In this document: one piece after another, positions 1-64,000 of the stretch
Position numbering within the stretch: position 1 is the stretch's first letter
Layout of the letters: every line of letters starts with the position of its first letter
Source of the DNA: Candidatus Omnitrophota bacterium
GTDB taxonomy: Bacteria; Omnitrophota; Gorgyraeia; Gygaellales; Profunditerraquicolaceae
Direction: 5' to 3'
Length of the DNA stretch: 64,000 nt
Assembly: GCA_041653955.1 (NCBI GenBank)
Contig: JBAZEH010000004.1
Location: 5,191-69,190 of the forward strand
Notes under the pieces: generated by a model
Told to the model about the DNA's origin: nothing
The model's database searches: none
The model's input: only the letters and a program-made list of their open reading frames with translations
Position numbers and translations under genes: made by a program

Positions 1-191
1 CGAATGTGCGTGTGATCAGGACGTATGTCCCCCTGGCAGAAATATTTAATTACGCCACCGTATCAAGATCCTTGACACAAGGCCGCGCATCCTATACAAT
101 GGAGCCTTCGTTTTATTCCGAGGTGCCTTCACATATAGCGGAAAAGATCATTACAGGTTTTACGTCCAGCGGTTCAAGAAAAACATTGTAA
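1..191 (+). CDS. fusA: elongation factor G, C-terminal fragment (gene begins upstream of window)
   Basis: Translation ...[24 protein letters not shown]... matches the conserved EF-G C-terminus; it sits directly upstream of tuf as in the str operon. Confidence 0.85.
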
Positions 192-215
192 TAAGATATA
201 GGAGGAGGTGCGAGA

Positions 216-1418
216 ATGGCTAAAGAGAAATTTGTAAGGACAAAACCGCATGTCAATATCGGCACCATCGGCCATATTGACCACGGCAAGACTACACTCA
301 CGGCGGCTATCACCCGGGTGCTTTCTAAACTCGGTAAAGCTACCGCGAGAGATTACGCCGATATCGCCAAGGGCGGCACGGTAAGAGATGAGACAAAAGT
401 AGTCACTATTTCTGTTGCTCACGTAGAATACGAAACAGACACGCGCCACTACGCGCACATAGATTGCCCGGGACACGCCGATTATATCAAGAACATGATC
501 ACCGGCGCCGCGCAGATGGACGGCGCGATACTGGTAGTTTCGGCCGCCGACGGCCCGATGCCCCAGACCAGAGAACATATACTTCTGGCGAGGCAGGTCA
601 ATGTCCCTGCAATGGTAGTGTTCTTAAATAAAGTTGACCTGGTTACAGACGCTGAGTTGCTTGACCTGGTAGAGATGGAAGTAAGGGAACTCCTGACAAA
701 ATACGGCTATCCGGGAGACAAGACCCCTATTATCAGAGGCAGCTCATCCAAGGCGATGGCAACCGATGACCCCAACAGCGCCGATGCGAAGCCTATCCTG
801 GATCTTATGAAGGCTGTGGATGATTTCATACCTATGCCTACCAGAGACCTCGATAAGCCGCTGCTCATGGCGGTTGAGGATGTCTTCAGCATAGAAGGCA
901 GGGGAACAGTAGGCACAGGAAGGATAGAGCGCGGCAAGGTCAAGCTGAACGACGAAGTAGAGTTGGTCGGCTTAAGGCCCGAAGTAAAGAAGACAGTCGT
1001 CACCGGCATAGAAATGTTCAGGAAACTCCTGGATGAAGGCCAGGCAGGCGATAATGTCGGGCTATTGCTTCGCGGTGTGGATAAGGATACTATCGAGCGC
1101 GGTATGGTTATAGCGGCTCCTAAATCCATCACTCCACACACAAAGTTCAAGGCGCAGGTTTATATCCTCGCCAAAGAAGAGGGTGGAAGGCACACTCCGT
1201 TCTTCGCCGGTTATAGGCCGCAGTTCTATTTCCGCACCACCGATGTTACGGGAAGCACGAAACTTCCCGAGGGAGTAGAAATGGTCATGCCCGGGGATAA
1301 CGTTAACCTGGAAATAGAACTGATAACTCCTATCGCTATGGAAAAAGAGTCGCGTTTTGCTATCCGCGAAGGCGGACGCACCGTAGGGGCAGGGGTTGTA
1401 ACGGAGATCATCGCTTAA
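216..1418 (+). CDS. tuf: elongation factor Tu
   Basis: 400 aa; [18 protein letters not shown] and NKVD GTPase motifs; strong RBS aggaggaggtg. Confidence 0.97.
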
Positions 1419-1425
1419 AAAAAGT

Positions 1426-1731
1426 ATGAACACGCAAAAGATCCGCATAAAACTTAAAGCATACGATCATCGCCTTTTGGACCAGGCGGTAGAAGAGATA
1501 GTTGAGACCGTAAAGAGCACAGGCGCCAAGATATCGGGGCCTGTGCCCTTACCTACCAAAAGGGAGATATATACGGTATTGCGCTCTCCGGTGATCGATA
1601 AGAAATCGCGTGAACAGTTTGGTCTTTCCACGCATAAACGCCTTATCGATATATTTGAGCCGACGTCTAAAACTATAGACTCGCTCAGAAAATTGAATCT
1701 GCCCGCAGGCGTTGATGTTGAAATTAAGTAA
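1426..1731 (+). CDS. rpsJ: 30S ribosomal protein S10
   Basis: 101 aa, [19 protein letters not shown]... canonical S10. Confidence 0.95.
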
Positions 1732-1736
1732 GGCCA

Positions 1737-1827
1737 CGGTTTATGGAGCGTAAGCGACATAAACCGCAAGGCCAAGCTTACACCGGGCATTTTTAAGAAA
1801 CACAAAGTTGTTCAAAAATGCCCGGTG
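1737..1827 (+). promoter_or_regulatory. two stem-loops (9-bp stem at 1737-1766; 14-bp perfect stem caccgggcattttt/aaaaatgcccggtg at 1781-1827) in the 136-nt rpsJ-rplC spacer
   Basis: Perfect inverted repeats read directly in the sequence; there is no U-tract after them. Confidence 0.5.
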
Positions 1828-1867
1828 TTGAGGGATGAATAAACAAGATTAGAGGGTAATATATAAT

Positions 1868-2494
1868 ATGACCGGTATCTTAGGAAAAAAATTAGGAATG
1901 TCGCAGGTTTACACGGGAGACGGCAATACGCTGGTCGCGGTCACGGTCATTGAAGCTGGGCCATGCCCTGTTTTGGCTGTGAGGGATAAGAATATACAGC
2001 TTGGGTTTGATGCCGCGCGCGAGAAATCCCTGAAAAGGCCCACGGCAAAATATTTCGCCAAATTGAATATTTCTCCCCGTAAGTTCATCAGGGAAGTATC
2101 TAAGGAAACCGGTAAGGAGTATAAGGTCGGAGAGGAAGTAAAGGCCGATATCTTTAAGGCCGGCGATTTTGTGGATGTGACAGGGGTTTCCCTCGGTAAA
2201 GGGTTCCAGGGAGGCATGAAACGCTGGAATTGGAAGGGGGGGCCGCAAACGCACGGCTCTACTTCCCATCGCCGCATAGGTTCAATTGGCGCGAGCACCA
2301 CTCCGGGAAGGGTGTGGAAGGGGCAGCATCTCCCCGGCCATATGGGTGCCCGCAGGGTGACTGCTCAAAGCCTTAAAGTGGTAAAAGTAGACATGGAGAA
2401 TAATCTTCTCCTGGTAAGAGGGGCGGTACCGGGTTATAAAAACAGTTATCTGATTATTAAACAGGCAAAAAAGAAGAAACCACAGAGTAAATAA
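1868..2494 (+). CDS. rplC: 50S ribosomal protein L3
   Basis: 208 aa; MTGILGKKLGMSQVY... L3 signature. Confidence 0.95.
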   Translation: MTGILGKKLGMSQVYTGDGNTLVAVTVIEAGPCPVLAVRDKNIQLGFDAAREKSLKRPTAKYFAKLNISPRKFIREVSKETGKEYKVGEEVKADIFKAGDFVDVTGVSLGKGFQGGMKRWNWKGGPQTHGSTSHRRIGSIGASTTPGRVWKGQHLPGHMGARRVTAQSLKVVKVDMENNLLLVRGAVPGYKNSYLIIKQAKKKKPQSK

Positions 2495-3120
2495 TGGTAA
2501 CCTTACCTATATATAATACAGAAGGAAAAGAGATAGATACCCATAAACTTGACGGGATATTTGACGGCAAGGTGAATAAGGATATATTACACCAGGCGAT
2601 AACGGCTTACAGGGCTAATCAGAGAAGAGGGTTGGCTGCCGTAAAGACGATGGGTGAAGTCTCGGGAGGCGGACGCAAGCCATGGAAACAGAAAGGCACA
2701 GGGCGCGCCAGGGCAGGCTCCATACGTTCTCCTTTGTGGAGGCACGGAGGGGTTGTATTCGGCCCTATCCCCAGAGATTTCTCATATACGATACCCGAGA
2801 AAATAAAGAAGCTGGCGCTATTGTCGGCCCTGAACGCCAAGATAAATGAGAGTAACTTTATGCTCATTGACGCCTTGAAGTTAGAGCAGCCCAAGACAAA
2901 GGAAGCGGCCAAGGTTTTATCCAATCTTAAGATAAAGGGGGTCAAGGCCCTTTTATTGCTTGAAAAAGCGGAACAGAAAGTAAAGATAGCTTCGCGCAAT
3001 ATAGATACTTTAACTATTAACCAGGCGCAGGATACCAACGCATACGAGGTCTTATCGGTTAAGAAGATAGTCGTTACCAAAGAAGCGCTGCGCGCGTTAA
3101 CGAGCAGGTTAAAAAGATGA
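2494..3120 (+). CDS. rplD: 50S ribosomal protein L4
   Basis: 208 aa; L4 family; start overlaps the rplC stop. Confidence 0.93.
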   Translation: MVTLPIYNTEGKEIDTHKLDGIFDGKVNKDILHQAITAYRANQRRGLAAVKTMGEVSGGGRKPWKQKGTGRARAGSIRSPLWRHGGVVFGPIPRDFSYTIPEKIKKLALLSALNAKINESNFMLIDALKLEQPKTKEAAKVLSNLKIKGVKALLLLEKAEQKVKIASRNIDTLTINQAQDTNAYEVLSVKKIVVTKEALRALTSRLKR

Positions 3121-3398
3121 ATCGTTTGTCGCATGAAATAATAAAAGCATTATTAAGGACCGAAAAATCTACTTTATACGAGCCATACGGCCAGTATCTT
3201 TTTCTGGTGGATAAGGCGGCGAACAAGATACAGATAAAGAAAGCTGTGGAAGAGATATATAAGGTCAAGGTAAAGACGGTGAACACGCTTATATCGGCGG
3301 GTAAATTAAAGAAGGTCAGGTACCAGATAGGGAAAACCCCGGATACCAAACAAGCGATAGTCACCTTAAAAGAAGGGCAAAAGATAGCAACCGCGTAA
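3117..3398 (+). CDS. rplW: 50S ribosomal protein L23
   Basis: 93 aa; L23 family; 4-nt overlap with rplD. Confidence 0.92.
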   Translation: MNRLSHEIIKALLRTEKSTLYEPYGQYLFLVDKAANKIQIKKAVEEIYKVKVKTVNTLISAGKLKKVRYQIGKTPDTKQAIVTLKEGQKIATA

Positions 3399-3404
3399 AA
3401 TACT

Positions 3405-4238
3405 ATGGGAATAAAAAGATATAAACCTACTACGCCTTCAAGGCGCTGGATCACCGGTAATGATTTTGTGGAGATCACCAAGAGCAGGCCAGAGAAGTCA
3501 TTGACAGTCCCTGTTAAGAGGACCGGAGGCAGGAATGCCTACGGCCGCATAACGGTAAGGCATAAGGGCGGGGGGCACAAGAGGCTGCTGCGCATCATAG
3601 ATTTTAAGAGGGACCTTATGGAGGTACCGGGCAAGGTGATGTCAATAGAATATGACCCGAACCGTACAGCCAGGATCGCCTTGATAGAATATCCCGGTAA
3701 GGGGAAGAAATATATTGTCTGCCCGGATGGTTTAAAGGTAGGCAGCGAGATCATCTCTTCTAACGACAAGAGCGCTGAAATCAAGCCCGGCAATTGCCTT
3801 CTGCTTCGGCATATCCCTTCGGGGACCATGATACATAATCTAGAGATGGTAAAAGGTATGGGCGGACAGATCGTAAGGAGCGCCGGTTCATCCGCGCAAA
3901 TAATGGCAAAGGAAGATGAATTTGCCCATGTAAAGCTTCCCTCGGGCGAGGTAAGGCGCGTAAGCCTGGATTGTCACGCCACCGTAGGGCAGGTAAGCAA
4001 TATAGAGCATGAAGCGATATCGTGGGGTAAGGCGGGAAGGATGCGCTGGAGAGGTATCAGGCCGACCGTAAGAGGGCTTGCAATGAACCCGGTAGACCAT
4101 CCTCACGGAGGAGGCGAGGGTAAGTCCGGACAGGGTAACCCTCATCCTGTAACGCCCTGGGGTAAACCCACCAAAGGATATAAGACCAGAAAGAAAAGAA
4201 AGTATTCCGATAAGTTCATCGTCAAGAGGAGATCATAA
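3405..4238 (+). CDS. rplB: 50S ribosomal protein L2
   Basis: 277 aa; [14 protein letters not shown]..., GGGHKR motif. Confidence 0.96.
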
Positions 4239-4241
4239 AAT

Positions 4242-4529
4242 ATGCCACGCTCGCTTAAAAAAGGTCCTTTTGTAGAAGGAAGATTGGTAGAGAAGGCTGA
4301 AAGAGCAAGACGCTCCGGAGTGCGCCAGGCGATCAAGACCTGGTCAAGGCGTTCAACGATACTTCCGGATTTTGTCGGCTTGACCTTCGCGGTACATGAC
4401 GGGAAAAAACATGTCCCTGTTTTTATAACGGAAAATATGGTCGGGCATAAATTAGGGGAGATGGCCCCCAGCCGCATATTCAGGAAACACGGCGGCGTCA
4501 AAGCTAAGAAGGCCGCAGATAAAACCTAA
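4242..4529 (+). CDS. rpsS: 30S ribosomal protein S19
   Basis: 95 aa; [11 protein letters not shown]... canonical S19. Confidence 0.96.
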
Positions 4530-4535
4530 AATAAA

Positions 4536-4874
4536 ATGATAGCAAAAGCGCAGGTAAAATTCATAAGGATATCACCCGTAAAGGTAAGGCAGGTAATAGA
4601 GCTGATACGCCATAAGGATGTCGCAACCGCCATAGCCCTGCTTAATAATATCAATAAGGGCCCGCGCGCCCATTTATTGAAGATATTAAAACAGGCCTCC
4701 GCTAACGCGAAGGTCAAAGGTTTTGGCCCGGAGAAGCTTTATATATCCAAGCTGATCTGCGATGAGGGCCCAAGATGGAAAAGGTTCAAGGCGGCCGCAT
4801 TCGGAAGGGCGTCTTCTATCAGGAAAAGGACATCGCATATAAATATAGAGCTTGATATTAAGCCCGGGGCTTAA
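4536..4874 (+). CDS. rplV: 50S ribosomal protein L22
   Basis: 112 aa; L22 family. Confidence 0.93.
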   Translation: MIAKAQVKFIRISPVKVRQVIELIRHKDVATAIALLNNINKGPRAHLLKILKQASANAKVKGFGPEKLYISKLICDEGPRWKRFKAAAFGRASSIRKRTSHINIELDIKPGA

Positions 4875-4990
4875 ATACCCGAACTTAATTGAGAGTTCGG
4901 TATGCCCTTTCTGGGCTAATACCCGAATTTAATTGAGAGTTCGGTATGCCCTTTCTGGGCTAATACCCGAATTTAATTGAGAGTTCGGTA
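4872..4990 (+). repeat. direct tandem repeat, 2.7 copies of a 43-46-nt unit (copy starts 4872, 4918, 4961), each with an internal hairpin (ccgaa[c/t]t...agttcgg); fills the rplV-rpsC spacer
   Basis: Units taa(a)tacccgaa[c/t]ttaattgagagttcggtatgccctttctgggc read directly; the first copy begins at the rplV stop codon. Confidence 0.9.
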
Positions 4991-5015
4991 TACGCTACTG
5001 CGTAAGGAGTAATTA

Positions 5016-5705
5016 ATGGGACAAAAGGTACATCCGTTTTTACAAAGAATAGGTTTTATCAGGACATGGCACAGCAGGTGGTTTGCGACCCCCAGGGATT
5101 ACGCCAAGTTCATCAAAGAAGATTATGACATCAGGAAGTTCGTCAAGGCCAGGTTCAAGCAGGCGGCGGTCTCCAAGATAATAATAGAGAGGCTGGCTGA
5201 ACGGATAAAGATTAGAATATTCAGCGCGAGGCCCGGCATAATCATAGGCCGCCATGGTTCGGATATAGAGCGCCTGCGTGAAGACTTAAGTAACCTGATT
5301 AAAAGAGAGTTCTCCATAGATATAGAAGAGGTAAAAAACCCGGCGTTGGACGCGCAGCTGGTAGCTGAAAACGTGGCATTGCAGCTTGAAAAAAGAATAG
5401 CCTTCCGCAGGGCGATAAAGAGGGCGATAGAGCAGACGATGAATTCCGGCGCCGAAGGGATAAAGGTGGTTTGTTCCGGAAGGCTCGGAGGCGCGGAGAT
5501 GTCGCGCACGGAAACATACAAGCAGGGTAAGATACCGCTTGCTACCTTACGCGCGGATATAGATTACGGTTTCGCGGAGAGCCTTACCACATACGGCTTG
5601 ATCGGGATCAAATCCTGGATATATAAAGGCGAAATACTCGTAAAGAAATCCGTTGAAGACAAAGTAAAAGAAGATATTGAAGCCGGGACGCAAAATCCGG
5701 CTTAA
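5016..5705 (+). CDS. rpsC: 30S ribosomal protein S3
   Basis: 229 aa; MGQKVHPFLQRIG... KH domain; RBS aaggag. Confidence 0.96.
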   Translation: MGQKVHPFLQRIGFIRTWHSRWFATPRDYAKFIKEDYDIRKFVKARFKQAAVSKIIIERLAERIKIRIFSARPGIIIGRHGSDIERLREDLSNLIKREFSIDIEEVKNPALDAQLVAENVALQLEKRIAFRRAIKRAIEQTMNSGAEGIKVVCSGRLGGAEMSRTETYKQGKIPLATLRADIDYGFAESLTTYGLIGIKSWIYKGEILVKKSVEDKVKEDIEAGTQNPA

Positions 5706-5724
5706 GAAAGGGCGGGTATAAAAA

Positions 5725-6141
5725 GTGGTTTTAATGCCAAAAAGAGTAAAATACCGCAAGTTGCAGCGCGGCACAAAAAGGGGGGTAGCTACTTCCGGAG
5801 CCGAACTCTCTTTTGGTGAATTCGGGCTTAAAACTTTAGAGAACGGATGGTTAAAGAATACGCAGATAGAGGCTGTTCGCGTTATACTCGCCAGGCAGCT
5901 GCATAGAGGCGGAAAACTATGGATCAGGGTTTTTCCGGATAAGTCCATAACCAAAAAACCCGCCGAAGTCCGCATGGGCAAGGGCAAGGGAGACCTCGAT
6001 CATTGGGTGGCAGTCGTAAAAAGAGGGCGCATACTCTTTGAATTAGGAGGTGTGCCGGAGGAGTTCGCGCGCATGTGTTTCAGGCTTGCGGCTTACAAGA
6101 TACCCTTTAAAACAAAGTTCGTAACGCGCACGCACAGATAA
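5725..6141 (+). CDS. rplP: 50S ribosomal protein L16 (GTG start at 5725 or ATG at 5734)
   Basis: (V)[14 protein letters not shown]... L16 signature. Confidence 0.93.
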
Positions 6142-6146
6142 ATATT

Positions 6147-6332
6147 ATGAAAGCAAAAGAATTACGTAATCTTTCCAAGGAAGAATTGCTGCAGAAAGAA
6201 AGGTCGCTCAAAGAAGAGCTGTTTAAGCTGAATATGCAGCGTTACGCAGGAAGGGTCGATAAGCCGCATATGTTTTCCCTTCTTAAAAGAGATATAGCCA
6301 GGATAAAGACTTTATTAAGGGAAAAGAAATAA
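6147..6332 (+). CDS. rpmC: 50S ribosomal protein L29
   Basis: 61 aa; MKAKELRNLSKEEL... L29. Confidence 0.92.
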   Translation: MKAKELRNLSKEELLQKERSLKEELFKLNMQRYAGRVDKPHMFSLLKRDIARIKTLLREKK

Positions 6333-6355
6333 TAAACCGAAAGGTATAACGCGAA

Positions 6356-6637
6356 ATGAGCAAAAGAAGAAGTTTCACGGGAGAGGTTGTCTCGGATAAG
6401 ATGCAGAAAACGATCATCGTCAGGGTCATGCAGATGAGCAAGCACCCTAAGTACGGAAGGATCGTCAAGAAATATAATAAATTCAAGGCGCACGATGAGA
6501 AGAATACCGCCAGGACAGGCGATGTGGTAAAGATAGAAGAGACCAGGCCTCTGTCAAAAGATAAGCGTTTCAGGTTTATAGGGGTGGTCAGAAAAGCCGA
6601 GATACCTCATGTTAACATTAAGGAGCAGGCAGAATGA
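6356..6637 (+). CDS. rpsQ: 30S ribosomal protein S17
   Basis: 93 aa; S17 OB-fold family. Confidence 0.93.
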   Translation: MSKRRSFTGEVVSDKMQKTIIVRVMQMSKHPKYGRIVKKYNKFKAHDEKNTARTGDVVKIEETRPLSKDKRFRFIGVVRKAEIPHVNIKEQAE

Positions 6638-7002
6638 TACAGTTACGCAGTATTCTTGATATCGCGGACAATACCGGCGCAAAGCGCGCTTCCTTTATAG
6701 CGGTTACGGGTAAAAAGAACTGCGATTTCGCGCAGCTCGGAGACGTGATCACGGTCAACGTAAAAGAGACAGCCCCGGAGGCAACCGTAAAGAAGGGGGA
6801 GGTAGCCAAGGCCGTGATAGTAAGGACGAAAGAGGCCGTAAAGCGTTCGGATGGTTCCGTCTTGAGATTTGACCGTAACGCTATTGTATTCATAGACGCG
6901 CAGAGGAACCCGAGAGGGACCAGGGTCTTTGGGCCGGTAGCAAGAGAGCTAAGGGAGAAGAATTTTACCAAGATAATATCCCTGGCTCCGGAAGTAATAT
7001 AA
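6634..7002 (+). CDS. rplN: 50S ribosomal protein L14
   Basis: 122 aa; MIQLRSILDIADNTGAK... L14. Confidence 0.96.
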   Translation: MIQLRSILDIADNTGAKRASFIAVTGKKNCDFAQLGDVITVNVKETAPEATVKKGEVAKAVIVRTKEAVKRSDGSVLRFDRNAIVFIDAQRNPRGTRVFGPVARELREKNFTKIISLAPEVI

Positions 7003-7012
7003 GGGATAAAAA

Positions 7013-7324
7013 ATGCACAAGATAAAAAAAGGCGATACAGTAGAGGTAATAAAAGGCAAGGATAGAGGCAAAAAGGGCAAGGTCCTTAGGGTCCTGGCCG
7101 CTGATAGCCGCGCCATAGTTGAAGGTATTAATATGGTCAAGAAGCATATGCGGCGCAGGCGCGAGGATGAAAAGGGCGGTATCGTGCCCATTGAAATGCC
7201 GATCAATATGGCTAATCTTATGCTTTTCTGCAAAAGCTGTAACCGCGCAAAAAGGTCAGGATTTACGCTCTTGAAGGATGGCAGCAAGGCCAGGATATGC
7301 AGAACATGCAAAGAGGTGATATAA
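7013..7324 (+). CDS. rplX: 50S ribosomal protein L24
   Basis: 103 aa; KOW motif [22 protein letters not shown]. Confidence 0.93.
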
Positions 7325-7326
7325 CT

Positions 7327-7881
7327 ATGGTACCGCGTTTGTTGGAAAAATACAGGAATGAGATCATACCGGGAATGATGGAGGCTTTTTCCATCAAGAA
7401 CAAGATGGCTGTCCCGCATCTGGATAAGATAGTCATAAATATGGGTATAGGTGAAGCGTTGCAGGATATCAAGATCCTGGATAAGGCGATGGAAGAGCTT
7501 GCGACGATCACCGGACAAAGGCCCATAGTAAGGCGGGCAAAAAAGGCCATAGCAAACTTTAAGATCAGGAAAGGGCAGGCAATAGGCTGCAAAGTAACAT
7601 TAAGGCGCAAGATAATGTATGAATTTATGGATAGGCTTATAAGCATAGCCTTGCCGCGTATACGCGATTTCAGGGGCGTATCCGCCGATTCATTTGACCA
7701 GGCCGGCAATTACAGCCTGGGGCTTACCGAGCAAGGCATATTCCCGGAGATAGATTATGACAAATTGAGCCGGACGCAAGGTATGGATATAACCTTCGTG
7801 ATAAAAAATTCTAAAAGTAAAGAACAGTCAAAAGAGCTTTTAAGGCTGTTCGGGATGCCTTTCAGCACAGGAGAGGATTAA
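7327..7881 (+). CDS. rplE: 50S ribosomal protein L5 (start taken at ATG 7327, [13 protein letters not shown]; the ORF track's upstream 7297 is unlikely)
   Basis: L5 N-terminus conserved from 7327; that start sits 3 nt after the rplX stop. Confidence 0.93.
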
Positions 7882-7895
7882 ACGAGGATATAAGT

Positions 7896-8081
7896 ATGGC
7901 CAAGAATTCACAGATAGCAAGATGGAAGAGGCCGGCCAAATTTTCCAGCCGCAAGTATAACCGTTGCAGCATCTGCGGCAGGTCGGGAGGTTATTTAAGA
8001 AGGTTTCAGCTTTGCCGTATATGTTTCAGGGAATTGGCGTGGCAGGGGATGATCCCGGGGGTAAAGAAGGCAAGCTGGTAA
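7896..8081 (+). CDS. rpsN: 30S ribosomal protein S14, type Z (zinc-ribbon)
   Basis: 61 aa; CSICG...CRICFRE Cys4 motif. Confidence 0.93.
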
Positions 8082-8111
8082 TAAATAAAACAATAAGGAA
8101 TTGGGGGCAAA

Positions 8112-8507
8112 ATGTCTCGGACTGATCTGATCGCAGATACTTTTACTATGATCCGCAACGCCATTATGGCGAAAAAGGAAAACCTGGATGTACCCGCATC
8201 CAAACAGTTGACCTCTATCCTGGATATAATTAAAAAAGAGGGGTATATAGATAATTTTAAGCTTGTAGACGATAAGAAGCGCGGATACCTTAGGGTATAT
8301 TTAAAGTACGTTATGGGCAAATCCGCGATAAAGAGCATAAAACGGGTATCAAGGCCGGGGTTACGCGTATACGTGAATCACGGGAAGATCCCGCGCGTTT
8401 TAAGGGGTAAAGGGCTTGCGATTATCTCTACCTCTAAAGGCGTTATGACCGATGACGATGCCAGAAAATCAGGATTAGGCGGAGAAGTCATCGGGTATAT
8501 ATGGTAA
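8112..8507 (+). CDS. rpsH: 30S ribosomal protein S8
   Basis: 131 aa; S8 family. Confidence 0.94.
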   Translation: MSRTDLIADTFTMIRNAIMAKKENLDVPASKQLTSILDIIKKEGYIDNFKLVDDKKRGYLRVYLKYVMGKSAIKSIKRVSRPGLRVYVNHGKIPRVLRGKGLAIISTSKGVMTDDDARKSGLGGEVIGYIW

Positions 8508-8521
8508 GAATAGGATAAGAT

Positions 8522-9070
8522 ATGTCAAGGATAGGCAAGAAATCAATAGTTATTCCAAAAGAAGTAAAGGTTGAGGTCACTGACGGGGTAGTTTCAGTTA
8601 CCGGCCCTAAAGGGTCGCTGAAGCTGGCTCTTTCCGGGCGCATATCCGCGGAGGTAAGCGAAGGGCAGGTCATTTTGAAAAGGCCCTCTGATACCAAGCT
8701 GGATAAATCGCAGCATGGCCTTTGCCGCGCCCTGGTATCCAATATGGTCAAAGGCGTCACAGAAGGTTATGTTAAGGAGCTTGAGATAATCGGGGTAGGT
8801 TTCCGCGCGCAGGTGCAGGGAAACACCCTGAGCATGCAGCTGGGTTATTCGCATCCCGTAAATTTCCCCATACCGGAAGGCATAAAGATAGAGGCCCCTA
8901 AAAATACGCAGGTCATAATAAGGGGTATAGATAAAGAAAAGGTCGGAGAGATAGCTGCCGAGATAAGGGCCGCGTATCCTCCTGAACCATACAAAGGCAA
9001 AGGCGTGCGTTATGCCGGAGAATATGTCAAGAAGAAGGTCGGCAAGGCGCAGGCGACAACATCTAAATAA
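8522..9070 (+). CDS. rplF: 50S ribosomal protein L6
   Basis: 182 aa; MSRIGKKSIVIPKEVKV... L6. Confidence 0.95.
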   Translation: MSRIGKKSIVIPKEVKVEVTDGVVSVTGPKGSLKLALSGRISAEVSEGQVILKRPSDTKLDKSQHGLCRALVSNMVKGVTEGYVKELEIIGVGFRAQVQGNTLSMQLGYSHPVNFPIPEGIKIEAPKNTQVIIRGIDKEKVGEIAAEIRAAYPPEPYKGKGVRYAGEYVKKKVGKAQATTSK

Positions 9071-9072
9071 CC

Positions 9073-9435
9073 ATGAAAAAAAAGAAAGAGATAGTAAGGA
9101 ATAAAAGGCATCGGCGCATACGCATGCGTATGTTCGGCACGCAGGAACGCCCCCGCCTTATTGTGCACCGTTCCCTGAAGAATTTCTCCGCTCAGATCAT
9201 AGATGATACGGACAGCAGGACGATATTCTCATTATCCACGCAGGATAAGGAGATAAAAGACAAGTTTGCTTCTCCCGGAAATGTCAAGGCTTCGGAGTTT
9301 TTCGGGGAGGTTTTTGCGAGGAAGGCTAAAGAAAAAGGCGTAAGCAAGATCGTATTTGACCGCGCCGGTTACCTCTATATGGGGAGGGTCAGGGCTTTTG
9401 CCGACGCATTAAGAAAAGGCGGATTGGAGTTCTAA
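9073..9435 (+). CDS. rplR: 50S ribosomal protein L18
   Basis: 120 aa; L18 family. Confidence 0.93.
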
Positions 9436-9439
9436 AAAA

Positions 9440-9904
9440 ATGCAGGAAATTAATATTGAACAGCGTCAGGAATTTGTAGAGAAAGTTATTACCATTAACC
9501 GCGTAACTAAAGTTACTAAGGGCGGTAAAAAAATGTCTTTCAGCGCCCTGGTAGTCGTGGGCGACACCAAGGGGCGCATGGCATTTGCCTTAGGCAAGGC
9601 AAATGAAGTAGCGGATGCCATCCGCAAAGGCCTTTTAAAAGCGAAGAAAGAACTGTTCCGTGTCCCTATGGAGGGCTCGACTATACCTCATGAGATAATA
9701 GGAGAATACGGGGCTGCCAAAGTGCTGCTTAAACCCGCTTCTGAAGGGACGGGGGTTATAGCTGCCGGACCGGTGAGGGCGGTATGCGAAGCGGCCGGCA
9801 TAAAAGATATCTTAACCAAATGCCTTAGGTCAAATACCCCGCTGAACGTCATCAAGGCGACGGTAGAAGGCTTAAAGAACCTGAAAACAGAGAGAAATGG
9901 ATAA
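9440..9904 (+). CDS. rpsE: 30S ribosomal protein S5
   Basis: 154 aa; S5 dsRBD plus C-terminal domain. Confidence 0.95.
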
Positions 9905-10388
9905 AAAGAAGATAAAGAGCAAGAAGGCGGCGGTCATTTTAACAGGTATTAATAATATTAAGGCTCCGGCAGGCAGCCATAAGCGCAAAAAAATACTCGG
10001 CCGCGGCACAAGCTCCGGGCACGGGAAAACTTCCACGCGCGGCAGTAAGGGCCAAACCTCGCGCTCCGGAAAACATAAATACTTAGGGTTTGAGGGCGGA
10101 CAGACCCCTCTGATACGCAGGTTACCGAAACGCGGCTTTATAAGCAGGTTCAAGAAAGAGTACCAGCTTATACACTTGGAAGACTTAAACAGGATAAAGG
10201 AGCAGAATATAAGCCTCCAGATCCTTAAAGAAAAGGGTTTGATCAAAGACACAACAAAGCTGGTTAAGATATTAAGCGATGGTGAGTTGAAAAACCCTGT
10301 GACCGTCCAGGCGCACGCGGTATCAAAGAAAGCATTTGAGAAGATCAAGAGTGCCGGCGGTAACGTAGAATTGATAGCCAAGTGTTAG
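9897..10388 (+). CDS. rplO: 50S ribosomal protein L15, with a longer lysine-rich N-terminus (no rpmD/L30 between S5 and L15)
   Basis: 163 aa; [16 protein letters not shown]15 motif; overlaps the rpsE 3' end by 8 nt. Confidence 0.9.
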
Positions 10389-11728
10389 GCGCATTAGTTA
10401 ATTCATTCAAGATACCCGATCTAAAAAGGCGCATTCTCATAACAGCCGCGCTTATTACCGTATACCGCATAGGCTGTTATGTCCCTACTCCCGGGATAGA
10501 CGGAGGGGCCCTTGCTGAATTTTTCAGCCGTATAGCCAAGACCCAGGGGGGCGCGCTCTTTGGAATAATAAATATGTTTTCAGGCGGCGCAATGGAGAGG
10601 CTTACCATTTTCGCGCTGGGGATAATGCCGTATATCTCGGCATCTATCATCCTGCAGCTGTTGACCGCGGTCATACCGGCGCTTGAAAAGCTGGCAAAGG
10701 AAGGCAAGGCCGGATACGAAAAGATAAACCAGTATACGCGTTACGGAACCGTAGGCCTTGCGCTGGTCCAGTCTTTCTTTATAGCCCTGTGGCTTGAAGA
10801 CCCTGCCCGTTTTGAAGGCCTGAAGATAGTTTTATACCCCGGGTGGGGGTTTCGCGTGCTTACCGTCCTTACGCTTACTACCGGCACAATATTCATAATG
10901 TGGCTGGGAGAGCAGATACAGGAGAGAGGGATAGGCAACGGTATATCATTAGTCATCACGGCCGGCATTATTTCAAGGATATGGCCGGCGATGAACCAGC
11001 TCTTTATATTGATCTCCCCGTTTTCTCCGGCGCGCAGGCAGATACAGCCCGTTACCTTGCTGATTATGGCGGCCCTTCTGGTCGGAGTAGTTTTCGCGGT
11101 AATATTGATCACGCAGGGGCAAAGAAAGATACCTGTCCAGTACGCGCGCAGGATAGTGGGCAGGAAGATATTCGGCGGCCAGAGCACTTATATACCTTTA
11201 AAGGTTGATACTTCCGGGGTCATCGCAATCATCTTTGCGCAGTCTATAATACTTTTTCCCGCGACGATCGCGTCTTTCGTGCCTAACCCGGCGTTTCAGA
11301 GGTGGGCGCAGGGGTTGGTCAGGGGTCACCTGCTTTACACGGCAGTATATTCCTTGCTGATCATATTCTTTTGTTATTTTTATACCGCCATAGTGTTTAA
11401 CCCGGCAGACCTCTCCGACAATATGAAAAAGTACGGAGGTTTTATACCGGGTATCAGGCCGGGGGCGCCGACTACGGAGTTCCTGGATTACGTGATGACG
11501 AGGATAACGCTGGCGGGCGCGCTTTTTATAGCATTTATAGCCATATTCCCGGATTTTCTTATGGCGTGGCTGAAAGTCCCGTATCTTATAGCGTCATTCT
11601 TCGGCGGGACGGGTATACTGATCATAGTAGGCGTAATACTTGATACTTTAAAGCAGATAGAATCGCACCTTCTCATGCACCATTATGAAGGCTTTATTAA
11701 ATCAGGACGCATCAGGGGCAGAAGGTAA
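10382..11728 (+). CDS. secY: preprotein translocase subunit SecY (GTG start)
   Basis: 448 aa polytopic membrane protein; SecY family order and motifs. Confidence 0.95.
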   Translation: MLGALVNSFKIPDLKRRILITAALITVYRIGCYVPTPGIDGGALAEFFSRIAKTQGGALFGIINMFSGGAMERLTIFALGIMPYISASIILQLLTAVIPALEKLAKEGKAGYEKINQYTRYGTVGLALVQSFFIALWLEDPARFEGLKIVLYPGWGFRVLTVLTLTTGTIFIMWLGEQIQERGIGNGISLVITAGIISRIWPAMNQLFILISPFSPARRQIQPVTLLIMAALLVGVVFAVILITQGQRKIPVQYARRIVGRKIFGGQSTYIPLKVDTSGVIAIIFAQSIILFPATIASFVPNPAFQRWAQGLVRGHLLYTAVYSLLIIFFCYFYTAIVFNPADLSDNMKKYGGFIPGIRPGAPTTEFLDYVMTRITLAGALFIAFIAIFPDFLMAWLKVPYLIASFFGGTGILIIVGVILDTLKQIESHLLMHHYEGFIKSGRIRGRR

Positions 11729-11731
11729 ATT

Positions 11732-12376
11732 ATGAATATTATATTGTTAGGGCCTCCGGGGGCAGGAAAAGGGACTCAGGCAAAAACTCTGGCTTACAGG
11801 CTGGGGTTGCCGCACATATCTACCGGAGACCTTTTGAGGCAGAACGTTTCCGCCGGCACGCCTTTAGGCGCCCAGGCAAAGGATTATATGAACAAGGGGG
11901 CGCTCGTTCCGGATGAACTGGTTACCCAGATGGTCAAGGAGCGCGTCAGCAAGCCTGATATCAAGGGCGGTTTTATACTTGACGGTTACCCCCGCAATAA
12001 GAGCCAGGCGTCGGCATTGGATGAAATACTTAAACAGCTGGGTTCGGGGATAGACCTGGTGGTATATCTTGACAGCAGTGAACCCGTCATAGTCCAGCGC
12101 CTGTCCGGCAGGCTGGTGTGCAGTTCCTGCGGAGCAAATTTTCACGCGGTTAATATGCCGCCTAAAACAGCAATGACCTGCGATGGCTGCGGCGGAAAGC
12201 TTTATCAGAGAAGCGACGATAAACCGGAAACGATCAAGGAGCGGTTGAGGGTATATGCCGCGGAATCAGCCCCGCTGATCAGGTATTATGAAGAAGCAGG
12301 CAATCTCCACCGCCTTCCGGCGGACGGGGATAAAGACGGGGTCCTCGATCAGATCATTGATCTTACAAAAAAATAA
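11732..12376 (+). CDS. adk: adenylate kinase (zinc-binding lid)
   Basis: 214 aa; GPPGAGKGTQ P-loop; CSSCG...CDGCGG lid. Confidence 0.96.
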   Translation: MNIILLGPPGAGKGTQAKTLAYRLGLPHISTGDLLRQNVSAGTPLGAQAKDYMNKGALVPDELVTQMVKERVSKPDIKGGFILDGYPRNKSQASALDEILKQLGSGIDLVVYLDSSEPVIVQRLSGRLVCSSCGANFHAVNMPPKTAMTCDGCGGKLYQRSDDKPETIKERLRVYAAESAPLIRYYEEAGNLHRLPADGDKDGVLDQIIDLTKK

Positions 12377-13120
12377 ATGATCCCTATCAAATCCGACGAA
12401 GAACTGAAAATGTTTGAAAAGTCGGGAAGGATACTCGCCAGGGTAATGGGGGGATTAAGAAGGGCCGTGAAGAGCGGCATCTCTACGATAGAGATCGACC
12501 TGCTGGCGCAGGAGATGATGGAACGCGAAGGTTCCTCATCGGCCTTTAAGGGGTATAACGGATTTCCGGCGAACATATGCGTTTCCGTGAATGAAGAAGT
12601 TGTGCACGGGATACCCGGGGAGAGGGTCCTTAAAGACGGCGATATGGTAAGCCTGGATGTAGGTATAAATTACAAGGGTTATCTATCCGACTCCGCCATT
12701 ACTGTCGCGGTGGGGCGCATAGACCCGGCCAGAAAAAAGCTCATTGAGGTAACTAGAAGGTCTTTGATAGAAGGGATAAAGCAGGCGCGTATAGATAACT
12801 ATATGTCGGATATATCCCATGCCATACAGTCATACGTAGAGAGAAACGGTTTCTCGGTTGTAAGGCAGTTTGTCGGGCACGGCATAGGGTATGACCTGCA
12901 TGAAGAGCCCCAGATACCTAATTTCGGCAAGCCCAACCGCGGCGAGATACTGAAAAAAGGTATGTTATTGGCGATTGAGCCGATGGTTAATATGGGGGCA
13001 TGGGAGTGCGAACTGCTTGATAACGGCTGGACCGCCGTGACAAAGGACGGTTTACCGTCGGCGCATTTTGAGCATACGGTAGCGGTCACGGAACGCGGGC
13101 CCAGGATATTGACCGATTAA
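12377..13120 (+). CDS. map: methionine aminopeptidase type I
   Basis: 247 aa; M24A family metal-binding residues. Confidence 0.95.
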   Translation: MIPIKSDEELKMFEKSGRILARVMGGLRRAVKSGISTIEIDLLAQEMMEREGSSSAFKGYNGFPANICVSVNEEVVHGIPGERVLKDGDMVSLDVGINYKGYLSDSAITVAVGRIDPARKKLIEVTRRSLIEGIKQARIDNYMSDISHAIQSYVERNGFSVVRQFVGHGIGYDLHEEPQIPNFGKPNRGEILKKGMLLAIEPMVNMGAWECELLDNGWTAVTKDGLPSAHFEHTVAVTERGPRILTD

Positions 13121-13126
13121 ATAAAT

Positions 13127-13345
13127 ATGGCCAAAGAGGAACTGATAGAGACCGAGGGGATTGTAGCAGAGGCGCTGCCTAATGCCATGTTCAAGGTTAA
13201 CCTTGAGAACGGGCACCAGGTCCTGGCGCACGTATCGGGAAAAATGCGCATGAATTTTATCAGGATACTTCCCGGGGATAAGGTGAAATTGGAGCTTTCT
13301 CCGTATGACCTTAGCCGCGGAAGGATTACCTTCAGGTCCAAATAA
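13127..13345 (+). CDS. infA: translation initiation factor IF-1
   Basis: 72 aa; S1-like IF-1. Confidence 0.96.
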
Positions 13346-13362
13346 ACGAGAGGTATTAAGTC

Positions 13363-13476
13363 ATGAAAGTAAAAGCGTCGGTAAGGAAGATCTGCGACAG
13401 GTGCAAGATCGTTAAAAGACGGGGAGTCGTAAGGGTGATATGTATCAAGCCCAAGCATAAACAGAGGCAGGGCTAA
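13363..13476 (+). CDS. rpmJ: 50S ribosomal protein L36 (absent from the ORF track because it is under 60 aa)
   Basis: Manual translation: [37 protein letters not shown]; Cys3His zinc ribbon. Confidence 0.93.
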
Positions 13477-13495
13477 AAAACATAAGCGAGGAAAG

Positions 13496-13909
13496 ATGCC
13501 AAGAATTCTGGGCGTAGATTTACCAAAAGAAAAAAGGATAGATATATCGTTGACCTATTTATACGGGGTAGGCAGGCATATCGCGAAGATAATCGTGAAT
13601 GATTCCGGAATTGACCCTGCCAAGCGTGGGAAGGATCTGACAGAAGATGAGGTTTCGCGCCTGACTAACACTATCCAGAAGAGCGGATATAAAGTGGAAG
13701 GGGACTTGCGCCGCGATATATCGCAGAATATAAAGAGGCTGATGGATATAGGCTCCTGGCGTGGGATGCGCCATAAGAAGGGGCTTCCCGCGAGGGGCCA
13801 GCGCACGCGTACAAACGCCAGGACCAGGAAAGGCCCGCGTAAAGGAAGTTTGGCGGTAGTGAAGAAACCTGCCGCTACGGCAGCGCCTGCCGCTAAAAAA
13901 GGGGGTTAA
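13496..13909 (+). CDS. rpsM: 30S ribosomal protein S13
   Basis: 137 aa; [10 protein letters not shown]... S13. Confidence 0.95.
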
Positions 13910-13914
13910 TATAA

Positions 13915-14304
13915 ATGGCTGTAAAAGATAAGGCAAAGAAAAAGAAACTGGCCAAGGGGATAACAAGCGGTATAGCGCATATCCAGGCAAGTTTTAATAA
14001 TACCATAATAACCATAACCGATAAACAGGGCAACGCTCTCGTGTGGTCAGCCCCAGGGATCGTAGGTTACAGCGGTTCAAAGAAATCCACGCCTTTTGCC
14101 GCCCAGATAGCGGCTACCGATGCGGCAAGAAAAGCAAAAGAGATAGGCATCAAGGAAGTGGATGTGCAGGTAAAAGGCCCGGGTTCGGGCAGGGAATCGG
14201 CTATAAGGGCACTGCAGGCCGCGGGCCTTACGGTCACCTGCATAAGGGATGTAACGCCGATCCCGCATAACGGCTGCCGCGCAAAAAAGAGAAGGAGAGT
14301 ATAA
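13915..14304 (+). CDS. rpsK: 30S ribosomal protein S11
   Basis: 129 aa; S11 family. Confidence 0.95.
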
Positions 14305-14309
14305 GATAA

Positions 14310-14939
14310 ATGGCTCGATATACGGATCCAGTCTGCAGATTATGCAGGCGTAAAGGAGAAAAGTTATTTTTAAAAGGCTCCAGGTGCAATACTCCAAAAT
14401 GCGCCATAGCCAAGAGAGGCTATGCCCCGGGCCAGCATGGACAGAGGGGTAAACAGAAGCTCTCTAACTACGGCCTGCAGTTAAAAGAAAAGCAGAAGGC
14501 AAAATGGATATACGGGGTCCTGGAAAAGCAGTTCCGTAAATATTTCAAGATCGCCGCGAAATCCAAGGGCGTAACCGGCAAGGTATTGCTGCAGATGCTG
14601 GAGAGAAGGCTGGATAACGTCGTATTCAGGATGGGGCTTGGCACTTCGAGGTCGCAGAGCCGCCAGATCGTGCGCCATAACTGGATATACGTCAACTCCA
14701 AGCGCGTAAACATACCGTCATACTTGATAAAGCAGGGCGATATCATAGAGGCGAAGACCAAGGAAAAAGCGCAGAAGAAACTGAAAGAGAACCTTGAATT
14801 ATCCCGCGACAGGAGCGTTCCCGGATGGCTTGAATTTAACGTCCAGGAATTAAAGGCGAAAGTCCTGCGCTTGCCGGAAAAAGAAGATATCGGCCATCCG
14901 ATCCAGGAGCAGTTAATAGTAGAGTTGTATTCAAAATAA
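14310..14939 (+). CDS. rpsD: 30S ribosomal protein S4
   Basis: 209 aa; N-terminal Cys cluster plus S4 domain. Confidence 0.95.
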   Translation: MARYTDPVCRLCRRKGEKLFLKGSRCNTPKCAIAKRGYAPGQHGQRGKQKLSNYGLQLKEKQKAKWIYGVLEKQFRKYFKIAAKSKGVTGKVLLQMLERRLDNVVFRMGLGTSRSQSRQIVRHNWIYVNSKRVNIPSYLIKQGDIIEAKTKEKAQKKLKENLELSRDRSVPGWLEFNVQELKAKVLRLPEKEDIGHPIQEQLIVELYSK

Positions 14940-14984
14940 GCGAATACGTAATTTTAAAATATCCGCTCATTTTAAGGAGGAAGA

Positions 14985-15974
14985 ATGGGTATAAAATGGA
15001 GAGATTTTCAGTTACCAAAAAGGCTGGAGTGCGACGAGTCAACTTATACGCAGACGTACGGAAAATTCTTCGCTTCCCCTTTTGAGAGAGGTTACGGCGT
15101 TACTCTGGGTAATTCCCTTAGGCGCGTCCTGCTTTCTTCCATAGAAGGGAGCGCTGTGACTTCGGTTAAGATACAGGGGGTACAGCATGAATTTACTACT
15201 ATACCGGGGGTTCTGGAAGATATCCCGGAAATAATCCTGAATATAAAGAGCCTTGTGCTTAACTCGCGCTCAAAAATACCAAAGACCATATTCCTGAAAA
15301 AGAACACCAAGGGTGAGGTAAAGGCCAAGGACATAGATGCCGGGGAAGCCATAGAGGTGGTGAACCCGGAACTCCATATCGCTACGCTTACCAAAGATAC
15401 GAAGTTCAACGTAGAGATGGAAGTAGCCAGAGGCAGGGGTTATGTGACGTCGGAACTGAACAAGAAAGAAGGGCTGCCTATCGGCATGATCCCCATAGAT
15501 TCCGTATTTACTCCCGTAAAGAAGGTCAATTTTTATTCAGAGAACACGCGCGTAGGGCAAAGGACAGATTACGATAAACTTGTCCTTGAGGTATGGACTA
15601 ACGGAGCGATAAGCCCGAAGGACGCGCTTCTTTATGCCTCTAACATACTGCAAAGGCACCTGGATATCTTTGTCAATTTCGGGCAGCTTCCCGAAGATAT
15701 AGAAGAAGAGCCGGAGATGACGCAGGAAGAGTTCTCGTTATATGAAAAGCTAAGGCTGCCTATATCCGAACTGGAACTATCGGTAAGAAGCTCTAATTGT
15801 TTAAGAGAAGCCAATATCAAGGTGATCGCCGACCTCGTAAAGAGGTCTGAAGAAGAGATGTTAGGATTCAAGAATTTCGGTAAAAAATCCCTTATCGAGA
15901 TCAAAGAGCTTATCGCCGGTATGGGGTTGACCCTGGGTATGCAGATAGATCCCAAAAAACTCAAGAAATCATGA
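14985..15974 (+). CDS. rpoA: DNA-directed RNA polymerase subunit alpha
   Basis: 329 aa; N-terminal dimerisation domain and C-terminal domain. Confidence 0.96.
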   Translation: MGIKWRDFQLPKRLECDESTYTQTYGKFFASPFERGYGVTLGNSLRRVLLSSIEGSAVTSVKIQGVQHEFTTIPGVLEDIPEIILNIKSLVLNSRSKIPKTIFLKKNTKGEVKAKDIDAGEAIEVVNPELHIATLTKDTKFNVEMEVARGRGYVTSELNKKEGLPIGMIPIDSVFTPVKKVNFYSENTRVGQRTDYDKLVLEVWTNGAISPKDALLYASNILQRHLDIFVNFGQLPEDIEEEPEMTQEEFSLYEKLRLPISELELSVRSSNCLREANIKVIADLVKRSEEEMLGFKNFGKKSLIEIKELIAGMGLTLGMQIDPKKLKKS

Positions 15975-16549
15975 GACACTCTAAAGATAGGCTGCAATTA
16001 AACCGTTTCACAAGCTGGCGTAAGGCCACATTGGCAAGCCTGGCAAGGAGCCTGGTCACTTATCAGAGGATCAGGACCACAAAGGCCAAGGCCAAGGCCG
16101 TAAAGCCGCTGGCTGAAAAACTGATATCCCTCGGCAAGAGCAACACGCTTGCCGCTAAAAGACAGGCCTTCAGCATCCTGGGCGACCATAGGCTGGTAAA
16201 GGAGCTTTTTAACGATATAGCCCCGCGTTTCGCGAACAGGACCGGCGGTTATACCCGTATCGTTAATCTCGGCTCAAGGCGCGGGGATAACGCGCAATTA
16301 GTGGTCCTGGCTTTTACCGAGATCAAGGAGAAGATCCGCAAAAAGCCCGAATTAAAGGAGCATAAGGAAGCGCATAAACCGCTGCCCGAAGGGGAGCAAT
16401 CCGCGATAAAAGAGCAGCATACGCAAGAAGAGAAGCCTAAAACCGAGACAGCGGTCAAAGATAAGAAACCGCCTATCACTAAAAAGCCCACAAAGAAATT
16501 CTTAGGAGGTTTGCGAGGGATATTCAAAAAAGAGCGTGATTCTTTATAA
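15971..16549 (+). CDS. rplQ: 50S ribosomal protein L17 with a ~70-aa K/E-rich C-terminal extension
   Basis: 192 aa; L17 core followed by a ...KEHKEAHKPLPEGEQ...KKPTKK tail. Confidence 0.9.
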   Translation: MRHSKDRLQLNRFTSWRKATLASLARSLVTYQRIRTTKAKAKAVKPLAEKLISLGKSNTLAAKRQAFSILGDHRLVKELFNDIAPRFANRTGGYTRIVNLGSRRGDNAQLVVLAFTEIKEKIRKKPELKEHKEAHKPLPEGEQSAIKEQHTQEEKPKTETAVKDKKPPITKKPTKKFLGGLRGIFKKERDSL

Positions 16550-16569
16550 TAACTACATAAGATATCTCA

Positions 16570-17745
16570 ATGCGAATAGATATCAGGATAGCGAAACGTC
16601 TCGAAAAGATAAATCCTTCCTCGACCCTAGCAATAACCGCTAAAGCCAAGAAGTTAAAGTCAGAAGGCCGTGATATAGTTAATTTTGCTGCGGGTGAGCC
16701 TGACTTTGACACTCCCGATTTCATAAAGGAGGCCGCTATAGCGGCGATAAAGGGTGGATTTACCAAATATACGCCCTCTACCGGCACCCCGGAATTAAAA
16801 AAGGTAATCTCCGAGAAATTCCACAGAGATAATTCACTCGAATACGACCCGTCTCAAATAGTCGTATCCTGCGGCGCCAAACACAGCATATTCAACGCCT
16901 TATTAGTGCTTATAAACAAGGCTGATGAGGTCATAATACCTTCTCCTTACTGGGTGAGCTATCCGGAGATGGTTAATTTGTGTGAAGGTAAGGCGCGCTT
17001 CATAAAAACCATCCCTGAAAACGGATTTAAGATGACAGCCGGGGAGCTGGAAAAGAATATCACCCCCAAAACCAAAGTATTGATATTGAACAGCCCCTCT
17101 AACCCCACCGGATGCGTTTATACCCGCGACGAGCTTGAGCGGATCGCCGGCATATGCGCGGCAAAGAAGATATTCATCATAAGCGACGAGATATACGAAA
17201 AGCTCATATATGACGGCGGAAAACACGTTTCTATAGCTTCTTTGAGCAAGGATATTTATAATCTCACCGTTACCGTTAACGGCCTTTCTAAAAGCCATTC
17301 AATGACCGGATGGAGAATAGGTTATCTGGCGGCCCCCGCGGACGTTACTGCCGCGATATCCAAGGTCCAGGACCATTCTACCTCTAACCCGGTATCCATC
17401 AGCCAGAAGGCGGCCGTAGCCGCGTTAAGCTCAAGCGATGATTTTTGCAGAGAGATGGCTTCCGAATTCCAGAAGAGGAGGGATTACGCATTAGAAAGGC
17501 TCGGCAGGATCAAGAAAATTTCTTTTATCAAACCGCAGGGGGCATTTTATATTTTCTGCGATATCTCAAAGAGCGGGCTTGATTCTTCAACTTTCGCGGG
17601 CCGGCTCCTTGAGGAAACCTATGTAAGCATTATCCCGGGCGAAGGGTTTGGCGTTGACAATTATGTGCGCATAAGCTTTGCCACCGGCCTTGAACGCATA
17701 GAAAAAGGAATGGACAGGATAGAGGATTGGGTAAACAAACTATAA
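16570..17745 (+). CDS. PLP-dependent aminotransferase class I (aspartate / aminoadipate type)
   Basis: 391 aa; SKSHSMTGWRIGY PLP-lysine motif. Confidence 0.9.
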   Translation: MRIDIRIAKRLEKINPSSTLAITAKAKKLKSEGRDIVNFAAGEPDFDTPDFIKEAAIAAIKGGFTKYTPSTGTPELKKVISEKFHRDNSLEYDPSQIVVSCGAKHSIFNALLVLINKADEVIIPSPYWVSYPEMVNLCEGKARFIKTIPENGFKMTAGELEKNITPKTKVLILNSPSNPTGCVYTRDELERIAGICAAKKIFIISDEIYEKLIYDGGKHVSIASLSKDIYNLTVTVNGLSKSHSMTGWRIGYLAAPADVTAAISKVQDHSTSNPVSISQKAAVAALSSSDDFCREMASEFQKRRDYALERLGRIKKISFIKPQGAFYIFCDISKSGLDSSTFAGRLLEETYVSIIPGEGFGVDNYVRISFATGLERIEKGMDRIEDWVNKL

Positions 17746-17749
17746 TAAT

Positions 17750-19003
17750 ATGAACGGGACTATAGCGGAAAAAATATTGAGCGCTCATTCAGGCAGGAAA
17801 CTCAGCGCCGGGGATCTTGCCATATGCAAGGTAGATTTTTCCTTTGGGCAGGACGGGACTTCATCAATAATCATAGATAGGGTGAGGGATATGGGGCTCA
17901 AAGAGCTAAAAACTAAATTCTGCATGGTTATTGACCATAGCGCCCCATCCCCAAGTGAAGGCGTGTCCCGCGTCCATAAGAAGATGCGCTCATTCAGCTC
18001 TGAATATGACGCTCCCCTTTACGATATAGGCTGTGGAGTCTGCCATCAGGTAATACCTGAATCCGGAGAGGTCCTCCCCGGGAACCTGGTCTTGGGGGCT
18101 GACTCGCATACCTGCACTTACGGAGCCCTGGGTGCCTTTGCTACAGGCGTAGGTTCAACAGACCTGGCGATCAGCTTAGCTGCCGGGAAGAACTGGTTCA
18201 AGGTCCCCGAGACGATAAAGATAATAGTGAACGGCAGGATACCTAAAGGGGTATCAGCAAAGGATATCATCCTGCATATAATTACCGATGTGACCGCAAG
18301 CGGCGCCACTTACAAGGCGATAGAATTCAGCGGCAGCGCGATAGATAAGCTGGGTATGGACGGCCGTTTCACCATATGCAATATGGTAGTAGAGATGGGA
18401 GCGAAATGCGGTTTTATGCCGCAGGATAAGAAGACTACCTCCTGGCTTAAGTCAAGGGGCGTAAAGAATAGTAAGATAAAGCCGGTAAAGGCGGACAGCT
18501 CGGCGAAATACATAAAGACAATAGAATATAATATTTCAAAGCTTTGCCCGCAGGTATCAAGGCCCCATAGCGTGGATAGCGCAGTAGCGGCCGCGGAACT
18601 GGGTAATATAAAAATAAATGAAGCGTTTCTAGGCACCTGCACTAATGGCCGCCTTGAAGACCTTAGGGCGGCAGCAGCCATGCTTAAATCCAGAAAAGTC
18701 TCGCCCGCAGTAAGGTTTATCATTGCGCCGGCTTCGCGCGCCATATTCCGTGAGGCATTAAGATCAGGTATCGTGGATATTTTTATTAAGGCAGGGGCTG
18801 TAATGGTCTCTCCCGGTTGCGGGCCGTGCGTCGGTACCCACAACGGGGTTCCCGCAGACGGTGAAGCGGTCATATCCACCGCTAACAGGAACTTTAAAGG
18901 CAGGATGGGCAACCCTAATGCCTTCATTTATCTTGGGTCTCCTTTGACGGTCACCGCCTCGGCTATAAAAGGGCGTATTACCGACCCAAGAGAACTCTTA
19001 TAA
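17750..19003 (+). CDS. aconitase-family large subunit, LeuC/homoaconitase type (about 417 aa)
   Basis: Aconitase-family catalytic region (GVCHQ, ADSHTCTYGA); Fe-S cluster Cys ligands at TCTNGR and SPGCGPCVG. Confidence 0.85.
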   Translation: MNGTIAEKILSAHSGRKLSAGDLAICKVDFSFGQDGTSSIIIDRVRDMGLKELKTKFCMVIDHSAPSPSEGVSRVHKKMRSFSSEYDAPLYDIGCGVCHQVIPESGEVLPGNLVLGADSHTCTYGALGAFATGVGSTDLAISLAAGKNWFKVPETIKIIVNGRIPKGVSAKDIILHIITDVTASGATYKAIEFSGSAIDKLGMDGRFTICNMVVEMGAKCGFMPQDKKTTSWLKSRGVKNSKIKPVKADSSAKYIKTIEYNISKLCPQVSRPHSVDSAVAAAELGNIKINEAFLGTCTNGRLEDLRAAAAMLKSRKVSPAVRFIIAPASRAIFREALRSGIVDIFIKAGAVMVSPGCGPCVGTHNGVPADGEAVISTANRNFKGRMGNPNAFIYLGSPLTVTASAIKGRITDPRELL

Positions 19004-19017
19004 TCCAGGAGGTTGAT

Positions 19018-20064
19018 ATGGAAATACGCAGTCTGCTCGTGCTATGTATAGAGAAAAATGCTTCTGACCTGCATTTAACGGAAAATGAGCCGCCGATATT
19101 GCGCATTGACGGCAAGCTTGTCCGCACGCAATTACCTCCTTTAACCAGGGATGACTTAAAGATGCTGGCATACAGCGTTTTAAGTAATAGCCAGAAAGAA
19201 ATGCTGGAGAGGGACCTTGAGCTGGATTTCTCCGTGGCTCTCCCCGAATTAGACAGGTTCAGGGTCAATATCCATATTCAGAAGGGTTCGGTAGAGTCGG
19301 CTTTCAGGAGGGTCCCTTTGCAGATACCGAGCATAGAACAACTGGGGTTGCCTAATATAGTCCTGGAACTCGCCCGAAGGCCGAACGGCCTAGTGCTGGT
19401 GACCGGGCCTACGGGTATGGGTAAAACCACTACCCTGGCGGCGATGATAAACCTGATAAATAATGAGAAGGAATCCCTGATAATTTGTATTGAAGACCCG
19501 ATAGAATTCATACACGCAAACAAAAAAAGCATAGTTAAGCAAAGGGAAGTTTACGCTGACACCCACTCTTTTGCCCAGGCATTAAGGCATGCGTTAAGGC
19601 AGGACCCGAATGTGATAGTAGTAGGGGAAATGAGGGATTTAGAAACTATAACAACGGCTCTTACCGCCGCTGAAACAGGCCATCTTGTGCTGGCAACCCT
19701 TCATACTCCGGACGCCCCGCAGACCGTAGAAAGGATAATAGATGTATTCCCTCCCTATCAACAGCAACAGGTAAGGCTGCAGCTGGCGAACTGCCTGCAG
19801 GGGGTAATATCGCAGTTATTATTGCCTTCAGCCACAGGAAAAGGCAGGGTGCTGGCTACAGAGATAATGCTCGGCACATCTGGCATAAGAAATCTTATTC
19901 GCGAACAAGAGATAGAACAGATACCTACCCTTATGCAGACAGGGAGCCAATACGGCATGAAGACAATGGATAAATCCTTAAAGGAGCTTTATCAGAAAGG
20001 GCTTATCGGCCTTGACGTAGCGATGTCCAGGGTAAAAAGCAACGAGGAGTTCCATCAGCTATGA
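19018..20064 (+). CDS. pilT: type IV pilus retraction ATPase PilT
   Basis: 348 aa; Walker A GPTGMGKTTT; PilT-type Asp box and His box. Confidence 0.9.
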   Translation: MEIRSLLVLCIEKNASDLHLTENEPPILRIDGKLVRTQLPPLTRDDLKMLAYSVLSNSQKEMLERDLELDFSVALPELDRFRVNIHIQKGSVESAFRRVPLQIPSIEQLGLPNIVLELARRPNGLVLVTGPTGMGKTTTLAAMINLINNEKESLIICIEDPIEFIHANKKSIVKQREVYADTHSFAQALRHALRQDPNVIVVGEMRDLETITTALTAAETGHLVLATLHTPDAPQTVERIIDVFPPYQQQQVRLQLANCLQGVISQLLLPSATGKGRVLATEIMLGTSGIRNLIREQEIEQIPTLMQTGSQYGMKTMDKSLKELYQKGLIGLDVAMSRVKSNEEFHQL

Positions 20065-20561
20065 AGATAGAAGGCACCGGAGTAAGATTAGGGGATAATA
20101 TAAATACCGATTTTATCATTTCGGGCAGGTATAAGTTTTCCATAACAGATATGAAGGAGCTCTCCAAGCATATTATGGAGGATATAGACCCTGATTTCCC
20201 GAGCAAAATAGTATCCGGGGAATCCATAATTGTGGCGGGAGATAATTTTGGCATGGGCTCATCGCGGGAGCAGGCGCCGCTGGTGATCAAAGAGTGCGGG
20301 ATCCAGGCGGTATTAGCCAAGTCATTCGCCCGCATATTTTACCGTAACGGTTTTAATATAGGCCTGCTTCTAATAGAGACCGATACCGATAAGATAGGCG
20401 AAAATGACAAACTCTTTATAGATACCGATAAAGGCATGGTCAGGAATATTACCAGGAATATAGAGATGAAAATAAACCCCCTGCCCGGTTTTATGCAGGA
20501 GATATTGAAAGAGGGCGGGATAGTCAACTATTTTAAAAAACACGGGGAGTTAAAAATATAA
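20061..20561 (+). CDS. aconitase-family small subunit (LeuD-like swivel domain)
   Basis: 166 aa; [14 protein letters not shown] motif; ATGA overlap with pilT. Confidence 0.85.
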
Positions 20562-20562
20562 C

Positions 20563-21648
20563 ATGCCTATTCACAAAATAACTTTAATACCGGGGGATGG
20601 GATAGGGCCGGAGGTTGCGGAAGCCGCGAGGAGATGTGTTGAGGCAACCGGTGTCAAGGTAGATTGGGATACTGTTGTCGCGGGGCAGGAGGCCATAGAT
20701 AAATACGGGAATATACTTCCCGAAGGCGTCCTTGAGTCAGTCAGGAAGAATAAGGTCGCGCTGAAAGGGCCGATAGTCACACCTATCGGAGAGGGTTTCC
20801 GTTCGGTTAATGTTGCTATAAGGCACGCCCTTGACCTGTACGCCTGCGTGAGGCCGGCAAAATCTTATCCCGGGGTAAGAAGCCCGTATAAAGATATAGA
20901 CCTTTTGATCGTGCGCGAGAACAGCGAGGACCTTTACGCCGGCATAGAATTTGAAGAAGGCAAGCCGGAAACGAAAAAACTAATATCCGAGATAGAGGCC
21001 GGGACAAAAAAGAAGATACGCCCTGATTCCGGTATTTCCATAAAACCTATATCCAGGTACGCTTCCGAGAGGATAGTGCGTTTTGCCTTTGAGTATGCCG
21101 TCAAATACGGGCGCAAGAAGGTCACGGCCGTGCATAAGGCGAATATCATGAAATTCACCGACGGGCTGTTCCTTAAGGCGGCGCGCGAGGTCGCAAAAGA
21201 ATATGCCGGCAGGATAAATTTTGAAGAAGCGATAGTGGACAATATGTGCATGCAGCTGGTGCAAAAACCGAGGAACTACGATATACTCGTGCTGCCCAAC
21301 CTTTACGGCGATATAATATCAGACCTTTGCGCGGGCCTTGTAGGAGGACTTGGCGTGGCCCCGGGAGCGAATATAGGCGATGATATGGCGGTATTTGAGG
21401 CGGTGCACGGTTCAGCCCCCAAATATAAAGGGATGAACAAAGTAAACCCGGTAGCGATGATATTATCAGGGGTGCTGATGTTAAGGCATATAAAAGAAGA
21501 TGCCGCGGCCGATAAGCTGGAAGGCGCGGTAAAGAAAATCCTCGCTGAAGGTAAATACGTAACATATGACTTGAAGGCCGACCGCGATGACCCTTCCAGC
21601 GCAGGGACGCGCGAGATGGCTGACGCTATTATAAAAGAGATAAGATGA
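20563..21648 (+). CDS. NAD-dependent isocitrate/homoisocitrate dehydrogenase (beta-decarboxylating dehydrogenase family)
   Basis: 361 aa; ALKGPIVTP...[19 protein letters not shown] resembles NAD-IDH more than LeuB. Confidence 0.8.
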
Positions 21649-22580
21649 AAATATCCGTGATAGGCGCGGGAAATGTAGGCGGTTTAACCGCTATGCGGCT
21701 GGCTGAAACAGGTATCGGCGAGATACTCCTGGTGGATATAGCCAAAGGCCTTGCTCATGGCAAGGCGCTGGATATGGAGGATAGCGCTTCGGTCATGCGG
21801 TTTAACTATAGCATTCTGGGCACGGATGATATGGAGCAGGTAAAAGGCTCGGACATAACCGTCATCACCGCCGGATTAGCCCGCAAGCCCGGGATGACCA
21901 GAGAAGAGCTGCTTGTCAAGAACGCCGGTATATTAAAAGATGTGTGCCTGAAAGTCAGGGGACTCTCCCCGGATTCAATAGTGATAATAGTGACTAATCC
22001 CCTGGATATAATGACATACCTGGCTTTAAAAGTAACGGGGTTTCCTTCAAGCAGGGTTATCGGGATGGGTGTAAGCCTGGACGCGGGGAGGTTCGCTAAT
22101 CTTATCAGCCGCGAATTAAGAATGCCTTATACTGATATTGAGGCGTGCGTTATAGGCAGCCACGGAGAAGGGATGTTGCCTTTGCCGCGGCTTACTACCG
22201 TAAAAGGCGTTGAATTAAATGAGCTCCTTACCGAAGAGGCGGTAAACACCTTAACCAGGAGGACGCGGGAACGCGGCATTGAGATAGTCTCCGCGCTTGG
22301 AAGCGGAAGCGCGTATTTCGCCCCTTCACAGGCAATAGCCGCGCTCGTTAAGGCGATAGCAAAAGATACCAAATCCACTATCGGGGTATCCGCTTGCCTT
22401 AACGGAGAGTACGCCGAAAAAGATATATGTATCGGCGTGCCATGCCGCCTGGGCAGGAACGGCATAGAAAAAATAATAGAACTTGAATTGAACGAAGAAG
22501 AGAAGGCGCTTTTCGCGCAGGCAGCCGGCTCTATCCGCAAGAACTTAGAATTAATCAAACAGTTTTATCATGGATTATGA
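21645..22580 (+). CDS. mdh: malate dehydrogenase (LDH/MDH family)
   Basis: 311 aa; [13 protein letters not shown] Rossmann fold; overlaps the upstream gene by 4 nt. Confidence 0.88.
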
Positions 22581-23880
22581 CCTGGCGGTAATAGGCGCTG
22601 GCTGGGCAGGCTTTAATTCCGCGCTAAAGGCAAAGGCGCTTGGCTTAAAAGTCGCGCTGATAGAAAAGGAACAAATAGGCGGAACATGCCTTAATCGAGG
22701 ATGCATCCCCGCCAAGGCGCTTATCCAATCCTCCAGGGTTTACAATCTCGCCAAAAGATCCGGCATATTCGGCGTAAAGGCCGCTGAGCCGGAAATAGAC
22801 CTCGCGCAGATACACTCAAGAAAAAACAAAATAATAGAGCAATTACGGCAGGGTATGTCTTTTTCCCTTCGGGGGATAGACCTGTTGAGCGGGGAGGCCC
22901 GCATAACCGGCAGCAATACCTTAAGGGTCGGCGCAAAAGATATCAGCTCCAGGTTTATGCTTATAGCAACCGGCTCAAAGCCCGCGCAGCTTAAAGGGAT
23001 AAGATTTGACGCAGATAAGATCGTATCCAGCGACGATATGCTGGCATCAGAGAGCGTCCCGGGCTCCCTTTTGATCATAGGCGCGGGAGCGATCGGCTGT
23101 GAGTTCGCTAACCTGTTTGCGTCGTTCGGTTCTAAGGTCACTATTGTTGAGATGATGCCGCAGCTGCTTCCCGGCATAGATAAGGAAGCCGCCAGGAAGG
23201 CAGAGGCCGCTTTTAAAAAGAAGGGTATTGAAGTAGTAACATCTGCCGACGCTAACAGGTTTGACCTGTCACGTTACGATAAGGTGCTGCTTTCTGTGGG
23301 CCGCTCTGCTGTTACCGAGGGGCTGGGCCTGGAGCAACTCGGCATAAAAACTGAAAAAGGGATGGTTATCGTTGACGATTCGCTTAAGACCAGTATACCG
23401 AATATATACGCGGCAGGCGACTGCGCGAGCAGGATAATGCTCGCGCATTTTGCCGCTTATCAGGGTTGTATCGCCGCCGAAAATATGGCAGCAGGGCCCT
23501 CGGGAAACCTCAAAAGATCGGATGAGCGCTGCGTGCCGGCCTGTATATTTACGGAACCCGAGATAGGGGCAGTTGGGCTGACTGAGGATGAAGCAAAGGA
23601 AAGAAAAATAGATATAAATGTGAATAAATTTGATCTCCTGGGTTCCGGCATGGCCCGCATAATGGATGAGGCAAACGGCTTTATAAAAATAATATCGTTT
23701 AAAGGCACCGAAGAGGTGGCCGGCGCTTCCATAGTAGGGCCGCGGGCAGCGGAATTAATAGGGATACTTGCCGTAGCCGTGCAATCCCGCCTTAAAACCT
23801 CTCAGATAAGGGATACTATATTCGCGCATCCCACACTCTCCGAAGGGATAATTAGCGCATTAAAAGGGTATGGAGTTTGA
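22570..23880 (+). CDS. lpdA: dihydrolipoyl dehydrogenase (E3)
   Basis: 436 aa; GGTCLNRGCIPAK redox-active disulfide; FAD and NAD folds. Confidence 0.92.
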   Translation: MDYDLAVIGAGWAGFNSALKAKALGLKVALIEKEQIGGTCLNRGCIPAKALIQSSRVYNLAKRSGIFGVKAAEPEIDLAQIHSRKNKIIEQLRQGMSFSLRGIDLLSGEARITGSNTLRVGAKDISSRFMLIATGSKPAQLKGIRFDADKIVSSDDMLASESVPGSLLIIGAGAIGCEFANLFASFGSKVTIVEMMPQLLPGIDKEAARKAEAAFKKKGIEVVTSADANRFDLSRYDKVLLSVGRSAVTEGLGLEQLGIKTEKGMVIVDDSLKTSIPNIYAAGDCASRIMLAHFAAYQGCIAAENMAAGPSGNLKRSDERCVPACIFTEPEIGAVGLTEDEAKERKIDINVNKFDLLGSGMARIMDEANGFIKIISFKGTEEVAGASIVGPRAAELIGILAVAVQSRLKTSQIRDTIFAHPTLSEGIISALKGYGV

Positions 23881-24508
23881 GGTATTTGATTTAGGATTAA
23901 CGGGTTTTGAGGAAGCGCTGCGTTTCCAGAAGGAATTATTCAGCAGGGTAAAAGCGGGCGCGCTTAACGGTGCCCTGGTGCTTTGCAGCCATCATCCTGT
24001 AATCACAACAGGAAGGCGCGCGAAAGCAGGAGCTATCCTGGTTTCTGATATTGAACTGGAACGCCGCGGTATACCCGTATATCAAACTGAAAGGGGAGGG
24101 GAAGTTACTTATCATGGCCCGGGCCAGCTTACTTTATATCCGGTCATCAACCTTGGCCGGTTAAAGAAAGATATACGCTATTTTTTAAGGGAGCTGGAAG
24201 GCTCGGCGATAGATATGCTCTCTGAACTTGGCATCAAAGGGTCAAGGCGCGGCCGCCTTACCGGGGTATGGGTAGAAGGGCGCAAGGTGGCTTCAATAGG
24301 GATAGCCGTGAGGAATTGGATCACCTTTCATGGCATGAGTATAAATATAAAGAAGGACGATTTAAGCAATTTCCGGCTTATCAGGCCATGCGGTATGGAT
24401 ATACGGATGACTTCAGTTGAAACGGTTTCAGGCAGGAGCATAGATATGGCGCAGGTAGGCGCTATGCTCACGGATGGGCTCAAGAAAAGATTCTCAACGG
24501 TTAACTAA
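23870..24508 (+). CDS. lipB: octanoyltransferase LipB
   Basis: 212 aa; LipB family with the conserved Cys and RRG region. Confidence 0.85.
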   Translation: MEFEVFDLGLTGFEEALRFQKELFSRVKAGALNGALVLCSHHPVITTGRRAKAGAILVSDIELERRGIPVYQTERGGEVTYHGPGQLTLYPVINLGRLKKDIRYFLRELEGSAIDMLSELGIKGSRRGRLTGVWVEGRKVASIGIAVRNWITFHGMSINIKKDDLSNFRLIRPCGMDIRMTSVETVSGRSIDMAQVGAMLTDGLKKRFSTVN

Positions 24509-24522
24509 AGGAGGCCGCCAAT

Positions 24523-24753
24523 ATGACTAACGTAATCTTACCTGAATTGGGAGAAGGTATCATAAAAGCGACTATTTCCTACTGGTATTTCAAGGAAGGG
24601 GATAAGGTCAATGAAAAGGATGATCTAGTCGAGCTCGCTACGGATAAGGCCACATTTAACCTGCCCAGCCCCTGCGCGGGGGTCCTTTCGCAGATAGCAT
24701 TTAAAGAAGGGGATGAGGTAAATGTTGGTGAGGTGCTTGCCGCTATAGAATGA
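24523..24753 (+). CDS. standalone lipoyl-attachment domain protein (76 aa)
   Basis: ELATDKATFNLPSPCAGVL matches the E2 lipoyl-lysine (DKA) motif; no E2 catalytic domain follows. Confidence 0.75.
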   Translation: MTNVILPELGEGIIKATISYWYFKEGDKVNEKDDLVELATDKATFNLPSPCAGVLSQIAFKEGDEVNVGEVLAAIE

Positions 24754-24887
24754 CTTAGCGCAAATAAATGCTTGACAATTTTGGCAATATCGAGTTTTAT
24801 ATATTAGGGACGGATAAAATAAAAATTTGCCTGTGATATCCAGGGCGGAGAAAGGAAGCAGCTATTAAACCTAAACGTATAATCCTT

Positions 24888-25994
24888 ATGTATATCTCGG
24901 AGGTTTCGGGGCATCACAGCGCCACAATAGCGATAGAAAAGGCGCTGAAGGCGATACGCCCGGATACCGAGGTCATGAACCTTAATGCCTTCAGCTACAC
25001 CAACCCTGTATCAGAAAAGATCGTAAACCGCCTTTATATGGCGGTGATCAAGCGGACGCCTAAGGTGTGGGATTACCTTTATGATAACCCCACAGTAGCC
25101 AGAAAGCTTGAGAATATAAAAAACACCATACATAAGTTCAACTCCCCTAAATTAAAGGCCCTTTTTGACAGGTTTAAACCCGACGCGGTCATATGCACGC
25201 AGGCGTTTCCCTGCGGGATGGTCGCTGATTATAAAAAGACTTACGGGTCTAACCTTAACCTTGTGGCCGTGCTTACCGATTATATACCCCACTCTTACTG
25301 GGTTTATGATACAATCAATTATTATATTACTCCTTCCGTAGAAGTCTCGCAGCGCCTTGCAGTAAAGGGGGTCCCCGCGGATAAGATAAGAGACCTGGGA
25401 ATACCTTTTGACCCGAGGTTCAATGAACCGGTATCAAAGAAAGATACCATTGATAAGCTCGGGCTTGATGCCGGGAAGCCCGTGTTATTACTTATGGGGG
25501 GAGGGCAGGGGTTAGGCCCTATAAAGACCCTTGTAAGTTCTCTTGAAAAAACAAAGGAAGATTGCCAGGAGATCATTGTAACCGGGACAAACATTAAGCT
25601 ATACAAGTCTTTGAGCAAGAAGATAAAGAAGTGCAGGAAAAAAGTGATTCTTTATCGCTATGTCCCTAATATCAATGAGCTGATGAGTATATGCGACATA
25701 ATCATCACAAAGCCCGGAGGGGTGACTACTTCAGAGGCCCTGGCAAAAAAGATACCAATGATCATAGTAAAGCCCATACCTGGCCAGGAAGAAAGTAATA
25801 CCGCTTATCTCACCAAGGAGGGGGCTGCGATCAAGCTGGATGAGCCGGCAAATATCAATTTTATCGTAGATGACCTGCTGAAAAACAGAGATAAACTGGC
25901 GCAATTAAGGGATGCCAGCGGACGTATCGGAAAGCCCCGCGCGAGCATGGATATAGCAGAATTCCTGCTTAACTTACCCGATAATAGTGTTTAA
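24888..25994 (+). CDS. GT28-family glycosyltransferase (MGDG synthase / diacylglycerol glycosyltransferase-like); true start possibly upstream at a non-canonical codon (~24864)
   Basis: 368 aa; conserved family N-terminus (KRIIL...SGHHSA) extends upstream of the first ATG in frame. Confidence 0.8.
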   Translation: MYISEVSGHHSATIAIEKALKAIRPDTEVMNLNAFSYTNPVSEKIVNRLYMAVIKRTPKVWDYLYDNPTVARKLENIKNTIHKFNSPKLKALFDRFKPDAVICTQAFPCGMVADYKKTYGSNLNLVAVLTDYIPHSYWVYDTINYYITPSVEVSQRLAVKGVPADKIRDLGIPFDPRFNEPVSKKDTIDKLGLDAGKPVLLLMGGGQGLGPIKTLVSSLEKTKEDCQEIIVTGTNIKLYKSLSKKIKKCRKKVILYRYVPNINELMSICDIIITKPGGVTTSEALAKKIPMIIVKPIPGQEESNTAYLTKEGAAIKLDEPANINFIVDDLLKNRDKLAQLRDASGRIGKPRASMDIAEFLLNLPDNSV

Positions 25995-26847
25995 CTATAT
26001 CATTTACAGGATAGGGCAATTCCTGGCCTTATCCCTGCCATTAAAGGCGGCTTATAAAATAGCGGTTTTTGTTTCTGACGCGCGTTATCTTTTTACCCCC
26101 AGGGACCGGCGGATAGCAGCGGATAATTTACGCGCGATATTCCCCGGGAAATCCGACAGAGAGATCCGCAGGATAAGGGTAAGGGTATTCAGGAACTTCG
26201 CTAAATACCTGGTAGATTTTTTCCGCTTTTCAAAGATAGACGCAGAGTATGTAAAAAAGAATATAAAGATAGAGAATATAGGTTATATAGACGAAGCCCT
26301 CTCCCGCGGCAAAGGGGTTATTGCCGTTACGGCGCACCTCGGTAATTGGGAACTGGGAGGGGTCGTGACAGCGTTATCAGGTTATCCTTTATGGGCTGTT
26401 GCCCAGCCGCATAAAAGCAGGAAGGTAGACGCCTTCTTTAACTCCCAGAGAGAGGGCAAGGGTGTAAGGGTAATACCTCTGGGGAATGCCGTCAGGCAGT
26501 CTATCGCCGTCTTAAGGGAGAATAAAGTCCTCGCGCTTGTGGGGGACAGGGATTTTAGCGGAAAAGGAGTGCTCCTTGATTTTTTCGGCAAACCTACATT
26601 ATTCCCCCAGGGACCGGCGGCGCTGGCGATAAAGACCAAAGCGGCAATCATCCCGGGATTCATGCTTAGGAATGAAGACGATAGTTTTACGTTGAGGTTT
26701 GAAAAACCTGTTTATTTTGAGCCTTCGGGGAATAAGGATAATGATATAGCCGAACTTACATCGCGTTTTAAGGATAAGTTTGAGGAATATATCAGGAAAT
26801 ACCCCCAGCAATGGTACGTTTTCAGGAGGTTTTGGAAAGACAAATGA
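25987..26847 (+). CDS. lysophospholipid/lipid A-type acyltransferase (LpxL/HtrB-like)
   Basis: 286 aa; HLGNWE catalytic motif. Confidence 0.8.
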   Translation: MFNYIIYRIGQFLALSLPLKAAYKIAVFVSDARYLFTPRDRRIAADNLRAIFPGKSDREIRRIRVRVFRNFAKYLVDFFRFSKIDAEYVKKNIKIENIGYIDEALSRGKGVIAVTAHLGNWELGGVVTALSGYPLWAVAQPHKSRKVDAFFNSQREGKGVRVIPLGNAVRQSIAVLRENKVLALVGDRDFSGKGVLLDFFGKPTLFPQGPAALAIKTKAAIIPGFMLRNEDDSFTLRFEKPVYFEPSGNKDNDIAELTSRFKDKFEEYIRKYPQQWYVFRRFWKDK

Positions 26848-27518
26848 AGATCTGCGTGATCATACCAACTTATAATGAAGCCGGGGCAATCGCCGGCATA
26901 ATCAACAAGGTCAGGCAGCAGGAGCTGGACGCGGTCGTAATAGACGACGGTTCCCGCGATATGACCTCGCAGATCGCCCGCGATAATGGCGCGATAGTGC
27001 TGCGTAATAATAAAAATGAGGGGAAAGGCGCTTCCCTGATAAAGGGCTTTAATTACGCCTTGAATAGCGCGGACTGCGATGCCGTTATCACAATGGACGG
27101 GGACGGCCAGCACCTGCCCGAAGAGATACCGTATTTTACCAGGGTAGCCAAATATTCCAATAGCGGTATTATCATAGGCAACAGGATGTTAAAGAAGAGC
27201 AATATGCCTTCAGTGCGCGTTATCACAAATAAATTCATGTCCTGGCTGATATCCCTGATAGCAAAACAGAATATTCCGGATACCCAATGCGGATTTCGCC
27301 TCATCAAAAAAGAGGTGCTTGAAAAGATAACCCTTAATACCTCCAAATACGAAAGCGAATCGGAGATATTGATAAAGGCATCGCGCATGGGGTATAAGAT
27401 AGAATCAGTCCCCATTAAAACTATCTATAACGGGGAGAAAAGCCAGATCAACCCTTTCATAGACACCTTGAGGTTCGTAAGGTTTATAAGCAAAGAATTG
27501 TGGAGTACGCGAAGCTAA
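26844..27518 (+). CDS. family 2 glycosyltransferase (polyprenol-phosphate sugar transferase-like); start at MKICVIIPTYNE
   Basis: IIPTYNE and DDGSRD GT2 motifs; ATGA overlap with the upstream gene. Confidence 0.82.
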   Translation: MKICVIIPTYNEAGAIAGIINKVRQQELDAVVIDDGSRDMTSQIARDNGAIVLRNNKNEGKGASLIKGFNYALNSADCDAVITMDGDGQHLPEEIPYFTRVAKYSNSGIIIGNRMLKKSNMPSVRVITNKFMSWLISLIAKQNIPDTQCGFRLIKKEVLEKITLNTSKYESESEILIKASRMGYKIESVPIKTIYNGEKSQINPFIDTLRFVRFISKELWSTRS

Positions 27519-27526
27519 AGAAGCGT

Positions 27527-28174
27527 ATGGTAGAAGAGCAGCTGTTGCCGCGCGGGATAAGCGACCCCGGGGTAATAGATGCTTTCTATAAAATAGAGCG
27601 CCACCTGTTCGTACCGGAGAAGGGGAGGGTGAGCGCTTACGCTGATTTTCCTGTTCCTATCGGGGAAGGGCAGACAATATCACAGCCCTATATCGCAGCT
27701 TTAATGACCGAATCTCTGGGATTAACAGGCAAGGAGAAGGTCCTTGAAGTAGGCACAGGCTCCGGATACCAGACGGCTATATTAGCGGAGCTGGCAGGAG
27801 AGATATACAGTATAGAGAGGATCAGGCAGTTAGCTGAAAAAGCAGGCAAGACCCTTGCCGGGCTTGGGTATAAGAATATAAAAATAAAAAATGATGACGG
27901 GGCGCTGGGCTGGAAAGAGGCCGCGCCATTTGACAGGATAATTATAACCGCGGCAACCCCCAGGATACCCGCGCCGCTTATTGAACAGTTGGCTGATAAC
28001 GGAAAGCTGATATTGCCTCTGGGGGAGAGTTTCAGCCAGGTTTTGACATTAGTAGAGAAGAAGGAAGGAAAGCTGGAGCATAAAAATATCTGCGGCTGCG
28101 TCTTCGTCCCCCTAATATCTAATAGGGACACCCCTTCTGCCAAAGCTAAGGGTGTCCCCAGAGATGAGAAATGA
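27527..28174 (+). CDS. pcm: protein-L-isoaspartate O-methyltransferase (alternative GTG start at 27500)
   Basis: VLEVGTGSGYQTA SAM-binding motif. Confidence 0.88.
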   Translation: MVEEQLLPRGISDPGVIDAFYKIERHLFVPEKGRVSAYADFPVPIGEGQTISQPYIAALMTESLGLTGKEKVLEVGTGSGYQTAILAELAGEIYSIERIRQLAEKAGKTLAGLGYKNIKIKNDDGALGWKEAAPFDRIIITAATPRIPAPLIEQLADNGKLILPLGESFSQVLTLVEKKEGKLEHKNICGCVFVPLISNRDTPSAKAKGVPRDEK

Positions 28175-28668
28175 GCGATTTAATAATAAACTGGTTAAAT
28201 GGTGTTCCTAAAGAATATGTAGTCTTGCTTTTAGGGGCGCTGCCTATATCGGAATTAAGAGGCGCCATACCACTCGCCCTTTCATTCGGGTTTCCGCTGT
28301 ATAAGGCTTACTGGTTATCTGTCGCCGGTAATCTTATCCCGGTTATCCCGTTGCTTTTTTTGCTTGAGCCCGTATCCAGCAGGTTAAGAAAATTCAAGGT
28401 ATGGTCGCGTTTCTTTGACTGGCTCTTTGAGCGGACAAAGCGCAAGGCAGAAACAGTGCAAAAATATGAAGCATTAGGCCTGGCTTTATTTGTTGCTATA
28501 CCCCTTCCGGTAACAGGGGCATGGACCGGCATAGTAGCGGCATCTTTATTCAAGATAAGGTTCAGGTACGCGTTTATCGCCATAGTATGCGGGGTTTTGA
28601 CAGCAGGGTTGATAGTCTCTGCGCTATGCGCGCTGGGGATGATAAGCTGGAGGGCTATATCCCAATGA
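28171..28668 (+). CDS. small polytopic membrane protein (COG2426-like, putative small export protein)
   Basis: 165 aa with four hydrophobic segments; call from family resemblance only. Confidence 0.5.
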   Translation: MSDLIINWLNGVPKEYVVLLLGALPISELRGAIPLALSFGFPLYKAYWLSVAGNLIPVIPLLFLLEPVSSRLRKFKVWSRFFDWLFERTKRKAETVQKYEALGLALFVAIPLPVTGAWTGIVAASLFKIRFRYAFIAIVCGVLTAGLIVSALCALGMISWRAISQ

Positions 28669-29168
28669 TACACGTATATACCGGTAACGGCAAAGGAAAG
28701 ACTACCGCGGCGCTTGGAATGGCATTAAGAGCCGCGGGGGCGGGGCTTAAGGTATATATCTGTCAGTTCGCTAAAGGGAGGAGCTACAGCGAGCTACGCT
28801 CATTAAAAAAACTCAAGAATATAAAGATAGAGCAGTTTGGAACCACCTGTTTTATCAGGAGAAAAGCAGGCAGGAAAGATATAAAATTAGCGCAAGATGG
28901 ATTAAGGCATGCAGAAAAAGCGATACGCGGCGGGAAATATGATATGATAGTATTGGATGAGATCAATATCGCCCTGCATCTTGGCCTCTTGGTAAAAAAA
29001 GATATCCTGGGGGCCATGAAAGCGGCCCCGGCAAGAATAGAATTGGTGCTTACCGGGCGCTACGCGCATCCTGAAGTCATCAAAGCCGCTGACCTGGCGA
29101 GTGAAATAAAAGAACTGAAGCATTATTATAAAAAAGGCGTAAAAGCGAGAAGAGGGATAGAGTTTTAA
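28665..29168 (+). CDS. cobO: cob(I)yrinic acid a,c-diamide (corrinoid) adenosyltransferase CobO/BtuR type; start at MIHVYTGNGKGKTTAA
   Basis: P-loop GNGKGKTTAA with CobO-family conservation; ATGA overlap with the upstream gene. Confidence 0.85.
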   Translation: MIHVYTGNGKGKTTAALGMALRAAGAGLKVYICQFAKGRSYSELRSLKKLKNIKIEQFGTTCFIRRKAGRKDIKLAQDGLRHAEKAIRGGKYDMIVLDEINIALHLGLLVKKDILGAMKAAPARIELVLTGRYAHPEVIKAADLASEIKELKHYYKKGVKARRGIEF

Positions 29169-29176
29169 AATTTCAC

Positions 29177-29211
29177 TTGACATAAAAACCGCTTTGAATT
29201 ATTATACAAGC
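29177..29211 (+). promoter_or_regulatory. sigma70-like promoter (TTGACA, 17 nt, TATTAT) for the downstream membrane-protein gene
   Basis: ttgacataaaaaccgctttgaattattat read directly. Confidence 0.6.
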
Positions 29212-29223
29212 AAACGGAGGTAG

Positions 29224-29733
29224 TTGATGCTCGCGATATTTTTGATCATAGCAGGAATACTATTAAGAGTTGCGCCGCATTCCCCTAATTTTACTCCCGT
29301 CGCTGCAATAGCGCTTTTTGGCGGCTGCTACCTTAGAAAAAAATACGCCCTTATCGTGCCTCTGGCGTTAATGATCGTCAGCGACCTGGCGATAGGCCTG
29401 CATGACGTATTTATCTTTACCTGGGGCGGTTTTCTCCTGGTCAGCATGATCGGCCTTTGGTTAAAAAACCATAAAGGCGTATCCACAACTGTATCCGCAT
29501 CATTAGTTTCTTCCGTCATATTTTATATAGTATCTAATTTCGGAGTATGGCTCATGGGTTATTATCCGCGTAACCCCGCGGGGCTCATCAGCTGTTATGC
29601 AATGGCCCTGCCGTTTTTACGCGCCTTTACATTTTCAACATTGTTTTACACAGCGGTATTTTTCGGCATATACGAATTGACCGCTTATTTTGTCAAAGAT
29701 ACAAAGTTATCCAAAGTTCTTTTAACGAATTAA
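29224..29733 (+). CDS. small five-TM membrane protein of unknown function (possibly an ECF-S/DUF6580-like substrate-binding component) inside the B12 locus
   Basis: 169 aa, highly hydrophobic; own promoter; location between cobO and the riboswitch/btuB. Confidence 0.4.
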   Translation: MMLAIFLIIAGILLRVAPHSPNFTPVAAIALFGGCYLRKKYALIVPLALMIVSDLAIGLHDVFIFTWGGFLLVSMIGLWLKNHKGVSTTVSASLVSSVIFYIVSNFGVWLMGYYPRNPAGLISCYAMALPFLRAFTFSTLFYTAVFFGIYELTAYFVKDTKLSKVLLTN

Positions 29734-29742
29734 CAGTTATAT

Positions 29743-29885
29743 AGGATAGGGAAGGCCGTAAAAGCGGCCGCAGTCCCGCTGCTGTATAAGGGTACGAAAG
29801 CCCCAAGGGCCACTGGCAAAGATGCTGGGAAGGTCGGGCGAGTAGGATGATCCTTGAGCCAGAAGACCTGCCTATATAGAGGTAC
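29743..29885 (+). promoter_or_regulatory. cobalamin (AdoCbl) riboswitch aptamer
   Basis: GGGAAGGCCGTAAAAGCGGCCGCAGTCCCGCTGCTGT core, B12 box GCCACTG at 29809-29815, 3' GAGCCAGAAGACCTGCC, upstream of a TonB-dependent receptor gene. Confidence 0.85.
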
Positions 29886-29923
29886 GTGCCTCGCGGACAA
29901 GGGCGAAGATGAAATCAGGGTGC

Positions 29924-29970
29924 AGCCCCGAAAAAACAAAAATTATTTTTGTTTTTTTCGGGGTTTTTTA
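29924..29970 (+). terminator. intrinsic terminator serving as the riboswitch expression platform
   Basis: ccccgaaaaaacaaaa...ttttgtttttttcgggg stem followed by TTTTTT, 24 nt before the btuB-like ATG. Confidence 0.8.
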
Positions 29971-29993
29971 TTGTCCGGGAAAGGAAAGAAGCA

Positions 29994-32066
29994 ATGCGCG
30001 GCAAAGTAGCAGGAGGTATCTGTATCACAGTATTGCTGGTATCAAGCTTATGGGCAGCAGAGGAAACGCCGGTAGCAGCGTTGGATAAAATAGTAGTTAC
30101 TCCGTATCGTTATGCGGAATCATTAGGAAAAACAGTATCAAGTATTACCGTAATAACTTCGGATGAAATAAAGAATTCTAATGCTGAAAAAGTTATCGAT
30201 ATCCTTAGGCCAGTTCCTGGATTGGTAGTAAGAGATTGGTATGGTAATGGCACAAAAGCATCTGTTGATATGGCGGGGTTTGGCGAACAAGGGGGCTTAA
30301 ATGTCTTAGTCTTGATAGACGGGAGGCGCGCGAATGACGTTGATTTAAGCGGAGTCGACTGGAACCAAATCCCATTAGAACAGGTAGAACGGATTGAAAT
30401 CATACGTGGCGGCTCTGCAGCAGTATTATATGGGGACAACGCTTCGTCAGGAGTAATTAATATAATAACTAAAAAAGGTTCGGGAAAACCTACAGTCAAT
30501 ATCAAGACTCAATACGGCAGCTATGATACGCATAAAGAGAGCCTTTCCTTGGGCGGAGAGATTAATGATAAATTCTCGTATATGTTTAATGCTGGGCAGG
30601 GAGCAACCCATGGTTACCGCGATAACAGCTATGAGAAAACTACTGACTTTTCATCAAAACTTGAGCATAAGTTTACCGACGCTTTATCTGTACATTTCAA
30701 TTCTGGTTTTCATACCTCATCCTATGGTATGCCTGCTTCCTTATGGCAGGAGTATATAGACGCGCATAATAGGAGATACTCGAAACATGCCGATGATCAT
30801 GCTAACAACAAAGACTATTATTTTATCGTAGGAGGTAAGGCTGATTTTTCATCTTTGGGCGGGATAGATATCGATTTTAGCTACCGTGAAAAGACTACTA
30901 ATTCGTTTTTTCTGACCTCTGGCCTGAATACACAGAAAAACAGGATAAGAACCTTTGGCGTAACCCCAAAATATACATTGGGTAATAGCATCTTAGGCCG
31001 TGATAACAAGCTAATAGCAGGCATTGATTATTATCAGGCTAATTATCGTTCGGATAGGTTCAGTCTTACAAAAGATGATGATCCCAAAAGTTATAGTCGC
31101 GTCAATAAGACTTCTGTAGGCACTTATCTGCAAGACGAGTTTTCTATTTTTGACAAGCTGACTCTGACAGGCGGTTATCGGAGGGAAGCAGTACGCTACG
31201 CTTTAGGCTATCACGATTTTAGCTTTTATAACCCCGATATCGACACAAGCGTCAAGCCCAAGAAAGAGATATTCAATACAGGGCTCGTGTATAATTACGC
31301 AAAGGGATCCAGCGCATTTTTTAATGCCGGAAAGAGTTTCCGTTTTCCTGAAGTCGATGAGTTTACATACAATGATGCTTCGTGGCAGCAGAGACTAAAT
31401 ACTGACCTTAAGCCACAGACTTCTATGAACTACCAGATAGGGGCAAGGCATAAGTTTTCAGACATCTTGAAGTGCGACTTATCTATATATAGGATGTATG
31501 TAAAGGACGAGATCTATTATGATCCTAAGTCTTTCACGGATTTTTGGGGTTCATGGATGGGTAAGAACACAAATTATGACAAAACTATTCATGAAGGCGT
31601 CGAGGCTTCTTTTAATGCGAAGATTAGTGAAAAAATAGATCTTATGGGTAATTACGCGTTGACCAAGGCGTATTTTGACGGAGGCCAATATGATAATAAC
31701 GATATACCTATGGTTCCTAGGCATAAGGGGAGCGTAGGGATGACATTCTCGCTATCTAAGGATATTTCTCTTAATGTAATAGGAAACTATGTAGGCAAAA
31801 GGTATTTCCTGAATGATCAGGCCAATGATTATTCTCGTCTTAATGGCTATATGACGGCCGATACTAACCTTATCTGGCGCTATAAAGACCTGGTAATAGC
31901 TTTTGGAATAAACAATATCTTTGATAGGAAATATTCTGAATATGCAGGAGTAATTATTGATAATACCTGGGAGCCTTGTAGCGGCTTAACGTGGCCTGCG
32001 GGCACAAAGTTTTATTATCCTTCAGCAGGCAGGAATTTCTCAATCAGAATGGATTATAAATTCTAA
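29994..32066 (+). CDS. TonB-dependent outer-membrane receptor, BtuB-like (start at MRGKVAGG with signal peptide)
   Basis: Plug domain plus 22-strand barrel; ends in a C-terminal aromatic residue (F); sits downstream of the B12 riboswitch. Confidence 0.88.
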   Translation: MRGKVAGGICITVLLVSSLWAAEETPVAALDKIVVTPYRYAESLGKTVSSITVITSDEIKNSNAEKVIDILRPVPGLVVRDWYGNGTKASVDMAGFGEQGGLNVLVLIDGRRANDVDLSGVDWNQIPLEQVERIEIIRGGSAAVLYGDNASSGVINIITKKGSGKPTVNIKTQYGSYDTHKESLSLGGEINDKFSYMFNAGQGATHGYRDNSYEKTTDFSSKLEHKFTDALSVHFNSGFHTSSYGMPASLWQEYIDAHNRRYSKHADDHANNKDYYFIVGGKADFSSLGGIDIDFSYREKTTNSFFLTSGLNTQKNRIRTFGVTPKYTLGNSILGRDNKLIAGIDYYQANYRSDRFSLTKDDDPKSYSRVNKTSVGTYLQDEFSIFDKLTLTGGYRREAVRYALGYHDFSFYNPDIDTSVKPKKEIFNTGLVYNYAKGSSAFFNAGKSFRFPEVDEFTYNDASWQQRLNTDLKPQTSMNYQIGARHKFSDILKCDLSIYRMYVKDEIYYDPKSFTDFWGSWMGKNTNYDKTIHEGVEASFNAKISEKIDLMGNYALTKAYFDGGQYDNNDIPMVPRHKGSVGMTFSLSKDISLNVIGNYVGKRYFLNDQANDYSRLNGYMTADTNLIWRYKDLVIAFGINNIFDRKYSEYAGVIIDNTWEPCSGLTWPAGTKFYYPSAGRNFSIRMDYKF

Positions 32067-32072
32067 CTTTTC

Positions 32073-32115
32073 TGGGACAGCCGTTACTTTTTATAAAAAA
32101 GTAGTGGCTGTCCCC
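32073..32115 (+). terminator. imperfect stem-loop after the receptor gene
   Basis: gggacagccgttacttttt..aaaaagtagtggctgtccc with two mismatches. Confidence 0.45.
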
Positions 32116-32162
32116 ACTTAATTATTTACAGGGAAAAATATTTGTGCTAATCTGATTCCGAT

Positions 32163-32858
32163 ATGTTTTCCGATAAAGCGTTCACTATAGCCTTTACCTT
32201 GTCCGTGATCACTCACGGGGTCATGCTTTTCCAGAGCAATAAGCTTGACCTGAATATCTTCCCTAAAAAAGATAAGGAACCGGTCCTTGAGTTAAGCTAT
32301 GTAAAGGCCCCCGAAAAGGTGATTGAGTTCAAAGATCCCCCGAAAAAAAGCCTGGACAGGAGTGAGCCTTTCTTGAAACTTTCTTCAAAGGTCACTGCCG
32401 CCAAGATGACGCCCCCTCCGGCAATAGACAGGGAGGGGCTCTTCAAAAAGAGCTCCGAAAGCACCCCGCTTAAGGAATTCTTTAATAAACCGGCTTTCAT
32501 CAAGCCTGATATCATCTCGGTCAAGAAAAAGATCAGCCTGCCTCCGATAGACCTGGATAAGATAGATAACCCCTCATATATAAGCTATTACCAGATTGTC
32601 AGGGAGAAGATCAGGCGCGCAGCGTATCAAAATTACACCCGCACCGAAACAGGGGAGATCTATCTCACATTCCTGATATCGCAGGAGGGCTACCTTAAGG
32701 CTGTGCAGGCCATAGATGAAAAGTCTTCATACAGCTCTTACCTCAAAGAGACCGCGCTAAGGAGCATACAAGACGCTTCTCCATTCCCCGTCTTCCCTAA
32801 AGAGCTGGATTATCCGCAGCTTTCCTTCAACGTAGTCATATCCTTTGAAGTGGAATAA
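32163..32858 (+). CDS. tonB: TonB-family energy transducer (C-terminal TonB domain)
   Basis: 231 aa; N-terminal TM segment, Pro/Lys-rich spacer, C-terminal TonB fold. Confidence 0.65.
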   Translation: MFSDKAFTIAFTLSVITHGVMLFQSNKLDLNIFPKKDKEPVLELSYVKAPEKVIEFKDPPKKSLDRSEPFLKLSSKVTAAKMTPPPAIDREGLFKKSSESTPLKEFFNKPAFIKPDIISVKKKISLPPIDLDKIDNPSYISYYQIVREKIRRAAYQNYTRTETGEIYLTFLISQEGYLKAVQAIDEKSSYSSYLKETALRSIQDASPFPVFPKELDYPQLSFNVVISFEVE

Positions 32859-32883
32859 GCCAAAAGCGGGCCTATTAATTCGC

Positions 32884-32912
32884 ATTGACATCCTGCCCAA
32901 TCAGTGGTAATA
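32884..32912 (+). promoter_or_regulatory. sigma70 consensus promoter (TTGACA, 17 nt, TAATAT) for rpsU
   Basis: ttgacatcctgcccaatcagtggtaatat read directly. Confidence 0.7.
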
Positions 32913-32940
32913 TATCAAACTTACAAAGGAGATGATGAAA

Positions 32941-33102
32941 ATGCCGGAAATTGAGGTTAAAAAAGACGAATCTTTTGAGTCGGCGCTGCGCCGTTTCAAG
33001 AGAAAGATCGAGCAGGAAGGTATCCTGAGAGAGCTCAGGGACCGCAAGCACTACGAAAAGCCGAGTGAGCGTAAAAGGAGAAAAACCAGAGGTAGAAGGT
33101 AA
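32941..33102 (+). CDS. rpsU: 30S ribosomal protein S21 (53 aa; missing from the ORF track)
   Basis: Manual translation [48 protein letters not shown]...; RBS aaaggag. Confidence 0.92.
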
Positions 33103-33105
33103 GAT

Positions 33106-34032
33106 ATGTCTTTGGCGCTTTCTACCTCCTGGAACGCGTTTCGTTACACCGAGGGTAACGGCCTGGTATCAGAGATAAAAGAGCTCGGCTTCAAAGAAAT
33201 AGAGTTAAGCTTCAATCTCACCGAAAATCATATAAAAGATATTGAGAAGGATACCGGGGATAACCGGATGCGGGTCACCAGCGTCCATAATTACTGCCCC
33301 ATCCCGGAAGGCCTGAAACGCGAAGAGGCCCTTCCTGACTGTTTCTCTATGTCTTCCATCAAAGAGGAGGAGCGCAAGGAGGCCGTCAAATATACAAAGA
33401 ACAGTATAGACACGGCCAGGCGCCTTAACGCCAGGGCAGTTGTATTGCACTGCGGGAGGGTGGAAGTCAAGGACAGGACAAGGGACCTGATCAATCTTTA
33501 CGAAAGGGGCCTTAAAGACTCCGAGAGGTTCAAGAAAATAAAGGAAGATATGACAAATACCAGGTCTATCTTCCGCGCCCCCTTCCTGGATAAGGCGCTA
33601 AAAAGCCTTGAAGAGCTGGATCGCTACGCCAGGGAACAGGATATTTTGCTGGGAGTTGAGACGCGTTTTTATTACCGCGAGATCCCATCTAAAGAAGAGA
33701 TAGGCGTGATCCTGGATGAATTTAAAGGATCCAACATATTCTATTGGCATGATACAGGGCATGCCCGGGTGATGGAAAACCTGGGTTTTGCTTCCCGCGA
33801 TGAATATTTGCAGTTATACGGCGGCAGGATGATAGGCGTGCACCTGCATAATGTAAAGGGATGCGATGACCACCAGGCACCTTCTGACGGAGAATTGTCT
33901 TTTGATACCCTGAAACCTTACCTGAAAGAAGATACCCTGAAGGTAATAGAGGCGCATCACCCCGCTACGGCAGAACAACTGAAAGAAAGCAAGAGGTCCC
34001 TGGAAACACTTTTAAATGGCAACCCCAGATAA
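33106..34032 (+). CDS. xylose-isomerase-like TIM-barrel protein (sugar-phosphate isomerase/epimerase family)
   Basis: 308 aa; family resemblance only; substrate unknown. Confidence 0.65.
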
Positions 34033-34840
34033 GATAAGGCGCCCCGCGGTAGCAGGACAATTTTACCCTTCATTAAGAGGGGAGTTAATAAAGCAGATAA
34101 GTTCTTTTATAGACAATAAGGCCCGCAAGCAGGATATTATCGCCTGCGTATTGCCTCACGCCGGATATATATATTCCGGGGCAGTAGCAGTCGAAACCCT
34201 ATCAAGGGCCGAGGTCAAAAGCAGGGCTATACTTTTAGGCCCCAACCATACCGGCTATGGGGCAAGATACAGTATAATGACAGAGGGTTCCTGGCAGACC
34301 CCGTTAGGGACAGCCAGGATAGATACCTATCTGGCAGGCAGAATAGCAGAAAGCTCTGAATATCTTGAGGCGGATGAAGGCGCGCATGAACATGAGCACT
34401 CCCTTGAGGTAGAGCTTCCGCTTTTGCAGTATTTTAAAGAAGATATCCGGATAGTCCCCATCATCTTGATGCCGGGTGAACTTACCGCTCTTAAAGATAT
34501 AGGCAGGGGCATAGCCGAAGCTATCATTAAAGATAAGGCAAGAGAAGAAATATTGATAGTGGCCAGCTCCGATATGACCCACTACGAGCCGCAGGAAGAA
34601 GCAGAGAAGAAAGATAGGGAAGCCATAAAAGCTATACTTGAATTAGATGAGGAGGGGCTGATGGAGAGTGTCGCGCGGCTTAATATATCAATGTGCGGAT
34701 ACGCTCCTGTAATAACTATGATCTCAGCGGCTAAAGCGTTGGGGGCTAAAAAGGCCGAACTCATCAGATACCGGACCAGCGCGGATATCACCAAAGACAA
34801 AAGCAGCGTCGTAGGTTACGCGGGAATGATCATATACTGA
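34016..34840 (+). CDS. Memo-family protein (AmmeMemoRadiSam system protein B)
   Basis: 274 aa; N-terminal VAGQFYP motif with the conserved His/Asp pattern; 17-nt overlap with the upstream gene. Confidence 0.85.
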
Positions 34841-34844
34841 TACA

Positions 34845-35195
34845 ATGGAAGAACCCAAAAAGAATATAGACGAAAGCTGGAAGGAAGCGGCAGCCAAAGA
34901 AAAGGCCAACAAAGAAAAGGAAGGCAAGGCCGTCCCGGCGGAGCCGGATTTCAGCTTCTTTATCACGACATTATCATTGCAGGCCTCTATTGACCTGGGA
35001 GCCATACCTAATCCGGCGACCAACAAGCAAGAAGAGAACCTCACGCAGGCGAAGTTCCTTATTGATACCCTGGGGATGCTGAAAGAGAAAACAAAAGGCA
35101 ACCTCACCACTGAAGAAGCTAATTTCATAGAGAACGTGCTTTATGAACTAAGGATGCAATATATAGCAAAAACCCAAAAGGAGGGCGCGAAATGA
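34845..35195 (+). CDS. DUF1844-family protein
   Basis: 116 aa; KE-rich N-terminus followed by PDFSFFITTLSLQASIDLG. Confidence 0.6.
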   Translation: MEEPKKNIDESWKEAAAKEKANKEKEGKAVPAEPDFSFFITTLSLQASIDLGAIPNPATNKQEENLTQAKFLIDTLGMLKEKTKGNLTTEEANFIENVLYELRMQYIAKTQKEGAK

Positions 35196-35347
35196 TAGAT
35201 AAAGAGCTTTTGGATATTCTGGCGTGCCCCGCGTGCAAAGGGGACGTAGAGCTTAAAGATAACAAGATAGTCTGCAAGAAGTGCGCGAAGAAGTACCCCA
35301 TAAAAGACGGCATCCCTGTAATGCTTATAGATGAGGCCGAGGATTAA
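35192..35347 (+). CDS. Trm112-like small zinc-ribbon protein (51 aa; missing from the ORF track)
   Basis: MIDKELLDILACPACKGDVEL...CKKCAKKYPIKDGIPVML; ATGA overlap with the upstream gene. Confidence 0.8.
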   Translation: MIDKELLDILACPACKGDVELKDNKIVCKKCAKKYPIKDGIPVMLIDEAED

Positions 35348-35779
35348 ATGAAAAAGATACTGGTCATACATGGCCCTAACCTTAATCTTCTGGGCGTAAG
35401 AGAGCCTGAAGTATACGGGAAGGTGACCCTTAAGCAGGTCAATGAGGCGCTAAAAAAAATCGCCAAAAAGAAAAAGGTTACTATAACCATAAAACAGTCT
35501 AACCACGAAGGGGAGATAGTAGACCTCATAGGCAGGATGAAATATAAATATGACGGCCTCCTGATAAATCCGGCTGCCTATACGCATACCAGCGTAGCTA
35601 TAAGGGACGCTATTTCGGCGAACAGGGTGTTGGCGGTAGAAGTGCACCTTTCTAATATCTATTCCAGGGAAGAGTTCAGGCACAAATCCCTCATCAGCCC
35701 CGTGGCAAAAGGGACTATAATGGGTTTCGGGTTAAACAGCTACCTTCTGGGGCTCGAGGCGTTAATAGACCTCCTTTAA
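35348..35779 (+). CDS. aroQ: 3-dehydroquinate dehydratase type II
   Basis: 143 aa; HGPNLNLLG and NPAAYTHTS motifs. Confidence 0.93.
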
Positions 35780-35794
35780 AAGTACGGTGTAAAT

Positions 35795-36850
35795 TTGCGC
35801 ATCCAAAGGATATGTGCCGGGTTATCCCGGAAAAATCTGGACGCACTGCTTGTCAGTTCCGCGGAGAATATCTCATATCTTACCGATTATCCCAGCCGGG
35901 ATTCATACCTGCTTGTATCAAAAAAATCAAATATCTATTTCACTGACTCAAGGTATATGGAGGAGGCAGAGAAAGCGCTCAAGGGAAAAGCTGTTGTAAG
36001 GCAGTTAAAGGGCCCCCTGTTTCAAGCGGTAGCAGATGCCTGCTCTAAGCTCGGGCTTAGGCGCGTAGGATTTGAAGAAGGAAATATCTCATACGCCTGG
36101 CACGCGAAGATAGAGCGCGAACTGGCAGATAAGGCGCGCCTTTTCCCCTCCGGCGGTATAATAGAAGCCTTAAGAGAGATAAAAACAGCCGGGGAAATCA
36201 AGAAGATACGGAAAGCGGCCAGCATAGCGGTTGAAGGCTTTAGGTTCATTAAGAAACTGCTCTCACCCGGGATGAAGGAGATAGAAGCAGCGGCAGAGTT
36301 GGAGCGCTTTATAAGATATAACGGGGCGTGCGCCTCGGCATTTGATATCATCGTGGCTTCGGGCCCGAACTCCAGCCTTCCTCACCACCTGACATCCCAC
36401 AGGAAGATCGGCAAAAATGAACCTATACTTATAGATATGGGCGTTAATTACCTGGGATATAAATCTGACTTGACAAGGGTATACTTTTTGGGTAAAATAA
36501 CCCCTGCTGTAGCAAAGATATACGATATAGTTCGCGCGGCAAACCATTACGCGATAAGCAGAATAAAGCCATCTGTTCATAAAAATATTATTGACGCAGC
36601 TGCCCGCCAATATATAACCCGAAAAGGATACGGCGGGTTTTTTGGTCATAGTTTAGGGCACGGCATAGGGCTGGAAACACACGAAGGGCCCCGCATATCG
36701 CAGTTTGCGAAAGGCCCCTTAAAGCCGGGGATGGTATTTACGGTAGAGCCGGGCATATACCTGCCAGGCAGGTTTGGCATAAGATTAGAGGATATGGTTC
36801 TCGTAACCAGGAAAGGGTGTGAGGTACTAAGTGGCGTTCTCGATAAATGA
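35795..36850 (+). CDS. Xaa-Pro aminopeptidase (M24B)
   Basis: 351 aa; HSLGHGIGL and pita-bread metal ligands. Confidence 0.88.
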   Translation: MRIQRICAGLSRKNLDALLVSSAENISYLTDYPSRDSYLLVSKKSNIYFTDSRYMEEAEKALKGKAVVRQLKGPLFQAVADACSKLGLRRVGFEEGNISYAWHAKIERELADKARLFPSGGIIEALREIKTAGEIKKIRKAASIAVEGFRFIKKLLSPGMKEIEAAAELERFIRYNGACASAFDIIVASGPNSSLPHHLTSHRKIGKNEPILIDMGVNYLGYKSDLTRVYFLGKITPAVAKIYDIVRAANHYAISRIKPSVHKNIIDAAARQYITRKGYGGFFGHSLGHGIGLETHEGPRISQFAKGPLKPGMVFTVEPGIYLPGRFGIRLEDMVLVTRKGCEVLSGVLDK

Positions 36851-37397
36851 GATAAAAGCAGGCGTAACCGTCCTTGTGGACGGCGATGTGTATGTGGTCG
36901 TAGAAACGCAGCACGTAAAACCCGGGAAGGGTTCGGCTTTTGTGCGCGCTAAGATGAGGAACCTTAAGACCGGCAACATACAGGACAAGACGTTCAGGGG
37001 GGATGAGAAGATAGAATCGGCTTTCGTGGAAGAGAGAAAGCTTCAATACCAGTATTCTTCAGGGGGCTTGAGCCATTTTATGGACCAGGATAACTTTGAA
37101 GAGATAGCCATATCCGAGGATATTCTCTCGGATAAAAAGAAATTCCTGAAGGACAACCTTGAAGTAAGCGGCTATTTCTATAAAAATGAGACTCTGAACA
37201 TAAGCCTTCCGAATTTCATAGTCTTTGAGATCATTCATACCGAACCGGGCATAAAAGGAGATACCGCCAAGAGCGGCACTAAACCCGCGGAAATAGAGAC
37301 CGGGGCCACTATCCAGGTCCCGCTTTTTATAGATACCGGAGATAAGGTCAAGGTAGATACCCGGACAGGAGAATATATAGAAAGGTCGTATTCATAA
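36831..37397 (+). CDS. efp: elongation factor P (GTG start)
   Basis: 188 aa; VKPGKGSAFVRAKMRNLKTG. Confidence 0.93.
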   Translation: MAFSINEIKAGVTVLVDGDVYVVVETQHVKPGKGSAFVRAKMRNLKTGNIQDKTFRGDEKIESAFVEERKLQYQYSSGGLSHFMDQDNFEEIAISEDILSDKKKFLKDNLEVSGYFYKNETLNISLPNFIVFEIIHTEPGIKGDTAKSGTKPAEIETGATIQVPLFIDTGDKVKVDTRTGEYIERSYS

Positions 37398-37411
37398 CGA
37401 CGGAGTTATAA

Positions 37412-37873
37412 ATGAATATAAAAGAGATAAAAGAACTGATAAACATCATGAACGAAAACGGGCTGATGGAGCTGGAAATAGAAAAGGACGGTATGCGCGT
37501 CAGGCTGAAAAAAGCGGGCCAGGAACAGGAGGCTTCCGCGGGCCAGACCATAGTCATAGAAAAGTCCGGCATTCCGTCGGTTAATACAGCGGCGGAAGCA
37601 CAAAGAGGCGCGGAAAAAGCGCCTCTGGCCAATGCAGCAGAGATAAAGTCCCCCATGGTAGGGACATTTTATCGCGCCCCTTCTCCGGAATCTCCTCCAT
37701 ACGTAGAGGTAGGCCAGGTAATAGAGCCGGGCCAGGTTATTTGTATCTTAGAAGCAATGAAATTAATGAATGAGATAAAATCCGAGATAAAAGGGAAGAT
37801 ATTGGAGGTCCTTGTAGACAATACCGAGCCCGTAGAGTTCGGGCAGCCGATCTTCCTGGTAGAGCCTCTTTAA
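37412..37873 (+). CDS. accB: biotin carboxyl carrier protein
   Basis: 153 aa; EAMKLMNEI biotinylation motif. Confidence 0.93.
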
Positions 37874-37899
37874 ACCCGGATAAATAATTTACTGGAATA

Positions 37900-39246
37900 A
37901 TGTTCTCAAAAGTCCTTATTGCCAACCGGGGCGAAATAGCCCTGAGAATCATACGAGCCTGCAGGGAACTGGGTATCGGTACGGTAGCCATATATTCCGA
38001 GGCAGACAAGAGCTCTCTTCACACCCGCTTTGCCGATGAAGCGATCTGCATAGGCAAGGCCCCCAGCAGCAACAGCTATCTTAATATACCCGCTATTATA
38101 AGCGCCGCAGAAATAACCGACGTGGACGCGATACACCCCGGATACGGTTTTCTCGCGGAAAACCCGCACTTCGCCGATATATGTGAATCATGCCAGATAA
38201 CTTTCATCGGGCCCACTCCGGATAATATCAGGCTTATGGGCGATAAGATGGCAGCCCGCGTTAATATGCAAAAAACAGGGCTCCCGGTAGTCCCCGGCAG
38301 CATATCAGCGATCAAGAATAAAGAAGAGGCCCTCAAGACTTCCAGGAAGATAGGGTATCCCGTGATAATAAAAGCGGCGGCGGGAGGCGGAGGCAAAGGG
38401 ATGAGGATAGCCCATAACGATATAAGCCTTATCAGCAACCTGATGACCGCGCAGGCTGAAGCCGAGGCTAACTTCGGCAACTCAAGCGTTTATATAGAAA
38501 AATACGTTGAGAAACCGCGCCATATAGAGATACAGATACTGGCGGATAAATACGGCCACGTAATACACCTTGGAGAGAGGGATTGCAGTATCCAAAGGAG
38601 GCACCAGAAGCTGTTAGAGGAATCTCCTTCCCCCGCGGTAGATCCAAAGATGCGCAAGCGCCTCGGAGAACTCGCGGTAAAAGGCGCTAAGGCAATAAAT
38701 TATGTAGGTGCCGGCACCATAGAGTTCCTGCTGGATTCAAAAGATAATTTTTATTTCATGGAGATGAACACCAGGATACAGGTAGAACATCCGGTCACAG
38801 AGATGGTAACGGGGATAGACCTGATAAAGGAGCAGATCAGGGTAGCGGCAGGCGAAAAGCTGCGCTATCACCAGGAAGATATAAAGTTCAGGGGCGCCGC
38901 GATAGAGTGCCGCATCAACGCCGAAGATTACGAAAATAATTTCATGCCTTCGCCGGGAAAAATAGAGAACCTTAATCTTCCGGGAGGCGCGGGAGTGCGC
39001 GTGGATACCCATATATACGCCGGTTACGAGGTCCCGACATTTTATGATTCCCTGCTGGCTAAACTGATAACTTACGGCAACACAAGGGCTGAAGCGCTGG
39101 CGACAATGCACAGGGCCCTGCTTGAATTCCACATATCCCCGATAAAGACAACAGTGCCTTTTCACATTAAACTCCTTGAGAACCCCCTGTTCATAAAGGG
39201 CGAGATATCAACCCATTTTGTCCAGGAAATGCTATCGGAGGAATAA
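37900..39246 (+). CDS. accC: biotin carboxylase
   Basis: 448 aa; ATP-grasp; canonical AccC. Confidence 0.95.
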
Positions 39247-39599
39247 TGCGTAACGAAGAAAACCAGACAGACCTGGGGAATATCAAGATACACAAGAACG
39301 TAATTGCCTCCATAGCGTCAATAGCGGCAACGGAAATAGAAGGGGTAAAACGCATAGGCGGCGGGTTAAAGAGCGGGCTCCTTGAGCTTATCGGCAAAAA
39401 GGCGCTGATGGCTATCAAGGTAGAAATAGACAAGAATGACGAGATAAAGCTTGAAGTGCCGCTGGTAATAAAATACGGCTTCAATATCCCTGATATATCA
39501 AACAGGGTCCAGGAAAATATCCGTAACGCCCTGGAGAAGATGACAAACCTGTCCATAAAATATATAAATATAAACGTCCAGAGCATAGAGAGGGGGTAA
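39246..39599 (+). CDS. Asp23/Gls24-family alkaline shock protein
   Basis: 117 aa; Asp23 family. Confidence 0.8.
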   Translation: MRNEENQTDLGNIKIHKNVIASIASIAATEIEGVKRIGGGLKSGLLELIGKKALMAIKVEIDKNDEIKLEVPLVIKYGFNIPDISNRVQENIRNALEKMTNLSIKYININVQSIERG

Positions 39600-39602
39600 T
39601 AG

Positions 39603-40208
39603 ATGCGCATATTCACGGTCTTGGGTATATTCTTTTACGCTGCGGTCCTCACCATTATAGGGATGGCATTAATAGTGTTTTCCTTTAATATACTGCAACC
39701 GCAGGATATAAGCAGCATCCTGGTATATGCGCAATACAGCCTCAATTCAAGGATCATTATCGGGCTTTCCGGATTCCTGCTGATAGTGATAAGTTTTTCT
39801 TTCGCGCAGCTGATATTGGGGCGTTTTCAGCGCGAGAGGACTATCGCTTTCACGACAGCTTCCGGAGAAGTTACCATAGCCTTATCCGCGGTTGAAGACC
39901 TTATAAAACGTATCGCCGTCCTTATCCCCGAAATAAAAGAATTAAGGCCGGATGTGATCGCCTCTAAAAAAGGTATCATCGTGGATATCAGGGTAGTATT
40001 AAGGTCAGAGGCGAATATCCCTGAACTTACGGCGAGGCTGCAGGATATAACCAGGTCCAAAATACAGGAGATACTTGGGCTTGAGGAACAAATAGTGATC
40101 AAGATACACGTAGTAAAGATAATCTCAACGCATGAAGCTGACAGAAGGAAGAAGGACCAGGCGAAGGAAGAACCGGCCATACCTTTTGGAGGGTACGGCA
40201 GGGCGTAA
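39603..40208 (+). CDS. membrane protein, AmaP-like putative Asp23 anchor
   Basis: 201 aa; two N-terminal TM segments; gene pairing with Asp23. Confidence 0.55.
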   Translation: MRIFTVLGIFFYAAVLTIIGMALIVFSFNILQPQDISSILVYAQYSLNSRIIIGLSGFLLIVISFSFAQLILGRFQRERTIAFTTASGEVTIALSAVEDLIKRIAVLIPEIKELRPDVIASKKGIIVDIRVVLRSEANIPELTARLQDITRSKIQEILGLEEQIVIKIHVVKIISTHEADRRKKDQAKEEPAIPFGGYGRA

Positions 40209-40238
40209 TTTACATAATAATAAGATCAGGAGGATTTT

Positions 40239-41270
40239 ATGGCAAAGATCGGCATTTTAACCGGAGGAGGGGATTGCCCGGGTTTAAATCCGGTAATAAG
40301 GGCGGTTGTCAGGAAGAGCTGTAATGAGGGTTTTGAAGTTGTCGGGATCAGGAACGGCTGGAAAGGGCTCATAGAAAACAACATTATCCCGCTGGGCCTT
40401 GAGAATATATCCGGGATACTCCCCAAAGGAGGGACTATCCTGGGCACGAGCCGCACAAATCCCTACAAAAAAGAGGGTGACCTGCAAAAACTAAAAGACA
40501 ACTATAAGAAACTGGGATTGACAGCCCTTATAGCGGTAGGAGGAGAAGATACTTTAGGGGTAGCCTCCAAGCTTATTAAAGATAATATAGCTAAGGTTGT
40601 CGGGGTCCCCAAGACCATAGACAATGACCTTTCAGCTACCGATTATACATTCGGTTTTGACACGGCGCTTAATACGGCAATGGAGTGCATTGACAGGCTT
40701 CATACTACAGCCGAAAGCCATCATAGGGTCATAGTTGTGGAAGTCATGGGCAGGCACGCGGGCTGGATAGCGATAGAATCGGGTATCGCCGGAGGGGCGG
40801 ATGTGATCCTCATACCGGAGCTTCCCATAGATATAGAAGAGACCTGTGAACTCCTTAAAAAAAGGCATGGGCGCGGGAAGCTTTTTAGCATAGTAGTTGT
40901 AGCTGAAGGCGCTAAGTTCAAAGAGGGCGGGATGGTCCTGCAGGAAGAGAAACTGGATGCCTTCGGCCATGTGCGCCTGGGAGGCATAGGGGATGCCCTC
41001 GCGCAGGAAATAGAGAAGAGGACGGGTTTTGAGACAAGGGTCAGCGTACTCGGGCATATTCAAAGAGGAGGCAGCCCGACCGCGTTTGACAGGATACTGG
41101 GCACCAGGTTCGGCGTAAAAGCAGTTGAACTGGTGAAGGCCGAAAAATTCGGCAGGATGGTGGCGCTCGCAGGCAACAAGATAATAGATGTGCCTCTTGA
41201 AGAAGCGGTCAACGTATTGAAGACCGTGGATATGGAGCTTTACGAGATCGCCAAAGTATTCTTTGGATAA
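40239..41270 (+). CDS. pfkA: ATP-dependent 6-phosphofructokinase
   Basis: 343 aa; GGDCPGLN and GGDGT-type motifs. Confidence 0.9.
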   Translation: MAKIGILTGGGDCPGLNPVIRAVVRKSCNEGFEVVGIRNGWKGLIENNIIPLGLENISGILPKGGTILGTSRTNPYKKEGDLQKLKDNYKKLGLTALIAVGGEDTLGVASKLIKDNIAKVVGVPKTIDNDLSATDYTFGFDTALNTAMECIDRLHTTAESHHRVIVVEVMGRHAGWIAIESGIAGGADVILIPELPIDIEETCELLKKRHGRGKLFSIVVVAEGAKFKEGGMVLQEEKLDAFGHVRLGGIGDALAQEIEKRTGFETRVSVLGHIQRGGSPTAFDRILGTRFGVKAVELVKAEKFGRMVALAGNKIIDVPLEEAVNVLKTVDMELYEIAKVFFG

Positions 41271-41282
41271 GAGAGGAATACG

Positions 41283-41852
41283 ATGAGAGACAAAATAAAA
41301 GACGTGTTACTTGAAAGCATCCAGGTCAAAGAAGAGTTATTACACACGAGCGTAGGGAAGATCAAGGAGATATCCGATCTCCTGATAGAGGCCCTTAAGA
41401 AGGGCGGCAAAGTGATATTGTTCGGCAACGGCGGCTCTGCCAGCGACAGCCAGCATATAGCCGCGGAATTGGTAGGCAGGTTTAAGAAGGACAGGAACGG
41501 GCTTCCGGCTATAGCCCTTACCACGAACACCTCTATCCTGACGGCTATCGCCAATGATTACGGGTATGAGATAGTATTTTCAAAACAGGTGGAGGCCCTC
41601 GGAGGAAAAAACGATATCGCTATAGGCATATCTACCAGCGGTAAGGCGAAGAACGTGGCCAATGGGATCAGGCAAGCGAAAAAAATGGGCATGAAGACCG
41701 TGGCTTTGACCGGAGCTGACGGAGGAGAGCTGGTAAAATTAGCCGACGTTTCACTGATCGTTCCTTCATCGGTAACAGCGCGCATACAGGAATCGCATAT
41801 CACCATAGGGCATATTATATGCGAATTGGCGGAAGAAGCCCTCTGCGAATAA
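41283..41852 (+). CDS. gmhA: SIS-domain phosphoheptose isomerase
   Basis: 189 aa; GNGGSASDSQH. Confidence 0.85.
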   Translation: MRDKIKDVLLESIQVKEELLHTSVGKIKEISDLLIEALKKGGKVILFGNGGSASDSQHIAAELVGRFKKDRNGLPAIALTTNTSILTAIANDYGYEIVFSKQVEALGGKNDIAIGISTSGKAKNVANGIRQAKKMGMKTVALTGADGGELVKLADVSLIVPSSVTARIQESHITIGHIICELAEEALCE

Positions 41853-41867
41853 AACCCCGGCGTAAAA

Positions 41868-42362
41868 ATGCAGACTTCGCGTTTATTTGAAAATAAGGTC
41901 CGCTCATTAAGCGGGCTTAAGAATACTATTGCGCGCTTGAAAGCGGGCGGCAAAAGAATAGTATTTACCAACGGCTGCTTTGATATCCTTCATTACGGCC
42001 ACATACAATACCTTCAGGAGGCCGCTAAAAAAGGGGATATCCTTATAGTGGCAGTAAACAGCGATTCCTCCGTAAGGAGGATCAAAGGCAAAAAAAGGCC
42101 CATAATAAAAGAGGCGGAGAGGTTAAGGACGGTAGCGGCGCTTGAAAGCGTGGATTACGCAGTCCTTTTTAAAGAAGATACGCCGCTTAAACTTATAAAA
42201 TCACTGAAGCCGGACGTGCTTGTCAAAGGCGCTGACTGGAAGAAGGGCGATATCGTCGGAGGAGATATAGTCACGGCCTGCGGCGGGCGCGTATCTACCA
42301 TAAAGGTCACTAAAGGGCGCTCTACGTCTAACCTTATCAAAAAAATTGCCAAACGCTTCTGA
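41868..42362 (+). CDS. D-glycero-beta-D-manno-heptose-1-phosphate adenylyltransferase (RfaE/HldE domain II only)
   Basis: 164 aa; cytidylyltransferase-fold motif NGCFDILHYGH. Confidence 0.85.
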   Translation: MQTSRLFENKVRSLSGLKNTIARLKAGGKRIVFTNGCFDILHYGHIQYLQEAAKKGDILIVAVNSDSSVRRIKGKKRPIIKEAERLRTVAALESVDYAVLFKEDTPLKLIKSLKPDVLVKGADWKKGDIVGGDIVTACGGRVSTIKVTKGRSTSNLIKKIAKRF

Positions 42363-42795
42363 TATCAGGGCAGTATACAGGATCATTGACGCCAATATAA
42401 ACCGCGCTAAAGAGGGGCTTCGCGTATGCGAAGAGATAGCGAGGTTCATCCTGGAAAACCGCAAGCTTACTGCCGGTTTTAAAAGTATGCGGCACGCGGT
42501 GACCGCCATATTAAAACGCCTTCCCGCGGGCGTAAGGGGTTTTGTGGATAGGGATAGTGCCGGAGACATAGGCAGGAAAATATACGCCGATGAGCTGCGA
42601 AGAAAGGATTGGCAGGATATATTCTACGCCAATATGCAGCGCGCCAAAGAATCTATCAGGGTGCTTGAGGAATTCGTTAAACTCAGCGATAAAACCGCAG
42701 CCCTCAAATTCAAAAAAATAAGATATGATCTTTATGGACTGGAAAAGGATTCCGTAAAGCTGGTTTCATCATGCCGCGGGCCCAAAAGAAAATGA
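42346..42795 (+). CDS. helical protein resembling the N-terminal regulatory domain of 'ThiE-related' long thiamine-phosphate synthases (tentative)
   Basis: 149 aa; YRIIDANINRAKEGLRVCEEIARF; directly precedes and overlaps thiC. Confidence 0.35.
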   Translation: MPNASDIRAVYRIIDANINRAKEGLRVCEEIARFILENRKLTAGFKSMRHAVTAILKRLPAGVRGFVDRDSAGDIGRKIYADELRRKDWQDIFYANMQRAKESIRVLEEFVKLSDKTAALKFKKIRYDLYGLEKDSVKLVSSCRGPKRK

Positions 42796-44060
42796 CCCAA
42801 TTAGAATATGCCTCAAAGAATATCATAACACCCCTGATGAAAAGGGCCGCCCTTATTGAAGGCAAAGACCCGCGCGCGATATTAAGGCTGATAAAAGAAG
42901 GCAGGGCGGTGATCCTCAATAACCTTAAACGCAGGATAGCTAAGCCATGCGCCGTAGGTTATGGGCTCCGCACCAAGATAAACGCCAACATAGGGACCTC
43001 AACCGATAAATCTTCCATTGATTACGAGTTAAAGAAAGCCGCTGTCGCCGTAAAATACGGGGCGGACACTATAATGGATTTAAGCGTAGGAGGCGGCCTG
43101 AGGAAGGTGAGGAGGGCGATATTAAAGGCATCCCCCGTGCCTGTAGGGACAGTCCCGATATATGAAATAGCCGTAAACGCGAAAAAAAATAACCGGGACC
43201 TGCTGGATTTCACTTTTGAGGATATTCTCGGCACCCTGCAATCCCAGGCTGAAGACGGCGTTGATTTCTTTACCATTCACGCGGGAGTCACAATAAATAC
43301 CCTGCGGGCCCTGAAAGAAAGAAAACGCCTGATGGGGATAGTTTCCAGGGGAGGGGCGATGCTCTCCGCCTGGATAAAGCGCCATAAAAAAGAAAACCCC
43401 TTTTACGAACATTTTGACAGGATACTTGATATAGCGGCTGCTTATGATGTGACGCTTAGCCTGGGGGATGGATTAAGGCCCGGCTCAATAGTTGACGCGA
43501 CTGATAAGGCGCAAATAGCGGAACTCAAGGCCCTCGGCAGCCTGGCAAGGCGCGCCCGCCAGAGAGGCGTGCAGGTAATGATAGAAGGCCCGGGGCATGT
43601 GCCGTTGGACCAGATAAAAAGGAATATGGAGCTTGAAAAGGATATTTGCGGCGGCGCCCCATTTTATGTCCTGGGCCCCCTGGTTACCGATATAGCCGCC
43701 GGATACGACCATATAAGCAGCGCTATCGGAGGCGCTATAGCCGCGGCAGCGGGAGCCGACTTCTTATGCTATGTAACGCCTTCGGAACACCTTCGCCACC
43801 CTTCTATAGAAGACGTGCGCGAAGGGGTCATAGCCCACAGGATAGCGGCGCACGCGGCCGATATCGCGAAAGGGTCAAAACAGGCGATAGGATGGGACAG
43901 GGAGATGTCAGCCGCCCGCAAGAAACGCGACTGGAAAAAACAGATCTCGCTTTCCATAGACCCGCAGAAAGCAGAAATTTACAGAAGTTCGTCAAAACCG
44001 CACATATCAAACGTATGCACCATGTGCGGAGATTACTGCTCTATTAAATTAACGGAATGA
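42792..44060 (+). CDS. thiC: phosphomethylpyrimidine synthase ThiC (start at MTQLEYA; ATGA overlap with the upstream gene)
   Basis: Radical-SAM-like CMCGDYCS cluster at the C-terminus; family conserved throughout. Confidence 0.93.
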   Translation: MTQLEYASKNIITPLMKRAALIEGKDPRAILRLIKEGRAVILNNLKRRIAKPCAVGYGLRTKINANIGTSTDKSSIDYELKKAAVAVKYGADTIMDLSVGGGLRKVRRAILKASPVPVGTVPIYEIAVNAKKNNRDLLDFTFEDILGTLQSQAEDGVDFFTIHAGVTINTLRALKERKRLMGIVSRGGAMLSAWIKRHKKENPFYEHFDRILDIAAAYDVTLSLGDGLRPGSIVDATDKAQIAELKALGSLARRARQRGVQVMIEGPGHVPLDQIKRNMELEKDICGGAPFYVLGPLVTDIAAGYDHISSAIGGAIAAAAGADFLCYVTPSEHLRHPSIEDVREGVIAHRIAAHAADIAKGSKQAIGWDREMSAARKKRDWKKQISLSIDPQKAEIYRSSSKPHISNVCTMCGDYCSIKLTE

Positions 44061-44065
44061 CATAT

Positions 44066-44136
44066 GCGGGTGTAATTCAGTGGTAGAATGACAGCTTCCC
44101 AAGCTGTATATGGCGGTTCGATTCCGCTCACCCGCT
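44066..44136 (+). tRNA. tRNA-Gly (anticodon CCC)
   Basis: gcgggtg acceptor stem, D-arm tcagtggtagaa, anticodon loop ttCCCaa, T-arm ggttcgattcc, 3' cacccgc; no encoded CCA. Confidence 0.88.
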
Positions 44137-44175
44137 TAAAATTGATTATAAGGTAAGCGCGGTATCATATATCTT

Positions 44176-44841
44176 ATGTTTAATCTAAAACCCTCATCAT
44201 ATCTTATCGCTATCGCCTCGCTGTTATTGCTCTCTGGCTGCGCCACATCCCCAGGCGCCGTATCGTCCCGTCCGCAGTTCAATATTCCGGGTATTTACCA
44301 TACCGTAGAAAAAGGGCAGACCCTATGGAGAATATCCAAGACCTATAACGTAGACTTAGACGAGGTGGTGCGCATCAACCGCATACCCGATGCCGCGAAC
44401 ATAGAGCAGGGGCAGCTTATATTCATACCTTACGCTAAAAAGAAAACAGAAACTTTTAAATATTCCGCGGGAGAAGAATTTGAGTGGCCGCTAAGAGGCA
44501 GGGTAATAGCCGGCTTCGGACAGACCCATGACGATATGATCAATAAGGGGATAAATATAGAGCGCACGAGAAGCGAAGATGTGCTTGCTTCGCGCGGCGG
44601 CAAGGTAGTATTTTATGACCCCGCATTTGAGAGGTTCGGAAAAACACTGATCATTGACCACGGTGATGGCTTTTCTACCGTCTACGCGGGGGTCTTTGAC
44701 CTGTTCGTAAAAACCGGGGATTACGTAAAGAAGGGGGCGCTAATAGCGAAACTCGGGCCATCCCACAGGAAGGAACCATACCTGCACTTTGAGGTAAGGA
44801 AATCTCATATACCCCAGAACCCTAATTTTTATTTACCGTGA
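44176..44841 (+). CDS. lipoprotein with LysM and a degenerate M23 (dLytM, NlpD/EnvC-like) domain
   Basis: LSGC lipobox; LysM domain; M23 fold lacking the HxxxD motif and the second His (YAG instead of YAH). Confidence 0.8.
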   Translation: MFNLKPSSYLIAIASLLLLSGCATSPGAVSSRPQFNIPGIYHTVEKGQTLWRISKTYNVDLDEVVRINRIPDAANIEQGQLIFIPYAKKKTETFKYSAGEEFEWPLRGRVIAGFGQTHDDMINKGINIERTRSEDVLASRGGKVVFYDPAFERFGKTLIIDHGDGFSTVYAGVFDLFVKTGDYVKKGALIAKLGPSHRKEPYLHFEVRKSHIPQNPNFYLP

Positions 44842-46439
44842 AAAGAGAAATATTATTCGGACGCAAAGATTACCTGGATATCCTGGATAAGCGCATAAGC
44901 GACTTAAGGGAGGGGTACCGCCAGAACCTCGCCATCATAGGGGATGAGTTCATAGGCAAAACCTCCATACTGTTCAATTTCCTGGACAATTTTTACGATA
45001 ACCGCCTGGTAATAACCTATATTGAGATAAGGCCGGAATCGCTTTCATCTTTTTCAAAGAGGTTTATCGGGGTCCTGCTCTATAACTTCCTCCTGAACAG
45101 CGGCGTCCCCCTGCAGGAAAATATTGATTACCTTATAGCCAAGTCCGAAAAATATATACCTAAGACAGTAGAAAAAATAAAATATATCCTTTCGGCCCTG
45201 GAAAGAAGGAAGAAAAACAATATTTTCTCCGAACTCCTTTCCCTGTTTGAGGCGATCAACCAGGAAACGGGAAAATCCTGCGTGGCGATATTTGACGAGT
45301 TCCACAACTTTGAGAATATGGGGGTAAAAGACCTTTATCCGGAATGGTCAAAACTTCTTATTACGCAGAAGAATACGATGTATATAATCGCCAGCTCCAG
45401 GAAGATAAAGGCGAAGTCCATACTTTCAAAGAACCTTTCCCTGCTTTTCGGGAACTTTGAGATAATAATGGTTGAACCCTTTGATATAAATACGAGCGAA
45501 GAGTATCTCAACAGCCGGCTCGCGGGCACCGGACTTAGCGCGGAATTTAAGAAGTTCATCATAAATTTTTCCGGCGGGGTGCCGTTCTATCTGGATATGT
45601 TCTCCAAGGAACTGCTTAAGGTAAACCCGTCAGGGCTGGTGGATATGCTTGAAGAGCTCCTCTTTATGCCCACGGGCATATTGAACCAGAAGTTCTCCGC
45701 GTACCTGAAACGCTTCCTTGATATACCTTACAGCCAGGATTATATCTCCATACTTTACCTGATATCTGAAGGGCATAACCGGCTTAAGGATATCGGGCAT
45801 ATCCTGCGCAAGCAGCGCAAGGAGCTGCTGGCGAGGGCAAACTATCTGGCGGAGATGGACGCGATAAGCCGTAACGGAGATTTCCTGAACATAAATGACC
45901 GCGTATTCTCTTTTTGGATAAGGTTTGTATACCAAGAGAAACTGCAATCCCTTACCTTTGATTCAAGGAATCAGAAGGTCGCCTTCAGGGATAAAATAGA
46001 AAATATGATACAGGAGTTCCTCTCAAGCGACAGCAAGAGCCCCGTAGAGAGGACCGTAGAGTTAATGCACCTGTTTGGGGATGACACGATACATATGGAA
46101 AAGAAACGCGTCAGGCTGACGCATTTCAGGGAAATAAAGGCAATGGAATTCCATAACCGCTGCTTAAGGGACGGGGTGATCGGGCGCTCGCATGATGACC
46201 TTTGGATAATCGCCTTTAAGCGCGGGGCCCTGACCGAAGAAGATATCATAGAGTTTTCAAGGGAATGCAAGAAGTACCGCCAGAAAACGCAGAAGAAGAT
46301 AATAGTCACCCTTGAAGATATAGACAGCAATACCCGCCTAAGGGCGCTTGAAGAGAAGATATTGGCCTGGGACATGAATAAACTGAACCAGCTTTTTGAC
46401 CTTTTCTCCAAACCCAGGATAATAACCTGTAAACAATGA
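44838..46439 (+). CDS. PF01637-type (archaeal-type, DUF234-like) AAA ATPase, 533 aa
   Basis: Walker A GDEFIGKTS, Walker B VAIFDEFH; 4-nt overlap with the dLytM gene. Confidence 0.65.
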   Translation: MKREILFGRKDYLDILDKRISDLREGYRQNLAIIGDEFIGKTSILFNFLDNFYDNRLVITYIEIRPESLSSFSKRFIGVLLYNFLLNSGVPLQENIDYLIAKSEKYIPKTVEKIKYILSALERRKKNNIFSELLSLFEAINQETGKSCVAIFDEFHNFENMGVKDLYPEWSKLLITQKNTMYIIASSRKIKAKSILSKNLSLLFGNFEIIMVEPFDINTSEEYLNSRLAGTGLSAEFKKFIINFSGGVPFYLDMFSKELLKVNPSGLVDMLEELLFMPTGILNQKFSAYLKRFLDIPYSQDYISILYLISEGHNRLKDIGHILRKQRKELLARANYLAEMDAISRNGDFLNINDRVFSFWIRFVYQEKLQSLTFDSRNQKVAFRDKIENMIQEFLSSDSKSPVERTVELMHLFGDDTIHMEKKRVRLTHFREIKAMEFHNRCLRDGVIGRSHDDLWIIAFKRGALTEEDIIEFSRECKKYRQKTQKKIIVTLEDIDSNTRLRALEEKILAWDMNKLNQLFDLFSKPRIITCKQ

Positions 46440-46924
46440 AAATAGGGGTTATTTCGGATACGCATATACCTGACCGCACGGAGGATATCCCCGCCGAGAT
46501 ACTTGAAGCATTTAAGGGGGTTGATATGGTCATCCATGCCGGCGACCTCGTGGAGTACGGGGTAATAGATAAGTTAAAAAGCGTATGCAAAGACGTAAGG
46601 GCGGTGTGGGGGAATATGGACCCTTACGACGTCAGGAAGCGCCTCCCCGATAAAGAGATCATAAAGATAGGGAAGTACCGCGTAGGGGTCACGCACGGCT
46701 ACGGCCACCCTTCAAAGCTCGTAGATATGATGGAAGATATATTCAGAAACGACGGCGTGGACCTGGTAATATTCGGCCATTCCCATTCTGCCATCAGCGA
46801 AAAAAGGGGGAACACGATATATTTCAACCCCGGCAGCGCTACAGATAAGGTATACGCTAAATATAACTCATACGGCATAATCGAAATAAACGACAAAATA
46901 GACACAAAGATAGTGAGGATATAA
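46436..46924 (+). CDS. YfcE-like metallophosphoesterase
   Basis: 162 aa; GDTH...GHSH calcineurin-like motifs. Confidence 0.8.
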   Translation: MKIGVISDTHIPDRTEDIPAEILEAFKGVDMVIHAGDLVEYGVIDKLKSVCKDVRAVWGNMDPYDVRKRLPDKEIIKIGKYRVGVTHGYGHPSKLVDMMEDIFRNDGVDLVIFGHSHSAISEKRGNTIYFNPGSATDKVYAKYNSYGIIEINDKIDTKIVRI

Positions 46925-47389
46925 ATGGATAGGCTTTGGGCGCCCTGGAGGATCGGGTATATAAAAAAGAAGAAAAAGAAGAAGGGCTGCGTATTCTGCT
47001 CGGCCCTGAAGGGGAATGATTACGTCGTGCTGAAGAGCAAATATTCTTTTGCCCTGCTTAATATTTTCCCGTATAATAACGGCCATACGATGGTATCTCC
47101 CATAAGGCATATAAAAGAGCTGTCTAAGCTGAACGAAAAAGAAGCGCTTGATATATTTCACACGGTAAACAAGGTAAAAAAAATACTGGATAAGGTCCTC
47201 AAGCCACACGGTTACAATATCGGGATGAATACGTCGGAAAGCGCCGGGGCGGGAGAGGCGGGGCATATGCATATACATATAGTCCCGCGCTGGAAAGGCG
47301 ATACCAATTTTATTACTTCTTTATCCGGCACAAAGGTTATCTCGCAATCCCTGGATGAACTGCACAAACAGATGAAAAAGGCATGCTGA
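46925..47389 (+). CDS. HIT-family nucleotide hydrolase/transferase
   Basis: HMHIHIV histidine triad; N-terminal K7 tract. Confidence 0.82.
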   Translation: MDRLWAPWRIGYIKKKKKKKGCVFCSALKGNDYVVLKSKYSFALLNIFPYNNGHTMVSPIRHIKELSKLNEKEALDIFHTVNKVKKILDKVLKPHGYNIGMNTSESAGAGEAGHMHIHIVPRWKGDTNFITSLSGTKVISQSLDELHKQMKKAC

Positions 47390-48537
47390 ACCAGAAACGC
47401 ATAAAAGAGCTTGAGGATTACCTGCTGGCCCCTTACGCTATGAAAAGTTATGATACGCGGGGGCGCGTCCATAAGGAGAAAGAGCATCCATACAGATCGG
47501 CATACCAGAGGGACCGCGACAGGATAATCCACTCCGCCGCGTTCAGGCGCCTGGAATACAAAACCCAGGTATTCGTGAACCATGAGGGTGATTACTACCG
47601 CACGAGGCTCACGCATACGATGGAAGTCGCGCAGATCGCAAGGACAATAGCTTCTACCTTGAGGCTTAACGTTGACCTGACGGAAGCAATAGCGCTGGCG
47701 CATGACCTTGGCCATACGCCTTTCGGCCACTCGGGGGAAGACGCCCTTAACGAACTGATGAAGATGCACGGAGGGTTTAACCATAACCTGCACGGGTTAA
47801 GGGTAGTGGACCTCCTGGAAGAAAGGTATATAGATTTCCCCGGGCTTAACTTAAGCTGGGAGGTAAGGGAAGGGATAATAAAACATTCTACCGATTTTGA
47901 CAAGTCCGTAAAGATAAAAGGGCTGGCGCCCAAAGAGATGCCTACCCTGGAAACGCAGGTCGTTGATATAGCAGACGAGATAGCTTACGATAACCATGAC
48001 CTTGATGACGGGATAACCTCCGGGCTCCTTAAGGAGGGGGACCTTAAAAAACTCTCCCTCTGGGATAAAATAAGTAAGGAAACCGACAAAAATTATGATA
48101 GAATATCAGATGAGAAGAGAAAATACCTTCTTATACGCTCTTTAATAGACCTGCAGGTTACCGACCTTATAAGGGAAACAGAGCAGATAATCAGGAAACT
48201 GGGGCTGAAAACCTGCGCCAATGTCAAAAAGCTTGATAGAAAGATCGTAGCTTTCAGCAGGCCGATGCAGGAACTAAGGAAACCGCTGCGCTCATTCCTG
48301 AAAGAGAACCTTTACCAGCATTACCGCGTAATAAGGATGAGCCATAAGGCGAAGCGTTTTATCCAGGAGATGTTCAATATATATTTAAAGAACCCCCGGC
48401 AGCTGCCTTCGCACATACAGAAGAATATGCCCGAGGCAGGGGTAAGGCGGGTAATATGCGATTATATCGCCGGGATGACAGACAGGTACGCGTTAGATGA
48501 ATACAAGAAGCTATTTGACCCCTACGAAAAAGTATAA
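47383..48537 (+). CDS. dgt: dGTP triphosphohydrolase-like HD protein
   Basis: 384 aa; HD motif HDLGHTPFGH. Confidence 0.85.
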   Translation: MLNQKRIKELEDYLLAPYAMKSYDTRGRVHKEKEHPYRSAYQRDRDRIIHSAAFRRLEYKTQVFVNHEGDYYRTRLTHTMEVAQIARTIASTLRLNVDLTEAIALAHDLGHTPFGHSGEDALNELMKMHGGFNHNLHGLRVVDLLEERYIDFPGLNLSWEVREGIIKHSTDFDKSVKIKGLAPKEMPTLETQVVDIADEIAYDNHDLDDGITSGLLKEGDLKKLSLWDKISKETDKNYDRISDEKRKYLLIRSLIDLQVTDLIRETEQIIRKLGLKTCANVKKLDRKIVAFSRPMQELRKPLRSFLKENLYQHYRVIRMSHKAKRFIQEMFNIYLKNPRQLPSHIQKNMPEAGVRRVICDYIAGMTDRYALDEYKKLFDPYEKV

Positions 48538-49570
48538 AACACTTATTTCCGCTATCCACGCTATTTACCGCCTGGTAAATTCAACCTTTGAATTGAAGGA
48601 CCTGGTAATAAGGCTGGACAGGCTTGTCTGCCAGATATTCAATTCGCAATATTGCCTGATAGCGCTCTTAGACCCTGCCAAGCACCATTGCATGTTAAGA
48701 TGCCTGGCGACCGGAAAAAAAAGGTATGTAATGGATAAGAAGGCTGTCTTATCCAACAGGATAGAGAAAAGGATAATAAAAAAGCTTACCGTAGTCAGGC
48801 AGGAGAGGATGCTGGGGATACCCCTCATCTCCGAGGATATCAGCGGCTTAATAATCATCAAGAGGGATAAGAAAAACCCTCCATTTGACAAATTTGACGA
48901 AGAGATGCTGATGACCATAGGCGAACAGGCAATAATAGGCCTAAGGACACTTCAACTGTATGATGAACAGCAAAAGTTAGCCCTGGGGAGCATAAAATCA
49001 CTGGTTACCCTGCTGGATACAAGAGTCCCGCAGGAGTACACGCACTCCCCTTACTTCAGCCATCTGGTCGGGATAATAGCCAACCAGATGCACCTTGACA
49101 CTAAACAGGTAGAGAGCCTTAAATATGCCAGCATGCTGCATGACGCAGGAAAAGCGGATATACCTATGCAAATACTCACTAAAACCTCTAAACTTACCCC
49201 TTATGAGTATAAGATAATCAAGAGGCACCCGCTTGCCGGAGCGCATATATTAAGGCACCTGCAGATATTAAGGCCGGCTATACCGATAATAATGCACCAC
49301 CATGAAAAGTATAACGGGACAGGCTATCCTTCAAGGCTCAAGAAAGGCCAGATACCGCTGGGAGCCCGCATTATGGCAGTAGCCGACGCCTTTGAGGCTA
49401 TGGTATACGGAAGGCCTTACAGGGAGAGGATAGATATACACTCCGCGGTAAAAGAGATAAAAAAGAAGAGCGGCTCGCAGTTTGACCCTAAGGTAGTAGA
49501 GGCATTCCTTAAGGTGGTCAAAAAGATAAAAACAAAAAAATATTTGCAAACCGGCAGCAAAAAGTTATAA
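48497..49570 (+). CDS. GAF plus HD-GYP domain c-di-GMP phosphodiesterase
   Basis: HDAGK...GYP motifs; overlaps the dgt 3' end. Confidence 0.78.
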   Translation: MNTRSYLTPTKKYKTLISAIHAIYRLVNSTFELKDLVIRLDRLVCQIFNSQYCLIALLDPAKHHCMLRCLATGKKRYVMDKKAVLSNRIEKRIIKKLTVVRQERMLGIPLISEDISGLIIIKRDKKNPPFDKFDEEMLMTIGEQAIIGLRTLQLYDEQQKLALGSIKSLVTLLDTRVPQEYTHSPYFSHLVGIIANQMHLDTKQVESLKYASMLHDAGKADIPMQILTKTSKLTPYEYKIIKRHPLAGAHILRHLQILRPAIPIIMHHHEKYNGTGYPSRLKKGQIPLGARIMAVADAFEAMVYGRPYRERIDIHSAVKEIKKKSGSQFDPKVVEAFLKVVKKIKTKKYLQTGSKKL

Positions 49571-49579
49571 TAAATTATT

Positions 49580-50104
49580 ATGGAAGACCGCGGCCAGTTA
49601 GAGTTATTTTCGCAGGCAAAGGGGGATATCCAGGTAAAGACGCGCGTCCCGGGCACCTTCAGGCTGCGGATATCCAAATATGAAAAAACTATCCTTTTTG
49701 TCATAGTTTTCGCGTTAATAAGCATCATATCTTTTTCTCTTGGGGTAGAAAAAGGCAGGAAATCAGCGCTCTTGAAAGTATCCGCCCCAAAGTTTGACCT
49801 GGCTGTAAAACAGCAGGCCCAGCCGGCACTCCCCGCTCCCGAAAAAAAACAGCAGGCAGAAGAGAAAAGCGGGCTTCAGGAATATATAGACAGCTATACG
49901 ATACAGGTAGCGTCTTTTTCAAAGAGGGTGAACGCGCAGAAGGAAGCCGATAACCTGAAAAAGAAAGGCTTGTCTGCGCTTGTATTAGTAAAGGGTAAGT
50001 TCAGCATCGTATGCGTTGGGAACTTCTCAAACAAGGAAGAAGCGGAATCGTTTCTGCCAAAACTAAGAAAGCAATATCAGGATTGCCGTATAAGGAGGTT
50101 ATGA
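49580..50104 (+). CDS. SPOR-domain (septal peptidoglycan-binding) membrane protein
   Basis: N-terminal TM segment; C-terminal SPOR fold (YTIQVASFSKRVNAQKEADNLKKKG). Confidence 0.7.
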   Translation: MEDRGQLELFSQAKGDIQVKTRVPGTFRLRISKYEKTILFVIVFALISIISFSLGVEKGRKSALLKVSAPKFDLAVKQQAQPALPAPEKKQQAEEKSGLQEYIDSYTIQVASFSKRVNAQKEADNLKKKGLSALVLVKGKFSIVCVGNFSNKEEAESFLPKLRKQYQDCRIRRL

Positions 50105-50108
50105 GTTT

Positions 50109-50381
50109 ATGTCCATACATCCATCATTAAAATCATCAGCCAAAGACAAAAAACAACAGTCTGTAATGAAGCGCTCCGAGCGCTTAAGGATCATGCAGGA
50201 AAAGGAAGAGTGGAAGCCCGGGGATAAAGTATTCGGCCTCCCCAAGATAAAGACCATAAAGATAAAGGTCAAGAAAGAAAAGACAGCGGAGAAACCCGCG
50301 GAGGGAGCAGCTGAAGGTGCAGCCCCTGCCGCAGGCGCGGCAAAAGAGCAGGCCCCTGCTAAAGGCGCCGCCAAGAAATAA
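50109..50381 (+). CDS. small basic protein with an Ala/Lys-rich histone-H1-like tail, unknown function
   Basis: 90 aa; pI clearly basic; AAPAAGAAKEQAPAKGAAKK. Confidence 0.45.
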   Translation: MSIHPSLKSSAKDKKQQSVMKRSERLRIMQEKEEWKPGDKVFGLPKIKTIKIKVKKEKTAEKPAEGAAEGAAPAAGAAKEQAPAKGAAKK

Positions 50382-51196
50382 TGCCCTTACTGAATAAGAT
50401 ACTTATATGCGCTGCGGGTATACTGTTCATCCCGCTCGCCTCATTCGCGGCAAAAGAACAGGCGCCTATAGAACAGCCGGAGGCGGCTATGCCTGCCCCC
50501 ATACAAAAGCCCATCTTATTCCAGGGAGAGGTAACCTCTGATAATATAAACGTCCGCGCCGATTCAACTGTCAGCTCTGATATGATCTGCGAGATCAATG
50601 AAGGGGATACGGTTGAGGTAATAAAAGAAGTTTACGAGTGGTATAAGATACGCCTGCCCAAGAGCGCTCCCGCTTATATCAGCAGGAACCTGGTTGAGCC
50701 GATCGACGGAAAAACCGCGAAGGTTAAGAAGAATAATGTAAATATACGCCTCAAGCCTGACCTTGCGGCGCCCATACTCGGGCGGGTGAATAAAAATGAG
50801 GTGATCAAGCTGGCCGAAGAGCTGGTCGGCTGGTATAAGATAGAACCTCCCAGCGGGGCCTCCGGCTGGGTGCATAAGAATTTCATCGTCAAGGCTGACC
50901 CTGCCAAGGGAAAGAAAAAAGAAGAGGCGAATTTAGCCGGTAAAACCGATGAGGAGTCCGCCGAAACAATGGGTATCTCCGTTGAAGGTGTTATCAAACC
51001 GTACGGGAGGGTATTCAGGCGGGTAGCCACGCATAAGCTCATTACCGAGGATAAAAAAATATTTTTATTAAAGGGGAGCAGGTCAAGCCTTGACAGCCTT
51101 AATAACAACAGGGTAAAAGTAACCGGCAAACTGGACCGCGAAGAACATCACAAGTACCCTGTCATTGAAATACAAAAGATAGAGGCCCTGGATTGA
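50381..51196 (+). CDS. secreted protein with tandem bacterial SH3 (SH3b) domains
   Basis: Signal peptide; repeated GW..WYKI SH3b-like modules. Confidence 0.65.
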   Translation: MPLLNKILICAAGILFIPLASFAAKEQAPIEQPEAAMPAPIQKPILFQGEVTSDNINVRADSTVSSDMICEINEGDTVEVIKEVYEWYKIRLPKSAPAYISRNLVEPIDGKTAKVKKNNVNIRLKPDLAAPILGRVNKNEVIKLAEELVGWYKIEPPSGASGWVHKNFIVKADPAKGKKKEEANLAGKTDEESAETMGISVEGVIKPYGRVFRRVATHKLITEDKKIFLLKGSRSSLDSLNNNRVKVTGKLDREEHHKYPVIEIQKIEALD

Positions 51197-51822
51197 ATTT
51201 AGCAGGCCTGTTAATATCCTTCCTGGCGTCTTTCATCCTCCTTATGATAGCTATGACAGTCCATGAATTCTCTCATGGCTGGGTAGCGAACAAACTCGGG
51301 GACCCTACCGCGAAATATTCCGGCAGGCTCACCCTTAACCCTCTTGCCCATATAGACCCGATGTGGACCTTTCTCCTGCCTCTTTTCCTTTTTATCAGCA
51401 CGGGCGGCAGGTTTATATTCGGGGCGGCAAAACCTGTCCCCGTCAATTACCACGCCTTAAAGAACCCCAAAAGAGATATGATCCTTATAGGCGCAAGCGG
51501 TCCGTTGGCTAATTTTATCCTGGCATTCTTGCTAAGTTTACCGCTAAGGGCAGTTCACCTCGCGCCTGTGGCAGCAATCATGATAGCAAACCTGATAGTC
51601 ATAAATGTCGTGCTGGGGGTATTCAACCTTATACCTTTGCCTCCCCTTGACGGCTCCAGGATACTGATGGGCATATTGCCCGAGGGGCTGGCGCGCCAGT
51701 ATGCCGCTATTGAACCTTACGGATTTATTATCCTTATCGCGTTCCTGTGGCTCGGTATTTTTGGCCGCCTGATCTGGCCCATAGTCAACCTTATAATCAG
51801 ATTGATGGGGATATCATTCTAA
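51193..51822 (+). CDS. site-2 protease-family (M50) membrane metalloprotease
   Basis: HEFSHGW zincin motif within a TM segment. Confidence 0.8.
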   Translation: MNLAGLLISFLASFILLMIAMTVHEFSHGWVANKLGDPTAKYSGRLTLNPLAHIDPMWTFLLPLFLFISTGGRFIFGAAKPVPVNYHALKNPKRDMILIGASGPLANFILAFLLSLPLRAVHLAPVAAIMIANLIVINVVLGVFNLIPLPPLDGSRILMGILPEGLARQYAAIEPYGFIILIAFLWLGIFGRLIWPIVNLIIRLMGISF

Positions 51823-51826
51823 AAAT

Positions 51827-52912
51827 ATGCGCAGATTAAGAGTCAACCTGAAAAAACGCTCATACGATATCGTAATCGGCCCTGATATATTAAAGCGCCT
51901 GGGGAAAGAGGCGCGCGCGCTGAATCTGGGGCGCGACGCCTACGTGGTCACCAACGCTTTTATAAAGAATAAATACGGCGCTGCGCTGGATAAAGCCCTG
52001 AAGGGCGCCGGTTTTACCGTAAGATTCAGGAGCGTGCCTGACAGCGAGAAAAGCAAATCCATACAGGTCGCTTACACCCTGATAAATGATATAACATCAT
52101 ACGACAGTAAGAAGAGTATCTTTATCATTGCTTTAGGAGGGGGCGTGATCGGAGACCTGGCAGGATTTATCGCCTCCATTTACAAACGCGGGATCCCTTA
52201 TATACAGGTCCCCACAACTCTCCTGGCGCAGGTAGATTCCGCGATAGGGGGTAAGACCGCGGTAGATTTAAACCGGGGGAAAAACCTCGTAGGGGCATTC
52301 TATCAGCCGCGCCTGGTATTAAGCGACGTAAAGACGCTTAAGACGCTGGATAAAAGACAGGTGAAAAGCGGCCTGGCAGAAATAATAAAATACGGGCTGA
52401 TAAAAGACCCGGTTTTATTTACTTACCTTGAGAAACATTACCGCGATATCCTCGCGCTGAAACAGAAGGCATTGGAGTTTGTGATAACGCGCTCAAGCGG
52501 GATAAAGGCTGCAGTCGTAGAGCGGGATGAGCGCGAAACAAAGGGATTGCGCACTATCCTTAACTTCGGTCACACCATAGGCCACGCCATAGAGGCAGCC
52601 GGAAGATTCAAAAGATATAATCATGGGGAAGCAGTTGCGCTGGGGATACTTGTAGCTGCCCAGATAAGCAAAGAGCTTAAACTCACAGGCGAACCGGTGC
52701 TAAAAAGGATAAGAAAACTGACCGGCCTGGCCGGGTTACCCGTTAAAATAAAAAATATACCTGCTGCCGGGATTATAAAGGCGCACTACCGCGATAAAAA
52801 ATTCATAGGCCCAGAAAACAGGTTTGTCCTCATTAAAGGTATCGGCAGGGTAAAGGTAGTTAAGAATATCCCGCTTGATATTATCAGGAAGGCGTTAAAG
52901 AAGCTCTATTAA
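51827..52912 (+). CDS. aroB: 3-dehydroquinate synthase
   Basis: 361 aa; GGGVIGDLAGF NAD motif and metal ligands. Confidence 0.9.
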   Translation: MRRLRVNLKKRSYDIVIGPDILKRLGKEARALNLGRDAYVVTNAFIKNKYGAALDKALKGAGFTVRFRSVPDSEKSKSIQVAYTLINDITSYDSKKSIFIIALGGGVIGDLAGFIASIYKRGIPYIQVPTTLLAQVDSAIGGKTAVDLNRGKNLVGAFYQPRLVLSDVKTLKTLDKRQVKSGLAEIIKYGLIKDPVLFTYLEKHYRDILALKQKALEFVITRSSGIKAAVVERDERETKGLRTILNFGHTIGHAIEAAGRFKRYNHGEAVALGILVAAQISKELKLTGEPVLKRIRKLTGLAGLPVKIKNIPAAGIIKAHYRDKKFIGPENRFVLIKGIGRVKVVKNIPLDIIRKALKKLY

Positions 52913-52934
52913 ATAGCGCCTACCTTGCGCTATT
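52912..52934. terminator. short GC-rich hairpin between the convergent aroB and gspB genes
   Basis: atagcgc-ctacctt-gcgctat inverted repeat. Confidence 0.35.
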
Positions 52935-53390
52935 CAGAAGTTTTATACCCGCCCCGTCAAATTCCAGGTCCACTTCGTCTGCGGTTATCTTTAATACTGT
53001 CGCCCCGTCTATATTGTCTCCGGGCTCTACCACGCGGTTATTTATCAGGGCGTAGCTTCCGTCGTCGGCATAAAATATCCCGTTCAGCACAAAAGACGGG
53101 GTAGGCTGCGGAGCTTCAGGGGGAGCGGGCACTGCCTCAACAGCAGGCGCGGGAGGAGGCGGGAGGGGCTGGGCAGGAGGAACAGCCTCAACAACAGGAG
53201 GCGCCTGCACCGGAGGTTTTGGCGCCAGCTGCCGATAAGAAAGATTCACTATAAAAAACACCGTTACCAAAACTAATATTAAAAGCAAATAGCTCCTGCG
53301 TTTGTTCCCGGGGCGCCTTTCTGTTTTTGCGGCCGTGTTCGCGCCTTGGGATAATTCCACTTTTTTTAACGCGTCATATATTATGCTCAT
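52920..53390 (-). CDS. GspB/ExeB-like protein
   Basis: MSIIYDALKK N-terminus, one TM segment, Pro-rich linker, C-terminal domain; overlaps exeA. Confidence 0.65.
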   Translation of the reverse strand: MSIIYDALKKVELSQGANTAAKTERRPGNKRRSYLLLILVLVTVFFIVNLSYRQLAPKPPVQAPPVVEAVPPAQPLPPPPAPAVEAVPAPPEAPQPTPSFVLNGIFYADDGSYALINNRVVEPGDNIDGATVLKITADEVDLEFDGAGIKLLNSAR

Positions 53391-54211
53391 TGGGCATGAT
53401 CCGCAGAATAAGTTCCCAGCTCTTTAAGGCACATATCTATGATGCTCCGGCCTATGGCTTTTTTCTCCGCCACAAACCCGGCAAGGAGCGCGCGGTCACA
53501 GATTATATTGACAAGGCGGGGGACCCCCGATGAAAAATCAGATATCATCCTGACCGCGTCCTCATCAAAACTTACGCTGCTGCCGGCCCCTGCCACACGC
53601 AAGCGATGATTTATATATTCGCCGACCTCTTCGCGCATAAGGGGGGCAATATGGTACCTGACCATTATCCTTTGGCGTACCTGGCGCAGCTCATACAGGT
53701 TGAGCTTACTGTTTAATTCCGGCTGGCCCATTAATACTATCTGCATAAGCTTATCTTTTTCGGTCTCAAGGTTTGACAATAGGCGCACCTGCTCCAATGC
53801 CGCGGGCTTAAGGTTTTGCGCCTCATCTATTATCAGAACGACATTCCCTCCGGCCTTGGATTCACTTAAAAGAAAATTATTAAGCTCGCGGACGATAGAT
53901 AACCTTGACTTGTTTTTTACCTTAAGGCCGAAGTCATTGGCTATCGCCTCCAGCAGTTCTATTTCGGAAAAATAAGGGTTAAGTATAAAGGCGGTCTTGA
54001 TATCCCGCGGGAGTTGTTTCAGCAAGAAGCGGCATAAGGTGGTTTTTCCGGTGCCTATCTCTCCGGTAACGGCCACTATCCCTTTTCTCTGTGTTACGCC
54101 GTAAAAGAGGTGAGAGAGGGCTTCTTTGTGTTTTTTACTTAAGAAAAAGAAGGCGGGATCGGAAGTTACGTTGAATGGCCTTTCTTTGAGACCATAAAAT
54201 TGGCAATACAT
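53387..54211 (-). CDS. ExeA/GspA-like AAA ATPase (short form without a peptidoglycan-binding domain)
   Basis: 274 aa; MYCQFYGLKERPF N-terminus; Walker A GEIGTGKTT. Confidence 0.8.
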   Translation of the reverse strand: MYCQFYGLKERPFNVTSDPAFFFLSKKHKEALSHLFYGVTQRKGIVAVTGEIGTGKTTLCRFLLKQLPRDIKTAFILNPYFSEIELLEAIANDFGLKVKNKSRLSIVRELNNFLLSESKAGGNVVLIIDEAQNLKPAALEQVRLLSNLETEKDKLMQIVLMGQPELNSKLNLYELRQVRQRIMVRYHIAPLMREEVGEYINHRLRVAGAGSSVSFDEDAVRMISDFSSGVPRLVNIICDRALLAGFVAEKKAIGRSIIDMCLKELGTYSADHAQ

Positions 54212-54252
54212 GATATCTGATTATAGCAAAAATATCCCTTTTGTAAAGTATT

Positions 54253-54287
54253 TGACATAGGTGTAAATATATGCTATATTTTCAGAT
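54253..54287 (+). promoter_or_regulatory. sigma70-like promoter (TTGACA, 17 nt, TATATT) in the divergent exeA/micro-ORF intergenic region
   Basis: ttgacataggtgtaaatatatgctatatt read directly. Confidence 0.55.
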
Positions 54288-54338
54288 TAGAATCAGCGAT
54301 AAACCGATAAAAAACATAATATAAAGGGAGAAGGATCA

Positions 54339-54506
54339 ATGGCAGACGAAGCGGCAAAACCGGCAGAAGAGAAGCAGACTAATTGCCTGGCTTGCAATAA
54401 ACCTATCAGAAAACTGCAAAGGTATTACCGTAACGGTAAATTCTATTGCAATAAAAGATGCTGGCGCAAGGCAACCCAGAAACCAAAGGAAGAAGAAAAG
54501 GCATGA
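54339..54506 (+). CDS. 55-aa zinc-ribbon micro-protein (CxxC...CxxxC); missing from the ORF track
   Basis: MADEAAKPAEEKQTNCLACNKPIRKLQRYYRNGKFYCNKRCWRK...; RBS aagggagaagg; its stop overlaps the PilZ ATG. Confidence 0.5.
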   Translation: MADEAAKPAEEKQTNCLACNKPIRKLQRYYRNGKFYCNKRCWRKATQKPKEEEKA

Positions 54507-54865
54507 AAGGCAAAGGCTCGGAAAGAAGGCAATATCCCAGGATAGAGCAAAACCTCCCTATAAAAATAGCGGCTGACGGATATGATTTTATTACAAGCAC
54601 CCGTAACGTAAGCTGCGTGGGGGCGTATTGCCACCTGGATAAATATATACCGCCCTTCACCAAGATATCCGTTAAATTAAACCTTCCAGTAATGGCAGAA
54701 GGTAAAATGCAAAATATAGAAGTGGATTGTAACGGCGTTGTTGTCCGCAGCGAAGACCAGAAGGACGGGGGCTTCAATATCGCCGTTTTCTTCAACCATA
54801 TAACCGACAACCAGCGCAAGAAGATATCCCAATACGTCAGTCAATTCTTACCTAAAAGCTCCTAA
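54503..54865 (+). CDS. PilZ-domain c-di-GMP receptor (start at MKGKGSERRQYPR)
   Basis: RxxxR (RRQYPR) motif with the DG-containing beta-barrel. Confidence 0.72.
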   Translation: MKGKGSERRQYPRIEQNLPIKIAADGYDFITSTRNVSCVGAYCHLDKYIPPFTKISVKLNLPVMAEGKMQNIEVDCNGVVVRSEDQKDGGFNIAVFFNHITDNQRKKISQYVSQFLPKSS

Positions 54866-54880
54866 ACCCCCTGCAAGGCT

Positions 54881-55408
54881 GTGGGAAAGATAAGAGACTC
54901 TCATCCCGCTAAACTTATCATCGGTTTAATCTTCCGTAACGAACAGGTATTCAATAAGGCAAAAACCCTTCTGGAGAAACAGTTCGGCAAGGCGGACTTC
55001 ATAAGCCCGGCGTTCCCGTTTACCCATACCGACTACTACAAGGCTGAATTCGGAAGCGATCTTAAGAGAAGGTTCCTTAGCTTTAAAAAACTGATAGGCC
55101 CCCACCAGCTTCCCCGTATAAAATTAAAGGCGAATTCCATAGAAAAGAAACTCTCAAAAGGAGGGAGGCGCCTTATCAATATTGACCCGGGATACCTTGA
55201 TATGGCAAAACTCATACTTGCCTCTACCAAAGACTACTGCCACCGTATATACCTGGATAAAGGCATATACGCCGAGACAACACTTATTTATCGCGATAAA
55301 AGTTTTATTCCCTGCGAGTGGACATACCTTGATTACAGTTCCCCCGGCTATATTGGGATATTCAACAGTATAAGGGAGATATATGCCTGCCAGACCGGTA
55401 TTAAGTAA
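54881..55408 (+). CDS. DUF4416-family protein (GTG start)
   Basis: 175 aa; family resemblance. Confidence 0.55.
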   Translation: MGKIRDSHPAKLIIGLIFRNEQVFNKAKTLLEKQFGKADFISPAFPFTHTDYYKAEFGSDLKRRFLSFKKLIGPHQLPRIKLKANSIEKKLSKGGRRLINIDPGYLDMAKLILASTKDYCHRIYLDKGIYAETTLIYRDKSFIPCEWTYLDYSSPGYIGIFNSIREIYACQTGIK

Positions 55409-56138
55409 GATTATTTTATCGTTATCCCTGGTTTTTCTCTTGAGCGGATGCGTCACTATCTATAACCCCGCGACCCAGAAAACAGAGACCCTGCTGATAA
55501 ATACCGAAAGCGAGGTTGCCTTGGGCCGCGATATGGATAAGGAGATATCCCGCAAGCTGAAGATAATGAGCGACCCCCAAAGGCAGGCGAGGCTGGATAA
55601 TATCTCTGCCAGGATAGCTGCTGCTTCCGACAGGCAGGACCTCACCTACCATTTTAAAGTGATTGATGATAAGGAGTTTAACGCCTTCGCGGCTCCGGGA
55701 GGGTTCATCTACGTGAATAAAGGGCTTATGGATTCCGCTACCGACGATGAACTCGCCTGCGTCCTCGCCCACGAAGTAGGGCATGTAGCGGCGCGCCACA
55801 GCGTAAAACAGATGCAGGCAGGCCTGGGATATCAACTTATTATGGCTATTGTCCTTGGGGTAAGCGGGCAGGAAACGATCGTCCGGGCAACGAATATCAT
55901 TTACAACCTCGGAAGCCTGGGTTACAGCCGCGAGGATGAGTTGTTCGCGGATAAACTGGCGGTAAGGTACGCCAAAAGGGCGGGCTTTAACCCTTACGGG
56001 ATGGTCACTTTCTTCAAGAAGATGCAGGTGGAAGCGAAGAAAAAGGGAGGGGTATTAAATATTGAGATATTCAGCTCCCATCCCGATATGGCCAAAAGGA
56101 TAGAATATACAAAAAAAGAGATCGCCTCTAACCATTAA
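55383..56138 (+). CDS. M48-family zinc metalloprotease lipoprotein
   Basis: LSGC lipobox; HEVGH motif. Confidence 0.82.
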   Translation: MPARPVLSKIILSLSLVFLLSGCVTIYNPATQKTETLLINTESEVALGRDMDKEISRKLKIMSDPQRQARLDNISARIAAASDRQDLTYHFKVIDDKEFNAFAAPGGFIYVNKGLMDSATDDELACVLAHEVGHVAARHSVKQMQAGLGYQLIMAIVLGVSGQETIVRATNIIYNLGSLGYSREDELFADKLAVRYAKRAGFNPYGMVTFFKKMQVEAKKKGGVLNIEIFSSHPDMAKRIEYTKKEIASNH

Positions 56139-56141
56139 TAT

Positions 56142-57095
56142 ATGTATCCTGCGTATTTAGAATCATATAATAACGGCAAACTCGCCCGCCTCGTAGAAGA
56201 GGCATACGGGCTCCTTGAGTCCTGCCGTATATGCCCGCGCCTTTGTAAAGTGAACCGCCTGAAAGACGAAAAAGGTTTCTGTAAAACAGGCCAAAGGATA
56301 AGGGTGTGCAGTTTTATGGCCCACCATGGAGAAGAGCCCCCGATATCGGGAGAGCGCGGTTCAGGGGCTGTATTTTTCTCGGGGTGCAATATGGCATGCT
56401 CCTATTGCCAGAATTTTGAATTCAGCCAGTCAGGGGAAGGAAAGGAAGTTGAGCCCAAGGTACTGGCAGGTTTTATGCTGCAACTGCAGAATAATGGGTG
56501 CCACAATATAAACCTGGTCACCCCTACCCATATTATGCCGCAAATATTAAAAGCCCTTGCTATTGCTATACCCGGGGGCCTTAATATACCGCTCGTCTAT
56601 AATACCGGAGGATATGAGCTCCCCGAGATGATCAGGCTGCTGGAGGGTATAGTGGATATATACCTTCCTGATATGCGCTACGCGGGCAATCAGGAGGCGC
56701 TTAAATATTCTTGCGCTCCCGATTACCCTAAATACAACCAGGAAGCGTTAAAGGAGATGCACAGGCAGGTAGGAACAGCCAGAATCGGCGCTAACGGGAT
56801 CATAAAAAGAGGCCTGGTCATAAGGCATCTGGTCCTGCCGGAAAATATATCCGGCACCACTAAAATAATGAAATTCATAGCAGAGGAGCTCTCAAAAGAT
56901 ACATATATAAGCCTTATGAGCCAATATTCCCCGTATTATAAGGCAAAGGCGCTTGAGGGGCTCGCCCGCCGCGTTACAGCCAAGGAATATGAGAGCGCGA
57001 AGAATGCAATGGAGAAATACGGGCTGCACAATGGGTGGACGCAGGAAGACGGAGGGTTAGAGCGGTTCGCGGGCACCAATATAAAACCGATATGA
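56142..57095 (+). CDS. AmmeMemoRadiSam-system radical SAM enzyme (PFL-activase-like)
   Basis: CNMACSYCQN CxxxCxxC motif; family N-terminus. Confidence 0.82.
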   Translation: MYPAYLESYNNGKLARLVEEAYGLLESCRICPRLCKVNRLKDEKGFCKTGQRIRVCSFMAHHGEEPPISGERGSGAVFFSGCNMACSYCQNFEFSQSGEGKEVEPKVLAGFMLQLQNNGCHNINLVTPTHIMPQILKALAIAIPGGLNIPLVYNTGGYELPEMIRLLEGIVDIYLPDMRYAGNQEALKYSCAPDYPKYNQEALKEMHRQVGTARIGANGIIKRGLVIRHLVLPENISGTTKIMKFIAEELSKDTYISLMSQYSPYYKAKALEGLARRVTAKEYESAKNAMEKYGLHNGWTQEDGGLERFAGTNIKPI

Positions 57096-57538
57096 TAAAA
57101 CGGTTCCTAAAGATCATCTACGAGAAACTCTTTAAGATAAATGATACCCCGCAAAGGATAGCGCTCGGATTAGGCGTAGGGGTTTTTATGGGGCTTATCC
57201 CGGGGACAGGCCCGATAGCCTCGGTATTTGTGGCCGCTGCCTTGCGCGTAAACCGCGCTGCCGCGCTCTTAGGAAGCCTCCTTACCAATACCTGGGTAAG
57301 TGTCCTTACATTCTTCTTGTCAATCAAGATAGGTTCGGCTATAATGAAAGTAGACTGGCAGCAGGCGCAAGAGGCCTGGTTTGAGTTCCTTAAGGGTTTC
57401 CGTTTTGCGGCGCTCTTTAAAACAACTACCCTGAATGTGCTCCTGCCGGTGATAGCAGGTTACGCGGTAGTCGGCTTTTTTCTCGCGGCAATAACATATT
57501 TGGCCGCCCTGGCCGCGATAAAACTATTTAAAAAATGA
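57092..57538 (+). CDS. DUF2062-family membrane protein (start at MIKRFLK; ATGA overlap with the upstream gene)
   Basis: Family resemblance; three TM segments. Confidence 0.6.
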   Translation: MIKRFLKIIYEKLFKINDTPQRIALGLGVGVFMGLIPGTGPIASVFVAAALRVNRAAALLGSLLTNTWVSVLTFFLSIKIGSAIMKVDWQQAQEAWFEFLKGFRFAALFKTTTLNVLLPVIAGYAVVGFFLAAITYLAALAAIKLFKK

Positions 57539-57765
57539 AAATAAGGGCTGAATTGACATTTCCCGCGGGGCTGAAAGATAAGCCTATAATCTGCGATATC
57601 TGCAAGAAGTTTGATATCGTAATGAATATAGTGGAGGCTTCATTTTCCACTGAAACAGGATGGTCGATACTGGTTCTGGGGGGCGCCGAACAGGAAATAG
57701 AGAAGGTGCTCAAATATCTCAAAGATACCGGAGTTATAATCGGCGAAACCCTGAATATCGCCTGA
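57535..57765 (+). CDS. standalone NIL-domain protein (76 aa)
   Basis: Resembles the MetN C-terminal NIL domain; overlaps the upstream gene. Confidence 0.55.
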   Translation: MKIRAELTFPAGLKDKPIICDICKKFDIVMNIVEASFSTETGWSILVLGGAEQEIEKVLKYLKDTGVIIGETLNIA

Positions 57766-57781
57766 AATAATCACTTTATTT

Positions 57782-58537
57782 ATGCCTAAAAACAAGACAT
57801 TGCAGTTGACGCTCTTTTTGCCTTTACTCATAGCAATATTCGCTTCTTTGTTCTTTTTGAGGGCGTGTATAAACTCCTACTTGGACACTAATAAAAGCAA
57901 GGCAAAGAAAGATTCCTCTCCTTATGCCGGAGAGAAAATAAGATACGACGTAAAGATGGGGATGTTATCCCTGGGAAGGGCGGAATCCATCAACCTGCCG
58001 GGTGAAAAACTGGACGGAAAGCAGGTAAACGTTATGACTATGGATACCAAACTGACTAACTTTACGGACAACGAGAAGATATACAGCGACCCCCAAACCC
58101 TCCTCCCCATAAGGGTAGAGCGGGATATCCTCAATTTCATGAACCGCGAGAGGATAATCGAGGATTACGACCAGGAGAATTTTACCGTCACCATCATTAA
58201 GCATAAAGGCGCCAAAGAGCAAAAATTTGTCATAAAAAAAGACAGCACTATCCATAACGCCGTGCTCCTGCCTTACTATGTGCGGCGCATACCCAAGCTG
58301 GATGTGGGCAGGGTGATCGTGGCTAATCTGCCTACCCGCCGGATAGAGGTGAGGTTAGATTCCATAGAAGATATAACGGTCCCTGCCGGGACCTTTAAGG
58401 CTTATCATTTTACCAGTTCCCCGAGGCAGATAGAGATATGGATAAGCGCCGATGAACGCAGGATACCCCTTAAGATACAGGGAGGAGGGCCGTTCAGGTA
58501 TTATCTTGTAATGAACTCTTACACACCCCCCTCTTAA
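57782..58537 (+). CDS. DUF3108-family secreted/periplasmic protein
   Basis: 251 aa; signal/TM segment; family resemblance. Confidence 0.55.
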
Positions 58538-58547
58538 GCATATAAAA

Positions 58548-58973
58548 ATGTTATCCGGTATAAGTAAATTAAAAGAGGCGCAGTTAGCGGTAAAAATGAA
58601 GCGCCTCGGCATCCGCGAAAATGACATAGAAGAGAAATTCATCCGTTCAGGCGGCAAAGGGGGCCAGAACGTTAATAAGGTAGCGACCTGCGTTTATCTA
58701 AGGCATATCCCTACCGGTATAGAAGTCAAGTGCCAGAGGGAGCGCTACCAGGGGATGAACAGGTTCCTTGCCAGGAGGATACTCGCCGGTAAAGTAGAAA
58801 CGCTGTTACTGGGCAAATTATCGGAAGAGAAAAAAAGAATAGCAAAGATAAGAAAACAAAAACAAAGGCGCTCTAAGCGGGCAAAGGAAAAGATCCTGCG
58901 CTTTAAAAGAGAGCGTTCCGAAAAGAAAAAATTACGCTCATCAATAAACAGGGACAGCGCCTACTTATTATAA
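58548..58973 (+). CDS. arfB: alternative ribosome-rescue factor ArfB (peptidyl-tRNA hydrolase, GGQ domain)
   Basis: 141 aa; [16 protein letters not shown] motif plus a basic C-terminal tail. Confidence 0.85.
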
Positions 58974-59009
58974 ATAAACCGGGACCAGGGGTACAAAAAG
59001 GAGGAATGG

Positions 59010-59363
59010 ATGAGGAAGTTGTCGGCAGCACTGTTGGTAGCGGTCTTCTTATTTTCAGCAGTTTCTTTATTATGCGCGCAGGAGAAGACGCCGGATGAGA
59101 TAGTCGCTATAGCGGTTGAAGCGGTAAAAGGGCAGGGAGTAGAAGTTGAAGACGCCAAGATAATCTATGATGAGGGCGGCCAGCTCTGGAGCAGGGAAGT
59201 AGGGTATATGATAGAAGAGGATGCCTCCCCTAACCACGGGATCCTAAAGAGGGGTTTCCTGAAGAATTACAGGATAGTAATGTTTGATCTTGAAGAGCCG
59301 GCTACTGATATATGGGTATTCATTGATAAGGATACCGGAGACGTGCTTGAGATCTCCAGGTAA
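59010..59363 (+). CDS. secreted PepSY-like small protein
   Basis: Signal peptide; PepSY-like fold, guessed from size and pattern. Confidence 0.45.
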   Translation: MRKLSAALLVAVFLFSAVSLLCAQEKTPDEIVAIAVEAVKGQGVEVEDAKIIYDEGGQLWSREVGYMIEEDASPNHGILKRGFLKNYRIVMFDLEEPATDIWVFIDKDTGDVLEISR

Positions 59364-59375
59364 GCGAGAAAGAGT

Positions 59376-59412
59376 TAAAAGGGCCGGGTTCATTTATCCG
59401 GCCCTTTTAAAA
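59376..59412 (+). terminator. Rho-independent terminator
   Basis: aaagggccgg-gttcatttat-ccggcccttt followed by an A/T run. Confidence 0.7.
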
Positions 59413-59427
59413 TAAAAAAGGTTACTT

Positions 59428-59745
59428 ATGAAATTATTACCCGTCATCATATTTATCATAGTAATAGTCGTAGTATGGCTGGCCCGCAGCGTAAAGGCGG
59501 GGAAGGCGCAGATCCTCTCGGATGAAAGAAGGCAAAAAGAGCGCCTTGAGGCAGAAAAGAGGAAGAACCGCCTGGCAGAAAAAGATATGCTTGAGCAGAA
59601 GGAGTTAAGCAAACACCGCTCAGAGGTCTTTGAGGCAGAACGTAAGGCTTCGGAAGAGAGGAAAATCAGAGAAGACGAATTAAGGCGCAAGATAGCGGAA
59701 AGAAAGAAACACGCGCAGGAAGAGCAGAAGCAAAATGGACTATAA
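59428..59745 (+). CDS. single-TM protein with a highly charged (K/E/R) coiled-coil tail
   Basis: 105 aa; hydrophobic N-terminus then ERRQKERLEAEKRK... Confidence 0.5.
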   Translation: MKLLPVIIFIIVIVVVWLARSVKAGKAQILSDERRQKERLEAEKRKNRLAEKDMLEQKELSKHRSEVFEAERKASEERKIREDELRRKIAERKKHAQEEQKQNGL

Positions 59746-60112
59746 TATGGTTATACTGGTAAGGCTGCTGGGGGCAGCTATAGCGGCTTGTTCTATCATA
59801 TATCTGATAAACCCGGAGGCTATGAAAAAATATATGCTTTTCTGGATAACGGGGAGAATGATCTTCGCCGGGGCTATCCTGGCTATTTCAATAGGCATTA
59901 TCCTCCTGATTGCCGCCCCGCGATGCCGGCTTGCCTGGTTTGTGAACCTGATGGGTTTTCTGTCAATTATCAAGGGGCTCTATATTTTTACCTTCGGGCA
60001 AAAAAGCCTGACATCTATGCTGAACTGGTGGATATCAAAACCGGCGGCGGCACTGCGTATAGTCGCCATCCTGGAATTGGCGCTGGGCATACTGTTCATA
60101 TACTCCGCGTAA
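59735..60112 (+). CDS. small polytopic membrane protein, unknown
   Basis: 125 aa; three to four TM segments; overlaps the upstream gene. Confidence 0.5.
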   Translation: MDYNMVILVRLLGAAIAACSIIYLINPEAMKKYMLFWITGRMIFAGAILAISIGIILLIAAPRCRLAWFVNLMGFLSIIKGLYIFTFGQKSLTSMLNWWISKPAAALRIVAILELALGILFIYSA

Positions 60113-60131
60113 AAAATATGAGGGAGGGTTT

Positions 60132-60584
60132 ATGCTGATAAAAGATATAATGGCAAAGAATGTTATCACGGTTAACCCCGAAATGGATATCCACGAATTG
60201 GCAAAATTATTTATGTCTAAGAATATAAGCGGCGCTCCCGTAGTAGATAAAGGCGGAAAATTACTGGGGGTCGTGAAGGAAGAAGGGGTTATCTTCCAGG
60301 ATAAGAAAGTCCATCTTCCGACCTTTATCAATCTTTCTTTCGGTTTCCTCGCCTTGGGGACCAAAAGATATGATGAAGAGATCAAAAAGATCACGGCAAG
60401 CAAAGTATCAAGCATTATGGAAAAAGACACGCTTACCATTACCCCCGAAATGGATATAGAAGATGCCGCTACTTTAATGATAGAAAAAGATGTTTATTAC
60501 CTGCCCGTGCTGGATAACGATAAAGTAGCAGGCGTTATCACAAAAAAAGATATTGTCCGCGCCATCGCCAAAGGAAAAACCTGA
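60132..60584 (+). CDS. CBS-pair domain protein
   Basis: 150 aa; two CBS motifs. Confidence 0.8.
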   Translation: MLIKDIMAKNVITVNPEMDIHELAKLFMSKNISGAPVVDKGGKLLGVVKEEGVIFQDKKVHLPTFINLSFGFLALGTKRYDEEIKKITASKVSSIMEKDTLTITPEMDIEDAATLMIEKDVYYLPVLDNDKVAGVITKKDIVRAIAKGKT

Positions 60585-60626
60585 CCGCTTAGGGGTCTGT
60601 CCCTAAACAAACCTGCGGCATAAAAT

Positions 60627-62036
60627 ATGATTATTATATTTATTCTGATAAGTTTTGCGCTTGGTTACGCGATAGCGGCATGGTATCAGCCGAAAAAATC
60701 CCTATCTCCCAAAGTAGCGCCGCCGCAAGAAACCCCGGCCCCGCCCCCCGCCCCATCTTGTTTAGAGGATAAGATATGGTATGAATCAGAGCTGGATTTC
60801 CTGTTCAAATTCAATGAAAAACTTTCTTTAAATCTTACCTTTCAGGGCGTAGTGCAATGTATTACAGAAGCCGCGCACAATTTCCTGCCGATCGAGCGCG
60901 CCGCGCTCCTTGTATGGGATAAAAATTCACAAAATCTTACGCTTGCCTGCTCTGCCGGGTGGGACCGCGGCCGCGGCCAGGGGCCCCTGGTAGTGGGCCT
61001 GGACAGCATCTCCGGGCTTGTGATACGCAACAGGGATGTGCTGCTTGTGCCGGACCTGGCCCAGGAAGAATACCTGAATAAACTGAAAAAAGAAGATTTT
61101 TTACAGAAATCATTTATCAGCGCGCCGATTATATATAACGAAGAGGTTTTAGGCGTATTGCATGTCTGCGATAAGAAGACGCCGGGGCCTTTCACGCAAC
61201 GGGAGGTTTCGGTAGTGTTGAATATCGTCCGTATGGGCGCTATCGCTATGCAGAATGTGCGGCTCTACGAACAGGTCCGCAAAGAAGCGGAAGAATTAAA
61301 GATCGCTTACGATGAATTAAAAGAGATGCAGGATAAGCTGATCCAATCAGAGAAACTCAAAGCGATCGGCCATTTGGCAAGCGGGGTAGCCCACGATATG
61401 AGAAATCCCCTGGGGATCATAATGCAGGGGGTTGTTTATCTGGAGCAGATAATACCTCCGGGGGCAAAAGAGCCGCGCGAGACCTTATCCATGCTCAAGG
61501 ATAGCGTGGAAAGGGCGGACAAGATAGTTATCTCGCTTCTGGATTTCTCAAGGGCTACTAAGCTGGAATTACAACCGGAACAGATCGGCCCCATACTGGA
61601 GAACTCCTTGAATCTGGTAAAAAAAGAACTGAAGGATATAGAAGTAACCAGCGAGATCCAGGAACGCCTGCCGATGGTTTCGGCAGATAAAAATAAACTG
61701 ACCCAGGTATTCATTAACCTGTTCATAAACGCCTCCCACGCGATGCCCGCAGGAGGCAGGCTCTTTGTCCGCGGTTTCCTTAAAGAAGGCTGTTTTGAAG
61801 GTAAAGAGAAGGCCGTTGTTATTGAGATTGAGGACACGGGAACAGGGATCCCCGAAGAAAACCTCAAAGATATCTTCAACCCTTTTTTTACTACAAAGGG
61901 GCAGGGCAAAGGGACCGGCCTGGGATTATCTATAACCCAGACTATTATCAGTATGCACAAAGGGCTGATAGAGGTGAAAAGCCGGGTGAATAAAGGCGCT
62001 AAGTTTATAATTACTTTAAGGGCTCTTAACGATTAA
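60627..62036 (+). CDS. sensor histidine kinase (TM, GAF, HisKA, HATPase_c)
   Basis: H-box HLASGVAHDMRNPL; N, G1 and G2 boxes. Confidence 0.88.
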   Translation: MIIIFILISFALGYAIAAWYQPKKSLSPKVAPPQETPAPPPAPSCLEDKIWYESELDFLFKFNEKLSLNLTFQGVVQCITEAAHNFLPIERAALLVWDKNSQNLTLACSAGWDRGRGQGPLVVGLDSISGLVIRNRDVLLVPDLAQEEYLNKLKKEDFLQKSFISAPIIYNEEVLGVLHVCDKKTPGPFTQREVSVVLNIVRMGAIAMQNVRLYEQVRKEAEELKIAYDELKEMQDKLIQSEKLKAIGHLASGVAHDMRNPLGIIMQGVVYLEQIIPPGAKEPRETLSMLKDSVERADKIVISLLDFSRATKLELQPEQIGPILENSLNLVKKELKDIEVTSEIQERLPMVSADKNKLTQVFINLFINASHAMPAGGRLFVRGFLKEGCFEGKEKAVVIEIEDTGTGIPEENLKDIFNPFFTTKGQGKGTGLGLSITQTIISMHKGLIEVKSRVNKGAKFIITLRALND

Positions 62037-62079
62037 CGGCCGATTGGATCGGCGCGCGCTGTTGCGCTGGAGGGAGAGT

Positions 62080-62457
62080 ATGGAGAAAAAGAAAATACTG
62101 ATCATTGACGATGAGGAAAATTTTGCCAAGCTGGTTAAAAAGAACATAGAGCGGACAGGAGAATTTGAGGCATACACGGCAACAAACGGGGAGGATGGCC
62201 TGAAATTAGTCAGAGAGCTGAAGCCTGACCTGGTATTGCTTGATATGATAATGCCGGATATGGATGGCGCTGACGTTGCTACCCAAATAAGGGATGATGA
62301 AAGCATAAAGGATACCTCCATTGTATTCCTGACCGCGATGGTAAGGCCGGATGAGACCGACCCCCGGATGGGCTTTACCAAAGGGTATTCTCTTGTATCA
62401 AAGACTGTAACCGTAAAAGAACTTTTAGCGTGTATTAAAGAAAATATAAAATATTGA
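62080..62457 (+). CDS. single-domain response regulator (receiver only)
   Basis: ILIIDDE...LDMIMPDMDG with the phospho-acceptor Asp. Confidence 0.85.
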   Translation: MEKKKILIIDDEENFAKLVKKNIERTGEFEAYTATNGEDGLKLVRELKPDLVLLDMIMPDMDGADVATQIRDDESIKDTSIVFLTAMVRPDETDPRMGFTKGYSLVSKTVTVKELLACIKENIKY

Positions 62458-62465
62458 GGTGAACT

Positions 62466-62954
62466 ATGAAAAAACTTATCTTATTAGCGCTGTTCGTATG
62501 CCTTCTACCCGTATCTTCCTATGCTATATCAAACAGCGATTTTGCCGCGGCTAAAAGCCAATTATCCTCTGCCTCCGCCACACTAACAAGTAGCCTGCTC
62601 CAGATATCAGGGATGCAGCAAGACGAGCAGGAAGCCCTCCAGGAGATAATAAATGAACTGGAGAACGGGGTACTTGCAATTCAAAGGTTCCTTGAATTGT
62701 CCGCTCTGCACGGAGCAGGCGTATTATCCGCTTCATCGGAAGCAGTCGGGATACTTACAGAGGCATCGCTGGATGGTATTGACCTTCTAACCGGTATCCA
62801 GGAAGGGCTGCAGGCCCAATTAGGGATGCTCGTTGACGGAAAAGTAATAAATATCGTAGAAGAAAGTATAGCTGCTATTGAAAAAGCAATAAACGCACTT
62901 AAAACGTTTCAAAGCAGGCTTAGCGAATCAGAGGCAAAAAAATCCGGCGGATGA
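62466..62954 (+). CDS. secreted all-helical protein, unknown
   Basis: 162 aa; signal peptide; Ala/Leu/Glu/Gln-rich. Confidence 0.5.
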   Translation: MKKLILLALFVCLLPVSSYAISNSDFAAAKSQLSSASATLTSSLLQISGMQQDEQEALQEIINELENGVLAIQRFLELSALHGAGVLSASSEAVGILTEASLDGIDLLTGIQEGLQAQLGMLVDGKVINIVEESIAAIEKAINALKTFQSRLSESEAKKSGG

Positions 62955-63150
62955 TCTTGGCAGATCACCCGATGCAAGATAAGGAGGGTAAATTGATTGA
63001 ACGAATGATAAAACATAAATACTTTTTTCATATTGTAACGCTTTTAGCCATTTTAAGCTCAACTCTCTTATTCATCGTTTTCAGCGGCTCCTCAAATTAG
63101 CAAAAGGCATAATCCAACCGCCAAAATCCCTGCCAGGCCTGTTTTTTATT

Positions 63151-63202
63151 GACATCTTACGCGGCTATGTTATACTTGTTATGAACATCTGTTCATAACT
63201 AA
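63151..63202 (+). promoter_or_regulatory. sigma70 promoter (TTGACA, 16 nt, TATACT) followed by a perfect 10-2-10 palindrome GTTATGAACA-TC-TGTTCATAAC (putative operator)
   Basis: Read directly; the palindrome lies between the -10 element and the RBS of the DUF134 gene. Confidence 0.6.
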
Positions 63203-63215
63203 AGGAGATAGACCC

Positions 63216-63521
63216 TTGAGGCCTAAGAAGACAAGGTGGGTAAAGTGCGTGCCGGGGGAGCGGTGTTTCAAGCCCTTATGCAAGCCACTAAACAAATGCG
63301 AAGGGGTATACCTTACCCTTGATGAATTTGAGGCGGTGCGCCTTGCCTCCATAGAAGGCCTGAAACAGCATGATGCCGCGAAGCTGATGAAGATATCAAG
63401 GCCGACATTCTCGCGCATACTCACTTCCGCCCGGAAAAAGATAGCAGACGGCCTGGTAAATATCAAGGCGATACGCATTGAAGGCGGATGCTGCAAAATA
63501 GGGGGGAAGAGAAAAATATGA
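63216..63521 (+). CDS. DUF134 (UPF0251) predicted DNA-binding protein (TTG start)
   Basis: 101 aa; CxxxxC...C pattern plus HTH-like LSQREAAELMGISRPTFSR-type region. Confidence 0.7.
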   Translation: MRPKKTRWVKCVPGERCFKPLCKPLNKCEGVYLTLDEFEAVRLASIEGLKQHDAAKLMKISRPTFSRILTSARKKIADGLVNIKAIRIEGGCCKIGGKRKI

Positions 63522-64000
63522 AAGAATGGAAAAAGTTTCTTTTTGTGCTAACCGCCTTCCTGGCCTGCTTTTACCTGCCGATAGAAAAGCTCTCCTTTAG
63601 CGGCCCGGTATTTGAGGCGCTCGCGCTTGTCAAATGGTATGCCAGGGAGCATGTCATCTTATGCCTTGTCCCGGCGTTCTTTATCGCAGGCGCCATCTGC
63701 GTATTCGTAAGCCAGGCATCCGTAATGAAATACTTCGGCGCCAAGGCGAATAAATTCCTTTCATACAGCGTGGCTTCCGTCTCGGGTGCGATCCTTGCGG
63801 TCTGCTCCTGCACGGTCTTGCCGCTATTTTCCGGCATATATAAAAGAGGTGCCGGCTTGGGCCCTGCGACAGCCTTCCTTTATTCCGGGCCTGCCATAAA
63901 TATCCTGGCTATAATCCTTACCGCCCGCATACTCGGCTGGCAGCTTGGCGTAGCAAGGGTAGTGGGCGCGGTGCTTTTCAGCATAATCATCGGCCTGCTG
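63518..64000 (+). CDS. ArsP/DUF318-family permease, N-terminal part (runs off the window end)
   Basis: Polytopic membrane protein; AVCSCTVLPLF CxC motif; ATGA overlap with DUF134. Confidence 0.6.
   Translation, partial: MKEWKKFLFVLTAFLACFYLPIEKLSFSGPVFEALALVKWYAREHVILCLVPAFFIAGAICVFVSQASVMKYFGAKANKFLSYSVASVSGAILAVCSCTVLPLFSGIYKRGAGLGPATAFLYSGPAINILAIILTARILGWQLGVARVVGAVLFSIIIGLL

Follow-up and report, generated by a model that had tools for sequence, protein, structure and literature searches.

Two hairpins between rpsJ and rplC in an Omnitrophota genome: probably one unit of a dispersed, REP/MITE-like palindromic repeat family

The 64-kb stretch of DNA analysed here (the window), which L3-based searches place in Candidatus Omnitrophota, carries tuf (216-1418), rpsJ (1426-1731) and rplC (1868-2494) head to tail on the + strand, and the stop codon TAA of rpsJ (1729-1731) is separated from the start of rplC at 1868 by a spacer of 136 nt (1732-1867). 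The original prediction placed a 9-bp and a 14-bp stem in this spacer and offered for them an autoregulatory leader of the L4 or L3 type, an RNA processing site or a small embedded structured RNA. What these two hairpins are, and why they stand between the genes for ribosomal proteins S10 and L3, is the question addressed here. The comparisons described below make it probable that positions 1732-1828 constitute one unit of a dispersed, orientation-independent palindromic repeat family of one Omnitrophota clade, which resembles the REP, REPIN and MITE elements of other bacteria.

Architecture of the rpsJ-rplC spacer

Both stems are present in the sequence. Folding of 1732-1867 with RNAfold gave a strongly structured spacer with a minimum free energy (MFE) of -52.6 kcal/mol as compared with -25.5 +/- 3.2 kcal/mol for 200 dinucleotide shuffles (z = -8.4), none of which was as stable, and the minus strand folds equally well (-50.1 kcal/mol, z = -8.4). 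The first hairpin, module A (1732-1773, + strand), spans 42 nt and comprises 15 pairs in a 4+9+2 bp arrangement. Its outer clamp pairs GGCC (1732-1735) with GGCC (1770-1773), its 9-bp stem pairs cggtttatg (1737-1745) with cataaaccg (1758-1766), and between the two lie bulges of one nucleotide on the 5' side (A1736) and three on the 3' side (CAA, 1767-1769). At the apex a GC/GC helix (1748-1749 with 1754-1755) carries a GUAA tetraloop (1750-1753), and G1746-A1747 face G1756-A1757, the whole reading GA-GC-GUAA-GC-GA. The linker AAGCTTA (1774-1780, + strand), for which the flank table and the orthologue alignment give the family consensus GAA(C/T)TTA, leads into the second hairpin, module B (1780-1828, + strand), which was recovered both by the fold and by the inverted-repeat search. 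Its arms are caccgggcattttt (1781-1794) and aaaaatgcccggtg (1814-1827). The predicted 14-bp stem is indeed perfect, but it is really 15 bp long, for A1780, the last base of the linker, pairs with T1828 (1780-1794 with 1814-1828), and the 3' arm implied by the prediction was off by up to one base. The 19-nt loop (1795-1813) contains a small inner AAC/GUU stem, and the hairpin as a whole is the longest inverted repeat of the entire window. Its 5' arm begins with CACC, as in most family copies, while the loop motif AAGACAAAGT/ACACAAAGTT is common to the window and two relatives, L068 and L069.

The remaining tail (1829-1867, + strand) contains the ribosome-binding region of rplC, with GAGGG at 1852-1856, 11 nt 5' of the ATG at 1868; positions 1833-1867 are unpaired in the MFE structure and the Shine-Dalgarno sequence is predicted to be free. 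No T-run follows either stem, the sequence 3' of 1773 being AAGCTTA and that 3' of 1828 being TGAGGGATG, and both hairpins are missing from the terminator-like sites reported by the terminator scan, in agreement with the earlier remark that they do not resemble an intrinsic terminator. The tail also includes a sigma-70-like match (TAAACA-16-TATAAT, 1840-1867, + strand, 10/12) ending one base before the ATG of rplC, which is probably due to chance, since the region has fewer promoter-like sites than shuffled sequences (12 versus 17).

A search of the whole window against Rfam 15 at gathering thresholds, ribosomal protein leader models included, returned no match in the spacer and found only a cobalamin riboswitch (RF00174, 91 bits, 29700-29889, + strand), located upstream of a 705-aa ORF (29949-32066), and a tRNA gene (RF00005, 69.5 bits, 44066-44136, + strand). 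The riboswitch is followed by a hairpin with a T-run (29926-29963, CCCCGAAAAAACAAAAAT/ATTTTTGTTTTTTTCGGGG), and the 705-aa ORF by a strong hairpin at 32074-32114. When the E-value limit was relaxed to 10 for positions 1300-2300, only sub-threshold miRNA-like noise was obtained. The window contains no further copies of either hairpin arm beyond those expected by chance. Scanning IMG/VR with a degenerate pattern of tip and stem gave 15 pattern matches, none of which was accepted by the covariance model, and no Omnitrophota repeats of such kind were found in literature searches. The kind of element is well known; the repeat family itself, its placement from stop to start codon and its abundance in ribosomal protein operons appear to be new.

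Distribution of the repeat family in Omnitrophota

The census of S10-L3 spacers covered 92 non-redundant Omnitrophota loci (S10 identity of at least 85%). In 57 of them the spacer does not exceed 30 nt, and the median is 25 nt (typically TAAATCAAAAACGGATAAA...ATG), so the expectation that this spacer is normally short holds within the phylum. Spacers longer than 60 nt occur at 32 loci and are heterogeneous: about a dozen carry the window-type element, others contain tandem or palindromic low-complexity repeats. A second, unrelated hairpin (CCATTCGAC...GTCGAATG) is found in about ten of the long spacers; the element in question, of the form CCATTCGAC...variable...GTCGAATGTGTC and about 65 nt long, lies inside the ancestral short spacer, between TAAATCAA and AAACGGATAAA. 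Its presence in at least ten other lineages (L013, L027, L031, L035, L086, L096, L099, L102, L110 and L134) indicates that the S10-L3 spacer has been colonised independently by different palindromic elements. Many further spacers of Omnitrophota ribosomal protein operons are expanded by different short tandem or palindromic repeats (for example GACAATAGAGCAATAT twice, ACCTAAGACCTATA twice, TTAATTGG palindromes and ACGCTGAAATT four times), as at 4452-4530, 6561-6635, 8099-8166 and 10199-10280 of L071, at 2930-3000 of L003 and in the S10-L3 spacers of L017/L115 and L036.

The lineages closest to the window by L3 identity, namely L067 (87%), L068 (85%), L069 (82%) and L071 (80%), have S10-L3 spacers of 123-170 nt with the same two-hairpin architecture, whereas L070 (79%) has essentially no spacer at all. 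In the four-way alignment on the window structure 97.4% of the cells are paired and 13 of the 30 pairs are changed on both sides, values reached by none of 500 shuffles, and pairing drops to about 30-43% when the partners are slid by 1-3 columns. Module B alone shows two-sided change in 6 of its 15 pairs. A lack of stem conservation or covariation in relatives had been named beforehand as the outcome that would speak against the hairpins; instead, the stems of the window copy and its orthologues are perfect at an L3 protein divergence of 13-18%, with many two-sided pair changes. On the + (mRNA) strand the B hairpins of the orthologues contain several G-U pairs and no A-C mismatches, a weak hint of constraint at the RNA level.

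Copies elsewhere were sought with a profile and two covariance models of module A, the second of which (R2) was built from 17 copies, leaving out the window and its three S10-L3 orthologues. Model R2 nevertheless recovered 1732-1773 (+ strand) with 38.6 bits (E ~9e-9) as the only strong match in 64 kb, and R1 scored module A at 52.3 bits; with filters off, the searches of the window gave this one strong match and a marginal one within a tandem repeat at 4874-4991. The latter occupies the 141-nt rplV-rpsC spacer and comprises 2.7 copies, at 98% identity, of a 44-nt unit. This unit has two small hairpins, ATACC(C)GAAyTTAATTGAGAGTTCGGTAT and GCCCTTTCTGGGC, and contains CCGAAYTTAATT, which resembles the family linkers; the marginal R2 match lies at 4913-4951 on the minus strand (18.6 bits, E 0.008), and in L068 the corresponding site holds one incomplete unit (CGGTATGCCCTTGTTGGGC).

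When the model matches were mapped to genes, module A was found in several kinds of spacer of about 14 genomes and on both strands. It occurs between rpsJ and rplC in 13 genomes and, besides this site, in at least eight kinds of intergenic spacer, non-ribosomal ones included: fusA-tuf (L003, L071, L075), rplW-rplB (L032, L113, L118), rpsS-rplV and the spacer following rplV (L081, L082), rplF-rplR (L069), rplO-secY (L068, and L069 with an array of three tandem units at 12496-12774), as well as the non-ribosomal leuD-leuB (leuD-like/isopropylmalate dehydrogenase) and tonB-rpsU spacers of L153. Since L153 is the next 21 kb of the contig of L069, about nine copies of module A are present in 36.5 kb of a single relative's contig, as against one clear copy in the 64-kb window. 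Roughly half of all copies are antisense to the operon. This holds even at the S10-L3 site, where the spacer of L081 is the reverse complement of the entire unit of L085 (local alignment score of 105 in reverse complement versus 26 forward). Copies within a genome also resemble one another, the S10-L3 copy of L069 and that at 7911-7954 of L153 both having the unusual stem CAACTTAGC. In the metagenome contig L082 (1-664) the gene order runs from rplV through an element directly to rplC, so that rpsC and the remaining genes of the usual series are missing, and a further copy lies 5' of rplV; the contig has probably been misassembled across the repeat.

Element anatomy, empty sites and maintenance of the palindromes

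Read in element orientation, a unit begins with the flank and tip tTAA(G/A)TGA and the clamp GSNC, followed by A, the stem YAAMTTAYG, the apical GA-GC...variable...GC-GA, the complementary stem, NTG and the second half of the clamp; the linker GAAYTTA then leads to hairpin B, which is near-perfect and starts with YMCC, but is otherwise variable in sequence, with subfamilies, and differs almost wholly from copy to copy. Full elements of about 170-190 nt, as at 10970-11152 of L069, 1178-1366 of L003 and 3054-3232 and 4831-5000 of L071, read TAA, GTGAG-clamp-A hairpin, GAAYTTA, variable B hairpin, TTAATTC, inverted A hairpin-clamp-CTCAT, TAA. Two inverted hairpins of conserved sequence thus flank a centre in which chiefly the pairing is preserved, and the ends form terminal inverted repeats, GTGAGsnCAyAAmTTAyGGA on the left and the reverse complement of this sequence (...CTCAT) on the right. 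In the window the copy consists of one forward unit of A, linker and B (1732-1828); it represents the left end only, not a doublet, and the spacer tail (1829-1867) occupies the place of the second, inverted A hairpin of the full-length elements.

Elements are placed exactly from the stop codon to the start codon of their neighbours in co-directional operons. Forward units supply the upstream gene with its stop codon, the TAA or TGA of the tip, and in reversed units 0-6 nt separate TCAYTTAA from the ATG downstream. The rpsJ 3' end of the window, ttaagTAA (1724-1731, + strand), aligns with the outer flank and tip motif TTAA(G/A)TGA, which stands 5' of hairpin A in nearly all copies of the 28-copy flank table, the rpsJ stop codon being the counterpart of the TGA. 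The outer tip is (G/A)TGA in 25 of the 28 copies and TAA in the window; likewise, rpsJ ends with aagTGA directly 5' of the clamp in L067, L068 and L083, and with aagTAA in the window and L069.

Orthologous sites with and without the element can be compared directly. Between rplF and rplR the window and L068 have TAA-CC-ATG where L069 has TAA, a 183-nt element and ATG, and the filled site reads TAA+A where the empty one has TAA. Between leuD and leuB the TAA-C-ATG of the window corresponds to an 89-nt unit in L153, and between fusA and tuf the window and L068 have TAA-TAAGATAT... where L071 has TAA, an element and TAAAGGAGG... The window also lacks the rplO-secY elements of L069. The TAA found on both sides of full elements could stem from a 3-bp target duplication, in which respect the A-rich flanks are ambiguous.

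Several ORFs without a Pfam match lie wholly inside the repeats, at 3069-3230 (53 aa) and 4846-4956 (36 aa) of L071 and at 180-341 and 1957-2067 of L072. The start codon of these repeat-internal ORFs is the ATG of TTATGGAG within hairpin A, and in the elements at 10970-11152 of L069 and 3054-3232 of L071 the ORFs reach the TAA of CTCATTAA; they are probably spurious calls.

The variation among copies bears on the level at which the palindromes are maintained. Among 16 copies of module A, 97% of the cells are paired and 10 of the 15 pairs show two-sided changes, with 46 cells changed on both sides and a single one-sided change (G-U). Predicted folding energies favour the sense strand in forward units (by -8.0 kcal/mol in L067, -6.6 in L069, -10.4 in L083 and -6.1 in L085) and the antisense strand in reversed ones (+11.2 in L081, +3.2 in L153). 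The slight overall sense advantage (Wilcoxon p = 0.04) was considered as a sign of selection on the mRNA and rejected, because its direction follows the orientation of the element. The almost exclusively Watson-Crick changes and the orientation-linked folding fit a palindrome kept at the DNA level better than a structure selected in the mRNA. G:T and A:C mismatches are about equally frequent (24 versus 22) among all palindromes of the compared loci with stems of at least 14 matches, a set made up mostly of chance palindromes and hence uninformative on this point. Given the variants shared within genomes, some of the apparent covariation may have come about by turnover of sister copies or conversion between them, and not by stepwise compensation at a single locus.

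Interpretation and comparison with known systems

The reading we consider probable, that of a REP/REPIN/MITE-like repeat unit, would imply a family that spreads, or once spread, at the DNA level, either by a transposase acting in trans or by recombination. The copy in the window may go back to the common ancestor that its genome shares with three sequenced relatives, or it may have been renewed from sister copies. The repeat would be co-transcribed because it lies inside the S10 operon, and the resulting mRNA would form two very stable stem-loops from the first base after the rpsJ stop codon onwards. By analogy with REP/BIME, ERIC and Correia elements, such hairpins would mainly affect how stable the adjoining mRNA segments are or how they are processed. 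The hairpins would also uncouple translation of rplC from that of rpsJ, rplC having its own Shine-Dalgarno sequence in the unstructured tail, and they would sense no ribosomal protein. The family may be nearly extinct in the genome of the window, where one clear copy was found in 64 kb, its dispersal being seen in relatives only.

The autoregulatory leader put forward originally, in which L3, L4 or S10 would bind the two-hairpin RNA and repress rplC and the genes downstream by a translation block or by attenuation, has become very improbable. Its position directly upstream of rplC in the S10 operon, the strong structure, the conservation with covariation at the same site in the three closest lineages and a tandem G-A/GNRA motif resembling a protein-binding RNA feature would all suit it. 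However, Rfam leader models do not match even at E up to 10, module A also stands in the fusA-tuf, rplO-secY, leuD-leuB, tonB-rpsU and other spacers, half of the copies lie antisense to the operon, one of the pair L081 and L085 at the S10-L3 site among them, the 57 short spacers among the 92 mean that most of the phylum lacks the element, hairpin B has almost no sequence in common between copies, and the Shine-Dalgarno sequence of rplC is predicted to be free. The suggestion of a small embedded structured element or processing site came closer: the element is there, as a copy of a dispersed palindromic repeat, whereas an effect on RNA stability or processing is what such hairpins would be expected to have. 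A terminator or attenuator between rpsJ and rplC, with rplC read from a promoter in the spacer tail, is hardly credible. Two very stable GC-containing hairpins and the sigma-70-like match could be cited for it, but neither stem has a U-tract, the -10 element ends so close to the ATG that the transcript would lack the start codon region, promoter-like matches are under-represented relative to shuffles as noted above, and reversed copies abut start codons, leaving no room for a promoter. Even less can be said for a small peptide starting at the ATG of TTATGGAG (1743-1745), with 17 codons in the window and 36-56 codons across whole elements in relatives, which we regard as extremely improbable. 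Gene callers do annotate the 36- and 53-aa ORFs inside the L071 elements, and by eye an ORF runs from the hairpin-A ATG to the TAA of CTCATTAA in full elements of L069 and L071; but the orthologues do not share the start codon (L068 has ATG TAG, L067 and L069 have no ATG), by which this candidate is largely refuted, and half of the copies lie on the opposite strand, while the centre is a variable palindrome, unlike the evolution of a coding sequence.

Two further readings grant the repeat origin and differ in what the host makes of it. According to one, the spacer holds a domesticated intercistronic RNA module that punctuates the operon, its hairpins serving as processing sites for RNase III, E or Y or as barriers to 3'-exonucleases that set cistron amounts, the window copy being kept by selection. 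We consider this rather unlikely. Stems that stay perfect in four lineages despite many substitutions, G-U pairs without A-C mismatches on the mRNA strand of the orthologues' B hairpins, precise stop-to-start placement in operons, the independent expansion of many Omnitrophota ribosomal protein spacers by other hairpin-forming sequences and the known effects of REP and ERIC elements on mRNA stability (PMC3184786) argue for it; against it stand the equal frequency of both orientations, the folding asymmetry, which tracks the element and not the transcript, the Watson-Crick-only variation of module A and the presence or absence of the element at the same site among close relatives. The perfect stems at 13-18% L3 divergence could nonetheless reflect selection for a host function instead of selfish persistence. 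The other reading, which seems unlikely to a slightly greater degree, is that of a host-used intercistronic module whose A hairpin, with its ACUUA core, tandem G-A and 1x3 asymmetric bulge, would be the target of a protein of its own, either a nuclease or one that binds RNA or ssDNA, and whose delivery would be aimed at the TTAA/TAA stop-codon context, so that it would punctuate polycistronic mRNAs between stop and start codons and set cistron ratios, the S10-L3 copy being a selected, fixed instance.

Recognition of the repeat keeps a mobile or dispersed palindromic element from being annotated as a riboswitch-like ribosomal protein leader, and it illustrates that strong covariation can arise from a repeat family with its own variants in each genome. 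It also documents an apparently undescribed family in an uncultured phylum, whose elements fill spacers from stop to start and give rise to probably spurious small-ORF calls (the hairpin-A ATG) and, in at least one case (L082), probably to a misassembly. An influence of the hairpins on mRNA stability or on translational coupling, should there be one, would alter the stoichiometry of essential ribosomal proteins.

Among known systems, the ribosomal protein leaders share with the window element little more than that it is a structured, RNA-capable element in the S10 operon. The S10 leader of E. coli lies upstream of rpsJ and is bound by L4, whereas the window element is located between rpsJ and rplC, matches no Rfam leader and is neither operon- nor strand-specific. 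The likeness to the REP, REPIN and BIME elements of Proteobacteria is much closer. REPINs consist of two inverted REPs around a spacer conserved only for the hairpin, and they occur in tandem arrays, with singlets as remnants (PMC3337134); REPs are imperfect extragenic palindromes of 20-40 bp with a high copy number per genome, found between unidirectional ORFs and plausibly transcribed (PMC3733652). In the same way module A is a short, conserved, imperfect palindrome of about 42 nt that is extragenic and appears as singlets, as inverted doublets around a pairing-conserved spacer and as tandem arrays (L069, 12496-12774); it is found between co-directional genes, where it is presumably co-transcribed, has its own variants in each genome and varies in presence among relatives. 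The doublet structure of REPINs is seen in the full elements of relatives, while the window has a singlet together with the spacer hairpin. The Omnitrophota family differs from REPs in its tip, (G/A)TGA in place of the classical GTAG or CGTC tag, and in hairpins that are AT-rich in the stem core, those of REPs being GC-rich; moreover, its central spacer is an independent long hairpin, and literature searches brought up no described REPs in Omnitrophota. Nor was a RAYT gene, which REPINs have as a cognate single-copy transposase gene flanked by the repeats, found or linked: a regular expression for RAYT-like HUH/Y1 proteins (HUH...YxxNP) gave no matches among six-frame ORFs of the window and all compared loci, which is a weak test covering a small part of any genome.

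We therefore file the family as working like REP/REPIN/BIME/MITE elements, not as a proven member of any named family. From the MITEs ERIC (Enterobacteriaceae) and Correia/CREE (Neisseria) it is set apart by the absence of sequence similarity and of a known parent insertion sequence for the Omnitrophota family, and single A+B units, the window copy included, have no second inverted repeat. As in ERIC and Correia elements (PMC3184786), however, the length is 100-190 nt, the full elements have terminal inverted repeats (GTGAGsnCA... / ...TGsnCTCAT), transcribed intergenic regions hold the elements in either orientation, and the folded RNA of a whole element is one long hairpin. The likeness to MITEs may extend to the insertion sites, with TAA on both sides where they are filled and empty counterparts in relatives at rplF-rplR, leuD-leuB and fusA-tuf.

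Follow-up and report, generated by a model that had tools for sequence, protein, structure and literature searches.

The spacer between rplV and rpsC in the analysed DNA of a Candidatus Omnitrophota bacterium (a stretch of 64 kb, hereafter the window) is 141 bases long and holds three tandem 44-nt units at 4875-5005, each composed of two hairpins. The array is probably a local three-copy expansion of a non-coding member of a small palindromic repeat family, which moves or is copied between intercistronic sites of Omnitrophota, and the element is best read as small, non-autonomous, mobile, palindromic DNA comparable to the REP or MIRU repeats. It has a defined two-hairpin anatomy, belongs to a family with units at other sites, varies among relatives in both presence and copy number, and keeps both hairpins through covariation. 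No description of this repeat family was found in the literature searched, and it is apparently undescribed so far.

Anatomy of the rplV-rpsC array

Tandem Repeats Finder identified one strong array in the window (4874-4991, period 44, 2.7 copies, 98% matches, score 229), with all remaining arrays scoring 63 or less. The 29-nt hairpin core occurs exactly three times (at 4875, 4919 and 4963) and in none of 100 shuffles. The features of the junction are as follows.

4536-4874, plus strand: rplV (ribosomal protein L22), 112 aa, ending ..ELDIKPGA*, from the ORF list; stop codon TAA at 4872-4874
4863-4874, plus strand: CCC GGG GCT TAA, the last three rplV codons and stop, with homology to the 5' arm plus loop of one more unit, which is intact in relatives
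4875-4918, plus strand: unit 1, with hairpin A at 4875-4903, hairpin B at 4904-4916 (GCCC TTTCT GGGC) and a TA linker
4875-4903, plus strand: hairpin A of unit 1, ATACCCGAACT / TAATTGAG / AGTTCGGTAT, with C4878 bulged
4919-4962, plus strand: unit 2, equal to unit 1 except for T at 4928, which gives a G.U wobble in the stem
4963-5005, plus strand: unit 3, with hairpin A at 4963-4991 (equal to that of unit 2) and the variant mini-hairpin B' at 4992-5003 (ACGC TACT GCGT)
5004-5009, plus strand: rpsC Shine-Dalgarno sequence (SD) AAGGAG, 6 nt before the ATG, reading AAGGAGTA(A/G)TTAATG as in element-free relatives
5016-5705, plus strand: rpsC (ribosomal protein S3), 229 aa, ATG at 5016, from the ORF list

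The products of the two flanking genes are 100% identical to proteins named by NCBI as 50S ribosomal protein L22 and 30S ribosomal protein S3, respectively, from a Candidatus Omnitrophota MAG. A first-pass annotation of this DNA had described three head-to-tail copies at the L22-S3 junction differing by a single C/T, and both observations hold: the period is 44, the exact core is present three times, and the sole difference among the copies is C at 4884 versus T at 4928 and 4972. The 7-bp stem reported for each unit is present as well, but it is part of a 10-bp stem with three extra pairs past the bulged C. Hairpin A (29 nt, with an 8-nt loop and this one bulged base) is an imperfect palindrome within the 20-40-nt range of REPs. 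Where one stem per unit had been described, each unit also contains a second mini-hairpin, the 4-bp, GC-rich hairpin B (GCCC-TTTCT-GGGC), which has its own variant in unit 3. Copy 3 is not truncated as had been supposed, since it consists of a full hairpin A plus this variant mini-hairpin; the array does end just before the rpsC ribosome-binding site, with B' directly abutting the SD. The mini-hairpin of unit 3, CGCTACTGCG, is also found before the S8 SD in the contig L022.

The 181-nt junction folds with a predicted energy of -60.7 kcal/mol compared to -44.2 +/- 4.0 for shuffled sequences (z = -4.1), and unit 1 alone with -18.3 kcal/mol. Two covariance models, R1 and R2, were built here to define the repeat family. 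Unit 1 scores 71.2 bits with R1 (E = 1.7e-14) and 64.6 bits with R2, and unit 3 scores 61 and 50.2 bits, respectively.

The copy number of three is taken from one short-read metagenome assembly (a MAG of Candidatus Omnitrophota), in which units 2 and 3 are identical across 73 nt, and the array, or at least the count of three, might in principle be an assembly artefact of the 44-nt repeat. We consider this very improbable: units 1 and 2 can be told apart by one base, which secures at least two copies; a typical read pair is longer than the 131 nt of the entire array; and independent JGI, NCBI and ENA assemblies carry one- and two-unit versions at the same site.

Searches for known signals and classes returned no assignment. 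Rfam 15 produced no match above the gathering score in the window, a noise match alone (IRES_FGF1, 13 bits) at E <= 10 in 4800-5060, and no match in a scan of ten related loci. No promoter-like site was predicted on the plus strand of the array and no terminator-like site on the plus strand of 4300-5500. An intrinsic terminator or attenuator was rejected, as the hairpins precede GCCC or AAGGAG and not a U-tract, and so was a CRISPR array, as the units are direct head-to-tail repeats that abut without spacers. A five-codon ORF (ATG CCC TTT CTG GGC TAA, encoding MPFLG) lies in hairpin B of units 1 and 2 and is absent from unit 3 and from L086, L088 and L091; a small peptide gene was rejected as the conserved feature, the relatives being without the ATG. 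Integron attC sites were rejected on inspection, since the arms do not fit the core-site consensus, which we take to be GTTRRRY / RYYYAAC.

The hairpins could also be CsrA-type binding sites, where a GGA in the loop together with the GGA of the SD would repress rpsC translation (the CsrA consensus presumably being a GGA motif in a hairpin loop), and the loops UAUCGGAA, UAUAGGAA and UAAAGGUA of other genomes lie about 25-30 nt from AAGGAG. This reading is hardly credible for the window, whose loops (UAAUUGAG) have no GGA, and the element occurs in antisense orientation too. A CsrA sponge was rejected on inspection on the same absence of GGA from the window loops.

The same junction in related genomes

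Among 78 Omnitrophota loci the L22-S3 spacer has a median length of 7.5 nt and in most measures 0-15 nt. The first-pass description of this junction as normally almost gapless is thus right for the median, but 14 of the 78 loci have spacers of at least 40 nt. At the rplV-rpsC junction of eight other assemblies we found a scar only, one unit or two units, arranged as follows together with the window.

L090: scar only, spacer of 11 nt
L089, L083: one unit
L086, L087, L088, L091/L092: two units
Window: three units

The copy-number variation among sister genomes, which the first-pass annotation had proposed looking for, therefore exists and spans 0 to 3 units. At the filled sites both flanks match the empty junction GATATAAAGGAGTA(A/G)TTAATG of L005, L006, L082 and L084. 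These empty sites read GATATAAAGGAGTAGTTAATG, so that rplV ends ..KE*.

L086 (two units) and L084 (no units) share 96.4% identity over 3.3 kb, and their sole indel is a clean 74-nt block, which opens with the first base of hairpin A, closes with the final base of hairpin B and lies between GGATATAA and AGGAGTA. There is no flank duplication beyond an ambiguous AG, and the block ends (CACCC.. and ..GGGCAG) are not inverted repeats. Six mismatches between the two contigs are clustered in the 30 nt directly upstream of the indel; the difference between L086 and L084 could also be a homologous exchange of the junction allele, as opposed to transposition or excision. L091 (two units) and L082 (no units) likewise differ in presence at 89.9% identity. 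In a weakly resolved neighbour-joining tree of S19, L22 and N-terminal S3 (293 columns) carriers and non-carriers are interleaved. One ancestral insertion followed by vertical descent only is not supported by this tree or by the two pairs.

The end of rplV itself resembles the element. By its homology to a 5' arm and loop we read CCC GGG GCT TAA (4863-4874) as what is left of A0, an ancestral first unit that has lost its 3' arm in this genome. In L083, L087 and L089 the A0 letters (ACCCGGCGC-TTAG/TTAA..) pair with a downstream GCGCCGG, and the rplV stop lies in the hairpin loop. In the more distant, element-free L095 rplV ends AAA CCC GGA GCG TAA, resembling the 5' arm of the element; this arm may thus have arisen locally.

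Units at other loci and conservation of the hairpins

The models R1 and R2 matched units at further sites. In the ribosomal operon these are the S14-S8 junction (L010, L031/L027 and L022), the L29-S17 junction (L031/L027, about 2.5 tandem units) and the L23-L2 and S19-L22 junctions (L018, two identical copies), with L018, L027 and L031 each having two sites within 6.7 kb. Outside it, L081, an Omnitrophota contig by homology search, has four units in a 5'UTR following a c-di-GMP-I riboswitch, three of them antisense and one sense; the sense unit is absent from L093, a relative of L081 with a 90% identical HtpX protease. The similarity extends across sites: identity is 83% between the units of L083 (L22-S3) and L010 (S14-S8), and equally between window unit 1 and the L081 sense unit. 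At 6-7 independent sites the ribosomal-operon units are all sense-oriented, and nearly every array terminates exactly at an SD.

Within the window itself, no second unit locus was detected by patterns with up to three mismatches, blastn-short, R1 or R2 (the latter with filters off, when the next best match after the array had E = 0.44). The exact core was found in 0 of 185,579 GTDB representative genomes. Dispersal within the source genome, which the first-pass annotation had suggested checking, is therefore unproven, with a single locus in 64 kb and the core absent from GTDB representatives. The mobile-repeat reading as such fares better, on account of the units at other Omnitrophota junctions and in a 5'UTR, the presence/absence difference at 96.4% identity and the range of 0 to 3 copies. 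The first-pass annotation would have inferred a neutral duplication from a unit occurring nowhere else and the same junction in every relative. With related units elsewhere and a junction that varies among relatives, a purely neutral local duplication does not account for everything.

A purely local origin would have the element arise as a template-switch quasi-palindrome across the rplV stop and become duplicated in place, with similar hairpins elsewhere being convergent. It would account for rplV coding through the 5' arm of the relatives' first unit and stopping in its loop, for the AAACCCGGAGCGTAA already present at the rplV end of the element-free L095, and for the 64 kb without a second locus, and it fits the abundance in Omnitrophota spacers of unrelated hairpins of a locally generated look. 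However, L010 has a free-standing unit after rpsN (S14) that is 83% identical to an rplV-linked unit, four other junctions and a 5'UTR have units of this architecture with the same B hairpin, and several units are already seen in L018, L027, L031 and L081. The filled-site flanks, moreover, match the KE-type empty site and not the KPGA-type. This origin is therefore decidedly unlikely.

The hairpins are conserved as structures. In an alignment of eight units, 98.2% of the cells are paired and 6 of the 14 pairs show changes on both sides; this covariation score was reached by 0 of 500 shuffles, and slid controls pair at 37% at most. An alignment of 18 units, which leans toward structure because it was fitted to the model, gives 97.5% paired cells and double changes in 11 of 14 pairs. 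Units with a longer-loop first unit were aligned through the covariance model; MAFFT misaligned their 3' arm. Compensatory changes set the stems of different genomes apart, and the stems of any one genome resemble each other. In the core helices of the 18-unit alignment all non-Watson-Crick cells are G.U (5) and none is A.C, and the hairpin B loop GCCCTTTCTGGGC is common to the window, L087, L088 and L031.

These features could point to a selected cis-acting RNA module, in which the hairpin pair 5' of the SD insulates or offers a standby platform, undergoes processing, or bars 3' exonucleases so as to tune S3 versus L22, recurs because it is useful and gains strength with tandem copies. Such a module would be in line with compensatory changes that keep both helices, core-helix exceptions limited to G.U, a B loop kept across distant copies, ribosomal-operon units that are all sense with nearly all arrays ending at an SD, and an SD that is mostly unpaired by prediction (mean unpaired probability 0.68). 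We nevertheless regard it as unlikely, since contigs 96.4% identical differ in the presence of the element, most Omnitrophota spacers have just 0-15 nt, three of the four L081 units are antisense to the flanking genes, and no Rfam family matches. Upkeep of the hairpins is equally expected if the element is recognised as single-stranded DNA in its folded form, or if quasi-palindromes are corrected by template switching. In a test for sense-strand RNA selection on 112 other Omnitrophota spacer hairpins, single mismatches of the G.T kind (22) did not significantly outnumber those of the A.C kind (14; p = 0.24). The all-sense orientation in the ribosomal operon also fits selection for an RNA-level function.

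Comparison with known repeats and proposed history

The REP, BIME and REPIN elements of Proteobacteria are mobilised by RAYT transposases, and REP hairpins in mRNA stabilise upstream segments. The units described here share with REPs a short (about 30 nt) imperfect palindrome with an extrahelical base, an extragenic location, often inside operons and clustered in arrays, a sequence homogeneous within a genome and divergent between genomes, and the occurrence of both orientations, here in L081. A defining mark of REPs is a GTAG or CGTC tetranucleotide at the hairpin foot (PMC3733652), whereas in none of the 22 listed units does either stand next to hairpin A; these units start with A[T/C/G][A/C/G]CCC and end with GG[T/C][A/G][T/C]. 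The REPIN mobile unit is formed by two REPs in inverted orientation (PMC3116915), in contrast to the direct repeats of the window, both orientations occurring only in L081. In further contrast to REPs, the unit here combines two different hairpins (A plus B), the copy density is low (one locus per 64 kb) and the host phylum is not Proteobacteria. REP-containing mRNAs are known as exonuclease targets (PMC12320835).

MIRUs insert beside translation start signals, limiting the damage to expression, and their internal ORF overlaps the flanking stop and start codons and couples translationally (-4 nt) with the gene that follows (PMC12548453). The units share with MIRUs this kind of insertion site, a size of 40-100 nt, the head-to-tail, co-oriented arrangement between operon genes and a copy number that varies among close relatives (0, 1, 2 and 3 at one site). 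Unlike in MIRUs, the period (44 nt) is not a multiple of three, there is no conserved ORF, the conserved feature is the RNA/DNA hairpins, and no sequence similarity to MIRUs was found.

MITEs are also found in operons, e.g. Correia/NEMIS, ERIC and RUP. Like these, the units are small non-autonomous repeats, co-transcribed with the flanking genes and forming hairpins in the mRNA, but MITEs have at least 100-200 nt with terminal inverted repeats and target-site duplications, neither of which appears in the filled/empty comparison. The REP/MITE-like label of the first-pass annotation fits only in part: the element is not dispersed in the window and has no GTAG/CGTC tag, inverted pairing, known RAYT transposase, terminal inverted repeats or target-site duplication, and these missing marks leave distribution as the only ground from which we infer mobility.

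In the history that we propose, one unit would have entered the ancestral, tightly coupled rplV-rpsC junction (GATATAA|AGGAGTAGTTAATG), in which the rpsC SD lay within the last two rplV codons, at a point directly 5' of this SD. The rplV frame would then have run into the element for three or four codons (Pro-Gly-Ala), ending at a stop codon in the hairpin loop, while the original rpsC SD and its spacing would have been kept downstream of the insert. Local amplification by slippage or unequal recombination would have followed, leading to two units in several relatives and three here.

The element is presumably mainly selfish or neutral DNA, whose tolerance would stem from the stop codons that it carries and from an SD that stays exposed. 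The array would form a row of stable stem-loops in the S10-operon mRNA, which may replace termination-reinitiation coupling by de novo initiation at AAGGAG and could slow 3'-to-5' decay of the upstream transcript, as E. coli REPs do. The data can be explained without a regulatory or coupling role, the other option raised in the first-pass annotation, given that near-identical genomes lack the element. As a bolder and rather doubtful extension of the mobile-repeat reading, the 44-nt A+B unit may be a new type of mobile element adapted to operons, a self-contained intercistronic cassette that homes just 5' of SDs and brings loop stop codons plus an insulating hairpin. A single-strand-specific enzyme would move it, so that it is gained and lost precisely and leaves the target unduplicated, and in some lineages it would have been co-opted to set ribosomal-protein ratios.

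As these junctions indicate, mobile DNA can be accommodated even at a gene boundary that ranks among the most highly conserved and most tightly coupled in bacteria, provided that it brings a stop codon and spares the ribosome-binding site; here it has altered the C-terminal end of L22, an essential ribosomal protein. R1 and R2 define a searchable repeat family in a phylum of uncultivated, very small cells. The family could be used as a strain marker (cf. MIRU-VNTR) and could benefit annotation, since gene callers unaware of it will set rplV ends wrongly and report small ORFs that are not real. The natural series of 0, 1, 2 and 3 units lends itself to probing the effects of structured spacers on translational coupling and mRNA decay. 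In the window, the hairpin A sequences of units 2 and 3 are still identical after the proposed amplification.

Array anatomy and the occupied junction in relatives

Between rplV and rpsC the window does carry a tandem array of three units of a small, probably mobile two-hairpin repeat, and the finding reaches beyond local interest. Tandem Repeats Finder places it at 4874-4991 (period 44, 2.7 copies, 98% matches, score 229) as the sole strong array in the 64 kb, and its 29-nt core ATACCCGAAYTTAATTGAGAGTTCGGTAT occurs three times in the window (4875, 4919, 4963) and in none of 100 shuffles, which bears out the head-to-tail repeat proposed for this junction by the first-pass annotation. A pattern search found GCCCTTTCTGGGCTAATACC twice. 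The rplV-rpsC gap is 141 nt, and all other gaps in the window's ribosomal-protein gene string are at most 30 nt. The junction is predicted to fold at -60.7 kcal/mol versus -44.2 +/- 4.0 kcal/mol for shuffles (z = -4.1).

Features of the junction in the window
4872-4874, + strand: rplV stop codon TAA (ORF list, sequence)
4992-5003, + strand: variant mini-hairpin ACGC-TACT-GCGT of unit 3, following a full hairpin A and abutting the Shine-Dalgarno sequence (SD)
5004-5009, + strand: rpsC SD AAGGAG (sequence)
5016, + strand: rpsC start codon ATG (ORF list, sequence)

Hairpin A of each unit has a 10-bp stem in which one C is bulged, and its loop reads TAATTGAG; in the 44-nt unit it is joined by mini-hairpin B (GCCC-TTTCT-GGGC), and a TA linker closes the unit. 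The 7-bp stem described earlier is present, but the structure is fuller, and the third copy is not truncated as had been thought, its hairpin A being complete. Two further early observations hold: the array ends just before the rpsC ribosome-binding site, and the sole difference between the hairpin A copies is a C at 4884 versus T at 4928 and 4972, which puts a U.G wobble in place of a C-G pair. Single stem-loops have predicted energies of -14 to -18 kcal/mol each, and the rpsC SD after the array is predicted to be mostly unpaired (0.68).

Units 1 and 2 contain a five-codon ORF, ATG CCC TTT CTG GGC TAA (MPFLG; 4901-4918 and 4945-4962, + strand), with GAGAG upstream. In the relative L083 the homologous ATG starts an ORF of nine codons that ends in a TAA overlapping the rpsC ATG (TAATG). 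The five-codon ORF was rejected as a conserved feature, since the ATG is absent from the relatives L086, L088 and L091 and from unit 3.

The S3 and L22 proteins of the window match proteins of a Candidatus Omnitrophota MAG with full identity. Contigs of relatives were fetched via S3 and L22 homologues. Empty sites (L005, L006, L082, L084 and L004) read GATATAAAGGAGTAGTTAATG; rplV ends in ..DIKE*, the rpsC SD lies within the last two rplV codons, and stop and start are 3 nt apart. Copy number at the same junction varies among relatives, as the first-pass annotation had anticipated.

Table. Filled sites and scar at the rplV-rpsC junction
L090: spacer 11 nt; scar only, ATACCCGGCGCT TAA, then AGGAG
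L089: spacer 38 nt; one unit
L083: spacer 44 nt; one unit, ACCCGGCGC-TTAGTTGAATT-GCGCCGGT AT GCCCTTGTTGGGC A
L086: spacer 68 nt; two units
L091 (= L092): spacer 71 nt; two units
L088: spacer 72 nt; two units
L087: spacer 86 nt; two units
Window: spacer 141 nt; three units, as assembled

Because both flanks of all filled sites equal the empty site (left GATAT(A/T)AA, right (A)AGGAGTA(A/G)TT(A/G)ATG), the simplest reading of these sequences is that the element was inserted between AA and AGGAG, which would have changed the C-terminus encoded by rplV (..KE* became ..K/T/I-PGA(K)*) while leaving the rpsC SD and its spacing intact. Comparison of filled and empty sites revealed no terminal inverted repeats and no target duplication. 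Where one or two units are present, the rplV stop falls within the first hairpin: the last codons (Pro-Gly-Ala) form its 5' arm and the stop sits in its loop. In the window, CCC GGG GCT TAA (4863-4874) at the rplV 3' end is all that is left of the relatives' first unit, a remnant of its 5' part, and is followed by three free-standing units.

A distant Omnitrophota contig without the element (L095, 2465-2485) has an rplV end of AAA CCC GGA GCG TAA (KPGA*), with the SD GGAG within these codons, and is nearly identical there to the element's 5' arm in L083. This likeness may be a coincidence driven by the SD in those codons, may reflect microhomology used for integration, or may mean that the arm was derived from an rplV end.

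Two contigs with 96.4% identity over 3.3 kb, L086 (two units) and L084 (none), differ by a single indel, a clean 74-nt block that opens with the first base of hairpin A and closes with the final base of hairpin B; for L091 (two units) and L082 (none) the identity is 89.9%. A weakly resolved neighbour-joining tree of S19, L22 and the N-terminal part of S3 (293 columns) interleaves carriers with non-carriers. Since contigs this close differ and the tree interleaves, gain, loss or exchange of the element takes place within short times. For L086 and L084 only, six mismatches bunched within the 30 nt 5' of the indel mean that the difference may stem from a junction allele imported by homologous recombination rather than from transposition or excision.

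Conserved helices and further sites of the family

In a MAFFT alignment of eight units, 98.2% of cells form standard pairs and 6 of 14 pairs show double-sided changes; the covariation score was reached by none of 500 shuffles, and slid controls pair at 19-37%. An 18-unit alignment, which is model-fitted and biased toward structure, gave 97.5% paired cells and double changes in 11 of 14 pairs. The unit keeps its two helices by compensatory change, and it forms head-to-tail arrays of one to three or more units. Non-Watson-Crick cells in the two core helices are exclusively G.U (5, with no A.C), which argues that the hairpin is important on the strand of the element itself, a pattern that fits RNA and folded single-stranded DNA alike. 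In 112 other Omnitrophota spacer hairpins, G.T was found 22 times versus 14 for A.C, a non-significant difference (p = 0.24).

No Rfam family matches the array or related loci, the + strand of the array has no promoter-like or terminator-like site, and the GTAG/CGTC tag is absent from the units. A CRISPR array was rejected, as the units have no intervening spacers.

Dispersal of the unit was not borne out within the 64-kb window, where pattern searches, blastn-short and two covariance models (R1 from eight units, R2 from 18) matched the array alone (next best E = 0.44). The exact 29-nt core is absent from GTDB representative genomes. Scanning of JGI metagenome contigs with ATACCCGAAYTT-N7-AGTTCGGTAT gave one match, at a non-ribosomal locus of contig L081, and scans of the fetched loci with R1 and R2 identified units at other ribosomal-protein junctions.

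Table. Family members at other sites
L081, 7072-7191, + strand: c-di-GMP-I riboswitch (RF01051, 51.7 bits) with terminator-like hairpin
L081, 7225-7458: four-unit array of hairpin pairs, three in antisense and one in sense orientation, ahead of the next gene
L010, S14-S8: CACCCGGCGC-TTATCTGAATT-GCGCCGGTG TGCCCATGTGGGC TAGGGGGAG (covariance models)
L031 and L027, L29-S17: about 2.5 and 1.5 tandem units, respectively, 44-nt period (covariance models)
L031 and L027, S14-S8: one unit each (covariance models)
L022, S14-S8: mini-hairpin CGCTACTGCG, the same as the window's third (covariance models)
L018, L23-L2 and S19-L22: two identical copies within larger composite inserts (covariance models)

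The L081 sense unit lies in a 5'UTR between the riboswitch with its terminator and the next gene, beside the three opposite-strand units; its hairpin precedes a GC mini-hairpin and AAGGGGGAG, which repeats the A + B + SD architecture of the window. All source-named matches among the homologues of its HtpX (78-82% identical) are labelled Omnitrophica/Omnitrophota, identifying L081 as an Omnitrophota contig. L093, with an HtpX 90% identical to that of L081, has the same riboswitch-array-gene layout with different unit content and without the sense-strand unit. The L010 unit is free-standing 3' of the rpsN stop and 83% identical to the rplV-linked unit of L083. A stems are alike within a genome (in L031 the stem is CCCCTTCCT at both sites, the units being 87% identical) and differ between genomes by paired changes. 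As judged from these sequences, such homogeneity is what marks a repeat family copied within genomes. Defined intercistronic points either have or lack the 44-nt two-hairpin unit, which occurs at several such points in the phylum.

Possible movement and persistence of the element

The window array probably grew by slippage or unequal exchange between units, as hairpin A is identical in units 2 and 3 and one base off in unit 1. The element may persist by being nearly harmless where it landed. Its loops and linker supply stop codons: loop A has TAA and TGA, and the unit border has TAA, which together cover two of three reading frames. Because the 44-nt period shifts a read-through frame by one per unit, a stop would be expected within two units. 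Harmlessness would also follow from the element ending right at an SD that stays mostly unpaired. The 3-nt termination-reinitiation arrangement would give way to de novo initiation from the AAGGAG; secondary structure immediately 3' of a stop codon has been reported to reduce coupling (PMC12548453). Arrays may end at an SD through targeting or, as these operons offer hardly any other non-coding room, through survivorship. A row of three or more stable stem-loops could also slow 3' exonucleases, as REP hairpins do.

IS200/IS605- and RAYT-type elements are handled as single-stranded DNA, and the bulged hairpin, strand-specific wobble pairs, lack of target duplication and precise filled and empty sites make movement of the unit reminiscent of them, an analogy that serves as a lead. 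The element's nearest counterparts are REP/BIME/REPIN repeats, MIRUs and MITEs carried in operons. It resembles all of them in behaviour but belongs to none, as it has neither the tags that define REPs (PMC3733652, PMC3116915) nor the coupled ORF found in MIRUs (PMC12548453), and it is without the terminal repeats that characterize MITEs. Literature searches turned up no account of repeats like these in Omnitrophota, and the family is apparently undescribed.

Other structured spacers in Omnitrophota and in the window

In a background set of 80 Omnitrophota loci fetched around rpsC, the median rplV-rpsC spacer is 7.5 nt, in keeping with the first-pass view of this junction as almost gapless, but it reaches at least 40 nt in 14 of 78 loci. 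Long spacers also occur at S14-S8 (21/69 loci), S19-L22 (17/75) and L23-L2 (12/64), clustered in particular genomes, and most are long hairpins with arms of short repeats and genome-specific sequence. Since they are frequent across junctions, structured inserts in core operons are a trait of the phylum; in the window just one junction is affected.

Hairpin spacers of 50-260 nt with arms of 6-10-nt tandem repeats were observed in L003, L018, L020, L022, L046, L058, L064, L070 (for example, GTTAGCTAGTTAGCC...GGCTAACTGGCTAAC), L074 and L078, with sequences differing by genome and several ribosomal-protein junctions hit per genome. A second, larger composite element without an Rfam match occupies L23-L2, S19-L22 and S17-L14 junctions in several Omnitrophota. 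Just 5' of the start codon it terminates in a conserved hairpin, ..TTCGCGCA..TAACTTACG-loop-CGTAAGTTA.GCGCTCATTTAAT, and in L018 includes an A+B unit.

Table. Positions of the composite element
L018: 801-994 and 2265-2526
L020: 1119-1271
L001: 1346-1487 and 4653-4707
L074: 2464-2580

An apparent 123-nt L22-S3 spacer in L029 (2878-3000) is the coding 3' part of rplV after an in-frame TAG, which indicates a premature stop, sequencing error or pseudogene rather than an insert.

The operon region of the window has a second structured spacer, unrelated in sequence to the 44-nt unit: an inverted repeat with 22-nt arms, ACACCGGGCATTTTTAAGAAAC / GTTGTTCAAAAATGCCCGGTGT (1780-1828, + strand; 86% complementary), fills the ~60-nt gap 5' of rplC (1868) and 3' of an elongation-factor-sized ORF (216-1418). 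Elsewhere, a cobalamin riboswitch (RF00174, 91.3 bits; 29700-29889, + strand) lies directly 5' of a 705-aa ORF (29949-32066), with a 17-18-nt inverted repeat (29926-29963) between them.

Follow-up and report, generated by a model that had tools for sequence, protein, structure and literature searches.

Why does the gene for a type IV pilus retraction ATPase stand between the genes for the two subunits of one metabolic enzyme, and does this position say anything about the role of its product? The large and small subunit genes of two-subunit aconitase-family dehydratases are usually adjacent. Within the 64 kb stretch of Omnitrophota DNA that we analysed, referred to here as the window, a complete pilT gene instead separates two such subunit genes, designated acnL and acnS, and overlaps the start of acnS with its stop codon as ATGA. 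This arrangement had been proposed in an initial annotation of the window and is borne out by the sequence: all three open reading frames lie at the positions given there, and their identities agree with the Pfam and NCBIfam profile scores described below.

A pilT gene within a metabolic block

The genes and sequence elements of the locus that are relevant to the following analysis are:

14985-15974, + strand: rpoA (NCBIfam rpoA, 426 bits)
15971-16549, + strand: rplQ/L17 (NCBIfam L17, 118 bits)
16523-16550, + strand: sigma-70-like promoter match TTCAAA-16-TATAAT, 10 of 12, a consensus match only; just 5' of aspAT and the best of the region
16570-17745, + strand: class I/II (aspartate-type) aminotransferase, aspAT (Pfam Aminotran_1_2, 2e-79); opens the metabolic block
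17750-19003, + strand: acnL, aconitase/HacA/LeuC-family large subunit, 417 aa (NF001614, TIGR01343, Pfam Aconitase)
19004-19017, + strand: acnL-pilT spacer, 14 nt, with the Shine-Dalgarno sequence AGGAGG at 19007-19012, five bases 5' of the pilT ATG (read from the sequence)
19018-20064, + strand: pilT, type IV pilus retraction ATPase, 348 aa (TIGR01420)
20044-20064, + strand: pilT/acnS junction, with GAGGAG at 20044-20049 within the 3' end of pilT, 11 nt before the acnS ATG
20061-20561, + strand: acnS, LeuD/HacB-type small subunit, 166 aa (TIGR02087, Pfam Aconitase_C)
20563-21648, + strand: isocitrate/homoisocitrate-type dehydrogenase (icd)
21645-22580, + strand: malate dehydrogenase (mdh)
22570-23880, + strand: dihydrolipoyl dehydrogenase (lpd)
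23870-24508, + strand: LipB (lipB)
24523-24753, + strand: stand-alone lipoyl-domain protein, 76 aa; the gene after lipB is Pfam Biotin_lipoyl in related loci

The metabolic block of the window follows directly on a ribosomal-protein/RNA polymerase alpha cluster that ends with rpoA and rplQ; these genes also lie upstream in most related loci. The order rpoA-rplQ-aspAT-acnL-pilT-acnS-icd-mdh-lpd-lipB lies on one strand and is tightly packed, with icd, mdh, lpd and lipB as the rest of the metabolic block downstream of acnS. From aspAT to lipB the gaps measure 4, 14, -4, 1, -4, -11 and -11 nt, and another 14 nt separate lipB from the lipoyl-domain gene. At the pilT/acnS junction, the sequence ...CAG CTA TGA places the acnS ATG (20061-20063) over the pilT TGA (20062-20064). 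As the start of acnS thus coincides in part with the pilT stop codon, translation of the two genes is probably coupled.

The features by which a single operon is recognised are all present from aspAT to lipB, namely the same strand, short or overlapping gaps, a conserved order and intergenic gaps in which a consensus scan detected no terminator-like site; its + strand matches at 17814, 18907 and 24027 are all intragenic. Match counts in the promoter and terminator scan were not above shuffled expectation, and the promoter match before aspAT is therefore a weak hint. Rfam revealed no RNA elements inside the block; the only ones in the window, a cobalamin riboswitch and a tRNA, are located elsewhere. 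Judged from this layout, pilT is most likely co-transcribed with the core-metabolism block behind rpoA-rplQ. The initial annotation had considered a capture of pilT into a metabolic operon, and this idea is supported by the gaps, by the lack of intergenic terminator-like sites and by the lineage-wide gene order reported below, whereas co-regulation with central metabolism is what we infer. Metatranscriptomes of a Velamenicoccus archaeovorus culture exist (PMC12583861).

Identity of PilT and of the enzyme subunits

AcnL reached 544 bits with NF001614 (cut-off 385), 521 bits with TIGR01343 hacA_fam (cut-off 386) and 1e-101 with Pfam Aconitase. Its residues Cys297, Cys357 and Cys360 occur in GTCTNGR and PGCGPCVG contexts, as expected of 4Fe-4S ligands. 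AcnS was recognised by TIGR02087 LEUD_arch with 184 bits (cut-off 109) and by Pfam Aconitase_C and contains the GSSRE active-site motif. None of the equivalog-level models reached its cut-off, neither for acnL (LEU2 467 vs 611, HacA_Meth 451 vs 550, aconitate hydratase PRK07229 351 vs 612) nor for acnS (leud 177 vs 246, HacB 173 vs 230). The small-subunit loop of AcnS reads GRYKFSIT; the corresponding position is occupied by YLRT in methanogen HacB and by YLVY in LeuD. The neighbouring icd-type, mdh and aspAT genes suggest that AcnL and AcnS act in a TCA branch, as an aconitase, rather than in leucine or lysine synthesis. For AspAT, the nearest NCBIfam models are aspartate aminotransferases, with scores under their cut-offs.

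PilT matched TIGR01420 pilT_fam with 467.4 bits (cut-off 319.1), and its residues 3-344 cover positions 2-343 of the 343 positions of the profile. All motifs of the family are in place: the Walker A motif GPTGMGKTT (residues 130-138, 19405-19431), the Asp box IEDPIE (residues 158-163, 19489-19506), the Walker B motif DPNVIVVGEMRD with the catalytic Glu (residues 196-207, 19603-19638), the His box TGHLVLATLHT (residues 220-230, 19675-19707) and GIRNLIRE (residues 289-296, 19882-19905), a motif characteristic of PilT proteins that are capable of retraction. Among solved structures, the best matches are the PilT entries 5zfq (396 bits), 6ojx (385), 2ewv (361) and 3jvu (345). PilT structures overall scored 334-396 bits in this comparison, as opposed to 255 bits for PilU 9n32 and about 110 bits for PilB. 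The profile and solved-structure scores rule out a PilU- or PilB-like ATPase.

In all 80 related loci described below PilT is full length (348-349 aa), with a median identity of 78% to the PilT of the window. Its conservation ranked first or second among the ten genes of the block in 57 of 66 loci, on par with RpoA. The nucleotide identity of pilT at the three codon positions amounts to 0.77, 0.90 and 0.42, values that indicate strong purifying selection; together with the full length in every locus, they rule out a pseudogene or decaying hitchhiker. An identical protein is found on an NCBI record from a Candidatus Omnitrophota bacterium MAG, where it is annotated PilT, and thousands of PilT proteins of the same phylum are 80-86% identical to that of the window. 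Overall, by every sequence test available the protein is an ordinary PilT. It adds a member to a well-known family, and such genes already carry the name PilT in NCBI annotation.

The isolated position of the gene had led the initial annotation to consider a paralogue with a non-pilus role. Such a PilT-family protein would power another machine, for example a type II secretion-like, Tad or DNA-uptake system, and a separate canonical pilT would be part of the pilus clusters. The surroundings of the gene are consistent with this idea. Pfam scans of almost all open reading frames of at least about 140 aa between 14985 and 62036 detected no pilin, PilB, PilC or PilMNOPQ, and a search for prepilin leader motifs found none in a plausible gene of the window, so that the absence of other pilus genes nearby, as initially stated, holds for the 64 kb. 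The only gene of the window with a loose relation to such systems encodes an ExeA-like AAA_22 ATPase (53387-54211, - strand). Likewise, 91 related loci comprising 1.37 Mb contained no other T2SSE-family ATPase at a distance of up to 10 kb from pilT. According to published work, Omnitrophota moreover carry several pilus and secretion systems. However, the PilT match is far above those of the PilU, PilB, GspE, DotB and TadA models, and GIRNLIRE is kept. In other bacteria pilT is often located far from pilB/pilC and pilMNOPQ, as in the Pseudomonas pilTU locus, so that an isolated position does not argue for another role. A non-pilus role thus finds no support in the sequence, in which all PilT hallmarks are intact and whose closest solved structures are genuine retraction ATPases, and we regard it as unlikely. 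Pili for such a motor to act on appear to be common in the phylum: type-4a pilus genes were reported for most genomes of the other classes and, within Velamenicoccia, for 135 of 141, and pilus expression was noted in Velamenicoccus archaeovorus (Seymour et al. 2023, PMC10066038). Published work also ties type-4a pili to the attached or predatory lifestyle of Omnitrophota.

Gene order in Omnitrophota and a deep sister clade

We scanned one genome per GTDB species via PilT and obtained 80 loci with PilT 75-83% identical, nearly all of them labelled Omnitrophota, in which the ten proteins of the window were placed by tblastn. Sampling was mostly via PilT similarity, and lineages without this PilT, or with its gene at another place, would be missed. 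In every informative locus (78 of 78) acnS immediately follows pilT, and acnL immediately precedes it in 77 of 79. Wherever the contig reaches, the wider order rpoA-rplQ-aspAT-acnL-pilT-acnS-icd-mdh-lpd-lipB is common to the related loci. According to the genome table of Seymour et al. 2023 (PMC10066038), the 80 loci span at least two classes, Velamenicoccia and Gorgyraia. Four further PilT subclades, picked by clustering 248 PilT sequences, all showed the standard order as well. The two junctions of pilT differ in their spacing. From pilT to acnS the gap has a median of 1 nt, and in 36 of 78 related loci the two genes abut or overlap, mostly by the same 4 nt. The spacer between acnL and pilT has a median of 20 nt, extends up to 273 nt and never overlaps (75 related loci).

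These data also bear on the question of whether the arrangement could stem from an assembly error or from a horizontal insertion that happened recently and in this genome alone. A separate assembly of SRR18595300 yielded an identical 3.2 kb contig with the acnL-pilT-acnS-icd junctions of the window. More than 90 contigs, assembled independently and drawn from many studies and habitats, show these junctions again, and the genes are full length and conserved. The arrangement is therefore no assembly accident, and we consider either event ruled out, with a probability that is practically negligible. Instead, acnL-pilT-acnS is a lineage-typical and very old gene order of Omnitrophota and not a one-off event. 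Of the two observations that, according to the initial annotation, would reduce the arrangement to a lineage-typical gene order, the presence of the arrangement in relatives and a canonical pilT elsewhere, the first was made: relatives carry the same arrangement and NCBI routinely annotates the genes as PilT, so that the order is typical of the lineage and nothing special to this genome. In the literature, we found no paper on pilT adjoining aconitase or leuCD genes.

More distant examples came from a scan of a metagenome collection with a degenerate DNA pattern, which combines a GMQT-type PilT C-terminus with a LeuD-type N-terminal motif 106-166 nt further downstream; this pattern matches none of the 80 loci. 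The scan returned three contigs, all with pilT-acnS and with PilT 65-72% identical to that of the window. In L082 and L083, whose contigs are long enough to show the upstream side, acnL lies 5' of pilT. L082 belongs to a small clade with PilT proteins of 367-371 aa. The RpoA proteins of this clade are 56-60% identical to named Omnitrophota RpoA, compared to 74-90% among the 80 loci, and the clade, placed by RpoA similarity only, is therefore a deep sister lineage of Omnitrophota. Here, pilT and acnS overlap by 35-38 nt, and the C-terminal extension of PilT is an alternative-frame reading of the conserved acnS start.

Within the sister clade the surroundings of the pair vary. One genome has the ribosomal cluster followed by rpoA-rplQ-aspAT-acnL-pilT-acnS and a class-III aminotransferase, another has acnL-pilT-acnS-HU-HisRS, and in yet another the acnL-pilT-acnS trio lies among unrelated genes. 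Two species (L085 and L098) show the order tautomerase-pilT-acnS-HU-HisRS-PFK without acnL nearby, and in the L085 assembly rpoA-rplQ is followed by unrelated genes. Among the 80 loci, two Velamenicoccia species (L059 and L077) carry MarC-nucleotidyltransferase-GNAT 5' of pilT-acnS-icd-mdh-lpd-lipB. Hence, at least two events (L059/L077 and L085/L098) have moved acnL away from pilT-acnS, whereas pilT and acnS were never split. The conserved core is pilT-acnS, mostly with acnL 5' of it. We have seen acnL-pilT-acnS only in Omnitrophota and in the deep clade, for which the nearest named relatives by RpoA are Omnitrophota.

Persistence of the gene order and comparison with known systems

The explanation that we favour, and consider likely, is that of an ordinary PilT whose gene was inserted in ancient times, is co-transcribed with core metabolism and is kept there by the constraints of the operon and of the overlap. 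The insertion between the HacA/LeuC-type large- and small-subunit genes would have occurred long ago in an ancestor of the Omnitrophota lineage. Since then, pilT would be transcribed within the long housekeeping block directly 3' of rpoA-rplQ. Its translation would be driven by its own strong ribosome-binding site, and that of acnS would be coupled to it via the start/stop overlap. Two constraints could keep the order: the need to co-express both enzyme subunits from one transcript, and the overlap of pilT and acnS, which would hinder their separation. In this case, PilT would be produced constitutively along with the core metabolic enzymes, as a housekeeping protein, and would presumably serve type-4a pili encoded elsewhere.

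The acnL-pilT spacer, which never overlaps and reaches 273 nt, agrees with breaks occurring at this site. Still, the argument that operon constraints lock the order is weakened by the fact that acnL left pilT-acnS at least twice and pilT-acnS was never split. A functional link between pilT and acnS would predict the same pattern of breaks, with acnL lost and pilT-acnS kept. PilT would then cooperate with the aconitase-like enzyme or with its small subunit in particular, or the two would regulate each other, and selection would keep their genes adjacent. Retraction of the pilus might, for example, be under the control of the metabolic or iron-sulfur status, or the small subunit might have a second role as a partner of PilT. 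It would fit this idea that pilT-acnS is the only adjacency never broken. The pair is kept in L059 and L077 despite the foreign upstream genes (MarC/nucleotidyltransferase/GNAT), in L085 and L098 between a tautomerase gene and HU-HisRS, in L085 even though rpoA-rplQ adjoins unrelated genes in that assembly, and in L086, L088 and L090 despite quite different downstream genes. In addition, AcnS encoded without an adjacent acnL (two species) is 80-83% identical, compared to 77-81% with an adjacent acnL, and its GSSREQAP motif is intact. On the other hand, the overlap of the reading frames alone accounts for the persistence of the pair without any link at the protein level. Moreover, only about two independent separations of acnL were seen, which makes the pattern of pilT always staying with acnS statistically weak, PilT has no lineage-specific domain or motif change, and we found no precedent for such a coupling in the literature. 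We therefore regard functional coupling as quite improbable. That the pilT-acnS pair forms a functional unit in which the small subunit, or the whole Fe-S enzyme, is a physical or regulatory partner of the PilT motor is very improbable. If true, pilus retraction would be linked to the carbon, iron or redox state of the cell, and so would the attachment to host cells or the attack on them.

Given the explanation by ancient insertion and co-transcription, the gene order suggests a housekeeping pattern of expression for the retraction motor, shared with the core-metabolism genes that follow the ribosomal/RNA polymerase cluster. Expression of this kind would agree with type-4a pili as a central element of the attached or predatory life of the ultra-small Omnitrophota. 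In practical terms, acnL-pilT-acnS, or at minimum pilT-acnS, is a clean and easily scored synteny marker for Omnitrophota and the deep sister clade. The survival of pilT-acnS through all rearrangements observed raises the question of whether overlapping frames alone are responsible or whether metabolism and retraction are linked. The finding leaves the knowledge about the mechanism of PilT or of aconitase-family enzymes unchanged; what is worth remembering is the depth of the gene order and the resilience of the pilT-acnS pair.

Compared with the characterised PilT proteins of Geobacter sulfurreducens (5zfq), G. metallireducens (6ojx), Aquifex aeolicus (2ewv/2gsz) and Pseudomonas aeruginosa (3jvu/3jvv), the PilT described here is alike in its full-length alignment, its motifs and its typical length of 348 aa. 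The first residue of the AIRNLIRE motif is Gly in the PilT of the window. Otherwise only the genomic setting differs, as the gene lies between split aconitase-family subunit genes without pilus genes nearby. With archaeal-type HacAB homoaconitase and LeuCD isopropylmalate isomerase (TIGR01343/TIGR02086, TIGR02087), the enzyme shares the cluster cysteines and GSSRE, and both of its subunits pass the subfamily cut-offs; however, its subunit genes are split by pilT in Omnitrophota. A gene of unrelated function that has long been kept inside a tightly packed, co-transcribed essential block is likewise known from secY, adk and map in the ribosomal spc operon. The window itself contains secY-adk-map within its ribosomal cluster, as seen from the layout of the open reading frames and from Pfam in related loci. 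In contrast to these spc-operon genes, the inserted pilT splits the two subunits of one enzyme.

The pilT-acnS junction in the deep sister clade

The RpoA of this clade is 56-60% identical to that of named Omnitrophota. Its PilT (loci L082, L085, L086, L088, L090 and L098) carries a C-terminal extension of 19-23 aa that ends in ...KGxxFWG, and pilT shares 35-38 nt with the small-subunit gene acnS. What is conserved in this PilT tail is the conserved acnS N-terminus read in an alternative frame. The large-subunit gene acnL is not beside pilT-acnS in two of these species, L085 (GCA_015494465.1 contig 11) and L098 (GCA_053991395.1). Contig 1 of the former assembly (L096) has rpoA-rplQ, followed by unrelated genes. 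If acnL is also absent elsewhere in the genomes of L085 and L098, acnS would be an orphan small subunit that has been retained together with PilT.

Irregular contigs and record titles

On two MAG contigs acnL aligns in two pieces that lie in different reading frames (L005, 227-1469; L049, 8656-9895), reflecting either a sequencing-error frameshift or beginning pseudogenisation. One MAG, JAUYEC01, contains acnL-pilT-acnS on both contig 39 (L063) and contig 24 (L067), with PilT proteins that are 77% and 76% identical, respectively, to that of the window; this suggests a mixed bin or heterogeneous strains and not a true duplication. Several contigs that carry the complete Omnitrophota-type block bear the titles 'uncultured Planctomycetales', 'Planctomycetales bacterium' or 'Deltaproteobacteria bacterium' (L013, L018, L022, L028, L032, L037, L041, L042, L047, L073, L079 and L081), and these titles probably represent wrong or outdated taxonomy.

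Further genes of the window

15971-16549, plus strand: ribosomal protein L17, long (192 aa)
22570-24753, plus strand: cluster of dihydrolipoyl dehydrogenase, LipB and a 76-aa stand-alone lipoyl-domain protein
29700-29889, plus strand: cobalamin riboswitch (91 bits)
29949-32066, plus strand: TonB-dependent receptor
53387-54211, minus strand: ExeA/GspA-like AAA_22 ATPase
52920-54211, minus strand: pair of this ATPase and a downstream 156-aa protein

L17 gives a partial match to the 'L17 sunset domain variant' model of NCBIfam, at 127 bits and below the cut-off of 280, and its C-terminal extension is highly variable across relatives (43-73% identity). The lipoyl trio also occurs in the related loci L092 and L093; near the cluster in the window, neither a 2-oxoacid dehydrogenase nor a glycine-cleavage system is represented by E1 or E2 genes. 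The riboswitch lies immediately 5' of the receptor gene and is preceded by genes for a corrinoid adenosyltransferase and a DUF6580 protein (28521-29733); all of these elements together likely form a B12 uptake/salvage unit. Within the window, the minus-strand pair is the only candidate for a link to secretion or pili. Its 156-aa protein has a proline-rich middle and a C-terminal stretch that looks similar to GspB, and the two genes could encode a secretin-assembly pair.

The substrate loop of the small subunit

The acnS loop at residues ~12-27 (window 20094-20140) has the sequence GRYKFSIT, without variation among the relatives seen. In methanogen enzymes the counterpart of this loop determines substrate choice. 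Because the motif differs from those found at this position in both HacB (YLRT) and LeuD (YLVY), the substrate of the acnL/acnS enzyme is not obvious.

Follow-up and report, generated by a model that had tools for sequence, protein, structure and literature searches.

A free-standing E2-type lipoyl domain encoded beside dihydrolipoyl dehydrogenase and LipB in Omnitrophota, a candidate NADH-linked dithiol carrier

The window analysed here, a 64,000-nt stretch of contig JBAZEH010000004.1 from a Candidatus Omnitrophota bacterium of the order Gygaellales, contains a forward-strand gene string that runs from an aminotransferase to malate dehydrogenase (16570..22580) and is continuous with genes for dihydrolipoyl dehydrogenase (E3), an octanoyltransferase (LipB) and a 76-aa lipoyl-domain protein (LD). 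The features are given below, together with two genes located elsewhere in the window.

16570-17745, + strand: aminotransferase (Pfam/NCBIfam)
17750-19003, + strand: HacA/LeuC-type aconitase-family large subunit (Pfam/NCBIfam)
19018-20064, + strand: PilT-like ATPase (translation read; outside the Pfam scan)
20061-20561, + strand: aconitase-family small subunit (Pfam/NCBIfam)
20563-21648, + strand: isocitrate-type dehydrogenase, IDH (Pfam/NCBIfam)
21645-22580, + strand: malate dehydrogenase, MDH (Pfam/NCBIfam); 11-nt overlap with E3
22570-23880, + strand: E3 (Lpd), 436 aa; TIGR01350, Pfam Pyr_redox_2 and Pyr_redox_dim
23870-24508, + strand: LipB octanoyl(lipoyl)transferase, 212 aa; TIGR00214, PF21948
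24509-24515, + strand: Shine-Dalgarno-like AAGGAGG, 7 nt 5' of the LD start codon; direct sequence reading
24523-24753, + strand: free-standing E2-type lipoyl domain protein (LD), 76 aa; PF00364
34016-34840: AmmeMemoRadiSam B (NCBIfam TIGR04336 match)
37412-37873: genuine AccB with the biotinyl motif EAMKLMN

With the stop codon counted, the MDH/E3 and E3/LipB reading frames overlap by 11 nt each, and the 14-nt gap between LipB and LD contains the AAGGAGG ribosome-binding site. The tight coupling described in the original prediction was therefore correct with respect to the gap, while its 10-nt overlaps become 11 nt. LD is followed by a 134-nt spacer and a glycosyltransferase gene. A scan for an operon promoter and terminator gave a result no better than that for shuffled sequence.

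E3 scored 442 bits on TIGR01350 (lipoamide_DH; cut-off 408.8) and its dimerisation domain matched PF02852. The redox disulfide Cys40/Cys45 (C40-LNRG-C45), the His420-Glu425 dyad in HPTLSE, the FAD motif GAGWAG (residues 9-14) and an NAD fold with GAGAIG (171-176) and the NAD-type Glu194 are all present, and these motifs are retained in 82 orthologues. The FAD fold begins at residue 3, without a fused lipoyl domain, and the nearest relatives in the PDB are the E3s of Thermus and Geobacillus (2eq6, 1ebd). By these motifs, the enzyme is a canonical NAD-type dihydrolipoyl dehydrogenase with its catalytic residues intact. LipB scored 147.4 bits on TIGR00214 (cut-off 83.55) and matched PF21948 at 2e-41; its catalytic residues Lys139 and Cys174 (PCG motif) are present and are retained in most orthologues. 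No LipA was found in the window, where all translations were read and most genes Pfam-scanned. A radical SAM gene at 56142-57095 was considered as LipA and rejected, since it matches no LipA model and the LipA motifs are missing. LipA is widespread in Omnitrophota, and in one related locus (L009) it lies 7 kb from LD (TIGR00510, 327 bits; cut-off 310).

PF00364 was the only Pfam match of LD (67.7 bits; cut-off 22.1), and no GCV_H model matched it. In NCBIfam and the PDB, LD comes closest to the lipoyl domains at the N-termini of E2 proteins and not to biotin carriers; the top PDB sequence match is 9y7v_D, a 553-aa E2p of pyruvate dehydrogenase (PDH) that has two such domains at its N-terminus. 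The LD sequence aligns gaplessly with the 1lab and 2l5t lipoyl domains, and the AlphaFold model (pLDDT 88) is all-beta, with E2 lipoyl domains as the best fold matches (TM 0.8-0.97). The lipoyl-lysine is Lys42 (nt 24646-24648), which lies in TDKATFN and not in an MKM motif; all 84 distinct orthologues compared have this lysine. With LipB encoded next to it and LipA present in the lineage, LD is probably lipoylated. Cys51 was considered as a second redox residue and discarded, being Ala or Ser in 17 of the 84 sequences.

Two alternatives raised along with the original prediction, a biotinyl domain with an MKM motif and an E2 N-terminus split off by a frameshift, were both tested and neither was found. 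Against a biotinyl domain stand the DKA motif, the scores of E2 lipoyl domains, far above those of BCCP models, and the separate AccB in the window. A frameshifted E2 was rejected because the LD stop codon is conserved in the 84 distinct orthologues, the genes that follow differ between genomes and no catalytic domain appears in any frame. HMM scores and motifs thus bear out the identities first assigned to all three genes and, through PF00364 and the TDKAT motif, the assignment of the small protein as lipoyl rather than biotinyl.

The original prediction had also held that no E1, E2 core or GcvT/P is encoded nearby, and this was confirmed. E1, the E2 catalytic domain and GcvT/P/H were all absent from the window, in which every translation was read and 16.5-60.6 kb was Pfam-scanned (with pilT at 19018-20064, AmmeMemoRadiSam B at 34016-34840 and three small ORFs at 59010-60112 covered by their translations). 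A tblastn search with 52 E2 proteins gave no E2 catalytic domain in any frame of the window or of 93 related loci (1.37 Mb); within the window it matched only the LD gene and, with one LD-E3 fusion as query, the E3 gene. The E3 of the window is thus unaccompanied there by the GcvH, GcvT and GcvP of a glycine cleavage system.

A comparison with known lipoyl proteins shows how LD departs from each. With the lipoyl domains of Geobacillus stearothermophilus E2p (1LAB), Thermoplasma E2 (2L5T) and M. tuberculosis DlaT it shares the fold, the DKA lipoyl-lysine hairpin and the PxLGEG loop, at 35-43% identity. In contrast to these, LD is the whole protein: it ends at residue 76, without linker, peripheral-subunit-binding domain (PSBD) or acyltransferase core (PF00198), and so is not a full E2 acyltransferase, and its neighbourhood is without E1 or E2. 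The fusions of a lipoyl domain with E3 (Neisseria P64k; 1GJX, 1OJT, 5U25), to which a 719-aa protein with two lipoyl domains and E3 (P0229) among the sequences searched may be added, likewise couple a lipoyl domain genetically to E3 alone, but in Omnitrophota the genes are separate: LD follows E3, usually after an intervening LipB. Fusion-bearing organisms studied so far also have complete complexes.

The arrangement was then compared among the 73 species-level relatives whose sequence extends far enough upstream. E3 stands directly upstream of LD in all 73, with LipB between the two in 59, and the recurrence of this order in 59 of 73 genomes indicates that the arrangement is not due to chance; the co-occurrence that the original prediction had proposed to check is thereby established. 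Because the remaining 14 loci have no LipB between E3 and LD, the conserved core is reductase plus carrier. The trio stands at the end of a conserved operon with the order aminotransferase, aconitase-family subunits, PilT, IDH, MDH, E3, LipB, LD, and synteny of the gene string was seen across more than 60 Omnitrophota loci. Inserts within the trio in three loci (L018, L023, L060) are a transposase, a membrane protein and a secreted protein; as gene types they are uninformative and were dismissed as candidate partners.

Median identities were 73.7% for LD, 56.0% for E3, 54.0% for LipB, 76.6% for IDH and 81.5% for RpoA. LD, the most conserved member of the trio and not far below RpoA and IDH, is thus evidently under strong purifying selection, a pattern expected of a small protein that docks with several partners. 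Its family comprises 1360 short homologues that fall into one 50%-identity cluster; relatives occur in 206 species genomes, and the best 80 loci of these are nearly all labelled Omnitrophota. In a search of 1.84 billion representative proteins, multi-domain E2s dominated through their summed scores, and among the matches listed there was one short representative (P0137, 79 aa). These searches mark a tight, lineage-specific family. It might still be argued, in view of the reduced genomes and fragmentary TCA cycle of the lineage (2026 preprint), that the trio consists of functionless remnants of a lost dehydrogenase complex. We consider this highly improbable: catalytic residues are kept in the 82 E3 and in most LipB orthologues, LD is 67-84% identical over 86 loci with Lys42 invariant, and it has a strong ribosome-binding site among overlapping, tightly packed reading frames.

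Published inventories show which lipoate-dependent systems are available to such a carrier. In KO tables (Seymour et al. 2023, Table S5), which rest on threshold-based annotation of incomplete MAGs, E3 (K00382) without GcvP/T/H is recorded for 27 of the 49 Gygaellales species; one of these is UBA1562, whose LD locus is the best match. 2-Oxoglutarate dehydrogenase (OGDH) E1/E2 was found in none of 176 complete Omnitrophota genomes, which include 64 from Gygaellales (2026 preprint). Close relatives have thus lost, in many species, two of the usual lipoate-using systems, glycine cleavage and 2-oxoglutarate dehydrogenase.

In the published KO tables SURF-25, Amyimicrobium and UBA6233 carry GcvPA/PB, GcvT and GcvH with a single E3, which must be the cluster E3. 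This suggests that E3 could be the L-protein of glycine cleavage and LipB a general lipoyl transferase, with LD an accessory substrate without a function of its own. As an account of the trio we regard this as improbable, because E3 also persists in the 27 species that have no GcvP/T/H, while other Omnitrophota orders have glycine cleavage genes and no E3. Moreover, in the Omnitrophota loci compared E3 always adjoins LD and never gcv genes, and the strongest conservation within the trio falls on the supposed accessory.

A second possibility is that E3 and LD belong to a conventional 2-oxoacid dehydrogenase (PDH, BCKDH or acetoin type) whose E1 and lipoyl-less E2 core are encoded elsewhere, LD shuttling between them as a detached arm, as H-protein does in glycine cleavage. 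LD is indeed a typical E2p/E2b-type domain, gapless against those of Geobacillus and Thermoplasma, with the PxLGEG loop that E1 enzymes recognise; E3 is fully canonical; and the operon context is one of TCA-type metabolism. The inventories cover the genes for glycine cleavage and OGDH, and PDH- or BCKDH-type E1/E2 could be encoded elsewhere in the genome. We know of no E2 cores without any lipoyl domain, however, and the window and the 93 related loci yielded no E2 core at all. OGDH E1/E2 was absent throughout the complete genomes, and the acetyl-CoA route in published reconstructions is pyruvate:ferredoxin oxidoreductase. A split complex of this kind seems unlikely to us, although it is the strongest of the alternatives.

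The proximity of LipB and LD permits a further reading, put forward in the original prediction, in which LD first accepts octanoate or lipoate and passes the cofactor on or buffers it, as with GcvH in Bacillus and GcvH-L in Staphylococcus. LipB-type enzymes, however, modify lipoyl domains directly, no LipL- or LipM-type amidotransferase is linked to the trio, and GcvH and E2o, the recipients inventoried, are missing in many relatives and from most of the close ones. The invariant partner of LD is E3 and not LipB, which the cluster lacks in 14 species. Despite the adjacency of the LipB and LD genes in 59 of 73 species and a precedent for carrier-mediated lipoyl transfer (PMC12440151), a lipoyl relay or store is therefore not favoured and appears unlikely.

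The reading that we prefer, with a probability of about 0.45, is that the trio forms a self-contained NADH-linked lipoyl-protein dithiol shuttle with a putative acceptor. LipB would take octanoate from octanoyl-ACP and attach it to Lys42 of LD, and LipA, encoded elsewhere, would add two sulfurs to octanoyl-LD; the NAD-type E3 would then interconvert lipoyl- and dihydrolipoyl-LD with NAD+/NADH. In these bacteria, which are fermentative, mostly anaerobic and in many cases without glycine cleavage and OGDH, NADH may keep the free carrier reduced, so that LD could serve as a dithiol shuttle comparable to thioredoxin; its putative acceptor or acceptors might be, for instance, a thiol peroxidase or some other enzyme with a disulfide. 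Where glycine cleavage is present, the cluster E3 probably doubles as L-protein.

There are precedents for a lipoyl redox role outside the classical complexes. LbpA of sHdr sulfur oxidation (PMC6067878) and S. aureus GcvH-L (PMC12440151) are small free lipoyl proteins that serve as redox or cofactor carriers and are often encoded with their own ligase, and a LarG-E3 pair has been predicted in Pelobacter carbinolicus (PMC3543383). These carriers belong to the H-protein family (PF01597), whereas the Omnitrophota LD is of E2 type (PF00364), and no Hdr-like, SirTM or Act genes are linked to the trio. The kind of chemistry proposed here occurs in the Lpd-DlaT-AhpD-AhpC system of M. tuberculosis and with lipoyl-dependent Ohr (PMC5962072), where electrons pass from NADH through E3 and a lipoyl domain to a thiol peroxidase. 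In those systems, however, the lipoyl domain is part of a full E2 that also serves a dehydrogenase complex, and the trio has no AhpD, AhpC or Ohr nearby: AhpD, AhpC, Ohr and OsmC types were absent from the Pfam-scanned genes of the window and from the conserved operon. Our literature search on Omnitrophota with lipoyl or lipoamide found no description of an E3-LipB-LD module.

Several observations count against a shuttle. No acceptor gene was found in the window or the conserved operon, and the operon context (IDH, MDH, aminotransferase) is that of central carbon metabolism, not of stress defence. An ordinary thioredoxin-TrxB pair is also encoded in these genomes, which leaves no obvious need for a second disulfide-reducing system, and the full glycine cleavage system of SURF-25 and Amyimicrobium gives E3 an ordinary role there. 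The redox shuttle or minimal lipoyl redox system of the original prediction thus agrees with the conservation pattern and the published inventories. We infer which way the electrons flow, that an acceptor exists and of what kind it would be, and that PDH-type E1/E2 are missing. A broader proposal, that Gygaellales-group Omnitrophota have lost every classical lipoate-dependent complex and that E3, LipB and LD, with LipA elsewhere, are an autonomous NADH-driven thioredoxin-like dithiol shuttle, is more doubtful, and we offer it as a speculation.

Lipoate is usually seen as the swinging arm of five multi-enzyme complexes, and the exceptions known to us (LbpA, GcvH-L) are all relatives of H-protein. 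In these Omnitrophota, a lipoyl domain of E2 type has become a separate protein and is retained under strong selection beside its reductase, across a small-genome and possibly host-dependent lineage. KO-based annotation labels this type of protein as PDH or OGDH E2, which can cause false positives for those complexes in Omnitrophota reconstructions. If the module is autonomous, it would be a new minimal lipoyl redox system and, with three small soluble proteins, an experimentally easy target; LD would then be the first lipoyl domain of E2 type with a demonstrated role as an independent redox carrier protein.

The first features needed here are three adjacent genes of the window:

22570-24753, + strand: three tightly packed genes, for E3 (dihydrolipoyl dehydrogenase), LipB and LD, a free-standing 76-aa lipoyl-domain protein

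The first encodes a canonical dihydrolipoyl dehydrogenase of 436 aa (TIGR01350, 442 bits; curated cut-off 408.8 bits), whose nearest solved structures, from Thermus (2eq6) and Geobacillus (1ebd), are both E3s and in which the Cys40/Cys45 redox disulfide, the His420-Glu425 dyad and the NAD-type Glu194 are retained. LipB (212 aa; TIGR00214, 147 bits against a cut-off of 83.6) contains Lys139 and Cys174. LD consists of a lipoyl domain and no other domain (PF00364, 67.7 bits), gives a gapless alignment with 1lab and 2l5t, both of them E2 lipoyl domains, and has an AlphaFold model (pLDDT 88) with TM values of 0.8-0.97 to E2 lipoyl domains; its predicted lipoyl-lysine is Lys42, within TDKATFN. Profile scores, active-site residues and alignments agree on the three identities originally proposed. 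The 14-nt gap upstream of LD was confirmed and contains an AAGGAGG ribosome-binding site, while the overlaps proved to be 11 nt rather than 10. LD also carries Cys51 (24673-24675) in an SPC(S/A)G turn where classical lipoyl domains have Val, Gln or Ala; present in 64 of 84 distinct LD orthologues and replaced by Ala or Ser in 17, it is unusual, yet dispensable.

All translations of the window were read, and within 16.5-60.6 kb the genes were also scanned against Pfam; in that stretch pilT, AmmeMemoRadiSam B (NCBIfam match) and, at 59.0-60.1 kb, three small ORFs were covered by their translations instead. In line with the original observation, neither approach revealed E1, an E2 catalytic domain or GcvT/P in the window, nor did they reveal GcvH, LipA, AhpD, AhpC or Ohr. 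When 52 multi-domain E2 proteins were compared by tblastn with the window and 93 related loci (1.37 Mb), only LD genes were matched, one LD-E3 fusion query additionally matching E3 genes. LD is therefore neither a biotin carrier, the true AccB lying at 37412-37873, nor the frameshifted N-terminus of an E2. A conventional but split complex, whose E1 and E2 core lacking a lipoyl domain would be encoded elsewhere, is rather unlikely; such an arrangement would in itself be unusual. For 176 complete genomes of Omnitrophota, of which 64 are Gygaellales, a 2026 preprint gives 0/176 for 2-oxoglutarate dehydrogenase E1/E2, 165/176 for isocitrate dehydrogenase (IDH) and 166/176 for malate dehydrogenase (MDH), and pyruvate oxidation in Omnitrophota is ascribed in the literature to pyruvate:ferredoxin oxidoreductase.

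Relatives of LD occur in 206 genomes (scan with one genome per species), and gene order was read from the best 80 of these loci, almost all of them Omnitrophota, and from metagenome contigs. NCBI assigns the exact LD sequence to a Candidatus Omnitrophota MAG. The common order is S4, RpoA, L17, aminotransferase, aconitase-family large subunit, PilT, small subunit, IDH, MDH, E3, LipB, LD. The relatives UBA1562, 2-01-FULL-41-12 and SURF-25 belong to Velamenicoccia/Gygaellales/Profunditerraquicolaceae (GTDB Koll11; GIF10; UBA6249). Co-occurrence was checked as first suggested: E3 is directly upstream of LD in 73/73 species loci with enough upstream sequence, with LipB between the two in 59 and E3 abutting LD at a gap of 16-145 nt in 14 (L027, L029, L048, L050, L057, L061, L065, L066, L068, L071, L073, L074, L076, L078). 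The invariant pair is reductase and carrier, not ligase and carrier. In one metagenomic lineage (L009/L010) the LD gene is solitary, with neither E3 nor LipB nearby; it follows a mechanosensitive-channel gene, 7 kb from LipA (L009:10001-10237, L010:53-289). Single-species insertions inside the trio (L018:8741-9331, L023:7746-9347, L060:9082-9762) comprise an IS200-like transposase, a 533-aa polytopic membrane protein and a secreted protein, all unrelated to it. The E3 orthologue at L080:7819-9323 aligns as two pieces (7819-8961 and 9087-9323), which may reflect a frameshift or assembly error in that MAG.

Median amino-acid identity of orthologues to the window
RpoA: 81.5%
IDH: 76.6%
LD: 73.7%
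E3: 56.0%
LipB: 54.0%

Lys42 is invariant among 84 distinct LD sequences, and the disulfide and His-Glu motifs are retained throughout the E3 orthologues. Judged by these sequences, the module is clearly functional, with LD its most constrained member; that the trio is a relic is hardly credible in the face of this conservation.

Several observations concern the neighbouring genes. A PilT-like ATPase gene (19018-20064) stands between those for the large (17750-19003) and small (20061-20561) subunits of a HacA/LeuC-type aconitase-family dehydratase, an odd insertion kept in more than 60 Omnitrophota loci. Within 17750-21648, the 'aconitase' is of the two-subunit homoaconitase/isopropylmalate-isomerase family, above the TIGR01343 and TIGR02087 cut-offs, and the 'IDH' falls below all equivalog cut-offs; possible substrates of the pair are of the homocitrate type, instead of, or besides, citrate. 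There is a 148-nt overlap between ORF 28171-28668 (small multidrug export family) and ORF 28521-29168 (CobA/CobO adenosyltransferase); the true CobO start is probably an internal Met near residue 47, because the Pfam match begins at residue 49. Twelve records with full Omnitrophota-specific synteny (L015, L022, L030, L032, L035, L037, L038, L044, L050, L073, L084, L090) are titled 'uncultured Planctomycetales', 'Patescibacteria group' or 'Margulisiibacteriota', probably taxonomic mislabels.

Published KO counts per species (Seymour et al., 2023; PMC10066038, Table S5) bear on the proposal that E3 is merely an L-protein and LD incidental. E3 (K00382) is present with GcvP, GcvT and GcvH all absent in 27/49 Gygaellales species rows, including UBA1562 (the best-matching LD locus), 2-01-FULL-41-12, RBG-13-41-10 and O2-12-FULL-51-8; about 9/49 rows, such as SURF-25 and Amyimicrobium, have the full glycine cleavage system plus E3, and in other orders glycine cleavage genes occur while E3 is absent. 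The proposal is improbable, being contradicted both by the linkage of E3 to LD and by the 27 species with E3 only; the E3-LD pair is retained with or without glycine cleavage. SURF-25 (L061), the sole LipB-less member compared with Table S5, has the full system.

L009 carries a genuine LipA gene (TIGR00510, 327 bits; cut-off 310), located upstream of LD at a distance of 7 kb, and LipA proteins named Omnitrophota are numerous. LipA belongs to another conserved gene cluster (Trx, Pta, Ack, DJ-1, PanD, Def, LipA, TrxB, PEPCK). With LipB in the trio and LipA encoded elsewhere, the phylum thus has a route to lipoyl-LD. At four loci (L092:8001-9780, L093:4615-6376, L091:8001-10052, L009:1984-3962) the next gene after LipA encodes thioredoxin reductase (TIGR01292, 378 bits), with an 8-nt overlap between the two in L092 and L093. 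An unassigned radical SAM protein of the window (56142-57095) is not LipA; AmmeMemoRadiSam system protein B (34016-34840; TIGR04336, 314 bits) lies 21 kb from its gene.

The best-supported reading, at a probability of roughly 0.45, is that the trio forms a lipoyl-protein couple, self-contained and linked to NAD(H). In it, LipB and LipA would produce lipoyl-LD, E3 would equilibrate it with NADH, and dihydrolipoyl-LD would hand reducing equivalents to a putative acceptor. Because LD is highly conserved, several docking partners are suggested. Against this stand the lack of a linked acceptor gene in the scanned window (AhpD, AhpC, Ohr), a coexisting ordinary Trx/TrxB system and the central-metabolic operon neighbours. 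Of the two roles first envisaged, the redox shuttle stays plausible, while a lipoyl relay or store has little to commend it: there is no linked amidotransferase, a recipient is often absent and the cluster can do without LipB.

Chemical precedent for the favoured redox couple is provided by the Lpd-DlaT-AhpD-AhpC system of M. tuberculosis. Further precedents are lipoyl-dependent Ohr (PMC5962072), LbpA in sulfur oxidation (PMC6067878), GcvH-L of S. aureus (PMC12440151) and the carrier predicted for Pelobacter, LarG plus E3 (PMC3543383). No description of an E3-LipB-LD module was found in the literature searched. Public annotation calls LD a 'lipoyl domain-containing protein' or PDH/OGDH E2, the latter label being wrong; the JGI name, 'PDH/OGDH E2 component', is misleading. 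To our knowledge, all free lipoyl carriers known to date are H-protein relatives, whereas LD is an E2-type domain; the novel element is a free carrier built on such a domain.
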